A stretch of DNA of 64,000 nt from Anthoceros angustus. Taxonomy: Eukaryota; Plantae; Anthocerotophyta. Both the position numbers and the translations under genes were made by a program. Of this stretch, positions 1 through 64,000 are shown piece after piece. How positions within the stretch are numbered: position 1 is the first letter of the stretch; every line of letters starts with the position of its first letter. The notes under the pieces were generated by a model, which was not told the origin of the DNA, ran no database searches, and saw only the letters and a program-made list of their open reading frames with translations. The DNA lies in the NCBI GenBank assembly GCA_010909165.1, contig VJWM01000044.1, forward strand, positions 434,001 to 498,000, in the 5' to 3' direction.

Positions 1-608
1 ACATGTTCCTCGTTCTCACTGCTGATTTATCTTGCTGTGAACTTTGCTGACCACTCTTCTTCGGTCCAACATGAGGTGAATGGGATGCAATAATAAGGGA
101 TGTGTGTCAGGGATGCCACACACCAGCCGACAGCTTTGTGGCCATTTGTTAGCAACGGATGGAACACGTGTACTGGAAGAGCACGGACGAAGAGAATTTT
201 TGGCTCGTCTCACCACCTCGCAACCACATTTTTCAGGAACCAGCTGATATCAGAACGGTGTGCTGTCCCAAGCCTGCCGCGCATCCCTTAGCTCGTGGAT
301 CCCTCATGGAACAGGGCGTGAATCCCTCATGAAACATGGGGCACGGCACATGCATGATAATGCATATTACCTTTCACACAGCCAGGCCTTTTTCCCTGAA
401 CACATGCTTTGAAAGGGCACGGAAGCAGAGAATTTTTGGCTCGTCTCACCACCTCCCAACCACGCTTTACAATCTCGAGTCAGGACTGCTCGGACATTGC
501 CTTGTTCTAAACACACCAACCCACATGCAGACCTCGACCAGCGAGCTAACTGGACAAAAGATAATCAAATCGATAGGGCAAAGCTATCACAGGCAATATG
601 TATCGCCG

Positions 609-714
609 TGACAAAGCCATTCCCGATACGAGTGTCGTTAACGATTATGCACCCCCAATACTGACAAAGCCATTCCCGATACGAGTGTCGTTAACGATTA
701 TGCACCCCCAATAC
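609..714. repeat. Exact 53-bp tandem duplication
   Basis: TGACAAAGCCATTCCCGATACGAGTGTCGTTAACGATTATGCACCCCAATAC occurs at 609 and again at 662. Confidence 0.9.
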
Positions 715-823
715 TGCTCATCCTGTGGGAGAGTTAGAATATGGTTAATATATTTAGCTAGCCAGTAGTTAAGATGAAGGGCACAAGATGGTTAGGTCAT
801 GAACACGGTGAACGAGATAGCTA

Positions 824-1056
824 GTGGTTGCATACTCATGACCATGTCCATTGAATAAAGATGATGATTGACGATGGGTAGTGGTTGCATTTGTCTCGTG
901 ACATTGTCTCATGTCCATTGAATAAAGATGATGTGGTTGCATACTCATGACCATGTCCATTGAATAAAGATGATGATTGACGATGGGTAGTGGTTGCATT
1001 TGTCTCGTGACATTGTCTCATGACCATGTCCATTGAATAAAGATGATGATTGACGA
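824..1056. repeat. About 109-bp tandem duplication built from shorter subrepeats
   Basis: A unit starting GTGGTTGCATACTCATGACCATGTCCATTGAATAAAGATGAT occurs at 824 and 933. The sub-motif TGTCCATTGAATAAAGATGAT occurs four times. Confidence 0.85.
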
Positions 1057-2263
1057 TGTTACGTTGCTCAACTCCCGGATCCACGATGTTACACTGCTCA
1101 ACTCCCTACAGCATCCTGGTTTTGGTTTCCGAGGTCATGTACACACATGCACAACAAAATATTCATGAGCTACAGTCACATAGCTTGTATAAAGAAAAGC
1201 TCTGTAGGATGAAAGTCTAAATCTGTTCAAATTGTGTACAGACTCCCTCATTCAACATGCTTAATGTGTCAAAGAAAAATAACCAAGATTATTTTTAGAT
1301 AAAATCCTCTACAGCGAAATTTTTTCTTATTGCTTCGACCAAGTCCCCTTTGATCTTGATTGTACAACTAGGCCCGGGCCAACTCTGGGTATACTTTTTC
1401 ACATCACATAAAGCTTCACATATTATTGCGATGCTTTCAAACTCCCGATGCTGAATCGCACATCAATTTTTTTTGTTAAAAGACAAATATCAGGCAGATC
1501 CATTAAACAGAAAAATGAGCTAATCTTTGTGAATTCAGCACCAATAAAATGATTCAGAATAGCCAAACTAGAAAAATGAGGTAACCTTTGTGAATCCAGC
1601 ACCAATGGAATGATTCAGAATAACCAAACCATCTTCAGCAACACTCTGCGTTGAAATGTCTGAAAACATGTGACCTTTGGCATCCCTTGCCCTCCTCAAC
1701 CGCACAGCTGCCTCCATTGCTTACAAATTTGAATTGCATCCTCATTTGTCATACACTCGATTAAAGAAGCTAAAGTTGTTGCTTGCATAGTAGTCAGAGA
1801 GTATCCTTTAAGCTCCAACTTCACAGCAACACCAAGATCTTGAAGAAATTGAGTCAGAAACTCAATAACTAGTGCCTGAACTACTGCTTCCCCTTCATAA
1901 GCATCAACCAGTGCTAAGATGATCTCAAAAAACACCTCCATCCTCACTAGATAGTACCACTTTGCAAAAGAAATATCTTAAATCAATAATCACAACAAAA
2001 AGTGTCACCAATTAGCACTTCAGAGTGTTAAGTGTACATATATATTTGTTATATATTACATATTACACCTTAACCTTAGTAGTAGGTTATATGGCCTATA
2101 GTTGTTAGGTCTACTTAGGTGACTATTGGTGAAGCGTCACGAAGAATATATTTAAGACAATTTTTTATGTTTTGATATTCATTCTAAATCTATCGTGCTT
2201 GGCTGTCTCTCTGTGGCGCTACTTTCGCTGATGGCCAGCCGGGCGCGCACAATCCCGTGTCGT

Positions 2264-2901
2264 TGTAGTAAGGGGTCCGCTCCCAAGAGAATGATAGGCT
2301 CTGTTTGCCATGTTTCAATCGTTTCTCACCTCACTTAGTATCCGTCCAGTCTCAACACACCTATTTATCGTTTTACACCTAACTACCCGCAACGTTCACC
2401 GACAGGCCCGGTGCGGCCAAACGTTTAAGGACCCGTTCGCGTCCGTGTCGTTCAAGTTCGTCACTCATCCCTCGAGTCCGTTCCTCTCACCACTCTCACT
2501 ACACTCCTCGTCCTTGGGGAAAAATGCGGGTGGCTACGCGGTCCGGACCTCCTCCGCCGCCTCTGGGCCTCTCCGTCCGGCTCAGACGCCTCCCGAGTTC
2601 CTCCGGCTCAGACGCCTCCCGAGTCCGTTCCTCTCACCTCACTTAGTATCCGTCCGGCTCAGACGAGCAAGGGTCCCTAGTCGCTATCCCCTGCACACAC
2701 CACCACACGTTAGGGTCCGTCACCAGGACCTTGATCAGTCTCTCCGGAGCTGTCAGCCTGCTCAGTGACTCAGGGCTCGCGTTAACAAGAAGGCACACAA
2801 AGGACCTACAAGAAGACGCGGCATCAACACCAAGAGAAAGATACTTTACTAGAGCAGCCTCAGCCCTCTTATACTACGCCCAAGTCGGTGTCTTTATTAC
2901 A
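2264..2901 (-). mobile_element. LTR (3-prime LTR of a minus-strand Gypsy-like retrotransposon)
   Basis: Termini are TGTAGTAAG...TTATTACA (imperfect inverted ends, TG..CA). On the minus strand a purine tract AGAATAGGGG directly abuts TGTAAT at 2901. Internal short duplications include CTCACCTCACTTAGTATCCGTCC twice. No partner LTR was found in the window. Confidence 0.6.
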
Positions 2902-5900
2902 CCCCTATTCTGAGCTGGTGGCCAGCTCAGTATACCCTAATCGGCCGCCTACCATCTTATTCTCTTCCTCCTATCTCCGTCGTCGGCGGTGGGCCTGGGA
3001 ATGCCCTTGGTCCCATCTTGGCGCTGGTGGCCCAATCCCCGCTGGCGGCCATGGGCGCACCCAATTGGATGATTCGCGGGCGGGACCTCCCCTTCCTAAT
3101 TCGTCAGTTGGGCGGGACCGATGACCGGTCACCACGACGTCTTCCTCCCCTGGCCCCCTAGTGGGTCCTCTCCCGGTAGGGCCAGCGACTGGTTGCTCCC
3201 CCTGCGTGAGTCGGAGAGGGCTCCTCCTCGCCTCCTGAGTCCGGACCTCGGGATCCGGTCTCGACTCCGGAGCCCTAACTTCTAGGTCCGGTCTTCTTTC
3301 TGGAGTCCGGACCTCAGGGTCCGGACTCGCCTCTGGGGTCCGATCTCCTGGACCCGGCCCTCCCTCTGGCGCCCGGACCTGAGGGTCCGGTCTTGTCACT
3401 AGAGTCTGGACCTCAGAGTCCAGACTCTCTTCAGGAGGCCGGACCTCGGGGTCCGGCCGTTCTTCAGGAGTCCGGACAAAGTCCGGACCTGCGAGCACCC
3501 GGGTTTCCCCCCTCTCTGGACTTCTCAAGGGTTCGCCCACTGAGCCCCCCCGCTCTTCCAGGTTGCCCCGGGTCGCCTCTTCCTCGGCCCTTCCAGGGCC
3601 CTCCTCCCCTTCTCCCGTGAGGTGCGGAGTGCTTACCTCGGGCGCAGCGACCTTCCTTCGCCCGCTCTTCCGGGTTGCTCCCCCTGGCCACTGCAGTCGT
3701 AAATCAAGCAGGCGCTCCTAGGGTCCCTGTGGTCTGATTTCAAGAAGCCTTGTTGCATAAAATGTGTTTCTGCGGTTGGAAAGCGATTTGCCGGGGCCTT
3801 CCTCCTCGCTCCTCCTGACTCTTGAAGCCCGCCCGCCGAGGGTGGCTCAAGACCTCTAGAGCCTTGAGAAGCTGTGGTAGTAGGCAAAGTCGGAATCGAC
3901 TTGTTGAATTGCCTCCTCCACATGGGCCCGGGCACCGTGCTCCTCCTCGGAGGTGCTCCGGTGGCGTGTTGTCGGCCTGGCCCGTCTCCACCGCCAGGCT
4001 TGCCAATTGTAGCCGGGCAGCCTCCCTTGATGCCGCCAAGGCGGCCTCCGACACCTCCTGCAGCCTTTGCTGCTGCTCGACGTGCTCCTCCTCCCTTCGC
4101 TGCTCTAGCCCGCCCCGCCATGAGCCGAGCTCCCGTCTGCTTCCATAGCCGGACGGCGATCTGCTCCTCCTCTAGCGCTCTCTTCCCTCCGTTCATCCTT
4201 TCCCGGAGGTCCGCCACTTCCTTCTCCAGGCGGGCCGGTATCCCCGTCTGACTCCTGGCTTCCTCCAGCTCCTGCTTTAGCCTCGTGACGTCGAACTCTT
4301 TGGACCGTCGCCTATTCTCCTCCGTCTTCAAGCGAAGCTGGAGGCGCTCTATCTCCCGCTCGAAGTCTTGGATTCTCTCGTTGAGAATCCCCTGCTGCTT
4401 CCATGCGTCTTGGAGTTGCACTCAGGTATCCTTGCCGCCTCCAGCCCCCGCTCTTCGCCTGCACTGCACCCTGAGGTCCCCTATTTCCCGGGTCTTGACC
4501 TCAGTTCCTCCTCACGGCTCGACTTGCTTGCCCACCGCCTCTGCTTCGGCCTTGAGTTAGCCTCGGCTACCCGCCTGCCTCCTCCACCGGTTCCGATCAC
4601 GTCGGTAGTGATCCTGGCCGACCTCTGCCTCCTCCTCACGGCTCACCTGCTTGCCACGCCTCCCTGTCGGCCTTCAGTTAGCCTCGGCTACCCGTCTCCC
4701 TCCACGGTTCCGATCACGCTTGGTAGTGATCCTGGCCGACCTTCGCCGCCTCCGCCTTCACCGAGCCTCGGTCCGATGTTGGTCCGGCCGCCTCGGCCAG
4801 TCACGAGCCCTCGCCTCTGCGCCTCCCCTTCGTCTGCAGAGGTCTTCAGCCCGTGCTTGGGCCTCCTGCGCCTCCGCCTCCCGCCCGCCCACCGAGCCTC
4901 GGTCCGGCCTTCGAACGTCCGGACCTCCGCCTCCGCCTCCCGACGCTTCCTTCCTCGATTCGGGCGAGGACTCGCCTTCTTCTTAGCCTCTGCGCCTCTA
5001 CACCCTTGAAGCTCCAACATCCTCCGCCGTAGCCTCCACTTCTTGGGTCTTCACTGTGTCAGAGTCTAAAGCATCCCGTCCATGACGGTAGCTAAAACTC
5101 GCGTGTTTCTTCCACGGCCGGGAGATGCCCAAAAGTCCGTGGCGCGGCATCTCCGGTCCGTCAGGACCGCCATCTGCGATCTGGGCGAGTCAGGATGGGC
5201 TCTCGGACCTAATCGGGACCTTGGTCCGGCCGTTTAGGAGTCCGGACCTCCCCTTCCTCGGCCCTCTTGGCCGCTAACTCCTTCTCCGCCCTTCTCCTTC
5301 TGGGGCTTGGGGGGGTGGAAGGGGTCCGGGAGCTGGCCCTTTTCCCTCTCCCCATTGGAGAGATGCCCAAAAGTCCGGACCTCGGTCCGGCCGCCTCCGC
5401 CTCCTTGGGCCCCTCTCCAACCTTCGCACAGCCTCCTCCGCTTCTTGCCACTCCGTTGGCAGGGGCAAGGGCACGGCACCGCCCTGGTGTCATATCAGCG
5501 GCACCGCTTCCGCCTCCCGAGTCCGGACCTCGGGGTCCGGCCGTTTAGGAGTCCGGACAAAGTCCGGACCCTGAGCACCCGGCTCTCTGGACTTCTCAAG
5601 GGTTCGCCCACCGAGCCCCGCCTCCGCCTCTTCCTCCTCGCCTCTTCCTCGGCCCTTCAGGCCCTCCTCCCCTTCTCCCGTGAGGTGCGGAGTGCTTACC
5701 TCGGGCGCGGCCTTCCTTCGCCCGCTCTTCCGGGTTGCTCCCTCGCCTCTGCCTCCTCCCTTCGTCGTTCTAGCTCCGCCTCCTAGGGTCCCCGTGGGTC
5801 TGATTTCCTTGTTGCATTGTGTTTCTGCGGTTCCTCCCCTTCCTCCTCGCTCCTCCTGAGGCTCTTGAAGCCCGCCCTCCAGGGTGGCTCAAGACCTCTA

Positions 5901-8900
5901 GAGCCTTGAGGCTGCATGGTAGGCAAAGTCGGAATCGACTTGTTGAATTGCCTCCTCCACATGGGCCCGGGCACCGTGCTCCTCCTCGGAGGTGCTCCGG
6001 CGGTGGCGTGTTGTCGACTGTGGCCGTCTCCACCGCCGGGCTTGCCAATTGTAGCCGGGCAGCCTCCCTTGATGCCGCCAAGGCCTCCGACACCTCCTGC
6101 GGCCTTCTTCTTTCGGCGTGCTCCTCCTCCCGCCGTCGTTCTAGCTCCGATTCTTGCCATGGTGAGCTCCCCTCTGCTTCCATAGCCGGACGGCGATCTG
6201 CTCCTCCTCTAGCGCTCTTCCTCCGTTCATCCTTTCCGGAGGTCCGCCACTTCCTTCTCCAGGCGGGCGGTATCCCCGTCGACTCACGGCTTCCTCCTCA
6301 CCTTTAGCCTCGTGACGTCGAACTCTTGGACCGCCGCCTATTCTCCGTCTTCAGCGGTGGGCGCTCTATCTCCTCGAAGTCTTGGATTCTCTGGTTGAGA
6401 ATCCCTGCTTCCATCGTCTTGGAGTTGACTCCGGTATCCTTGCGCCTCCGGCTCCTGCCGCTCTTACGCCTCCTGCGGTGCACAGGTCCCCTATTTCCCG
6501 GGTCTTGACCTCGTTCCTCCTCACGGCTCGGCCGTGCTCAGCGCCTCTGTTCGGCCTTGAGTTAGCCTCGGCTACCCGGCCGTCTCCCTCCACGGTTCCG
6601 ATCACGTCGGTAGTGATCGATCGACCTTCGCCAGCTTCCGCCTCCGCCTTCACAGCCTCGGTCGATGTTGGTCGGCCGGGCCGCCTCGGCAGTCGAGCCT
6701 CTCCGCCTCTGCGCCTCCCCTTCGTCTGCGGAGGTCTTGACCCGTGCTTGGGCCTCCTGCGCCTCCGCCTCACCGCTCGCCCAGAGGACCTTGGTCCGGT
6801 CTTCTTTGAGAATCGACCTCTCGCTCCGCCTCCCGACGCTTCCTTCCTCGATTCGGGCGAGGACTCGCCTTCTTCTTAGCCTCTGCGCCTCTACACCCTT
6901 GAAGCTCCAACATCCTCCGCCGTAGCCTCCACTTCTTGGGTCTTCACTGTGTCAGAGTCTAAAGCATCCCGTCCATGACGGTAGCTAAAACTCGCGTGTT
7001 TCTTCCACGGCCGGGAGATGCCCAAAAGTCCGTGGCGCGGCATCTCCGGTCCGTCAGGACCGCCATCTGCATCTGAGCGAGTCCTGACTGGGCTCTCGGA
7101 CCTAATCAGGACCTTAGGTCTGGGGTCCCGAGCCTCTCCTTCCTTGGCCCTCTTGGCCGCTAACTCCTTCTCCGCCTTCTCCTCGGGGCTTGGGGGTGGA
7201 AGGTCCGGAGCGGCCCTTTCCTCTCCCCATTGGAGAGATGCCGGTGAGGTCACGCCGCTGATCACCGCCTTGGGCCCTCTCCAACCTTCGCACACCTCCT
7301 CCGCTTCTTGCCACTCCGTTGGCAGGGGCAAGGGCACGGCACCGCCCTGGTGTCATATCAGCGGCACCGCCTTCCGCCTCTTCGCCCCGCGACGAGTCCG
7401 TCGGGCTCGCCGTCGTTGTCGTGGGCATGGCCCTGGAGCTGGAGCCGCCAACTCCCGGCCTGTGGCCGCCTCTTCCTGCGCCGGCTGCTCCCGGTGGGGC
7501 ACCAGGAGGAGAGAAGCGGGAATGTCCTCCCACACTTCCCCTGGTGGCGAGGGGTCCGCCTCACGATGGAGTCCGGAATTCCTCCCCGCCTCCTCCCGGA
7601 CCCGCTTACTCCACCGGGCGGCTCGCCTCCCCGCGCTCTTCCTCCGCCTCCCAGAGCGGCCCTTTCCGAGTGCTCGTTCCTCTTCACCTCCTTCGGATGG
7701 TTCGCGTGCCCCACACATGAATCAAAACTGATAACGCCTGACGGAGGAGGCTTCTCACACCTATAGCTTCTCGATTGATCATGGCGAAGATGATCCTTCC
7801 CGATCGCCTCTTTCCCTCTGCGGCATGCGGGAACACGGTGGGTTGTCACCAAGGTGATCTACCTTGGTGAGCATGTTCTAGTGGACAATGATCCTGGCCA
7901 CTGCTCTCACCCTCCTGTCCAGCAAATCCGACATCAACCAGCCGTTGGTTGTTCGTTGCGTCCCTGGCTTCAGCATTGCAGCCTTTGCCGCCTCTATCTT
8001 TCCTCTTGCCTTGAGGGGCTCCGGAACTATGCCCCCAATCTTTTCTGCTGGGCGGTTGTAAACCGCCCTCAGGACCTCCACGGTCCACCTCCTAGGGTCC
8101 TCCACGGTCCTCCACGGACCTCCTTGTTGGCCGCTGCCAACATTTTCCGGGCGTACTCCCGGACTAAGGCGACGCTGTTGAAGGTTCACACAGCCTAGAA
8201 AATGTCCAGGTGCCATTCCTTCACCAGCTCCCCCACCTCCTCCAGCCACGGACCGAAGTCCGGGTAGCGCTTGGTGACGATGTTGCGCTCCACCAAGCGC
8301 TCACGCCTCCGCCGCTTTCTTGGGTCCCATCTTCGCACTCCTTCGTCCGTCACAGGCGTGAAGCTCACAATCTTCCGCCTCTTGAGTTCGCAGGTCGTCG
8401 TATTGTCGTTATCGAAAGTTGGCCCGCTCCTTGGGCGTGAAGCTCCACAATCTTCCGCCTCTTCCTGCTCGGTGGGGCACCGGGAGGAAGGCGGGATGTC
8501 CTCCCACACAGGTGGCGGGGGTCCGCTCAGGCGTATGGAGTGCAGAATTCCCTCGATCGTCCTCCTCCCGGACCCGCTTACTCGGGGCCTACCTCTGCGC
8601 TCTTCCTCTGCCTCCCGGTGGGCGGCCCTTTCCGGTGCTCGTTCCTCTTCACCCTCCTTGGATGGTTCGCGTGCCCCACACATGAATCAAAAGCGATACG
8701 CCAACGGAGGCTTCTCACCTCGACTTGCGAGCTTCACGATTGATCATGGCGAAGATGATCCTTCCCGGTCGCCTCTTTCCCTCTGCGGCATGCGGGAACG
8801 ATGGGTGTCACCAAGGTGATCTACCTTGGTGAGCATGTTCTAGTGGACAATGATCACAGCCGCTCTCTCTCCCTCACCCCGGCCGTCCGACATCAACCAG

Positions 8901-9960
8901 CCGTTGGTTGTTCGTTGCGTCCAGCTTCGCATTGCGCCTTTGCGCCTCTATCTTTCCTCTTGCCTTGAGGGGCTCGGAACTATGCCCCAATCTCTTCTGC
9001 TGGGCGGTTGTAAACCGCCCTCAGGACCTCCACAGTCCACCTCCTAGGGTCCTCCACGGTTCTTGGATCGGACCTCCTTGTTGGTTGGCCGCCAACATTT
9101 TCGGCGTACTCCGGACTAAAGGCGATGTTGAAGGTTCACACCTAGAAAATGTCCGGTGCCATTCCTTCACCAGCTCCCCCACCTCCTCCACCACGGACAG
9201 TCCGGTAGCGCAGTGATGTTGCGCTCCACCAGCGCTCACGCCTCCGCTTTCTTGGGTCCCATCTTGCACTCTTACATCCCGCTTGGCGTGAAGCTCCACA
9301 ATCTTCCGCTCCTCGGTCGCGGTGTCGGTTGCTTCACTCGCCAAGTCGACTGCGCCTAAGGATCGGGTGATAAAAGACAACGCCAGAGAGCCGGGTGTCG
9401 GCGAGAGAATGCGAAACTCATGTGGTTGTTTGAAGAATGACCTCCGCCTCGCTTCTCTCGCCGGAAGTAACCGCCGGGCGGCTCTTATGTCCGTGGCCGA
9501 GTGCATGGCTTACTCTCGCCTTACGCTTCCGCCTACTCGGCCTTCTGTGCCTTGCAGCGGGCGTGAATACCTTCCTATAACGGCATCGGCAATGCCACGT
9601 CCTGGCCCGCCGCTTTCTTGGGTCCCATCTTCGCACTCCTTCGTCCCGCTTAGGCGTGAAGCTCCACAATCTTCCGCTCCCGCCGCGGTGTCCGCTTGCT
9701 TCACCGCCAAGTCGAATCCGCCTAAGGATGGGTGATAAAAAAGACAACGCCAGAGAGCCGTGTCCGAGCGGAGAGAAACCCGCCGCGGTTGTTTGGAAGA
9801 ATGACCTCCGCCGCTTCTCCGGAAGTAACCGGAGGGCGGCTCGTCCAGAATCGCCGTGAGTCTCGCATGGCTTACTCTCGCCTTACGCTTCCGCCTACTC
9901 CGGCCTTACGCTGCCGCGCGGTACGCGGAGCGTGAATACCTTCCTATAACGGCCACTGGC
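2902..9960 (-). mobile_element. Degenerate, internally duplicated GC-rich 3-prime internal region of an LTR retrotransposon with frameshifted accessory ORF(s)
   Basis: It lies just upstream (minus sense) of the PPT/LTR. Minus-strand fragments encode a coiled coil (QDFEREIERLQLRLK...LKQELEEAR), a RPDPEVR repeat and a globular segment (WLEEVGELVKEWHL...TTNGWLMSDL). Duplicated blocks are 3440-5520/5520-7380, 7480-8300/8440-9250 and 9300-9600/9640-9950. No RT or RNase H motifs were seen. Confidence 0.6.
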
Positions 9961-10013
9961 AATGCTACGGTCCTGGCCTGCTGCATGTCCGTCTTCCACT
10001 CAGTACCGTCCAC

Positions 10014-11036
10014 GTGGCGCGGCCCTGTCTAACTCACGCTCCAACCTCTAAGTTACTTTCCTTGGCGTACTTATCCTGTTTTGACCCGGAGTGGGGTCCG
10101 GACTTATCCCGATACTCCGGTGCGTGGTCCGGAGGTCCTCCGGAGTGGGCTCCAGGGTCCGTTACCTACCCCGGAGTCCGGAGTGCAGTCCGGAGTACAG
10201 TCCGGAGTACCGTCCGTGCTTATTCCTCCCTTTCCGCCTTATTTTACACTCCATACCTACGAAAAAAAACAAACCCAGCTTATTTCCTAACCCCAAGGAG
10301 AGTCCGTTGTCCACACTCTCGCTCTCTTTCTTCTTATGGTATCAGAGCAGATGCTCTGCACCTTGGGGATTCTTTAATAATGCCGAGATGCGGGGGCTGT
10401 AAAGGGTCGCGTCGAGGTGAGTTATCCCCAGGACATTACTACACTAGGGGATACCAGACACGACATAAAGCACCTCTCCGGAAGGAAGTAGTGCTCGACC
10501 TCTACGAGCAGAATTATCCCGCTCTTTGGCTACAAAAGTTAGCTTCACCATGTCGCATGCTAAATAAGACTCAGAAAACAGATCTGCTCTATCGGGAGCG
10601 TTGTTACAAAAGAGGACAGAACCCAGACCTTTTTTACACTCCCAGACTAAGAGAATCTGCTAGCCCTGATTATCTTTTCAAGCCCAGAACTGCTGAAGTT
10701 GGGAGACCAAGTAGTTTGCGACGTTCTGCAGCAAAACAGGACACTTTTGGAATTAACCCTCACGCAGGCATACAGATTGTTGCTGATAAATCACAAGACA
10801 TTCTTACCCGTATCGAGAAGGTTTTATCCACAGTTCTGCTAAATCAAACCTTCCTCAAGAACAGAGTCCACAGCCTGGATTCAGTGGCTGAGAGTGCCAT
10901 TCTTTCCTGCAAAGACCGACTCCAGGAGGACATCGGCAGAATTATTGATCTTCTCCAAAACATGGACATCAAGCTGCAAGTTCTGGAGCAAAGCATCTCA
11001 CCCAACGAAGCTGCTTCCAGCGCACAGATTCTGTGA
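10014..11036 (+). CDS. Unknown 340-codon ORF with an internal repeat and C-terminal coiled coil (TE-associated; true start uncertain, first ATG 10380)
   Basis: Stop-free frame. The repeat LFYTPYLRKKTNPAYFLTPR / LFYTPRLRESASPDYLFKPR has many synonymous differences. The C-terminus is heptad-rich (ILTRIEKVL...LQNMDIKLQVLEQSI). Confidence 0.5.
   Translation: MARPCLTHAPTSKLLSLAYLSCFDPEWGPDLSRYSGAWSGGPPEWAPGSVTYPGVRSAVRSTVRSTVRAYSSLSALFYTPYLRKKTNPAYFLTPRRVRCPHSRSLSSYGIRADALHLGDSLIMPRCGGCKGSRRGELSPGHYYTRGYQTRHKAPLRKEVVLDLYEQNYPALWLQKLASPCRMLNKTQKTDLLYRERCYKRGQNPDLFYTPRLRESASPDYLFKPRTAEVGRPSSLRRSAAKQDTFGINPHAGIQIVADKSQDILTRIEKVLSTVLLNQTFLKNRVHSLDSVAESAILSCKDRLQEDIGRIIDLLQNMDIKLQVLEQSISPNEAASSAQIL
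10337..10348 (+). promoter_or_regulatory. tRNA-iMet primer binding site match (TGGTATCAGAGC)
   Basis: Exact canonical 12-mer PBS of plant Copia, chromoviral Gypsy and caulimovirids. It is not preceded by the usual LTR-terminal CA and lies inside an open frame. Confidence 0.5.
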
Positions 11037-11591
11037 AGGCTTCTGCTGCAAGGGAGCATTGCCAAGGAGATCTAGGCGCATCAGCGATTTCATGCACCTG
11101 ATCTGAACAGTCGTGCTAGGTTTAGTGTCGCTTAGGCTAGATTTGTTCCCAGCTTGTTCATTGGTCCACCTGTGAGTGTCCATTCACAAGACAAGGACAC
11201 GTTGGCCAGACTAACCTAACCGTCCAACTGAAACGCCACTAGAAAATGAACAGTTGTTGTTTTTAGGGTTTTGCTTCAATTTTCTTGCAACGTTTCATGT
11301 TAGTGAAGGAAGAAAGGTTGAGGAGTTCAGCAGGGGTTGGGCATAGCATATAGTTACCCCCAACCCAGGCTGACTTCTCCAGCATTTTCCCTGCATACCA
11401 TGATCAGTCCCTAGCTATAAGCAACTAAGCAACGCATGAATACTTAGCTTTGTTTACGGAGCCATAGTTCTCCCACGATCTACGCAATATTCATGTCCAT
11501 CGATTCTTTGCTGAATTCTTTGATCAACTCGTTTGCACAGCTTAGCTTGCAACCCCCAGTTGTTCCTATACCACCTACATTCAGAGTAACC

Positions 11592-11806
11592 ATGGCCACT
11601 ACAAACCCATCTTTCATATATGAATTGAAGGAGAAAGATAGGTTTAAGGGAAATGGCTACCCTGTTTGGCGAGTAAGGATGAAAGCAACCTTACTTGCTC
11701 GCGGCGTTTGGGGCATAGTTGATGGCACGTATGCCAAGCCAAACCCCAATGCCAATCCAGCCCCTGATCCAGATGCTATCGCCAAGTGGGACCAGCACAA
11801 CGCAAC
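11592..11806 (+). mobile_element. Ty1/Copia gag N-terminal fragment
   Basis: MATTNPSF...RFKGNGYPVWRVRMKATLLARGVWGIVDG matches the Copia gag N-terminal pattern F-x-G-x-x-Y-x-x-W-x-x-x-M-x-x-x-L-x-x-x-x-(L/V)W. Confidence 0.8.
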
Positions 11807-11809
11807 GCA

Positions 11810-12400
11810 ATTGCACTCCTCATCATCGAGAGACAAACACTGAGGATCTTCACTGATGCTTTTGATTCTCCTGATTTTTCTTTAACTGCAACACGTGCAA
11901 CCGGCTTCGGTTGTTTCTGGGGCTCACCTGCCTTCCTTTTCCGGCACTCTCTTGCCCAGTGTCCGGGCGTTCACACCAATTGCAGTTGCCTGGATGCTTT
12001 GTGGAGCTCGAAGATTCCCCCTTTTGTCCACGTGAATTTACTCCCTTGAATTTTCCTTTGCTTTTTGCGGAAGGGAAGTTGGCTGCTAACACTTTCTCTC
12101 CTTTGCTTTTAGAGACTCCGAAGGCGAAGGCACGGCTCTGCTCTTCCTGGAACAGTGCACCAATCACCTCCTCCAATGTGACGGCCACTGCAGCTCCAGA
12201 AGCAGCAGCTGCGCCTGCAGCACGAAGCGGTCTGTTCTGGCTCGTGATGAAGGTCTGATAGGATGCAGGGAGTGATGTGAGCAGCTGCGCTACATCATCT
12301 ACCACAGAACAGAGGGTCATGAGATTCTGCACTTTGTAGGTCTTTTCCAGCTGATCCCAGATCTCCTTTGCCTTGTCAAGGTACTCAACATCTGGGATGA
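11810..12400 (-). mobile_element. Ty1/Copia gag middle and zinc-knuckle fragment, inverted relative to the N-terminal piece
   Basis: Minus strand reads PDVEYLDKAKEIWDQLEKTY, QLLTSLPASYQTFITS, TLEEVIGALFQEE and a frameshifted CNWC..PGHWARECR knuckle. Confidence 0.8.
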
Positions 12401-12559
12401 GAAGCTTCCTATAACATTCTAGAATCTTCGTAAGTTCTTGCCTTCCTAAACAAGCAACTCCCTAAGAAGAATCCTAAAAACATCGTTAGTTAACTAACAT
12501 ACTTACATTATTAACAAAAAATACCAGCGTAACATCATCCGGCACATAAACTGTGTTCC

Positions 12560-13019
12560 GCCCTCGGAACTATGTCATATACAACTTGAGCCTATCTGAT
12601 TCACATAACCAGGAATAACAGTACCATCAACTCTCTTCAACTTGTACGTACCATTATCATGATGTGTTGCAGCAATCACGAAGGGCCCAAATCACTTCAG
12701 CAACAACTTCTTATGACTACGCCACCCATGTTGAGAATCCAAAATCCACACTGTCTATATCGCCTTCTCTGTATGAATTCGAAATAGTCCTCAACTTCGG
12801 ACGAACACCTCTCTTCTTATCAACTGCCTTCTTCGGTTGACCTTGAGAGACTTCAATCTCTTGCGAAGCTCTCCTTTGATCTTCATCCAGCTTCATGAGC
12901 ATCTTCAAACGTTTTGCAATTGACTCTTCTTCTCCAAGCCTTAAGCGTTGTGCAATCCTCAGAGTCAGTATCTCGTATTCAATAGGTAGCACAACCTCCT
13001 TATCATACACCACACACAA
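12560..13019 (-). mobile_element. Ty3/Gypsy (non-chromovirus, Athila/Tat-like) integrase C-terminal remnant
   Basis: VYDKEVVLPIEYEILTLRI...RLKMLMKLDEDQRRA...DKK followed by K*FGPFVIAATHHDNGTYKLKRVDG (GPF/Y motif), with stops and frameshifts. Confidence 0.75.
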
Positions 13020-14831
13020 TGTATATTAGAGTAAATATTAAATTGCACGTAAATTATACCACTGCATCTCCCTTCCTCAGGACATCACACTACGATTTAA
13101 TCTTACAATAAGGGCTTCCAAGGCTTCCATTGGATCATCTCACCCCTTCCACTACCGGTATAACATGCTCACAGTCCCAACCGCTACGACGACCATACCC
13201 GATCGAGCACGCCTGCAACCTTGGTTAACTCGTCCCCATTCTTGCCAAGTTATGGCGATATCTTGGGTTACTGTGATCCAAATCAAACACAGAAAGCACC
13301 CATTTGTAGCTATGAAGGGGGCTCTCTACGAAGATATGGGACATGCAATTTGGTGTAAGATGGAGGAAGCGACGACTAGAAAACGGATGGCAGTAATCAA
13401 GTTGCATGCAATTCTGATTTTGATATATTTGAGGCATATGAAATCGGAATGCTCTGAAACGAAATGCTTTAGGGACACCTTCAATGGGCTTTGAAATGTA
13501 TGTTTCATAATTTTTTGTTTTCAGAAAGTCAAGAAATTCTGAATTGAGCAGCCTGAACTCTAAAGTGTTGACTTGGATTGCATAGCCAAGGGTTAGATAT
13601 GAGGCTCTTTTTGTGTTGTGTGTATGCTAAGGGCCTGTGCTGGGAATATGATCACTTCACAGTCCTCCACATCTTTGCTTTTACATACATCCCTGGTGTG
13701 CAATAGCTCACTCTTCACTTCACATATCTGCCTGGTATGCAAAAGCTCACCCTTAACCTACATACCTTCACATACGATGATCTTCCTTTTCAAAACCGAG
13801 TAACATAACAGTATGCTGCCTAGTCTCCTAAAACAAGTAGATTTGTTAGAAAAACATCCTTCCGAAATTAGACTACCAACGCTTGGTTCCATTTACCAGT
13901 GCAGTAGTGCATCCATCCACTTTTCCCCACCAGACTTAAGGCAATTTTGAAGTGCCCGCAATCTCTTTAGTCTAATTTTTTTTGGAGAATACCTTTGGTG
14001 TTATTGGAGACCCGCTTTTGCCATGTGTCTGGAGCTCCCAGCTCTAAATCACCAAGGATACTTAAAATTTACAAGAAATTTAGTGAGAAATAAATTAGAT
14101 AAAAGAACTATTGAAGAAAATGCTTGTGGTTATTATTCTTGTCCTGAGCGCTGGATACAAATTAAAGAACCTTAAGATCTCTTGTGTTTTTAAGGGTATT
14201 TTGTGTATAAGGATAGTAGGTATTTTGTCTCTTGCTTCTTAGTACGCGGGGCAGTTAAAGATGGACAACACTGACCACAAAGTAGTAGATGACAACAGAC
14301 GAAGTATTCTCATCTTCATTACTTAGATTTCCACTCCATATTGAATCTTGCTCCGTACATATGCATTGAAGACCTTCATTGCTTATGGGATGCTGGACAA
14401 ACATCCTTCATGGTTAGGTTTCATAAGAGAAAGTCAAAAGTTCAATCGATAGCTTTCACTAAAAATACTTGTTATTACTTCAACCCTACTAAAACCTACT
14501 AGAACTCTAATAAAACCCTGCTAAAATCCTACGAAAAATAATTATTTCAATTTAAACCTTAATAAAATATGTATATTACTTAAAAGTAACACCCTCTTTC
14601 CAGCGGGGTGGGACAATCACACAATTAGCGGCAATAACATTACCAAACACCGGCACTAGGCCTCTAAGTAGCCGGCCGTCCTTCCATAGGACAGCTCGCA
14701 GTCAGCACTTCAGGTGCTGCTCTTTATTCCAATAAGAGTCAACAAGAATACATGAGAGATCAGAGAGAGCCCCATCTTTGCCTAAGCTATGAGCTTAGCT
14801 CTCTCCCCTTGATCTCCTCCTCAACAGCTCT

Positions 14832-15095
14832 CCTCTAGCACGCTCACACTCTTGGCTCCTAAAGCCTGTAGGCACCTCAGTCCTATCCTCACAAGAGTGT
14901 AGCCCCAAGTGCTAAGATCCTCCTAGACATGCTCACACTCTAGGCTCCCAAAGCATGTAGGCATCTCAGTCCTGTCCTCACAAGAGTGTAGCCCCAAGTG
15001 CTAAGATCCTCCTAGACATTCTCACACTCTAGGCTCCCAAAGCCTGTAGGCACCTCGTCCTATCCTCACGAGTGTAACTCCCAATGCTAGGATCA
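14832..15095. repeat. About 89-bp tandem repeat, three diverged copies
   Basis: GCTCACACTC...AAAGC(C/A)TGTAGGCA(C/T)CTCAGTCCT(A/G)TCCTCACAAGAGTGTAGCCCCAAGTGCTAAGATCCTCCTAGAC recurs at about 14842, 14931 and 15020. Confidence 0.85.
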
Positions 15096-15546
15096 TAGGA
15101 TCATGCTCGCTAGGGCTAGCCTCCTCTCCTTTCATAGGGAGGCTTACATGATTCCCAAAGTAACCGCCTAAAGCAGACTATCTTCCTTGAGCCCTAAGCT
15201 AAGCCTTACCACCACTACTTACAACTCACTAAACTAGATCCAGGGCTGCATGCCTCTCATGCAACGCTACTTACTTTAAATATGATTAAAAATTAATAAT
15301 CATATATAAAGATTTAAAGAGATAAAATATGTTGATTAAATATTCTAATTCTATATGTATATAACCTAAATAACCTAGGAGATCCTAATGAGGAGGGATC
15401 CCATGTATAGAGTACCTACCCAATTATGGAGGCGCCTGCGCTCGCCATGGGGCTAGCCCAATTTTATACACTAGCTTCGGCGTACAGAGCACCGTGTGAG
15501 TGAGGGCCGTGCAGACTACAGAGCACCGTCTAGGTTTGCAGCTTCC

Positions 15547-16649
15547 ATGACGATCTCTCCGGGGGCCGTATCGTCGATGCCAAGGGCAGCAATTGTGCGG
15601 GGGGTCCCTGACACCTTCTCCACGTGCTTGACTATGCAACAACCCTTGGCGCCCATCGATGTTGCCCTCGCAAGGCAGCAGCTTGCCAAGTACGTAGAGA
15701 TACTGCGAGGTAAAGGCTCATTGCCATTTTTGTGTGCAAGGCTGAAATTCAGAGTGGGCTGATGGTGAGACCATTGTAGGGACTGTTGTGATGGCGGTCC
15801 ACTCCAGGGCTGGTGCAGGAGGTCGTTATGCTTCCTGCAGATGACGCCTACCCAGATTGCCCGTTTGTGGAAGATACTGCCATTGTGGTGGGCAGCAGGG
15901 CGTTTGTGACGCGGCCGGTACCCGCACTCTCTCTCTCTGCAATTTGCGTTACATTCTGTTCTGCTCTGCTCTGCTCTGCTCCGCTGTGTGACATGGCGCC
16001 AGCTCATTTGTTGTTGGAAGTAATTTCAGGGGGCTGTTTCGAGGAGGGGAGAAGAGGGCGCAGTCCGATCGGCCCTCAAGGCCCTGAAGCTGGAGGTGGT
16101 GGACATGGGCTCTGACGGTGCTCTGGACGGGGGCGACGTGCTCTACGCTGGAGGCTTCCTTTTCGTGGGGAAGAGCAAGCGGACGAACGAGAAGGGCATC
16201 ACAGCACTGGCTGCTGCGTTTTCCGACATTCCCGTCATCACCATCGACGTTCCTGCCGGGTTGCATCTCAAATCAGGTGGTGTGGTATTGGGCCTCACGT
16301 CCGGCTTTCTCCTTTTCAATTTGGGTATGTCTGGAAGCCTGACCAACTAAGTCGACTTGCAGCTCTTTCTGCTGTCGGCCCCGATACACTGGCTGTAGAA
16401 GCTACCGGAGAGGCTCGCAAAATGTTTGAGGCCATCACAAGGGCCAGGAAATTCGATTTCGTGAGCGTGGCCGCCCCTGGAGCAGCAAACACCTTGCGCA
16501 TCGGGCACACGCTTTTGTACCCCTCAGCATTCGGTACAGAATGGGAGAGCCAGTACAGGAAGTTCAACGCTCAGGTGGTTCCGGTGGACATCTCTGAGTT
16601 TCACAAAGGAGACGGAGGTTTAACGTGTCTCTCAATTCTAGTGCCCTGA
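15547..16649 (+). CDS. Dimethylarginine dimethylaminohydrolase (DDAH)-like amidinotransferase-fold enzyme, about 4 exons
   Basis: Exons encode AIVRGVPDTF, ARQQLAKYVEIL, YPDCPFVEDTAIV, LDGGDVL, GLHLKS and DISEFHKGDGGLTCLSILV*. These are the DDAH signature motifs, including the catalytic His and terminal Cys. Introns are GT-AG. Confidence 0.85.
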
Positions 16650-17133
16650 AGGAACTCCATATCGTTCGGGCGCACTGTCTCCTGCCATTTGTGTTGGTAC
16701 ATCTGCCCAAGTTGGCAAAAAACTGTAAAAGGCAATATGTATGTTCTATACTTCCGGTGGCTTTACCTGTCAGCCCGCGTGCCATGATCCATCCCCATCA
16801 GTACTGGAAACACTTCCATTAGTCCTAAAACTCCCACGAAATGGCAACCCGATAATCTTTCATAATTGGCAAGGACACTTGTATCGTCTTCAGGTGTACC
16901 ATCGTCAGGTGTCTCAGGATTCCGGGAGCTTGAGAAATCGCCCAGGTGTCACCTGAAAAAGCCGGATGTACGCTTAAGCTCATGCGTGGAGTCTTCCCAC
17001 TGCAAAACCCAGGCATTATTAGCTCTGATGCGATCGAGATGTCTTTGTGAACGAAGAACTATAGATGGAAGAGCTTGTTTCTTAGTGAGCACTTTCAAAG
17101 GGGGTACTGCTTGAGATGTGCAAATCGGTCAGA

Positions 17134-18724
17134 TCACTTAACATACTTGAAGTATGCTTTGTAACCAGAAAACAATTGACGGGTTACAATATGCTGGAAG
17201 ATTAGACTCCACCTTCTTGCGGCCAGCATCACTAATAGGGTAGCCTCTGCAGTCTTCTCCTTGATTGCCAACATAATCGCGGCAGATAAAACTGTCTTTA
17301 CTATCTGTGCATTCAAGCCCTTAAAGAATCCCAGTGCACCCTCGGTTTTCCAAACCAGCAACATTGCTTCCAACATGGTTCTAGGTCTCGGACGTCCGGT
17401 CTGAATCAAAACTTTACACCTGAACAAGGGGGGTAAAGTAAATTAGTCGGTCCTCACGTCGCAGCAATTCATGGCCTCACACTTGAGTCAAGTCTCCAGT
17501 AGCGTTGCAGAAAGTCTAACCTGATTGCTGGATATGTCAACACGGTGGCAACTGACTTCGAAAATGCCCCCAATAGAAACGCAGATGACACTGACAAAGT
17601 TTGTGACTGACGATTACGCAGCATACGATTTTTAAGCTGTTCGAACACTGTATACTGCGGGAGGCAAAGAACGATGAAGGAAGGCAAAATTTCAGCGATG
17701 CCAATGAAATCTCATCACTGAGGGGCAAAAGATAGTAGGAGCATAAGCGGTTTCACCGGCAAGCAATTCCTCTTCATTGACAGCACCAGCTGAGCTGAGT
17801 ACCTGAATAGCAGGATTGGATGTCAACAGAATAGATGGTCCCAGTCCGTCATAAGCTTCCCTCCAAGTGCCACTTGTAAGAGTTCGCCATAAGCTTTGCG
17901 ACTGTCCAAAGCTGCTAGTCTGGATTCTCGCTGACGCCGTGTCCAAAGGCTGGGGAACAGGAGTTTCCACACTATCTTCAATTCAGCAGCAAAATCAAAC
18001 TAGCTCTAATGAAAGAGCAAGCAACCAGCTCAGTCTCCACGCCACAGCACCTGAAGCTACAAAACAAACGACTCCAAACAAAGAGAAGCTGATGCTAGCG
18101 AATCGGACGACCAACTGATCCCGACGATCCTCTCACTGACATGTTCACCGTGCCTCTTCTTGACGGCTTCATCAGATCACGCACGTTCCCGGACTCGTAC
18201 TCAGTTCATGACCGTAATTCACGCCTAGTACCTGTATAACAATAGTCGTAACAGCTCCTGCAGCTGCAGCGACGGCCAGATTCACCCCCGTCCCCATGGA
18301 TTTCTTCCCCTTCTTAGCGAGGTAGGCCTCCTTGAAGAAGCTGTAGCTGTAAAAGTAAACGAACTGCGAGATAACGGACTGCAGATTCTTCGTTCCCAAG
18401 CCCTGGTACAGCGAGCCAAGCTGGTTTGTCTTCACGGCCTCCTTGAAAACATCCCAAAGAGAGCTGCGCAAGGGACAAACATTAGCCCGCAGCTGAGCGA
18501 TCTAAGAATTCACACCTTGGCGGCACAGCAGAAGCATAATTCGGCACGATGCCGCTGAATGCGCTTGCAAGCATCACGTACTTATATCTGCGCGTCCTGC
18601 TGTCTGCAGATTCCACCTGGTAGATAGTCTTGCAAGTGTCGAGCGGGTAGAGCACCGTGGTGCTCACCAGGCCCCCGACGGCCCCGGACGTGGCCTCGGT
18701 CAGGGACTTGAAATCCACCCCCAT
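17134..18724 (-). CDS. PNC: Peroxisomal adenine nucleotide carrier (mitochondrial carrier family), multi-exon
   Basis: [64 protein letters not shown] and [22 protein letters not shown] match plant PNC1/2. Confidence 0.9.
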
Positions 18725-19241
18725 CGCTGCGAGTGCGCGTCCTGGCGCTACCGCTAGCGCAAGCCTGCGCGCGGCGAGGCTCCGGAGAATGAAGGCGCGC
18801 TCTGCAGGCGGGAGCAGCGGGCCTAGCCGAGACCCCTAGCTCCAGGCCAGACCTGCGCGATCGCGATCGCGCTCGCGGCGCTAAAGGTAGGCCGCAGCTT
18901 GCGCACCAACTGGACCGGGTAGAGGCGGAATCGCAATAGAACCATGGGCCGCTCCGAGGATTGTGCTGCATTTCTTGCTGGGAAACGGCCCTAAGCCCGC
19001 GGGCCGACGAAGATGGCAGAAGACGCTGGCGCACCGAACCGCCTTCTTTCTTCATATTACACGTTGCGGCCCGGGCTTCGCGGTACCGGGCTCGGCGAGC
19101 AGTCGCGATCCGTACACTGTCGCGGAAACTCCTAGTATAGCCGTGCCTCGTCATTCTAAACTATTGTGAACCGAGAATCTGGACTGAATTTTCAGGCCAG
19201 GGTCGGCGACGAGAACAACATGGATCGAAAGTGAGGTATCC

Positions 19242-22200
19242 ATGCTGCTCGCATGGCGCGTGCATTCAGACTGGTTGGGTGATGGTTCCATTAAAGCTCG
19301 TTTTGCAGGAGTGGGTGGATCGTGTGGCGCTTGCGAGGATCGGCCTCAAAGATCCCTTGGTTGTGCAATCTCTGCCCCCGGCAAGGCCCTGGCTGGAGAA
19401 GCTTTCCCGGCTGGCCATGGCGTGGCAAGGTGGGAGGATGGGGAGCTGGAGCGGAGGCTGGGGGCCGTGCTGCGGCTGGATGAGCAGGGGAGGGTGCCGC
19501 CGGTGCAGTTGTTCAAGACGGTGTTGCAGGCTTGCACGAAGAGGAAGGCCCTGGCCGAGGCCAGACAGGTGCACGGGATTTTGGCAAAACATGGGTTGGA
19601 GGGTGATAAGTTTTTGAGCAACTTTTTGGTCACCACGCTGGTTGGGTGTGGAGGCTTTGCGGATGGAGTGGAGCTGTTTGGGAGGTTGGGTTGCCGGACT
19701 GTTTTGTCTTGGACGGCCATCATCTCAGGGTATAGTAATGGTGGGAGATGTAGGGAGGCTCTTGCGTGTTTTGAGAAGATGGAGGAGGAAGGTGTGGAGC
19801 CGGACAAGTATACGTTTGTGAGCTTGCTGAAGGCATGCAGCAGGCTGGAAGACTTGGATGAGGGCAGGCGGATCCATCTGGCCGCTGTGGAGCATGGGTT
19901 TGGGTCAGACGTGTTTGTGGGGAGCACGCTGGTTAGTATGTATGCGAAGTGTGGGAGCATAGCTGATGCGCAGAAGGTGTTTGATGGACTGTCTCAACGG
20001 AATGTTGTGTCGTGGAATGCGATGCTTGCTGCGTATGCACAGAAGGGACTGGCAGAGAGAGCTTTGGAGGTTTATGGGCAAATGCAGGAGGAAGGTGTCT
20101 GGCCGGACGGCCGCACCTTTGTCAGTGTCTTGCAGGCTTGTGGTTCCCTTGCTGAAATGGAGGAAGGTGCGGTTGTGGAGGGGCAGAAAGTTAAGGTGTT
20201 GGCTCTGAGGAAAGGGAGAGAAGTACATGCCGAAGCTGTCAGAATGGGGTTTGAGTCAGACGTGTTTGTGGCTAACACGTTGGTTAGTATGTATGCAAAG
20301 TGTGGCAACATGGTGGATGCCCAGCAGGTGTTTGACCGATCGTCCCACCGCACTGTAGTTTCATGGACAGCAATGGTGGCAGCATGTGTGCAGCAGGACC
20401 AAGGAGACATGGGCTTGCAAATTTATCATCAGATGAAAGAAGCAGGGTGTATGCCCAATTCTTGGACACTTGTCAACGTCCTTAAAGCGTGTAGCAGCAT
20501 TGCAGAAAGAGACAATGGGGAGCTTGTGGAAGGGCAGAGGATCAAAGTGTCAGTACTATGGAAGGGGAAGGAGCTACATGCTGAAGTCAAGCGCGCAGGT
20601 CTTGCTTCCGATGCTTTCGTCCTGGAGGCTTTGATCCGCATGTATGTTACGTGTGGCAGCATCAGTGATGCACAGCAGGTTTTTGATGATTTTCCGAACT
20701 GCAATGAAGAGGCATGGACGGCTATGCTTGCGGCATATGCCCAGCAAGGCCAAGGAGAGAGGGTTTTGCGCTTGTTTTTTCAAATGCGAGAGCTAGGTGT
20801 CGGACCGAGTGCTCAAACTTTTGTCCTTGCTCTACAGGCATGCCGTGCCCTTGCTGCAGAAGAGTTAAGCTCGCTTGTGTGTGGGCAAGCCTTCAAACTG
20901 CAGTCGCTGCAACTGGGGAAGGAAATTCATGCAGCAGCTGTCAGCATGGGTTTTGGATCAAACTTGTTTGTTGGTAGCTCTTTGATAAGTATGTATGCAA
21001 GATGTGGGAGCCTTGCAGAAGCACAGCAAGCGTTTGATAGATTGCCCAAGTATGACAGAGTGTCGTGGACTGCCCTGCTCACAGCATATGCTCAGCATGG
21101 TCAAGGAGAGAAGGCCTTGCAAACATACTTCCAAATGAAAGAGGAAGGCTTCAAGCCGGATGGTCAGACCTTTGTCGGCCTTCTCCAGGCATGTGCCGCC
21201 CTTGCAGAAAAGGAAGTCAGCAATGTACACGGCGTTAAACTGGAGTCACTGCGCAAAGGAAGAGAACTACATTCTGAAGCTGTGAGCATGGGATGGGAAA
21301 CAAACGTGTTTGTTGGTACTGCTTTGATCAGTATGTATGCAAAGTGTGGATGCATCCCGGAGGCAGAAGAAGTGTTTGAGCGATTGCCTCAGCACAATGT
21401 GGTGTCATGGACTGCAATGATTGCAGCATATACTCAGCATGACCATGGAGAGAAGGCCTTGCAACTCTATGGTCAGATGCAAGGTGAAGGCATGATGCCA
21501 GTGGAAACCACTTATCTGTCTGTCCTGGAAGCTTGCAGCAGGACAGGAGCTATAGGGATGTGCTTGCAGACCCACAGAAGTATTCTGGAAAGAGAATTTG
21601 AGTGTAGCCTCTATTTGACAAACAGTCTCATTCATGCATATGGCAAATGTGGGAGCATGGTGGATGCTCATCGTGTATTCGACTCACTGCCCCAGCCCGA
21701 CGTGGTGTCATGGAATGCACTGATTGCTGGGTACGCTCGACTAGGCGATTGTGAGACAAGTATCCGGTGTTTCGAGGAGATGTGCGATGCTGGTGTTGAG
21801 CCAGATGGTGTCACATTCATGGCACTTATCTTGGGATGCAGTCATGCTTGCATGGTGGATAAGGGACTGAAGTACTTCGAAAGCATGACCAGGGATTATG
21901 AGATAACTGCAGAGCTGGACCATTATGTCTCGATGATCGATCTTGTAGGTCGTGCAGGACTGTTCACCAAGGCAGACGATCTGCTTCGTGAAATGCCAAT
22001 GCAACCTGATTTTAGTGTGTGGCTGTGTTTGCTGGGTGCTTGCCGAAATCATAGCAATGTGATGCTGGGAAGGCATTGTTTCAATCTTGCAACTAGTCTT
22101 GAGCCAACACAAGCTGCACCGTATGTCCTCATGTCAAACATCTATGCTCAACTTGGCATGTGGGATTCTGCCGAGGAAATAGATGGGCTCAGACAGAGAG

Positions 22201-22337
22201 CAGGTGTGCGAAAGACGCCTGGCCAGACCTGGATTGAACATGAAGAAAAAGTTCACACATTCCTGGTTGATGATCAGAAGCATCCGCACACAGCCCAGCT
22301 GTATGCATTGCTGAAGGATTTGAGCTTGCAGCTGTGA
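19242..22337 (+). CDS. PLS-class PPR protein, E1-E2-E+ (PG box, truncated before the deaminase), intronless, 1031 aa
   Basis: About 23 P/L/S motifs (VVSWNAM.., FVG..L..MYAKCG), then E1/E2 and KTPGQTWIEHEEKVHTFLVDDQKHPH followed by a stop. No HxE/CxxC. Confidence 0.95.
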   Translation: MLLAWRVHSDWLGDGSIKARFAGVGGSCGACEDRPQRSLGCAISAPGKALAGEAFPAGHGVARWEDGELERRLGAVLRLDEQGRVPPVQLFKTVLQACTKRKALAEARQVHGILAKHGLEGDKFLSNFLVTTLVGCGGFADGVELFGRLGCRTVLSWTAIISGYSNGGRCREALACFEKMEEEGVEPDKYTFVSLLKACSRLEDLDEGRRIHLAAVEHGFGSDVFVGSTLVSMYAKCGSIADAQKVFDGLSQRNVVSWNAMLAAYAQKGLAERALEVYGQMQEEGVWPDGRTFVSVLQACGSLAEMEEGAVVEGQKVKVLALRKGREVHAEAVRMGFESDVFVANTLVSMYAKCGNMVDAQQVFDRSSHRTVVSWTAMVAACVQQDQGDMGLQIYHQMKEAGCMPNSWTLVNVLKACSSIAERDNGELVEGQRIKVSVLWKGKELHAEVKRAGLASDAFVLEALIRMYVTCGSISDAQQVFDDFPNCNEEAWTAMLAAYAQQGQGERVLRLFFQMRELGVGPSAQTFVLALQACRALAAEELSSLVCGQAFKLQSLQLGKEIHAAAVSMGFGSNLFVGSSLISMYARCGSLAEAQQAFDRLPKYDRVSWTALLTAYAQHGQGEKALQTYFQMKEEGFKPDGQTFVGLLQACAALAEKEVSNVHGVKLESLRKGRELHSEAVSMGWETNVFVGTALISMYAKCGCIPEAEEVFERLPQHNVVSWTAMIAAYTQHDHGEKALQLYGQMQGEGMMPVETTYLSVLEACSRTGAIGMCLQTHRSILEREFECSLYLTNSLIHAYGKCGSMVDAHRVFDSLPQPDVVSWNALIAGYARLGDCETSIRCFEEMCDAGVEPDGVTFMALILGCSHACMVDKGLKYFESMTRDYEITAELDHYVSMIDLVGRAGLFTKADDLLREMPMQPDFSVWLCLLGACRNHSNVMLGRHCFNLATSLEPTQAAPYVLMSNIYAQLGMWDSAEEIDGLRQRAGVRKTPGQTWIEHEEKVHTFLVDDQKHPHTAQLYALLKDLSLQL

Positions 22338-22629
22338 CTAAACAACGAAGCAAATGAAAGTGCTTTTTTCTCGTGTTGTTAACCTCGACCACCAAATTTT
22401 CACTCAAACCGCTGTCCTCAGTTCTTAAGCCAAGTTGTAGGTGCTATGAGCTCGACCGTCCGCAATCGAACCTATGAAAAGGGAACATGATCGCGAACAT
22501 GAAAGCACGCAGCAGGGCATGCTTGCCGAAGTGCGTGTTTCGTGTTTCCTCACCTCAAATGGAGCGTGATTAGCCAAAACACGATGGGTTAAATGAGACT
22601 GGCCCTGGTCCAGGAGGGAACCAGCGCAG

Positions 22630-25600
22630 ATGAGAAGAGGTAGAGGCTTGGGGCGAAGTTGGGTTGTGGCCGGCGTGATTGAGGGGAAGCCTTTGAAGAA
22701 ATGGTTCGCACAGCTACGATCATTGAATTCATTGGACATCGAGAGATCCCCCCGAGCAGCACGGATTGGTAGAGACTTCTATCGACCCTGGATTGAGCAT
22801 GGAGCTGAGGAATGTGGGAGGTCCAAGTTTCTTCCCGCCGCCATGCAGATGTGTTGTGACCGTAGACGCAGAGATGTTGGCTGTGGTAGTCTGTGGTCCT
22901 TGCATGTTTTTTGTTTTTGACAGTTTCTTCAACTTTGCAGAGCGGCAGGAGGCCTACATGATGGACGCTGGGACAACCCAATTGAGGCCTTGGACCTTCT
23001 GGTGCAGCGAGGATCTTATGTGCCGCCGTCTGTCGTGTATGATGTGCTCAAGGGGTGCATGGGAAAGAAAGATGTGGCTATGGGCAGGCGTGCTCATTCT
23101 CTTGCCCTTCAATCCGGCTACGAGTCGAACGCGTTCTTGGCCAACCACCTCATCCGCATGTATGCCTCACAGGGCACTTTGCAGGAGGCTACGCAGGTTT
23201 TTACCAGGCTTCCTGCACCGGACGTCTTCGTGTGGGCCTCTATTATTTCGGCACATTCTGAGTGTGGGCAGCCCACAAAGGCTATAAGCCTGTATCATGA
23301 GATGCAGCAGTCCAGTGCTATGGTGGATGATTATGTGACGGTGGCAGTGCTGAAAGCATGTGCTAGTGCCGTGGACTTGGCTTCTGGAAAGCAGGTCCAT
23401 GCTGACATATTGAAGAGTGGGGTGGAGCCAAACACATTTGTTGGCAACTGCTTGGTGGACATGTACGCCAAATGTGGGAGCTTGGAGGCTGCCCGCCGCG
23501 TGTTTGATGCATTGCCAACAAGAGATGTGGTGGCATGGACTGCCATGATTGCAGGGTATGCTCAGCATGGATTTGGTAACGAGGCTCTTAGACTGTATGC
23601 AAGGATGCAGCAGGAGGGCATCACTCCGGCCGATCGTGTGACGTTTGTCTGCCTCCTGAAAGCATGCACCATCGCTGGAGCTTTGATTGAGGGCAAGCAG
23701 CTTCATTCCCAGATTCAGGAAAGAGGCCTCGGAGAGGATCTGATGGTTGGCAACAGTCTGGTGGATATGTATGCCAAATGTGGGAGCTTGGAGGATGCTC
23801 GGAACGTGTTTGACAGCTTGCCTGTCAGAGATGTTGTGACTTGGACTGCCATAATTGCAGGATATGCTCAGCATGGTCTTGGCCAAGAAGCGCTCTCTCT
23901 TTATATGAGTATGCAGCAGGAAGGAGTCTCTCTGGCCAACAGTTTCACGCTCGTATGCCTGCTGAAAGCATGTGCTGCCATTGGAGCTCTGCATGAGGGA
24001 AAACGGCTCCATTCCCTCATTCAGGAACAAGGGCTGGAATCTGATGTGGTCGTTGGTACCAGCCTGGTGGACATGTACGCCAAGTGTGGGAGCTTGGAAG
24101 ATGCACGAAGAGTTTTTCAGACACTGCCCACCAAAAATGTGGTAACATGGACTGCTATGATCTCGGCATGCACACAGCGTGGGCTTGCCCAGGAGGCTAT
24201 CACCCTCTACGCCGGTATGCAACAGGGGGGCATCGAACCAGCCAATTCTGTTACGTTTGTGTCTCTCCTGAAAGCATGTGCCAGTGTGGGAGCGTTGTGT
24301 GATGGCAGGGAGATGCATTCTCAGATCCGGAAGAGGGGACTGGAATCTGATGTGGTTGTTGCCAACAGCCTGGTGGACATGTATGCAAAATGTGGCAGCT
24401 TAGAGGATGCCCGCCTGGTGTTTGACAGATTAGAGACGAAAGATGTAGTAACGTGGAATGCCATGATCGCAGGATATGCTCAGAATGGGGACGGGCAAGA
24501 AGCACTGAGCCTGTATAGATGTATGCAGCAGGAGGGGGTTTCTCCAGCTGATGGTGTCACATTCGTGTGCCTCTTGAAAGCTTGTGCCAGTGCTGGGGCC
24601 TTGCCCGAGGCAAAGGAGCTGCAGACTCAGATTCAGGAAAGTGGTTTGGAAGCCGATGTAATTGTTGCCAATGGCCTGGTGGACGTGTATGCAAAATGCG
24701 GGAGCTTGGAGGATGCTCGCACAGTGTTTGAGCGGATGCCCATTAAGGATGTAGTCTCCTGGAATGCCTTGATATCAGGGTACTTGCAGCATGGGCTTGC
24801 GCAAGAATCTCTCACGCTGTACGCCCGTATGGAGGTGGAGGCCATAACTCAAGCTGATCATGTCACATTTATGTGCCTACTGAGGGCATGTGCAAGCATC
24901 GGAGGCTTGCATCAGGGGAAGCAGCTTCATGCTCGGATTCAGGACGCAGGACTGGAAGCCGATGTCATGATTGGCAGCTGCCTGGTGGACATGTACGCGA
25001 AGTGCGGGAGCTTAGAGGATGCTCGCAGAGCGTTTGACAGGTTGCCCAGACGAGATGTTGCCACATGGAACTCCCTGCTGAACGGCTGCAGCCAACACGG
25101 GGACGGGAGGCTGGCTGTGCAGTGGTTACAGGAGATGCAGCAACAGGGAGTTGAGCCTGATGAAGCCACGTTCACTTGCCTCCTCGTGGCTTGCACTCGC
25201 GAAGGCTTGGTGCATGAAGGTTTCGAGCTTTTCAATTCCATGCTCCAAAACCACGGTGTGGCCCCTAACGCTTACCACCACAACTGCCTGGTGGACTTGC
25301 TTGCCCGCGCAGGCCGCATGGCCGAGGCAGAAGACCTGCTGCGATCCATGCCCGTGCAGGACAACATAGTCGGATGGACATCCTTGCTCACAGCTTGCAA
25401 GACTTTCGGTGACCTAGACCGCGGCCAGCGATGCTTCGACATTCTCACCACAGTGCAACCTGACCACGTCCCGGCGTATACCTTAATGGCCAACAGCTTC
25501 GCCGACGCCGGCCTGTGGCAGGACGTGGCCAGGATAGAATCGTTGAGAATAACCGCAGGTGCCTTCAAGAAGCCTGCCAGGGCGTGGATCGAGCTCAACA

Positions 25601-25971
25601 GCAAGGTACACGCCTTCACCGTCGGCGAGGACAGGGATGACGTCTCCTCCAAACTAACAAGCGTGAACCTGCGCATCAAGGAGCTAGGAGGCCATGTCCC
25701 GCGCACGGACCTGGTGCTCAAGGTAGCTTCGGACGCCGAAAAGGAAGACGCCCTGTGCGGCCACGCTGAGAAGCTAGCTCTGGCATACGGCCTCCTCAAC
25801 ACTCCAGACGGCACCAGCCTGCTGGTCACCAAGAACCTCCGCATGTGCGACGACTGCCATAGCGGCACCAAGGTCATGTCCAAGATCGAGAAGCGGGAGA
25901 TCATAGTCCGAGACGCCCGCCGTGTTCACCGGTTTGTGGATGGAGTCTGTTCTTGCGGAGACCGCCATTGA
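22630..25971 (+). CDS. PLS-class PPR-DYW protein of the DYW:KP / DRH type (candidate U-to-C RNA editing factor)
   Basis: About 23 PLS motifs, E1, E2, then KKPARAWIE...HAEKLA...KNLRMCDDCH...CSCGDRH*. The main exon starts after the acceptor TTGCAG at 22940. The first exon and the start at 22630 are inferred. Confidence 0.93.
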
Positions 25972-26766
25972 TCCGAGCGCCGAGCCTCAAGGTGAATCAA
26001 AATTGCAATGAAGACGAATCAAAACCGTGTGTTCCCCATGCAATCCGCAGCCGTCGCTCGGCGCATGGCGTGGCGACCGCCATGGATGCGAGCAGGAAGC
26101 TTGAAGCCGATGCGACGATGATGTCGCTTCCTGGCCCCATCCTGGCGCGAGCAGCGAGCGTGAAGATGAATCAGAACCGTATGTATGTCTGAAGAAGGAT
26201 ACGTACCTGGATGTGCAGTGTGTGTAAATACCTACATGGACTACACACGATATGGCACACAGCGTGAAAGATGTCACGTGATAATGAAGCGGGATGGAAT
26301 TAATGAAACGAGCCAGAGCCAATCGTTTATTTATAGTTTTGTGAGAAACGCACGGAGATAGTAGGGCCCAGTTCCGCCGGCGCTCCGGCTGGATTCCGCC
26401 GGCGTTCCGCCAGCTGCTCGGAGCGAGGCAATGGGGCAAATTGTTTAGAGCTATTGTACCAAACCCCGCCTTTTTCCAGCCCTGTGCCGCAGTCTCTTTC
26501 TTCTTTCTCCTTCTTCTTTCTCGCTCATTCCGTTCTTCCCGCCACACTATCCACCCAAGCATCCATTCCGCGAGCACCTCCGGGGTGATGCGATGCGGAT
26601 CGTGGGAGCCGAGTCCTGAGCCGTCGCCCATCGCGTGCGCTGATTTTTTCCAGCTCGGTAGTCGTGTGTTTCGGCAGAAATCGGTGGTGGGAGTGGAGGG
26701 ATTTGCGGCTTCTCTACGGCACGGCTGGCTGCGCCTCGGCCGCGGCTCCGGCTCTCTGACTTCTGA

Positions 26767-28826
<2,060 letters not shown>

Positions 28827-31520
28827 ATCTCTCCAAACCTGTACCATATGAACCTTGTGAAGGAAAGTTGCACACACTGGCAGAACGGAACCTGGTATTC
28901 TGTTTTGAAGGGAATGCCCTAGTCAACTCCTGTCACTCTACATCTCACAGGAAGAAGACAGTTTTAAGATTGAGCCTTCTTTCTGCTACTATTTTTTTCG
29001 GGTGGACTTGTGTTGAGCTCAGTTTGCAAGTCTCCCTATCCCCGTCTACTCTTTGTAGCTGAGGCTAGCCCTTCTCGGTTGAAGTACCCAGTGGAATGTA
29101 CCAATTAAGGCTGTTGTTACCCGATACTAGATATGGAGCAGTCGATGTGAAAGTGGTGCTTGGTTTAACCGTCTCCATCGTATTGGAGTTACATTATTGT
29201 CACCACCGTGCAGGCTTGCCTGGTGCTCTGGTGTCTCCCAAGTGGTTGTTAACATTGACATTGATGCATTTCCCTCATCCATGCAGGGGGAGCAACGCAA
29301 TCGGAAACGTATCACATGAACAGCGTTGGAAGGTAAGAGAACCCCTGAAATCTGTGATCTCCTTTCCGCTGTCACTCTCATGGTCTTTTGCTGGTGGAGT
29401 TACATGAGGGCACGCTTCCCGCCCACAGCCCCATCAGTGACGGGCGGGAAATGGTCATCTTCCTTTACCTGGATCAAAAAATGCTAACGTGACGAGAGTG
29501 CGGTTCCGGGGGCGTGATTTTGGCATGAATCCCTGGCCAGCCCTGGATGCTGGTCAGTGGTGAAGTCTCACAACAGTCTCCCCCCTGCAGCCGAGCAATG
29601 ACAGCCAGCTGTCGCCGTCGTAGCAAAGGCTAGGTTGGCCGCATTAAAAGGCTTTGTATGCGCAGCTCCCTCGCTTCAGCCTGGCTGGCCCACAACCTTG
29701 GCATCTGTGATCCTGTCTCTGGCTGAACGGTAGTGTGTTGTTGTGCAGGCCGGGCGAGCCAGAGATTCTCATTTATGTCTGTCGAGCTTTCATCAGCAGC
29801 TGCTCAAGGTGGGCCAGTGACCACTCTGACTCTACCCCCGGCTGGGCTCATCAGTGGGCTGCACTGCATGCGATGCCGTGACAACAGCCCTGCCAGGTCG
29901 CCCCAGTTGGCGGGTGTCATGCGGCGTCGTCACACCTTCACGACCTCGGTTGGTGCCAGTCCCGTTCGAAGCTCGGAGAAACTGGAACGTGGTGCAGAGA
30001 GCAGTCGACGCGCGGCGGTTGGACGGTTCCGCTTGGCCGGTTCGAGCTACGAGGCTAACGAAGCGAAGGAAAGCAGGCACGCACACATATTCCTAGGTCA
30101 ACTAGTCTACTAGGTACTAGGTAGTTCATGTTCCTTCATCGAAGTCGGCTCCATGCCTCACCATTGGAAAGCAATCTTTTCATAGTCAGCATGTAGGCTT
30201 TAAAATAAGAAATGATGAGCAATATTAAGCAGAATATAATTTTTTAAATTTTGATTTGAGTATTTTATACTTAATTAGAGAATCACGATGAAGTCACGAC
30301 CTGTTAAATAAAATGAATGTTCTCTACAAGTTATAGGTATCCAAGGGATAATCTACAAAATCTTCCTAAATGGGGTCTCTTGCATGTGGAGAATCTTTCA
30401 AAATAGGGTCTCATGCACCTCCACATACCCTTATGAATGGAAGGTATTACAAGAGCCTGCGATTTCAACCATGACCATCCTCGAGTTTGTAAGTGACATA
30501 AGATTGGATGCTTAGTTAGAGGATGAGGACTGGCTTTGCAAGTGAACCTCACACATTCTAGGATGTGTCTACAAAGTTTTTTCAGAAAATGGATGTTTGT
30601 GGCCTCCTTGGACCCGGTGGTTGCGAAATGGCCTAAAAATTGTGAAGGCCGCATCCATGGTCACATTGTTTTTTTCTCACACATATATGGGTAGTCCAAG
30701 TGAGCATGGTACGTCCATAGCATGTCTTCACTGTCTTTCTCTTGAATTAATTATAGTAAAAAAATAAAAATAGCCTTGGAAAGAAAATAGCTACAGCCTC
30801 CGGCCTGAGAAAAGGTGTGGGTAGGATGGAGAATTGACAGGGCTCTAGACTCTATGGATTCTATCTTTATGAGCTTCTTAATTATTGGCAGGCCCCTTTG
30901 GTGGACTCTGTAGATTTTGGCCTCTTTTTTCTCATCTAGTTATTGTATTTTTAGGTACTCCATTTTTCACTCCTTTTATACTTTTACGCTGTACCAGGTC
31001 TGTCCCTCGTATGCTTAGTGGATAAATGAAGTTGTTGACATATGTTGCGGTCAGGCAACCCGAGCAGCTCCTGATGTATTCCATATTTATATAAAACTAT
31101 ATCCCAGGTACATATGTATATGTATACGGGCGTCGCTCCAATGGCCGTTGGGCGAAACTGGGAGCGACGGATGCGTGGCTCGAAACTTCCGCGGAAGCAG
31201 CGCCCTGAAGTTCAAATCCATGCATTCGAACTTGTGAGGGGAAGAAAGATGGTAAAAACGCGAGACTCGGCCTAGGTCATAACTTTCACGCTGTTTTAAT
31301 ACTAAATATATTGATATTGCTGTGGCCACTCCGACAGTGCCAGCTCCCGCGGCTGCTGGACTTGTGGTGCTCAATCCGCCCGGCCTCGAGCCCGTCATTG
31401 CTCGGGCGCCAATTTCCACTTGTGCTTCCGATTTTGCTTCCCCGGTCGTGTGCATTTGAGTTGTGCTGGGCTTCCGTGCTGCGGATCCGACCAGGTTCTT
31501 GAGGTCAGGTGGCAGAACAG

Positions 31521-31540
31521 TGTGTGTGTGTGTGTGTGTG
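31521..31540. repeat. (TG)10 microsatellite in the UGT80 5-prime region
   Basis: Direct reading of the sequence. Confidence 0.9.
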
Positions 31541-32048
31541 TTTTGGTGTGAGTCAGTCAGGATTTGGGGGAGTGTTCACAGGCGGGCCTGCTGTGCGCAC
31601 GGGATGCGGCATAGCGTGGTGCTCGGCTGCAGAGGAATTGGAGAAAGGAGGTCATTGGAGTGGGGATTTTGGGAGTATGTGCAGAGTGAATTATCTGATC
31701 GCTCGGCTGGCCTGCTGGAGGGATTTGCGCTCTTCGCTTGTGATGGGGTGGAATACTGGCCGGTGCGGTATACTCGTGTGCTGCAACAATGAGATGTAGT
31801 CCGGTTAAGTAGCAGGTGTGAGTGAATTTGTGGCTTTACAGCTGGCCAGGAGGTGAGCTGAGGAATCCAGTGAGCTTGCTGCTTACTGTTTTGGATTTTG
31901 ATGGACAGAGCTGCGTGGGAGGAATGAAGCGGATCTGTGCCTGAATCCTACTGTCCAAGCTGCTTCTGGTGGCGGGGTTTCTGCGGAAGTGATTGGGAGA
32001 AGAGGATGACAAATTGTCGCCAGTCAAGTCTTCACTAGAGACGTCTCA

Positions 32049-35000
32049 ATGGAGGTCATGGACGACTCGCCTGCCTCCCCTGTTTCTTCATCTCCGGCTC
32101 GGCACTCTTCCTCCAGCAGCTCCTCCGAGTCGGATAGGGATAGCACTACTTCTTCGCCTTCTTCCAGTTCTTCAGATTCCTCGTCCTCTACTTCATTGTC
32201 GTCCTCTCCTTCTCGAAGTTCAAGTAGCGCATCTAGCCGCCGTTCATCAGGTTCCTCGTCACCAGCTCATGTTGGTGCTGTTTCCTCCCTTTTTGTACCA
32301 GCTCCCTCTGCTGTGGCAGAGGTGGACTCTGGGCCACCGAAGGTGATATCACAGCTCGTGGGAGATAGTGATACCGGGCTGGAAGATGCGCAGGGAGGGG
32401 CCCTTTCGCAGGAGTCTGGGCCTGGCCTGGAAAAGTTATCGGGGCTGGGTCAAAACTCTCTTATACATCTTTCTCAGACAGCGCTGAGTGGACAACAGAA
32501 CGCGAATATTGCTCAAGAGAAAGTAGCTGATGCATCACAGAGTGTCCACCCAGACGCTGGGAAGGAAGATGCTTTGTCACAGTGGAGTGAGGGCCGCTCA
32601 GATTATTCCGAGGGTCTTGCGCATGTGGATGGCCATGAGGCTGATGGTAGGGTGGGAGCAGGGGACAGGGCTGGGTGTACTGTCGAGCCCAGTGAGTCGA
32701 AGGTGGCTGAGGAGATTCGAGGGGAGCATCCTGAACAGACTGACGTTGATGTTGAAGGGCTGTCCAATCATAGTCAGTTGTCAATGCTGGCTAAAATACA
32801 GACTGGGGTGGACGATGAGCAGATTCCGGGAACTTTGTTGAAGGAAGGACTCACAGGGGACAATGAGCCCGCTGTTCTCAATGCCCTTAGCCATGTCCGA
32901 CACGCAGATTCCCAAGAGAGACAGGCCAACGACCTGCATTTCGTCAGTGTCAGCCCGTGTTCATCTGAATACAGAGTTGAAGAAATTGATCTCTCTCGTG
33001 TGTCTGTTGAGGATTCCAATGATCGGGGTCAAGAAGCAGACTCAGCTTCTATCTGGAAGAGTCCCCGCACGCATGAGCAGGGCTCAAATGCAGCCTTGAG
33101 TTTAACACTGGACAGAGATTCTCCGGTGCATAGTCGGAATCAAGGTCAATCCTCTCCTCACCCAGGTCTGTTCATCCTTGAGAAGTAGTAGCCTCTTAGC
33201 CGAGGGTTGGAAAGGTAAAGTGTGGTTTTTGCTACATTCTGTTTTACAAATTGTCTTTGTGACATGGAACGTCTCCTGCATCACCTTTTGCCTGTTTTGT
33301 GGCATATGATCGTTTCAATGTGTCACATTTTTGCAGAACGAGAGGTGCTCCGGACGCAGTCCATGCCGGCCTCCTCGTTATCTCACCGGTATCCTGAAGA
33401 CCTGGAAAGGTATAGATCTAGGACAGGAAGGGAAGGCCATGAGAGTAGCCCGCATGAGTCCACCTCGAGATCATTTGAAAAGGGTGACGTACGCCGAAAA
33501 GTTGCAGAGAAAATCAGTGAGCGGAAGAAGGTTCATTCATTGCCCACCTTTCGGCATTCACTGACAGACTTTGAGGGACATTTCGGACTGCTGTGATCTT
33601 GTGAACTGACCGTTATGGTTTGTCTGCAACAGAAAAAGATCTTAAAACATTTGGCCACAGTGAAGTTTGACGGAACTGTGGAGTTTGATGTGGCAAGCAG
33701 TACTCGCTTTGCAGATCAGCTTTTTGGTTCTGCTTATGATCGGAGGGAAGAAATATCTCTAAACGGACACCCAGTGGCCTGCGACAAGATCATCCGGCGC
33801 TTGCAGATAGTAATGTTGATTGTAGGTACAAGGGGTGATGTCCAGCCTTTTGTTGCCATCGGCAAGCGTCTACAGGTAGGAGCAAAGCTTTGGGCTTGTT
33901 AAATTGACCAGGGGACATGGCCTCCTGGATGATAAACGTTCAGGTCATGTCACTTAACAGGAGTACGGACATCGAGTGAGGCTTGCTTCACATGCAAACT
34001 ATCGACAGTTTGTTACCTCATCTGGTCTTGAGTTTTACCCTCTGGGGGGCGACCCAAAAATTCTTGCTGGATGTACGTCTCTGCATCCCTCATTTGGTTG
34101 GAGAATGTGGAGTCACATGTGCTGATTTGGTTGTAGGGTTGACCCTGTGGGAATGGTTTTAGTTGGCTCCTGTCTTGTTCTTTTTTCGCTCTGGAAAGTT
34201 GAACACAGTTCTCTGCTCGTCCAGATATGGTGAAGAACAAGGGATTTCTACCTTCAAGTGCATCGGAGATAAGTATTCAAAGGAGGCAGATGAAGCAAAT
34301 CTGTTACTCGTTGCTTCCTGCCTGCACTGAGACGGATGGTCCCAATGGCATCCCTTTTCGAGCTGAAGCCATTATAGCAAACCCCCCTGCCTATGGTAAG
34401 CCTCACATAGCGGCCTTGGTTTCCTCTTCCTGGTCAAGTCTTTATTTTAGTTGCGGGGTTTTAGCTTCAGAAGCTTATCAGCAAAAGCGGGGTATTTGCA
34501 GGACATGTGCACGTGGCAGAAGCTCTGAAGATCCCGATTCACATTTTTTTCACCATGCCTTGGACGTGAGTAGTCTTGTCATTTTCTGATGTGTGGCTTT
34601 AGCTGTTGAGAATTTGTTCTGGGGGTAGTTTAGGGAAGCCACAGTTTCAGGTAGCTTGAACGTGAGTTTTGTCACCACTCCCTTCAGCCGCTTCATCTTC
34701 CTCTTTTTTCACCATTCCCTGAACGTCAGTAGTCACCTCCTTTTTGTTTGGCGATTCTCTCATACAAGATAGAAAGTCTCTTTATCAGGTTGATGAAATC
34801 TTAAGCCTCTGCGCACCACTGATTAATCTGAGGACCAACAACTCAATTCCCTCATCCCGTACTCCGTTTTCTGATGAGGGGTTTTGGTTGTGCAAGAAGT
34901 CTGGTAGCTGGGATACTAAGTTTCTTCTGACCACTGTTTCATCTGCAGACCAACATCTCAGTTTCCGCATCCATTGGCACGAGTTAGTGTTCGATCACCA

Positions 35001-36732
35001 GCTGCTTATCGTGTAAGTGTACACCCTGGCTTAGTTGTGCCATAGCTCTTCTAGCAGCTTCATTTTTTGGAAGTGACCTGTAGCTAACGTGACTACTTCT
35101 AGTTTTATGCGACACATGGTCTGCGCCATATTTATGTGATGGTAGGCCAGCAGTCCAGCTTTGTTTGAGTTCCATCTATTTCTTTGTGCAGCTCTCATAT
35201 CAAGTTGTGGATATGCTTATCTGGTGGGGCATAAGAAGCATCATTAATAATTTTCGGAGGAAAAAGTTGAAACTCAAGCCTATTACTTACCTGAGTGGGT
35301 CGCAAGGTTCAATTACAAATCTACCAACTGGGTACATTTGGAGTCCTCATCTTGTTCCAAAACCAAGAGGTCCGTTTTTTTATCGATTCAGACTTTCAAC
35401 CATTTGTTGAGAGTTAGTTTGGTTGATAGCTGTTGGGAGATGGTAGTTGATCGTAGAGAATTGATTGTAGTTTCGTGGACTGCAGATTGGGGGTCCCGAA
35501 TCGATGTGGTTGGCTTTTGCTTCTTGAATCAGGCTACTGATTATAAGCCTCCTGATGATCTTGTGAAGTGGCTGATGGCTGGAGATCCACCTGTATATAT
35601 CGGGTTTGGAAGTTTGGTGAGTCTCTTTGCTGGGAATGTCTATTTTCTTAGGTTTTCGATTTTCAAGGATTTCCAGAATCTGCAGTCCATGAAGAGAGCA
35701 GCACATTCACAGGCGTTCGACTTTTACTACTTTGGCTTCACCTGATTTTGACTGTTGACGTTCTTTCCTTCTGAAGCCTGTGCAAAATCCAGATGGAATG
35801 ACGAATATTATTGTTAAGGCCTTGGAGAAGACCCATCAAAGGGGATTGATTGATAGGGGCTGGGGTGGAATGGGTGCCAAATGTAAGTTTGGCATCCCTC
35901 ACTTTCCACACAGAAAATTTTACGGCAGGAATTTGCGAAAAGTCACCTTTTTTTCAAATGTGTTGTGTTGTGGTGTGCAGTGGGCCCCAATCTTCCGGGA
36001 TGTGTCTACCTCATAGAAAACATTCCTCATGACTGGCTGTTCCCTCGTTGTGCGGCAGTGGTATGTATCTAGTTGTGTGATGCACGATTGTTGGTCCATG
36101 TACCAGGTGCTGAGCAGCCAACTAGCTAAGCTAATTGGTTTCATCTCCACTGTCCAGGTTCACCATGGCGGAGCGGGGACTACCGCGGCTGGTTTACGAG
36201 CTGCGGTGATACTTTGAACTCCTGCTTATTTATTGCCTAGCCAGTGGCGACTGTAGTCACTTGTTCCACTACAACATCTCGTGCCTGTCTCGCAGTGTCC
36301 GACAACCATTGTTCCCTTTTTCGGGGACCAACCATTTTGGGGTGAACGGGTGCATGAGAAGGGAGTTGGACCGGCACCTGTCTCCGTGGGCCATTTCACT
36401 CTTGACAAGCTTGTGAAGGCCATTGAATTCATGATGCAACCTGTGGTACGCTCTCTGAAAATGCTCATGTGGCTCCGACGTATGAGTTAGATGTAACCTT
36501 GGACTAATGGCTTTATCCCCAATACCGGCAGGTTAAGGAGCGAGCAGTTGAACTGGCAAAGAACATGGAAAACGAGCAGGGTGTGCAAGGGGCGGTGGAA
36601 GCCTTTCATAAGCACTTGCCAGACATGAACGAGCCGCCAGTACCGGTTAAACTGCCACGTAGCTTCTCTCGAAAGCTAGCTGATGCGTTCAATCAGGTGG
36701 CCACTTGTTGTAGTTCTTCGAGGAACAGGTAG
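32049..36732 (+). CDS. UGT80: Sterol 3-beta-glucosyltransferase (UGT80 family) with long Ser-rich N-terminal extension
   Basis: LQIVMLIVGTRGDVQPFVAIGKRLQ, AEAIIANPPAYG, FFTMPW, GDPPVYIGFGSL, VHHGGAGTTAAGLRA, PFFGDQPFWG and the end EAFHKHLP...SSRNR* are present. Confidence 0.93.
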
Positions 36733-37196
36733 GAATAGTCATCCGGTTTAGTGGTGATGTGTAAGTTAAATGTTATTGTCTCTGTCAGCATTCAACTCGA
36801 CCCTCCATGTCGTAGTTGTGACAAGATGATCTACTGGTGACTTCAAGGGCATATTGCCCGTTTCACCTTTGTTGAGTCTCGATTCTTTGTGAGCATGATT
36901 GTCAGTTGAATATCAAGATGTAAAGAGAGGTTACAGAATTGCTTGGCTGATGAGAAAAATCGTTTACAAAAGATGTGGTTCTGTGTAGAATATGTACAGA
37001 AGACATGATGCCAAGAGATTTGCCGATTGCAATAAACAGAATTCAATTACATAATTACCCTCGTCTGATGATAGATTTAGCTTTCAGTTATGAGAGCATG
37101 TGGACATGTCTACAAAACGTGAATTGAGAGCGTAGGCTTAACAATACAGTTGCAACTGCTCTGCGATCCAGCGTTCGCATTTGGAAAGAAAGAGCC

Positions 37197-38164
37197 TCAA
37201 TCTGACAGCCTCGTCGTGCGCAAGTAACCCTTTCCAGACGGCAAGTTCTCGGTTTTATAACCTTGTGGAAACTGGTTTTTGGCATCATCGTTGTTGACCG
37301 AAGGCGAGATCACCACATCCTCCCCCTTCTTCCAATCTGCCGGCGTTGCTATTTTGTGCTTGGCAGCGAGCTGCAAGGAGTCCAGAACTCGCAGTACTTC
37401 ATTGAAGTCGCGTCCAGTTGTTCCAGGGTAAAGGAAACTCAGCTTAAGCTGTCAACCGAGCAGCAAACAATGAAATGCTGTCAGTCTGCGGACTTTTGGT
37501 GCTGTAAATTCTACATCGGGGGCGCAAAGCACAGCACAAGATACCTTCTTGTCAGGTCCCACAATATGCAGTGCGCGAGAAGCAAGGGGCTTCCCACTTG
37601 GATCTGTGGCGTCCTTGTCCAACATGTTCAGTGTTCCGGTTATCTTACGATCTGGATCTGCTAAGATGGGATAATTGATCTTCGTCTTCTGCAAAGGGTG
37701 CCAGATAACATGAGAGAAAAGAATGGAATCATAGCACATGGCATGGAGAAGGAAGCCGTACTACGACTCACAGAGTAGGCTTCGATATCCTTGATCCAGC
37801 CGACGTGGTCCTCGACACTGTCTGTGGACAGGCCAAGCAGCTTAGCTCCTCGCTTCTTGAACTCGTCCTCATACTGTGCGATCCTTCCTAGCTCAGTTGT
37901 GCACACTGGAGTGTAGTCGCCTGATGCATGGGAAGGGCAGCGATCTCATCATGATTCGAGGCGTTGGCGGCATCCACTACAGCATTCTTGAGCACGAACA
38001 TTTTACTCGGACGTCAAAGGCCAATACACAATGTGTGCAACGCTACCTGGATGAGAGAAAATGATGCCCCAGTCGTTCCCGATCCAGTCATGCAGTTTGA
38101 TGCGGCCCTGCGTGGAATCAGCTTCAATGTTTGGAATCACATCGCCTAAAGACAAGCACGACAT
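37197..38164 (-). CDS. PER1: 1-Cys peroxiredoxin
   Basis: [22 protein letters not shown]...[53 protein letters not shown] are present. Confidence 0.95.
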
Positions 38165-38750
38165 TTTGGAAGACTTCGACTCGGCGGGTGAACACAGGAG
38201 CAGCGGTAGCAGCGTAGCTGCGTGATGAAAGAACCGAGGCAGTAGAAGCGAAGGGAAGATTGGCACCAGGATGGTGGAAGGGAAGGAGTTTTAAGACGGG
38301 GGCATGCGGAGTCTCAAAGTGTCCGAGCGGCCTGCATGGCTGCTACGTAGCCTTCTACTTGGCACTGCAGCTGGACGGGCGCGTGTCAGTCGTCTCCGCT
38401 TGAAAGCTCAAAGCTGCAAGCAATAACATATGACCATGTCACCTGCATTCCAGCAGCATTTCACTTTACAAGGCCTGGTTGCATGCGACGAGCAGTTCAA
38501 CGACCCACCTAATAGTTGCACGACCAGCTCTGAATCACTTGAATCGTTATCATGTTCTCACGGCACAGTAATAAATAGGAATCAACAGCTCAAATCTAGT
38601 CTACAAAAATCGGTTTCCGCCGATCCCTGAATCCACATGGAGGTTTCTCTGTAATAAGAGAGCAGCCTCCACAGGGTCGGAAAGACGGGCTTCAATTATG
38701 CAGTGGTAGAATTTTATCCCCAAAACCTCCTGCAGAGATACTTGGTTGTC

Positions 38751-40615
38751 CTAGATGTCCATGATCTTGATAACAGAAGCAACACCAATGCGATGCAGGG
38801 CCACCACCGAGTCACCATGCTTACATAGACCCCTCTTCACAGCATACTTGATAGCATCATCAAGAATCTCATCAGTCGTGTCTGAGTCAGTGGCTTTGGC
38901 AGATCCTTCTGCAAGAAGAGGGATCAACCCTCTGCACACAAGGCTGTGGCGAGCCGGCGACTCTTCGCTGCAGGACCACTCCAGGCTGTCTGTTGTCAGA
39001 ACTGGAACAGCAACAGATAGAATGGGTACTGATGGCCGGTACTTTGCCACCAGTTTTGCCGTGCTGCCACCCCGAGTCAGCACCACAATCAACGCAGCCC
39101 TGACTTTGTTGGCTGTTCTCACGGCAGACGAGGCCAAACTCTCAAGAGGGCTCATTGGCATGGGTGCTGCCTTCATAATCTCTTTGAAAATGAAGGCGTA
39201 GTCAAGAGAAGCCTCCGCCTCTTGACAAATGCGGGCCATAACCTTCACAGCTGTCTCCGGATACGCTCCTGCTGCTGTCTCTCCACTGAGCATCACAGCA
39301 TCAGTTCCATCAAGCACTGCGTTAGCCACATCTGTGGCTTCAGCCCGCGTTGGACGAGGAGATTTGATCATGGACTCCAGCATCTGAGTGGCTGTCACCA
39401 CCGGCTTCCCTGCAGAGTTGCATTTATATATCATCATCTTCTGCGCCAGGAAAATCTTCTCTGTCGGAATTTCCATTCCCAAATCTCCTCGAGCAACCAT
39501 GACTCCATCAGTTTCACGCAGAATGTCATCAAAATTGACCAATCCCTCTTGGTTTTCCACCTACGGAAGAAACAGAAAGACATCCAGCTCTCAGCACCAC
39601 CCAAGCTTCCTGAAGAGCTTGTCATAGCAACAATGAAACCTCCAGGCAAAGGAAAGGGGTCTGTACCTTCGAGATGATCTGGATAGTCTTGGCGTGCTTG
39701 CCAAGCAATTGCCTAATCCTAACAATGTCCTCCCCCTTCCGTACGAAAGAGGCAGCAATGAAGTCAATCTTGTTGGGAATACCCCAGATGGTGATGTCAT
39801 CAACATCCTTCTGGGTAACAGTTGGCAGATCCACAATAATCCCAGGCAAATTCACATTTTTCCTCTCCCCCAGGACTGCGGTATTCTCACACCGAACTTT
39901 CACAACACCCTTGTCAGGGTGAGTAGATACGACAATCAAGGTAATGGTGCCGTCAGCACACAGGATCACATTCCCTGGCTTCAAATCATTCGCCAACTTC
40001 TTGTAGCTCATGGCTATGGTGTTCTCATCACCAACAACGTCATAATCCGTTGTGATGGTGATCTCCTTGTCTCGCACAAGCTGGACGGCCTTCCCACCCT
40101 TCAACATCCCAGTTCGGATTTCTGGACCCTGGCACCCAACAACAGCAGCCACAATGAGAACTTCCCCACTGAACAACCCATCAGACCACAATTCCAAGAT
40201 ACGACGACCCAACAAAGGATCCGGCACAAAACTTCGCACCCACGTCACCTAACTAGCTTTACCAACACAACACAAACAACCCAAAGCAAACCCTGCCGTC
40301 CCAGACTCCCACAACACTGCCCAGCAATGACCCACAGACGCACACCTTGGTATCCAGCAACACCGCGCACATGATCTGAGTAGTCGCCATGGCCTTCTTC
40401 AAATTGTCCAAAGTCTCCTGGTGGTAATCGTAGGAGCCGTGAGAAAAATTGAACCTGGCCACATTCATCCCAGCGCGCAGGAGGCCCTCCAGAATGGGCA
40501 CATCCCGCGACTTAGGGCCCAGGGTGCAGATGATCTTGGTCTTGTTGAGGGGCACCGAGCCCGGCGCGGTGTCATTGGACTTGTTGAGCAGCTCCTGTAT
40601 GTTGATGGTGGCCAT
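38751..40615 (-). CDS. PK: Cytosolic pyruvate kinase
   Basis: KTKIICTLGPKSR, NVARFNFSHG, LLDTK|GPEIRTG, KVENQEGLVNFDDIL, MVARGDLGMEIP and TRAEATDVANAVLDG are present. Confidence 0.97.
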
Positions 40616-41135
40616 GGCGGCTGCGGCGGAACGCTTGCTTCACGGAAACTTCCCGCGGTCCGCAGCCTGCCCTCGACTCCTCCACCAGCCCCTTCTCGGA
40701 CCCAAACAGCCCCTCCCCGTGCGGAAGCTTAATGGCAAGCTGCCCCTGCTCCTACGCAACGCAAGGCTGTTGCAGGAAACGACACCACGCCCAAGGGCCT
40801 GCTGATCCGAGCCCGAAAAGGTCGCAGAGTGTCCAAGCCGAGACAGCGCTGTGAATTAGGAGACTGGTGCGCGGCTTCCTCTGATTCCTCGGGTTCTCCT
40901 CCCAGGGCGTCCGCATTATTTCCATGTCTTTTTCTTTCTAGAAAAGAATTTTTCAGTCACAGAATCGTGTAAATAAAACATCGGGCAGGTAAACTACATA
41001 ACGCTAACTAGCATTTATCTGGATTAAACTTCTTGTAAGTAACCCGGCTGAGGAGCGAGTGACGACCGGCTTCATGCTTGATGAGGAGGGCGCGTTATCC
41101 AGACGTGTAGCGAGCTGCGCTGCGAGCTTCTGGCT

Positions 41136-41990
41136 ATGGCGGCGACCTCCTCTGCGTGCCTCAGTCTGGGGAGCTGCGCGGTGGTGTGCAGGCTGCCCCA
41201 GGCGCAGGTTTCGGGCGCGGGGGCCTGCTGCGGGGGCTTGGAGAGGCCGTTTCTAGGGTTCAGTCTGAGGTGCGGGAATGCGGGGAGCCAGACGGCGGCG
41301 GCCGGGGCCGGGGCCGGGGCGCTGAGAGTGCAGGCCAATGCAGCGGCGGCGGTGGAGGCAGTGGAGGCGGAGGGATCCAAGGTTCAGCGGCTGAAGCTGG
41401 CGTACCTCACCAAGGTGGTGCCGGCGCTGAAGGAGGAGTTCAAGTACACCAACGACATGGAGGTGCCGAAGGTGAAGAAGGTGGTGGTGAACTGCGGCGT
41501 CGGGGAGGCGGCGCAGAATGCCAAGTCCCTGGAGGCCACGGTGCGGGATATCTCGCTCATTACCGGGCAGAAGCCGATTGTGACCAGGGCGCGGAAGGCC
41601 ATCGCCGGGTTCAAGCTCCGGAAGGGAGTGCCGGTGGGAGTGGCGCTCACGCTGCGCGGTGAGCTCATGTACTCGTTTCTGGACAGGCTGCTGAACCTGG
41701 CCCTGCCCCGGACGCGGGATTTTCAGGGGGTGAATGCGTATGGCTTCGACGGCCGGGGGAACTACACGCTGGGAATGCCGGAGCAGAGCGTGTTCCCGGA
41801 GATCAAGTTTGAGAACATCGACAGGCAAAGGGGGATGGACATCTCCATCATCACCACTGCCAAGACAGACCAGGAGAGCCAGAAATTGCTCAGCTTGTTA
41901 GGGATGCCTTACAAGGAAAACTCTACCAAGGCTATCAGGTTGCGGAAGAAGGGCAAGCTCATTGGCAAGGGTGGCAAGAGGCGCAGGTAG
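41136..41990 (+). CDS. RPL5: Plastid ribosomal protein uL5c with transit peptide, intronless
   Basis: Ser/Ala-rich N-terminus, then [37 protein letters not shown] and [10 protein letters not shown]. Confidence 0.95.
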
Positions 41991-42712
41991 ATAATGGCCT
42001 GTATTTTTTTTTGGAAGCTCTAGCCGGATTTATGCCGCCAGCAGAAGCAGACCTTCTTTAGTGTGGAGCTTCAACGTGGCCACTTCTGAGCGCGTGTCCT
42101 CCAACTTGAGGCAGGAAATTTCGGCTTGCACCACCACTTCTTTGTACATGAATCTCATGTGTAATCTTTCCTGGCTAGATGAATCCACGGAGATAAATCT
42201 GCCGCCGTGATCGAGTAGTGTTACTTGGCTAGCTTGCAAGATTCTCTTTCGTTGTCCAAGCATTGGAGAAGGTGTAGCCTGGGATCAGACTGGTCTAAAT
42301 GAAAATAGTCTCCTGTCTGCAGAGACAAACTGACGGGTTTCGGTAAGAGAGCCCTGAAGCAACAGACTGAGTACTGGTGTACACCACATTTCTATATGTT
42401 GCCATAGCCTTCCCTAGTCAGAGATAAACAGGCTAAAAGATGCAGTCTAAATGATTCACTAATACTAGACTAACCGCGTCCAATCAGCGGTATACCTGAT
42501 CAAGCCTGCCGAGCTTGCAGATAAGGTAGGCACAGAAAACCAGAAAATGGAGCCTCCTTGCTTCACTTACGCTACCACTGCCATGAAGCTGTGAGCTGGA
42601 TCAAGCCGTCCCTGCTTGAACAAAGAAAGGCAGAATGCAGCGCCAATTGTTCCGCATCGCGAAGAACTAGCTTATCCACCACACCAAACGCTAGAAAGAG
42701 CCAAATCAGGCC

Positions 42713-43272
42713 TCAAAAGTTCACATCTGCTCCCTCCTCAGCGAATCCCCAAAAGTCATTGTCGTCGTCGGATTTGGATTTGGCCCCGGGGCCCTTGGAA
42801 CCCTCCTCTCCCTCCCGGGGAAGAAAGGTCCGGCGGGGCTTCTTCCTGCGGGCAGCCTGCTTCCGCTTCACAATATCCTGAGGAGTTTCAAAGAACCGGC
42901 GGCGGCGGCACTCCGGAATGACGCCTGCCTGCATCACAGCCTTCCGGAAGCGGCGCACAACGCTGTCAGGCGCCTCATCCTCCCCGCAGAACACCTGCGC
43001 GTTGTAGGCTCCCTTGAACCACATGACGTTAGCATGCTGCAACGCCGGGCAGCTCACGGCAGCAACAGCAGCCGCGGTGTCCGCCCCCGCCTCCGCGCTC
43101 CAGCTCAGTCCGCCGCTGCCGCGTTCTGCCTCGCCTGTGCCGCAAGCCCCAGCCGGCCTAGGCTGCTCCCGGCGCTCCCCGACGTGGAAGCTTCGGCGCT
43201 GCAGCGCGGCGACACGGCCAGCCGCGAGAAGGAGGCCAGCACGCAGGTGGCGTTCGCCATCGCTCCCGCCAT
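42713..43272 (-). CDS. RPS21: Plastid ribosomal protein bS21c (apparent 1-nt frameshift between transit peptide and mature domain)
   Basis: AYNAQVFCGEDEAPDSVVRRFRKAVMQAGVIPECRRRRFFETPQD is the S21 domain. The ATG at 43272 opens a transit-peptide-like frame that stops at 43105 in a different frame. Confidence 0.85.
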
Positions 43273-43490
43273 ATCCCTTCTCTTTCACACCGCCCGCTCC
43301 CGCTGGATAACGTTCATTTCGACCGATACAGTAAAGACCCGGACTCTACAACGTTACGGACCTCTTCCTTCCTCCCCCTACCCGCTCGCTTAAATCGTCC
43401 CAATAATGAAACACGTTTCAAGAAACAAACGGGTATCAAACCTAAAACGTTGTCACTCTAAAACGCGCATCACGTCCCAGCACCAGGACG

Positions 43491-44642
43491 TCACCACAGC
43501 GCGGCATAGCCATCGATAATGGCCCGCATCGCAGCGATGGTTCTATCATGCTCCTTCTCCATGGCCCACATTGCCTCCTCCTTGGCTTGGAGCTCCAGCT
43601 TCACCATCTCCAGATCCCGCCCCATCTCCGCTAATTCAGCCCTGGCTTTCTTGAGCTCCTTGCCTTCCTCCCCATCCGACGACTCGCCTTCGCGAGCCCT
43701 CCTCTTGGCAGAAGCCTTCCCCGGAGCCGAACCTCGACAGTGCGGCGAAACCCCAGACTTCACGTCGGAATCAGTGCTGGCCTGGCTACCCAAATGACAC
43801 AGCCTCCGAGACCACCTGGTCGGAAATTCATTCAAATTCATCCTCCTCTTCTTCCCGACCCCGTCCGCCATCGCCTTCCCACCTTCCCCACCCACTCCCA
43901 CATTCCTATGCACCCTCACCTCGGGCAGGGACGGAATTGCAGCGCTGACATACTTCAGCAGCAGCTCCTGGGCAGCATCCGGCAATGGCCTGTCATGCAT
44001 CGCCCGCAACCTGCTCTTCACGTAATCCACCCGGTGCCGCGCCCAGTCGAAGACCTCGCCATGGAACAAGGGACCCACAAAGGCGCATGCCTGCCCCACC
44101 GTCACCCCGGCAGGATTTCCAGGGAGAAAGAGCCTCTCAATGTGCTCCAGGACATAGTGCTGGAGCCTGGGGTACATGTCCTTGAGGTACACCCCGTTCT
44201 TGCACGCGTGGTCCTTCCCCCGCGGCTGCAGCAGGTAGTCCTTCACCGACTCGTAGCGGGATGCGTATCCCCGCGTCGGCACGGAGGAGCCAGTGTAAGA
44301 GATCCCGAGCACTCTCCCCACCACGTCCGGGGCCAGCGACAGAGCCCGGCAATTGTTCACCTGGATCATGCTCGGGAGCTCCTCCCCACCGTCATGGAAC
44401 CCGGTGATCTGGAACTCCTGGCTGATCCACGCAGCCTTCCTCAGGCGATTGCGGAAGGGCAAGAGCTCTCCGTCCCAGCCCAAACAGCCCAGCTTCGCCA
44501 GAAACAGCTCCGACCTCTTCCACCTCCTACCGTGCTCCACCCATGTCGGATCCACCTCCTTCTGCGCCAATCGCCACTGCTCGGATGCAGCCCCGGTGCC
44601 CACCTCCTCCGCCCCCACTTCCTCCTTCACCTTCGCCTTCAT
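43491..44642 (-). CDS. Intronless uncharacterised protein (383 aa from MKAKVKEE), probably retrotransposon-accessory-ORF derived, with C-terminal coiled coil
   Basis: Long stop-free GC-rich frame between housekeeping genes. It shows motif similarity to the minus-strand ORF fragments at 7860-8300. The C-terminus is ELKKARAELAEMGRDLEMVKLELQAKEE. Confidence 0.7.
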   Translation of the reverse strand: MKAKVKEEVGAEEVGTGAASEQWRLAQKEVDPTWVEHGRRWKRSELFLAKLGCLGWDGELLPFRNRLRKAAWISQEFQITGFHDGGEELPSMIQVNNCRALSLAPDVVGRVLGISYTGSSVPTRGYASRYESVKDYLLQPRGKDHACKNGVYLKDMYPRLQHYVLEHIERLFLPGNPAGVTVGQACAFVGPLFHGEVFDWARHRVDYVKSRLRAMHDRPLPDAAQELLLKYVSAAIPSLPEVRVHRNVGVGGEGGKAMADGVGKKRRMNLNEFPTRWSRRLCHLGSQASTDSDVKSGVSPHCRGSAPGKASAKRRAREGESSDGEEGKELKKARAELAEMGRDLEMVKLELQAKEEAMWAMEKEHDRTIAAMRAIIDGYAALW

Positions 44643-45125
44643 CTTCCTGGACGCTTCCCGGAGACCCCAGCAAAGGCTGCCTGGCAGGCAACGGCAGGAC
44701 GTGCAGCCAGGGGCGAGAAGGAGGCCGCAATTACCCAATTACGCTCGCTGGCAGACATCATAGGCTGGGCACATTATTAGTCGGCTGCCCACTTGCCTCC
44801 TGCTCGTCACAGTGCTGTGTCATTCACGACTGGTGCTTGCTTTGAAGGGGTTCTTGCACGCTTCTTGCGTTTCCAGAACTTTGCCACCCAAGGAATGGTC
44901 TTGAGGGGAGTCCGGTGACATATGTAGGTGGTATCACGCAAATGCAGCCTGTTTTGGGCGGTAACAGTTGGAAGTTGGATCACCTGTCAAGTGAGACGGG
45001 AGGAAGGGGAGGGAAGGGACGGGACGGGCAGGGAAGGGAAGGGAGGCAGGACTAGACTTTCTTTTTCACGCGTGGACCGGGTGGGTAAAATGTTGGTATC
45101 TATAGCCCTGCCCTGTGCAGACGGG

Positions 45126-46916
45126 ATGATGAGGCTGCAAGGACTGCTGCTGGGGCCTCCTCCTGCCTGGCACCGGTTGTCCTCGTCCTGCTCGCACGGA
45201 GGCTTGGCAGGCTTCAGATTGCAGCGTCGGGTCCGCTGGGGAGAGCTACTTGGGCAGCGGAGAAGAGGCGGATCCGGAGCGGCAGGGTTCAGTGCCATGG
45301 CTGACGCGGGGGCTTCCAGCGTCGATGCTTCGGTTGCCTCTTCTGTCAGTGAGTGCTTCTGCCTCTGCCTGTTCCTTCCAGCTGCCAATTGCGGGGAATC
45401 GGGGATAATTGTTTGGAATTGGGTTTGGCAGGCTATGAGCGAGGGCGGAAGCCGATCGTGATCCAACCCAAGGGGAAGCATTTGGTGTCGGTGGTGTGGC
45501 TGCATGGCCTTGGTGACTCGGGCTATGGGTATGTTTGGGTCTGATTCGGATGGATGTTGGGTGCTCGTGTGGGTGGGTGGGAGGGCGAGGTGCTGAGAGT
45601 TTTGTGGGCGCTGCGACGCAGGTGGCAGGATAGTTTGGAGGACCTTCCTCTGCCTAATGTAAGGAGCAAGTTGTGTGAATGCGAGGACAGTAGGGCAGAT
45701 TTCCGGTGGTAGAGTTGGCTATCGTTGTTGCCTGCTGATAGTCCTGCCACACGGTGCAATCGTAGGTCAAGTGGATTCTGCCAACCGCGCCTACTCGACC
45801 TGTGACCGTCAATGGTGGCTTGCCATGCAATGCCTGTAAGTTTTCTCAGGCGTTGTTGCTTGGAAGGGGTTGTTGTCGAGGTTCTGTTTGATGGCTGTCG
45901 TTTCCTCGTCTTGACTGCAACGAGCAAGAACGTTTGTGCTGCCGTTGCGCAGGGTTTGATGTGGGGAGTTTGACATCAGAGACCTTGGATGATGTTCAGG
46001 GCCTTGACGCCTCAGCGGCCCTGGTGGCGGACCTTCTTGTTGAGCATGGTAAATCAGGTGAGGGCGGGATAGCTATGTCATTCACAGAATATCTGTCTTC
46101 CTGGTCAGCGGTTTTGGTCTCACCAGCTTCCTGGCTGTGGTGCCAGGAGACGGGACACCTGTAAAGCTTGTTGTAGGTGGCTTCAGCATGGGGGCTGCTA
46201 CGTCCCTGTACACAGCAACCCGATATGTAGCTGGCAAGTATGGGAGCGGCAAGCCTTTCGTACTGCCCTCCCTAGATGCCGTTGTCGGCCTCAGTGGCTG
46301 GCTTCCGCGAGCGAAGTGAGTGGGACTTGGTTTCCTCACCCTCAATCTGAAGTCAGAAGTGAAACTGCGGCGTGTTGTTCTTCCATCATGCGTGCTCTGT
46401 CATAAGATTCAACTTCCTTGCTATATCAGGCCCAGTTTTCCATGTGGTCCGCAGGGTTGCTGTTAAGGAAGCGTCAGAGAGTGCCGAATCTGTGCAGAGG
46501 GCAGCGGAACTCCCTGTTTTCATTGCCCATGGCACAGGTAGTCACTTACGAGTATAGCTACCAGAGTCTGCCAGCAACTGCAGTTCGTTTTTTTTCTCAT
46601 GGAATGTTTTGGTTTTGAGCTGCAGCTGATTGGGTGGTTGCCTACAACTTTGGGGAGCGATCGAAAGCTGCTCTTGAGTCTTCAGGTTATAACAACCTGG
46701 TGTTCAAACGTTATGAAGGGTGAGTTTGCACGTATACTTTCACTTCTGTTGCAGCAAGCTGAGAGTCTACTAGGCTTGTGTATTGTTTGCCTTTCTCTCA
46801 TCGTGCAAGCGTGACAAAACGGGGTGATCAAATGTAGGCTGCCCCACTCTGCCTCGGTCGAGGAATTCTTGGATCTTGTTAAGTGGCTCAAGGAGACTCT
46901 CAACCTAGAAGGCTGA
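45126..46916 (+). CDS. Acyl-protein thioesterase / phospholipase-carboxylesterase family with putative organellar presequence
   Basis: VVWLHGLGDSG, KWILPTAPTRPVTVNGG, VGGFSMGAA (nucleophile elbow), VVGLSGWLP, PVFIAHGT|ADWVV and LPHS are present. Confidence 0.9.
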
Positions 46917-47175
46917 AGCTCGGAGCTATATTGACACAGCCAATGGCCAGTTTGAAACAGTTGAAGAAGCCATTTGCCTGTGACCTTGTACGCTCTTGCT
47001 CGACAAGTTCGCAGGCACCACTTGTTGTCGCAAACATTTTTTCACGTGTTGTATCCGGGTACCAGGTTGCACATTACGTTTTCCGATTTATTAGTTTGAA
47101 ATAAGCGGAACAACCGTGTCTGGCTATGTCAAATGTCTCTCTGCCAACTTCATTGTTACTTGCCTGTGTGTGGAG

Positions 47176-47460
47176 GATACCTTACCTTGCTAGAGCTACT
47201 TCTGATTTGTTTTGTAATCTTCTCACCAGGAGACAAATCCCACGAAATCATATGTAAGAGCTCGACTGTCGATACCTTGCCTTGCTAGAGCTACTTCTGA
47301 TTTGTCTTGTAATCTTCTCACCAGGAGACAAATCCACGAAATCATATGTAAGTGTGCGACTGTCGATACCTTACCTTGCTAGAGCTACTTCTGATTTGTT
47401 TTTGTAATCTTCTCACCAGGAGACAAATCCACGAAACCATATGTAAGTGTTCGACTGTTG
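47176..47460. repeat. About 95-bp tandem repeat, three copies
   Basis: GATACCTT(A)CCTTGCTAGAGCTACTTCTGATTTG...AATCTTCTCACCAGGAGACAAATCCACGAAA(T)CATATGTAAG recurs at 47176, 47271 and 47365. Confidence 0.9.
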
Positions 47461-47852
47461 TCGTAAATGCTAGCCAACTGTACCAACTGCAGCAAAGGCG
47501 TTGGTGCAGCAAAGGCCTGTATGCCACTTGAATGCTAGCCGATTGCAGCAAAGGCTTGTATGCCGTTAGTGCCTTACGTACTCGTCTTAGCTGATATGAA
47601 ACCTATCCACATATTTAATCAGGAATTTATGTACCTCGAATTTAATCTCAAACCAATATTGGATACCAATACTCTACGAGATCTATGTTTAACACACATA
47701 ATATTGTACTAAAATATAAATTATGAGATATAATAATTGACACGGAGACTTTATATTGAAAAGAGATGGAAAACCCTAGGTACCACGAAAGAAAAAGGGC
47801 ACAATGTTGGGGGACAAACTTCCCCTCCCCGATTGCTCAGCTCCAAACTACT

Positions 47853-47978
47853 TATAACCCGAAGAATTTCGTGGTCAGGGATAGGAAAAGGCCTATAACC
47901 CGAAGAATTTCATGGTCAGGGATAGGAAAAGGCCTATAACCCGAAGAATTTTGTAGTCAGGGATAGGAAAAGGCCTAT
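47853..47978. repeat. 41-bp tandem repeat, three copies
   Basis: TATAACCCGAAGAATTT(C/T)(G/A)T(G/A)GTCAGGGATAGGAAAAGGCC recurs at 47853, 47894 and 47935. Confidence 0.92.
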
Positions 47979-48627
47979 TTACCACAAGTGTCGAAGAGGC
48001 TGCATCCATAGTGCTAGCCGCCGTCCTGTACACCTCGTTTGCCGCCGCCCCCTATAGTGCTATGGACACCCGTTGCCTGAAGAAAGTCACAACACAAGAA
48101 ATGGGGAGAGACCAACCCCATTCTCATAGAAACTTGGCATTTCGCAGCAAAAATACACAATATGGAGCAGAGCAAGCACTTTTGAATTTCTAACAATCTT
48201 GACATTATGGTTGACATTGTTGTTCGCTGCAAGTACAAAGATTATGCAAACAAAGCACAGCTTATTAGCTTCGCTACCCAATCTTCCTAAAGCGGCCTTT
48301 GTCTCCGAGTGATGCTCATCTCTCATGTTTGCTTGCATTACTTGATAAAAAGATGATGGGTAGATCTCGCAAATTTAATCAGGAAAAAAAGACTCCCATT
48401 CGGCTCAAGTCGTTGTCCGAGCTTGGACCATGACTTGAGCCGAATGTTGTCCCAAATTTGGTAAATCAACAAATATAGCGTAAGATGATTTCACATATCG
48501 AGATCGGAATGAGATCAGGTGTTTTCATGTCGTGACCTCAATTTGAGTCGTATGCGGGGAAGACTCGCAAGGGCGGTGCTCAAGGGAGGGAACCTTAAGC
48601 TCACCTATCCTTATTGGAGCAACTTAC

Positions 48628-48755
48628 TTTAATCTAGCTACGAGCTATTTTACCCTTTCAGTGAAATGTGACCTCGCCTTTGATTCTTGCAGCAATGAAA
48701 CTTAGGCGAGGTCCTATCTCACCAAAAGGGTAAAAAAGTTCACAGCTAGAGTAAA
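48628..48755. repeat. Imperfect inverted repeat (about 63-bp arms, almost no spacer)
   Basis: TTTAATCTAGCTACGAGCTATTTTACCCTTTCAGTGAAATGTGACCTCGCCT...TTGC pairs with GCAA...AGGCGAGGTCCTATCTCACCAAAAGGGTAAAAAAGTTCACAGCTAGAGTAAA. Confidence 0.8.
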
Positions 48756-49555
48756 ATAAAAGAAGCCAAACTTTTTTGGAGAAGTTTGGTAGCGAATTAT
48801 CATAATTTTGATTGCTATGGTGAACGAGCATAATGTGATCTTGATTCGATGGCTAATGATCTCGATCTGATAACTGATGATCTTGATCTAACAGCTAAGG
48901 TTGTCTGGTAGCTAATGTTCATTTGATCTAGTAGCTAATATTGATCCGGTAGCTGATGTTACTCTGATAGCATGTTGAGTTAATCTAGCTAGTATGTATC
49001 CGATAGCTACTGATGAACCCTATGCACAGGGTAAAATTCTAAAGTTATCTTGTGACTAATGTTGAGTTGATCTTAGCAGCTGATGTTGTGCTACCTCCGG
49101 TAGGATGTTGAGTTGACCTATTAGCTGATGTTGATCCGGTAGCTGATGTTGAACCATATGAACCAGGGTAAAATGAACCATATGAACCAGGGTCATGCCA
49201 ACCTCCGGACCCAGTTGAACCAGAGTAATGCGTACCTGTGAAACACGAACCAGCGTATTATGAACCAGCGTGATAACTAAAAGGCCACAAATGCAACAGG
49301 GCTCGAGTAAGGCCAACAGTGAGAGTGAGACACACGGACAAGCCAACAGTACAGCAGGCTAGTGACGACAATACGCATGCTTGATGCTTAGATGAATTCA
49401 GTGATTCTTTGCAGCGTCCCGAGCGGTTATGCAGAAAACTACTCAAGCTGCAGGAATGTCTTAATACAAAAAGCCAGCGAGGCTTTTTCGTTTCAGCCTA
49501 GCAAGACTGAGCTAGAATTACAAGGGTATGACCAAGAACACCTAGTGATGAGGAA

Positions 49556-51854
49556 TTAAGAGGAACCTGTGTAATAGGTTGGCAACGCACCAGCTCCAGC
49601 AGCAGCTCCACCTGGTATGCCGGCCTGCCCAGCCTGGGGAGTCTGAAACGCAGCGTACGAGTACTGGGCAGGATTGTATTGCTGCGTCGTCGCCACGGCT
49701 CCGTAGGCCTGAGGAGCCGCAGCAAGGCCAGCATACGCTGTTGGTTGAGCGGCGTACGCCAGACCCGGTGTGTAGGAGAAACCTAAGGTGGGAGCCGCTT
49801 GGGCTTGAACTTGAGGCCTTGCATAATTCGTCAGATTAGGATTTGCCGCACCATAGGTAGGTTGAGCTTGAGAGGCAGCTTGTACTTGCAGACCTGACAC
49901 CTGCTGCTGTCTCTCGCGTTGCCCCTCTGCTGCCAGCTTTACAATCACATGCCTCCCCTGCAATAACACCAGAGAGGTCAGGAACCAGGACATGTTTTGA
50001 ACAAGGCGGCACGGAAGTGTGAAAACAAGCTCAAGCCCTGGGTTCCTTCACACACCTCAATGGTTTTGGAAGGGTCAGATAGAGCACGATGAGCCCCCTC
50101 CACAGTTTTGAATGTAACAAAGCCAAAGCCCCTGCACATACAGCCCATCAATACCCCAGAAGGATACACACAGACTGCAGTAAAGCAAATAGCACTGCTG
50201 TCCTTTTGGAGGAAGCATTCCCTGTCAATCCCCACCTGGACTTGTTTGTATTCTTGTCATACGCAACTGCACCTTCTTCAATTTCTCCAAACTGAGAGAA
50301 GAGGTTAAGCAGCGTATCACTTGATGTGTCATAAGACAAACCACCAATGTACAGCTTCCTTTGGGCTTGATCAACAGACGAGGTTCCTGTTGTGCTGCCA
50401 GTCGACGCCAAGTTGCAGACAGTAATCCTTCCCTGACATGCCCAAAACCCAAACCAGCTGAAGCATAGAACCGGCAATGCACACATCTAAAGATATCTCA
50501 TGCACATGGCCTACAAACGTTGACACTTACATCAATATTCTTGCTTGGTTCTTTCAAAGCTCTCTGTGCAGAATCCATATGCTTAAAAGTGATAAACCCA
50601 AAACCTCTCGACTTCCCAGTTTGTTTGTCAGTGATAACCGCTCCCTCTTCAATCTCCCCATACTGCTGAAAGGCCTGGACACAATACAGTTGAGATGAAG
50701 TTAGTCCTCTGCTCCAGCTCTAATCTGTTGCAAACTACTCTATCTATGCCTGGTAGTCCATGAACTGCTGGAGGGTCTTCCCGAATGTCAAGGCTTCCAT
50801 GAACTTGCTGACAACATCCTGGAATTCCATTACCAATTCTCAGGCAGCAATGTCCCCTTCAATTGTCAGTCACCTCTGGTGCACTCAGCAATTCATGGAC
50901 AGTCCCAGGGTGCGCACATGAATGCATAAACATGAAAAAACCACAGTTGCACTAGTTCACAATAGCCCATCAACAATTGACAATCAATCAATCAGCCATG
51001 CACTCACATCACGCAGAGCCTGTGAAGTGGTCTCCCAAGCCAGGCCACGCACAAACAGCTTCCGGTGAGCAGGATCCTTGCTTGCAATATCTCTAATATC
51101 ATCGGCAACCGCAGTGAATTGAAAACCTCTGCAGAATACACGCCAAACCACAGGCATTCCCAGTCAATCCAAACATAAACACTAAAAGCCAAGGTCCACC
51201 GCTTCTTCCACAGAAAGCCACAATCAGGGCCATCCAGAATCTGTCGATCTGCCACATCCAGCCAGCTTCTCCTCAGAGCATAAGACAAACGTAGTTCAGA
51301 GCACCTAAATAAATCACAAAGAAAGGGAGGCGTGTCGGGGACGGGGGGCACCCAATCACTCTCTTCAAGGTCAAGCCCACCAACAGGGCTGTTCATTCAA
51401 ACCTAATCCGGGTCAACCCTGCACCGCTGAGGTCCGTAACAACCCCGACAACACCATGGCCAGGGTAACATCACAGCCGCATCCCTCCGGCAGCGGAGGC
51501 AACTCCTGATGAGGAGCAGGTGCCGTCACTCTGCATAGGGGATGTGCAGGATGCGGGGATGGAGGGAGGGCGGGGGTAGGGAGAGGGGAGGACGGCTCTC
51601 ACGAAACACAAGGAGTCAGGGTCCAATGGCGGTGGCAACCGACCGAACACCTAGCCACATGACGCCCAGCCAGACCTACAGTCGCATCAAATAACGCAAC
51701 AGCGGAAAACTTGGCAAACTTACGCTTTGGCCAGAAGACCAATCAGCTGCTCTTTGCTGAGGGGTTCCAACAGCTTCTTCAACTCCTCCTCCGAAAGCAG
51801 CACAGAAGAACCATTACTTTCCTCACTCAGCTTCCTCTTCTTCGTCTCCTCACC
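49556..51854 (-). CDS. UBA2: UBP1-associated protein 2-like two-RRM RNA-binding protein
   Basis: MVRTKKRKLSEE, DPAHRKLFVRGLAWETT, KSRGFGFITF, QRKLYIGGLSYDT, GFGFVTF and an Ala/Gln/Tyr-rich tail are present. Confidence 0.9.
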
Positions 51855-52661
51855 ATGTGCGTACGGTGCAGAATACTCCATGATCAGTCCCACAGCATCA
51901 ATGGATGAGCAAGACCGTGCCTGCTCTGAGCTCTTCTATGGTCACCGAGCTGGAGCCACCACCTGAGACTGAAAGGACCCCTCGTTTGCAATTTCGACAC
52001 CTCCGTCGGGGACAAGCGCTCAGATGGCTCTCGGTATCCTCCGGCTGAGGGGAAACAATCGCGTATGACGGCGGCTCGTGCCCCCTTCTGCCCTAATCTC
52101 TGCCGGTCCACGCCGGTCAAAACTTGGAGAACTTGTAACGAAGGGTAATGTCAAGCCTTAATCACCTTTCACTCAAACATACTGCAGACTTGAAGGTTGT
52201 GCACGAATATATATAGGCAGGCTGTTACTCTCTATTTAGTAATATTTATTAATATAGCTATATAGTAAACTTTGTATAGACAGCTCTTCTCCTTATCTTA
52301 ATCAGTTCTATTTTAAATAAAATTATCAAATATATATTATATATTTACATAGGTTCAATTAAATATAATATTTACTTGACGAGCACACTAACAAGAACTA
52401 GACCACTAAGAGTTCTAAAGACTTCTATATATAATATATAATATTGATATTTTATGTATGTATATTTTTTCAAGGAAGAAATCAAATTTTCATAGTCAAC
52501 AACATCAAGTTAAAGTTGAGGTGATATATAACAGTATCATAGATAAAGTTCCTTACACAAAAGATTGAGCACATTCTTATTTTCGCTTATGTGGATGCAT
52601 TTTGCGATTTGGAAAGTAAGTTCCTTCAAAAATTGAAAATCTCCTCAGCAACAATCCATTT

Positions 52662-52929
52662 AGCCCCCAAACTAAAGTTCATCACACTAAACTATTGTTC
52701 TAGATCAGCCCCCAAACTAAAGTTCATCACACTAAACTATTGTTCTAGATCAGCCCCCAAACTAAAGTTCATCACACTAAACTATTGTTCTAGATCAGCC
52801 CCCAAACTAAAGTTCATCACACTAAACTATTGTTCTAGATCAGCCCCCAAACTAAAGTTCATCACACTAAACTATTATTCTAGATCAGCCCCCAAACTAA
52901 AGTTCATCACACTAAACTATTGTTCTAGA
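52662..52929. repeat. 45-bp minisatellite, six near-identical copies
   Basis: AGCCCCCAAACTAAAGTTCATCACACTAAACTATTGTTCTAGATC x6, with one G>A variant. Confidence 0.97.
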
Positions 52930-53769
52930 ACCGTCCATCCAGCCCCCAGCAATGTTCATCACACCCAATCAGTGTTGATCATAAGACATTTGCCAATAGT
53001 CCCACATCTGTACATTCAATAGCACTTAAGGTAGTCAAATTAACTATTGATCAATTGTACCTCTTTCGCCACATGTTGAGGATTTTGGGCAAACATTATT
53101 GGTCGTCTCTGTATAGACCCTACTGTTTGCGATTGCTTTGTTGATTGCATCGGGGTTACCACATGCTCTGGAAAATTTCACTTCATCTTCTTTAGACTTC
53201 AAATTCACTTGGTGTTTGCTGCATCAGGACAGAGTCAAACATTTTGTTGAGAAAATATGACAAAATAGCAATCAAACATGACATATATAGCCGCAATCAA
53301 ACACGACATTCAACACCAGTCAGGTATTCACTTTATAGGGATTCCAAAAATTTGTCCTTTAGTGGTAACCGTGCCCTTAAGCTCCTTCCTAGTCTCCTCC
53401 AGCATTCCGCTCTGGCTCTCCATTTGCATCTTATGCAGCTGCAAGGACTGTTTCTCTGTCCATTTGAATCTTGTTCAATTGCTTATGAACTTTGCTTTGC
53501 TTTCCAAGGTTCTTCTCGCCAACCTCCTCGACTTCCCCGACCTAATTGCCATGGACCTGCTGTCATTCATGCGACACCTCAAAGACAGCTGCTTCCTCTG
53601 CCTCCCCCTGTGTCCACATACCTTATCGTACACTTCCCAATGCAACATACTAAATGCAAGGCTTCGATAGAAATATCGGCCCCGCACTCTCAGACCATTC
53701 ATAGAGAGCTCTTTTAAAGTCGATCACGCTATTTTCAAAGTCAAAGGTGGATTTCGCATTATTTGGAAT

Positions 53770-55740
53770 AGTCCATGTTCATTTCATTTACAAGGGACCC
53801 CAGGCGATCCTCGAGTCTCACCCACATTGGGTTGCTCTATAGGTAGATGTTGAGAATGCCTTCAACACTGTGTCTAGCGCTTTCATTTTCTCGGAACTCA
53901 AGGATGCAGGTGGGCATCTAGCGGGCCTCATTCCATTTGTTCGCTCCTTCTACAATTCTCCATCCAATCTCTACTATCAACATGGTCTAGCTACGGAAGG
54001 CGTTTCGGTTCTCCACTCGGCGACGGGCACAAGGCAAGGGAATCCATTGGGAGGTGCCCTCTTCGCCATGGTGCACTGTGTCCTTCTGACCTCTGATTCG
54101 GGAGCCTTTTCCCATCCGTGGTGGCACGATATCCTCGGGCTAGGGGACAAGGTGAGGGCTGCCTTTGATCTCTTCTCCTTTGAGCTCTCCCGTATGGGAT
54201 TAAGGGTCAACATCAATAAGTGCAGGGTGTAGTCCCCTTCCGACAATACACCCCCTCTTCACTATCCAGGGGGGGATATTATTTCTCCGCAAGGGCTTCG
54301 GGTCCTCGGAGTTCCGCTGGGTCCCCCTGACTTTATTCAAGGGTTTGTGGACGTTGCTCTAGAAGAAGATGTGGCTCACATTGGGGACCTTTCACAAATT
54401 GGGGACCCTCAGGTTGCGTTTGGTATTTTGTCTTCCTGCTTCGCGCGTCGACCAGGTTATCTTACTAGGACAGTTGCTCCATCCCTTGCCTTTTTATCAA
54501 GCTTGAGGCATTTTGATAGGCAGGTTATGCAGGCGCTTGGGGACATTATAGGTCCCGGCACCTTCGAATGCACCGACGGTGATATCATTGCCAGTGGCCT
54601 TTGGAGGCACTGGCTTGTTGGCCATGGAGGCCTCAGCTCCGGCAGCTTTCCTCGGGAGTTGGGCCCTCTCTGCCCTAATTTTGGCCTCTCAATTCTTAAT
54701 GCAGGACTCCCCCCTTTTGGAAGCCTTCGTCTCGAGTGTTAAGGAGGGGGCCTTCCCCTTGCAGGTCTCTCTTAGGCGAGCTAGGGACTCCCTTTCCTCA
54801 GAGGCTAGGGAAGCCATGCCTCCTTATTCCTCTTTCTCTAAGGAAGGGTTGCATGGCCTTCAAACCTCTCTCCAGGAGAAGCAATATTTACACGCGCAAA
54901 GGGCCCTCCTTCTGGACTCCTCCATTCCTAGGTCTTTGCGGGCCCGCCTGCGTTCCTGCTCAAGGAAGGGGGCAAGCTCCTGGCTTTTGGCTCGGCCTTG
55001 CATTCCGGCGTTCCGAATCGCACCAGCGTCCTTTTCGACCGCGATGAGGGTCCGCCTCGGTTTGGCTCATCCTCTGGCCTCTTCTCTTTCCACGTGCAGT
55101 TGTGGAGCTGCCATCGACGATTCCGGATCCCATTTGGTACGTATTGCTACGCATGACGCCGTTTGCGACGTCATGTTTTCGATAACTATGGAGAGCGGAT
55201 TTTTTCCGTACCGAGAGGGCCCATATACATTGCGTAATGGCGTGTCACTCACGGCGGACCTTTTTTATACTAGGGGGAGCAAATTTATATAGCTGATGTG
55301 GTTGTTACAGATCCCACGAGAGACTCTATAAGCGAGCATGTCAGCATCAATCCTCCGAGCTGGGCGGCGGAAGGATGCGCAACCAGCAAGACTCACAAGT
55401 ACTCTCCTATATAAGACGACCATGTTTTCATCCCCTCGCCCTCGAGACTCATGGGGCTATGGGCAGGGACTTCTCTAGGTTAATTAAGGAGTGTGCAAAA
55501 GCCTATCATAGCCATAGGAATTGGAGGGGCCTCCCCCTTTCCTCCGTGGTGGCTTTCTTTCGCCAGTGGGTTTCCATGGCTCTGCAGAAAGCGTTGGCTA
55601 ACGCTGTTTATAGGACGGCTACGTGCGCAGGACTAGCGGCTTCTTCGGCACCGGTGGTAGGTAGGCCCTTCATCATCCCTGATCATGATATCATTGGTGC
55701 AGTAGGTAGTTACGGGAAAGGCATTCGAGGGGACTAGGAC
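53770..55740 (+). mobile_element. Degenerate CRE-like non-LTR retrotransposon (RT plus C-terminal restriction-like endonuclease)
   Basis: AILESHPHWVAL*VDVENAFN, GTRQGNPLGGALFA, MGLRVNINKC, LRVLGVPLG, SLPVAFGGTG, ASSWLLARP, MRVRLG, CSCG..ID..GSH, LTADL, IADVVVTDP and FHPLALETHGAMG are present, interrupted by stops, frameshifts and deletions. Confidence 0.8.
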
Positions 55741-56538
55741 TTCCCCTTTTACTACTAGCCCTTTTTGGGTTGTTCCTCCTCGGTCTTCAAGGATAGATGG
55801 GATTCCCCATCTCGCCTATTAATAACGTCTACTCTTCTCTTTAATATGTATGTGGTCCGTCTTAGTTGAAGACCATGCAAACAAGACTACTTAAACTCCT
55901 AATCTAGTTAAGATTAATATTTAGATTTTAAAAAATAAATAATATTATATAAAATAGTAATCAGATATAATTATTTAATTTATAATCACTGTCAGTCAGT
56001 CGAATATTCATACATTCACTGCACCTCAAAGCTCTAGCTGGCATACTACAATATGTATAGACTAGAATGAATAGGTATAGAGTTATCTTCCCCATTCTAT
56101 GGCCACCGGCAGTCCCATAACGCTCTCCATGGCAGACCTCCCGCCAGGGATTCCACCCCTCGTAACACGCAGCCCACGAATGTATGCTATGCTTTTTTCT
56201 CCCTCCAGAAACGGCCCAGGGTATGACAAGCAAGGCTCCTGGGCATTAGCAGTGATAACCTAGTCCAGGGTTGGACGAAACGGGGTTGCTGACAAAGGAC
56301 GGCCAATGCGCAAGGGTTCTTGAAAGGGAACGAACGGCACAGAAAGGAAAGGCCGGGCAAGGCACAAGGCACACGGCACACGGCATTGCTTGTTTGCTGC
56401 CGTCCCGAGTTGGGGACGATAGACTCCTTGGGTGAGTTTTTCTGCGTGAGACTACCATATTTAATTGAATCGAGAGAATCGAATCCGCGACAGGCAAAAC
56501 ATCCCGGCAAGAGAATGATATGCAAATACAATGGGGCT

Positions 56539-59160
56539 TTATGAGGAGGAAATCTTGTCGAGATCAGATTCTGCAGGTACCACATACACTTCGTCCCATT
56601 CCGCGTCTACTTCAGAGTCATCTTCGTCGGTGCTGTATTCCGGCGTGTCCGGAACCTGAGCATCGTCTGGGATGTAACCTCGCTCGGCAGCTTGCACTCT
56701 TTGGGCAAAGATGGAGTCACTGCATGCCAGCATGTACCTCAAGCTGAACTTGAGACCTTTCTGAGAGAGAAGCTTATGTCTTGGGATTATTCTTGACGGC
56801 AAGGAGTAGCTGAAGTACCTGCATCACACGGGGACTTTGCTGGTGAGCCCAGTCTTGAGAAATAACAGGTTGCAGACAAGGGTGCACCGGAGTACCTTGG
56901 AAACGCAACTAACTCTTCCATGGGCCGGAGCATCACCCGCTTGAGGTAGCGGTACTTCGGATGAATTACAGGGTAGTTGTACTTTAGAAGCATGGGGAAG
57001 TTGGCCACCATGGGACCCAGCCGACTGCGTTTGATCCCAATGTACCAGAAGAACTTGACGATAGGTTCCAGCTTCTTTGAGATGCTGTTGCCGAAAAGGT
57101 CTGGCCGAGTGGCTACAACCTTCCCCACATCCTGCTCAGAGACTCCCACGTTTTCCAGCAGGAAACGCACCTGAGTTGCTCACAAACAACATGCAAACTG
57201 CACACGGTCAGTTTGGTAGCAGACAACAGCACCAAAACTGTCAGTGTGATTACTATGCTAACCAATGGACGGATCTTCTTGTCGAGGCTGTAGCTGAAGA
57301 AGGCAGGAAACTTCACAAGCACCTGCCCTATCGCCTCCTCGTGAACACCTATGGCTCTCAGAAACCGCACCTTCCAAAGACATATGTGATGTCAGTTCCC
57401 TGTGGAGCCTGGTGGGTACGGACTTCCAGCACAGGTTCCTCCTGTTTGGCATGGCAAGGCAGAGAGCAAGATCCAGCTGAGATAGTTGCAACCTGGGGCG
57501 TGCACTGTACTGACCTTCGGCGCTATGTTAGCTTCTATGTTGAGACAAAAGACGGCAGGATTGCACGCAAGAATCCTCCTGATGCCAAAGATGTCAATGC
57601 CAAGATAATAGAAATACTTGATCAGGGGTGTCCATCCATCCTCCACGCTGCAAGCTAAGAGCTGGGGTCTTTCTGCAATTACTCTTGCAACTGCAGCATC
57701 ATCGCAGAGTATGCCTGTCAGACAAGCAACCTGCAAGATGATCAAAACTGGGAACCTAAATCTTACTGGCACGAAAAAACACTAGCTGCTAGCTGCAGAA
57801 GGAGGCTTTCCTCAAGTTAAGAAGACTGCTAACCTTGGGGCGAACTTCTTCCACCGTCATTTTGCCAAGAGCTGCTGGGAAGTTGAACACCATGGCACCA
57901 TATTTCTCAGGGCTCATTCCCAGCTGCCGGAAAAACTCTACCCTCTCGTACAACTCCTGCCTGCTTACAGCCAACACCCCTGGCGTTCTGCCTATCACCA
58001 TTCCCATCCATTCCCTTTTGACCCCAGCTTGTTCAAGCATGGCTACAGTTGCCTCAAGTTCGTCCACCGGGGAGGTCAACACACGGGGCACTCTGGTGAG
58101 AACCACCCCAAGGTCTCTTCCTTTCACGTGGACACTCTTGAGCCACTCTAGCCTTGGTCCAATGACGTCTAACCGGTCACCAGCTATGCATACCAAGTAC
58201 CCGATTCGAGGAAACGTGATACCACTGTGCTTCAACTTTCTACAAACGAAAGAGGCGGGTGCAACTGTGTCAACACATTCTTCGTCAACCAAGAAATGCA
58301 TGAACCCAAAGCTGCAAACCGTCCCTCTACCTTATCAAAGGGATCACTCCAGTTTGGGCAACGTAAGCCTTAGCTCGTTGCTTGAAATCGAGTCCCTTGT
58401 ACTGCGGGTGCTTCTTCAAGCCCACCGCTTCAACAATCACCTGGTCGATGAACGAGGGCATCGTGGGCACCACCTCGTCAGTGTAGGTGGGACTGAATTT
58501 CGCCTCCAGCATGGATTTCTTCAGCACTTCGACAACGTTGTCCCTCCGCACCTTCAAATATTTCCTCAAATACACCTCCTCTTTGTCAGTCTTCTCGATC
58601 TTGTTGTTGTTGATGAGGTCCCGGGCATCAACACTGAACAGAATGTCATCGTGAGTCTGCCTTTTCAACTTCTGGATGAGTGGCGGGGATTCCAGCTTCG
58701 ACGAAGACTCCTCCCACCTCCTAAGTGCAGCTTTGGAATTGGCTTCCTGGGCCCTCCTCTGCTTCAAGAGCTTACCCATGGCGGTCATTATCTCGCCTTC
58801 TTCAGCTGCCGACACCGACCCACTGGTGGACAGTTCATCCCGGTCAGAATGCACTGCGGCAGCGTGGCGGCCGCTGAGGTAACCTGTGAGCGCATCCTTT
58901 CTGGCGCTCTCTAGATTACCACCGTTTCCCGCAGCTCTGCATCCTCTCCATGTGCCCGAGACGCGCGACACGGCTTCATTCTTCGCGCCAACAGTTACAG
59001 CAAGCCAAGAGCAGTGCATGCTGCCCAACATCTCGGATGTCTTGAAACCGGGCCCGCAACATGAGAACGATTCCCCTGGCCTCGGCAGGAACGCATGCTG
59101 CACAGCACTTTGGCTCAATCTCTGGCAACCGAAGCAGCCAGGATATTGCACAAGCTCCAT
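56539..59160 (-). CDS. mTERF2: Plastid mTERF protein, mTERF2/EMB2219-like, multi-exon
   Basis: PLIR|WLKHSGITFPRIG, LEWLKSVHVKG, WTPLIKYFYYLGI, IHPKYRYLKRVMLRP and RIIPRHKLL..KFSLRYMLACSD with an acidic tail follow the same order as Arabidopsis EMB2219. Confidence 0.88.
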
Positions 59161-59756
59161 TCCAAGGCACCGGACACGAAGTCTCCAGAGCTAAGAGAGA
59201 GGGGTGCAAATCTGCATGGTTCCGAAAGTCGAAACGCACGTGGGCAAGCGAACGGATTGGACGTGGAATGGCAGCTGCGGCTGCAGAACGTTAAAATGGG
59301 AGGGAACTCGTGTCTGGAATGTGGTCTGTGGAGAGTGCACTGAAGAGAGAAAATACACATGCACGCTTTATGCGAATGAAATCTGGCACCTGAAGAACGA
59401 ATCACTGGTTCCACCTAAAAGTATCATCAGTTCAGCCTGAATGGTACAGCACCCAGAACTCAGAAAGTACAACCTGTTTGGTTGATTTGGATCAGCTCAG
59501 ACTGGCCCATGAATGTGCTGAGCATCCTATCCGGGTTCAGCCACGACCTTATGCAACATGTTTATCTTCCCTGCAAACCCACATGAAACCCCAATAGAGC
59601 TGCACAAAGACTCCAAGCAGCCCTCACGACAATGTAGATCCAATATGTACAAAATCCTAAGAGATATACTCACGATACTGACTAACTACTCGCAAGCATC
59701 AAACGACCTCCCTTTACATCATAGATTATGGCAACCGCGTTCTGTATTACACTCCA

Positions 59757-60807
59757 TCAGTTGCTCTCGCTGAATTGCATTTCCTGCAAGGAGACCACAA
59801 AACAAGGTTAACCGACTGGAGGACAAACTCTTTGATGATGTCGTCTGATGACAATCACAAGAGAGGTCTGGACATGTACGGCAGTTCATGAAACTGGAAG
59901 GACCAAAACATACCTTCCCGCAGACAGGGCAGTGCTTGCTCCGTTCTTGCCATTCGAAAATGCAACTGAGATGGAAATGATGTCCGCAGGACGTAGGTAT
60001 TTTTGGATTTTCTGAGTTGTAGCCTGCACACACGCATGAAGAGATTGGTTCCCTGTGGAAAGACACCAAGACTGCAAAAGACAACTACATGATAGGATGG
60101 GTGGATGCACACCGTCAAGGCAGGTTGGGCAAATCTCTTCATCATCTGCGAGTGACTGGAAGGACTCCACCTTGGAAATGGGACGTTTTTCTGGCGAGTC
60201 CGGTCTGAAGCTTTGACTCTGATCATCACAGTCAGACGCAATCCTGCTTCTCTGCAGTGTTGTCAAGGCTTCCCCACCTCCATCTCCACTGCCCCGACGC
60301 AATGGTTCACCTTCACTTGCATGCTGATAACTCATGGAGCTCTTGTCACGCCTAGAAACCAACCCGTCCCGAGGTGGTCGAAGGTAGCGAGGGTCTGCAT
60401 CATAAGGCAAGGGCCTGGGCGGGGCCCGGAATGTGTCTGGAACAGCACTATCCAGAGACGTCGTACTTAACAGTCCTGCTGACGGAGAACTTGAAACAAT
60501 TTGAATAGGGGATGATGACCCATCCCTTCCTTCTGCTTGATCAAAAATAGCTGTATACTGCCACCACCAGCACAAGACGGGGACAGCAACTCATCAATCC
60601 CAATCCCCACATCTCCAAGAACTGAACCAAGACATGCAAGACAAGCTGCTCGACCTCAGCCCGGCTTCAGGGCCGAGAATTTACCAGTCTGAGAACCCAT
60701 CGAACACAACACCGAAGACAGAGACAATTCTGGTACAAACACCCATTCGGATAGCCTGTGTACTCTTCAAAGTCCTCGGCTGACGGGCAGCAGCACAAGG
60801 CACCCAT
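59757..60807 (-). CDS. RING-H2 E3 ubiquitin ligase (RHB1A-like, MGxxCCC N-terminus)
   Basis: MGALCCCPS.., DTFRAPPRPLPYDADPRY and DEEICPTCLD|GYNSENPKIPTSCGHHFHLSCIFEWQERSKHCPVCGK are present. Confidence 0.92.
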
Positions 60808-62504
60808 GCTGATGCCTGGAATATCTGCCCACCCTCTATCCCTTGTCCTCGAGCTACAGTCTCAGTCCAAGTCTTGTGATTATTCCCACAATAACTTACG
60901 GAGCTTCTGGCAGTAAGAAGAAGGAGAATGCTCCCCCTACCCGAGAGACGGAATGTTCTGCGAAGACGGAAAAGAGGCTAGACCACCAGGGCTAGTTACG
61001 TCAGTGGCCATCATCCGAGACCCTGCCAATTCCCACCTGCAACACCAAGCCCTGCTCAGCTCCGTGACCTAGCACCCTGCTAGATGCTAATTGCAGCACC
61101 ATTCATGCACACAGCTTAGAAGGACACAAGAATAGCAAATGCCCTCACCCTGTGCACGTCCAGAGGACTCAATTCCCGCCCACACGCATCGTTAAACTCC
61201 CCGAGTGCCCCCACCAGCACCATAGCTCACGCCCCTCGCTGGGTCCTAGGAAAAGATATAATCCCTCAGCCCACACCACATCTCTACAGATATATATCTG
61301 TCCTCTTCCAACAGCGCTACCAGTATAATAGTGGCACCGCCGAGGCGAGTGAGTATGTCGTCACCTCTTGCATGTTACTCCCACCTGCGATCACTCTTGC
61401 ATATATAGGCAAACACACGCGCTTTGCAGCTGCTTCGCGGTATTACTTTTTCCTTTTCAGCGCATTGTGTTTAGCAAGACCAACACTCCCTAAAACCGAC
61501 AAAAACGGACATGTAGATACGATATGCCCTGGCTAAATATGTCAACTTGCTCACCATGTAACTATGCACTTGCTAATCTGTGTAGCTACTTATTTGTATT
61601 ATATTTATCAAGAATATTAGGTACCTTTATGAGTTTTGAAGGAATGGTTTTCTATGTACTTGTTAATTTTGAATTTTTTAATATATTTTTTAAATTTATT
61701 TAATATATTTATTTAATATATTAAAATTAATTATATTTATTATTAATATTATATACACTTAGATGTACTTCTTTCATATTATCTATATCCAAGTATAAAG
61801 GTGTTAACCAATAGACAATTTTGTTGCTTATGTTTTGTTGTAGTTCTTTTGGTTGAGCTGGGTGGTTGGTGAATTTAGATGGACAGGAATACTACCTAGT
61901 CGTTTGGTTGAGCTGAGTGATTGGTGAATATAGATGGATTAGAACACTACCTGGTTAAATTATACCTGAGGAATAGGGAATAAGAATATACACTAGCTTG
62001 ATGACTCTAAGGAAGACATCAAAAGTTCTTCTATCTTATCCACATATCTTTGAGTAGAAATTGAAGTTCACTAGACAAGGATCTACTATTCTTGGATGAT
62101 GCTCTTTGTTTCTTGTTCTATTATGCTTGGTCTTTAGTAGGATCTGTGTGCCATGTGTTATGATACGTTCTTTATCCTACTATATAGTCCTTAGTAGGTT
62201 CTTAGTATGATTAAATCATATAAAATATAAATATTTGACTTAATTATTTACCTTTAAAAAGTATATATCTACTTATATAAAATATATATCTTATATATAA
62301 GATTTTTGATACTATATTTTAAAATATAGAGCCAAACGAATTGACCTTTTATGTTCAGCTGGAATGGGTAGTTTAATTCTTTACGAGAGGACGGGGTCTA
62401 CATTCCATTCCAAGGGACTGGTGCAGGTTATACATAGGTGTATTTTGTTTGCCTGAAGGCCCGGAGCTGATATTCCGCGCTTGACCGATTTCGTGAATCG
62501 TCCG

Positions 62505-63903
62505 ATGGAGTCGCTGCTGGCGAACTATGGCGAATCCGATGACGAGGAGATCGCAGAAGTACAGGCGGGTGTCGGCGCTGCTCAGACCGTCGCGGGAAGT
62601 TCTGTGCGGCCCTCATTGCGGGGCTGGCTTCCCCCGCCTGTAGTTGGGGATGGATCTCGGCCGAGGATCAGCCAGGCGCTCCCTGCTGCAAGGAGTCTGT
62701 ATGAAACCCCTGCAGGAGGTGCAGATTTTTCAGGTCCTGAGGAGATTGGGGTGCAGGAGAAGGTTTTGCCGTCAGCTGCTGGTAGTGGCGTCTCAAAGGC
62801 TCCGGCTGGGAGGAAGGTTGGGGGAATTGGAGGTGGATTGTCTTCAATGTTGCCTCCTCCGAAGAAAGGCTCGGGATCACAGAAGCGGACCGTGGAATTC
62901 AAACCCCCAGTGAATACCGCATTGATGTACCAGGATGACGAGGAAGAAGAGGCGAGGCCAGCGAAGAAGAGGGTGGTCTCCGCAGCAGGAGGGGGCAAAA
63001 TAGGGCTTACCGCAATTCTGCCTCCTCCGAAGCACACCCTTGGGGTAGGATCGGCCTTGGGAGGAGGTGCCGGTGCGGGGGGACGACGGACTGTCATGGA
63101 AACGCAACGCCGGGTTTCCGCCGAGCCTGCAAGTGCAGAAGCAGCCAGTGTTGTTGATGCTGCTACTCCACAGGCCTGCAAGGACTTTCCACATGATGTT
63201 GCATGCGGAGCAGGCCAGCAGCAAGAGTTTGCTCAAGACCAATATACGGTACGTTGTTTTCCAGTTTTAGCCCTAATGGAGTTGAGGAATCTGGTGGGAA
63301 CAGCTGTTGATATGCTTGTTTGTCTCTGTGAACAGGCAACCGTCTATCAGGACCAAGGAACAAGCTATCCTGCAGACTATTCTTGGCAAGATCAACCTAG
63401 CGGCGTCGAATACGATATGGCTGGTTACGGGCCACCTTCTGGAGAGGGTTCTGGACAGCTGTTGCCCGTAACTGCAGACGATGCATTGGCACGAGTTTTG
63501 CAGGCCGAGCGGAGAAGGGGAAGGCCTCCAACTGTCATCGAAGTAAAGCAAGCTGACTTGACCAAAGGGAAGATTCGGGAGGACCAAGTATCGAGCACTG
63601 GCATTGCATTTGGTCCAGCTTACAAGGTGCGTGGGTGTCGTATGTATGTATGTGCGAATTCTTTTCTGTTTCTAGAAGTTTAGAGGAGCGGAGGTTACTG
63701 GTAAGTGCGCCTTCTGAACCATGGAATCTCTTTTGATGCAGCCTGCTGCAGCTACCAAGGACAAACCTTCGAAACTTCACAGGAGAAAGCACCAAATCGG
63801 GTCACTGTATTATGATATGCGGCAGAAAGAGATGGAGCTCAATGACCGTAGGTCTAGAGGGCAGCTGACAAAAGCCGAGACACAAGCCAAGTATGGCTGG
63901 TAG
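62505..63903 (+). CDS. PRCC: Proline-rich mitotic checkpoint control factor (PRCC) homolog
   Basis: MESLLANYGESDDEE, repeated LPPPK motifs and the C-terminal RRKHQIGSLYYDMRQKEMEL...TKAETQAKYGW* are present. Confidence 0.92.
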
Positions 63904-64000
63904 AGCACACATTTTGTTTATGGTAGGCGAAAGGACTTCAGCCTCTCAAGCTCGACGAGAGATGAAATAATACAATCCCGACATCTCCGATGCAACCAAC

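Follow-up and report, generated by a model that had tools for sequence, protein, structure and literature searches.

The window, by which we mean the whole 64,000-nucleotide stretch of DNA that was analysed, carries on its forward strand a PPR gene modelled with two exons, whose coding body is a single open frame of 993 codons (22990-25971 in the open reading frame listing). An open frame of this length has a computed probability of ~2e-21 in random sequence, and chance is excluded because the frame is filled with PPR motifs and closed by a DYW domain. The original prediction had drawn attention to a complete DYW deaminase domain at 25480-25971. Completeness of the domain was confirmed; the start of that interval, however, falls inside the E2 motif, and the domain proper is the shorter interval given in Table 1.

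Directly upstream, at 19242-22337 (+), lies a 1031-codon PLS PPR gene of the E+ type. In this gene the PG box is canonical (KTPGQTWIE) and the HP dipeptide is retained, but the DYW domain is cut off by a stop after ~40 residues; insertions of ~12 residues seem to be present in several L motifs. The two genes form a tandem pair, a truncated PG-type gene followed by a complete KP-type gene, and ~110 nt separate the stop codon of the first from the start of the transcript contig of the second. Cyclin-dependent-kinase-like exons with a PSTAIRE motif (27046-28106 (+); Pfam Pkinase E 5.5e-15) begin ~1 kb past the stop codon of the PPR gene, which indicates a compact genome. A hornwort origin is consistent with the DRH type of the deaminase domain, the neighbouring E+ gene and the close packing of genes. 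Elsewhere in the window, an open reading frame at 41136-41990 (+) has both ribosomal protein L5 domains after an N-terminal extension of ~105 residues, and could be a nuclear gene for organellar RPL5. A 383-codon antisense open reading frame within the PPR gene (23167-24318 (-)) most probably reflects the repeats and codon bias of the sense frame rather than a gene of its own.

Table 1. Coordinates of the PPR gene, its protein modules and the diagnostic residues of its deaminase domain
Feature	Position in window	Strand	Description and evidence
Exon 1	22446..22820	+	5' UTR, ATG at 22630, 63-codon basic N-terminal extension
Intron of in-frame isoform	22821..22940	+	120 nt, GT..AG
Longer intron version	22769-22940	+	172 nt, GT..AG; same-species run X1; ATG 22630 out of frame
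Exon 2	22941..25971	+	Unbroken coding sequence through stop codon
PPR array	22963..25056	+	Pfam PPR families E ~1e-116; contiguous motif parse
P2-L2-S2 triplet	25057..25365	+	Motif parse
E1 and E2 motifs	25366..25569	+	34 aa each; Pfam E_motif E 3.6e-9
DYW:KP deaminase domain, DRH subtype (sequence-based assignment)	25570..25968	+	133 aa; Pfam DYW_deaminase E=2e-34
KPARA	25570-25584	+	In place of PG box; KPARAWIE starts at 25570
GEDRD/DVSSKL segment	25624-25659	+	xHP tripeptide missing, deletion point 25638|25639
HAE	25762-25770	+	HAEKLA from 25762
Lys88	25831-25833	+	TK(88)NLRM(92)CDDCH context
Met92 and CDDCH	25843-25860	+	Translation
CSCGDRH	25948-25968	+	Followed by stop codon ending at 25971

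Transcription and splicing at the 5' end

We used contigs from public sequencing runs to examine the 5' end of the gene, and in contigs of three species exon 1 has two donors, 22768|22769 and 22820|22821. Run X1, which holds 92% of the locus's sampled words, yields contigs that tile the gene with 0 differences from the window (100% identical). One of them joins 22446-22767 to 22940-23472, likewise with 0 differences, and inside the gap of this contig, at 22788 and 22835-22929, X1 has no depth at all; together, the gap and the zero depth within it show that the run contains spliced RNA. The gene is therefore transcribed and its 5' intron removed. A second isoform in X1, considered from binned depth, was rejected on the same zero-depth positions.

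The donor at 22768|22769 is the one used by this sole same-species transcript contig. Through it, the ATG at 22630 opens a 161-codon frame that overlaps the PPR frame out of register with it, while the PPR frame hits a stop codon at the junction and has its next obvious start at ATG 23059. A 1-nt assembly error at the GGG run near 22970 was considered as the cause of the frame shift and rejected, as contigs of three species cross 22939-23475 with no gap.

Two related species have contigs over the same locus with ~5% differing letters. An X6 contig joins 22558-22818 to 22939-23482, and X2 contigs end at 22820 and resume at 22939; by species, one contig of organism C spans the junction 22820|22941, and contigs of organism B break at both positions. 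The donor of the related species lies 52 nt downstream of the X1 donor and puts ATG 22630 in frame, giving a 1073-residue protein. This in-frame donor is seen only in the two related species, from which we infer an in-frame, productive isoform in the window's own species. A DNA-like contig of organism B has no listed difference at either donor site, so alternative donor use is likely in all three species. The claim that the factor is full length stands for the PPR-E1-E2-DYW body, which reaches 1073 aa with the 5' exon; the same-species contig uses a donor that leaves the upstream ATG out of frame.

This splicing pattern raises the question of whether the gene is a recently disabled or redundant family copy, with its coding body intact and its initiator ATG spliced out of frame here. 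We regard this as very improbable. The same-species donor, with its out-of-frame product, points in that direction, and a very large family could tolerate the loss of a single copy, but 993 sense codons with all functional residues intact are unexpected in a dead gene, both related species use the in-frame donor, and neither donor site differs from the organism B DNA contig. Moreover, minor isoforms drop out of assembled contigs, hence the absence of the in-frame isoform from X1 is not established.

The N-terminal extension that the in-frame donor adds (63-64 residues) is basic, with 8 K/R against 1 D/E in the first 30 aa, and a Pfam search of the extension found no domain. Its composition would be compatible with an organelle presequence.

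Protein architecture and classification of the deaminase domain

Parsing of the translated frame into motifs gave, in order, an incomplete P motif, one L and one S motif and six P1-L1-S1 triplets (P1 of 35-36 aa, L1 of 35 and S1 of 31), ahead of the P2-L2-S2 triplet and the E1 and E2 motifs. The interval from 22963 to 25569 parses without gaps into 869 residues, with ~24 PPR motifs in all. The protein is thus a PLS-class PPR protein with the architecture (P1L1S1)n-P2L2S2-E1E2-DYW, which is standard for an editing factor. We then applied the established PPR code to residue 5 and the final residue in the P and S motifs, with S2 aligned to position -4. Our own reading predicts U at -25, UG at -22/-21, UA at -19/-18, AA at -16/-15, UU at -13/-12, UU at -10/-9, GU at -7/-6 and a pyrimidine at -4; the L motifs carry mostly V/D and are not interpretable by the code.

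The C-terminal domain measures 133 aa, as expected of DYW:KP domains (132-133) and as opposed to 136 in canonical DYW domains. In alignment A1, PG-type rows carry P-G-C/x-S-W at the columns of KPARA, and the gap falls opposite the 'SHP' of OTP86 (7o4e) and of 26 PG-type domains. HAE is found in 31 of the 32 KP-labelled rows (HVE in the other) and HSE in 26 of 26 PG rows, the two groups being defined by this very residue. Met92 occupies the KP position at which PG domains have Val95 (LRM-C versus LRV-C), and the C-terminal triplet is DRH, not DYW, as in the DRH subgroup. These column discriminators (KPAxA, the three-residue deletion, HAE, LRM-C and the terminal triplet) are the ones named in PMC9478123. 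Lys88 does not discriminate KP from PG because it is common to PG domains. All zinc ligands and catalytic residues are intact in both alignment and translation.

Each of the motif observations in the original prediction was reproduced: KKPARAWIE in place of the PG box, HAEKLA rather than HSEKLA, an intact CxxC (MCDDCH), a shortened, putatively gating segment that has lost the HP dipeptide, and a DRH terminus. The DYW:KP class read from them holds as well, with KPAxA, HAE, loss of xHP, M92 and a non-DYW end all present. Set against the DYW:PG factors OTP86, DYW1 and 9kfx, the protein shares the fold, the zinc ligands, the catalytic Glu and the PLS-E1-E2 scaffold, whereas the PG box, HSE, xHP, V95 and the DYW end are all replaced, which takes it out of the canonical DYW:PG class; the expected direction of its reaction would be reversed.

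Word searches with the domain as query placed it among KP-type proteins. The best 26 matches have the KP-type alanine in HxE (one has HVE), are 57-73% identical and end in triplets such as DRH, GRP and DRP; the nearest relatives share the DRH end and are 65-73% identical in the domain. PG-type (HSE...DYW) proteins start at ~52% identity in the word search, and the best named KP-type relatives are from ferns (50-58%). By alignment, identity is 40-50% to PG-type domains versus 62-71% to DRH/GRP-type relatives. A word search for an orthologue with the C-terminal 419 residues recovered paralogues only, the best of them 62% identical.

To place the domain phylogenetically, we built a maximum-likelihood tree of 70 DYW domains, for which 12 of 63 near-redundant GYW rows were kept. 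In it the query is nested within 31 KP-type rows (clade support 100/99, stem length 0.44) and, among these, belongs to a 19-row subclade (98/93) in which every DRH and GRP row is found; GRP rows make up a clade of their own (100/97). Profiles were made from 32 KP rows and 26 PG rows, with the query left out of both, and the query scores 272 bits with the KP profile versus 187 with the PG profile, a difference of +85 that lies mid-range among KP members (+39 to +98) and outside the range of PG members (-107 to -30); the KP reference rows were gathered by similarity to the query, and the motif labels (HAE/HSE, end) are independent of that selection. The phylogenetic and profile comparison proposed alongside the original prediction has thus been run, and the domain does not cluster with canonical PG or WW types.

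Two further positions bear on the subgroup. The protein retains a terminal Asp and a Lys four residues after CDDCH, the latter presumably the counterpart of K103 of PMC9478123. GRP proteins are without the terminal Asp, and four GRP relatives have T, E or Q in place of the Lys; assignment to the DRH subgroup fits because both residues are kept here. The DRH end, KPAxA, HAE, the 133-aa domain, the terminal Asp, the Lys after CxxCH and the upstream P2-L2-S2-E1-E2 are shared with the hornwort DRH subgroup and, as described, with KP1 built mainly on it. Collectively, these comparisons support a sequence-based assignment of the domain to DYW:KP, DRH subgroup.

An AlphaFold2 model of E2 and the DYW domain, built on alignment A1, reached a pLDDT of 93.8 and a pTM of 0.85. 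The top Foldseek match is 9kfx, a synthetic PPR-DYW/RNA complex (TM 0.89, rmsd 1.8 Å), followed by the OTP86 DYW domain (7o4e, 7o4f), DYW1 (7w86) and then bacterial cytidine deaminase toxins. Foldseek E values for the DYW matches (OTP86, DYW1, 9kfx) run from 1e-18 to 1e-9, and a PDB sequence search agrees. The predicted structure places the HxE...CxxC zinc site on a cytidine-deaminase-like fold.

Direction of editing

DYW:KP domains occur only in the lineages that edit U to C, namely hornworts, lycophytes and ferns. Those of hornworts fall into DRH and GRP subgroups (PMC9478123), the DRH subgroup taking its name, as cited there, from Gerke et al. 2020 (New Phytol). The original prediction had spread the GRP/DRH variants over hornworts, some lycophytes and ferns; the hornwort part is correct, and the fern and lycophyte part is not, as both are hornwort subgroups in PMC9478123.

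We consider it probable, at roughly 70%, that the gene, nuclear and from an Anthoceros-type hornwort, encodes an organelle-directed PLS-class PPR protein that acts as a U-to-C editing factor of the DYW:KP family, DRH subgroup. The basic N-terminal extension would import the protein into the plastid or the mitochondrion, where the ~24 PPR motifs would line a single-stranded organellar transcript at one nucleotide per motif, with residue 5 and the final residue in the P and S motifs reading its bases. The E1/E2 motifs and the DYW:KP domain would then be placed over the base four nucleotides downstream of S2, and the zinc site (HAE...CDDCH) together with Lys88 would turn that uridine into cytidine, possibly through the lysine-uridine Schiff-base intermediate proposed from designer KP proteins.

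What is known of the reaction comes from such designs. Of seven consensus designs tried in E. coli, three convert U to C: KP2 and KP3, of the GRP type, and KP6, of the fern type (PMC9478123). The statement that synthetic DYW:KP constructs perform U-to-C editing is accurate for these three and does not extend to KP1, which was built mainly on DRH proteins and is outside the active set (PMC9478123). U-to-C conversion by KP2, KP3 and KP6 needs HAE, CxxC and Lys88 (PMC9478123, PMC11845758, PMC11332814). Lys88 is essential and has been proposed to form a Schiff-base crosslink with uridine; the designs do not proceed beyond a protein-RNA crosslink, whereas in a fern the edited RNA is found free. The present domain belongs to the same KP clade as KP2, KP3 and KP6 and shares with them HAE, Lys88, M92 and the xHP deletion, and all experimental evidence for U-to-C editing and the Lys88 mechanism comes from these three.

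Family membership alone does not fix the direction because KP6 can also carry out C-to-U editing, and it does edit both ways in human cells and in vitro. The protein may therefore be a C-to-U or two-way site-specific organellar editing factor rather than a dedicated U-to-C enzyme, a reading that we judge unlikely. Its active-site residues are common to PG-type deaminases, a change of Lys88 switches KP proteins to efficient C-to-U editing, and the DRH design was without U-to-C activity in E. coli. Here, however, the KP state is found at Lys88, HAE and M92 alike; the designs tested in E. coli showed no detectable C-to-U activity, and the distribution of the KP domain tracks U-to-C editing.

The inactivity of KP1 lends itself to another explanation, in which the DRH-type domain is inert on its own and the protein, dependent on a partner enzyme or cofactor, binds RNA to provide specificity or stability. 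Recruitment of a DYW domain in trans by E+ or truncated PPR proteins is established in other plants, and an E+ PPR gene lies directly upstream here; the GRP and fern designs, moreover, were active where the DRH-based one was not. We nonetheless find this quite improbable, as the zinc ligands, the catalytic Glu and Lys88 are all conserved across DRH relatives, which argues for selection on catalysis, and a consensus design may fail for trivial reasons, as discussed in PMC11332814. As described, KP1 is a consensus with no U-to-C activity in E. coli, whereas the present protein is the product of one native gene and has a 24-motif PPR array that is its own.

There is also a small chance that DRH-type DYW:KP proteins differ functionally from the uridine-aminating GRP and fern types in partner, cofactor or organellar context, or by acting at a different step, with the two 5' donors perhaps serving as an on/off control of the protein. 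If DRH-type function does differ, an intact, transcribed native gene would offer a test case for the failed DRH consensus, and any DRH-type gene bears on why that design was inactive.

Significance and family context

To date, consensus-designed KP proteins are the only ones with which reverse (U-to-C) editing has been reproduced. In the papers and the review covered, up to December 2025, there is no assay of a native DYW:KP enzyme, and synthetic proteins are the only proof of function. Since no native enzyme-target pair has been demonstrated, any DYW:KP gene that is native and intact, and whose PPR code can be read, is a usable candidate for a first native assay.

The gene itself is an ordinary member of a large hornwort family catalogued since 2020, so finding it is unsurprising. 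PPR genes make up ~7.9% of predicted genes in Anthoceros angustus and number 2,308 in A. agrestis, and the designs of 2022 had already drawn on DYW proteins extracted from the A. angustus genome (PMC9478123). Within the gene, summed contig depth (at least 85% identity) over 25650-25917 (+) and over S-motif stretches in 23372-24577 exceeds that of the flanks by factors of tens to thousands in four of four runs, which points to many expressed or genomic paralogues with near-identical HAEKLA...CDDCH and YAKCGSLEDA stretches.
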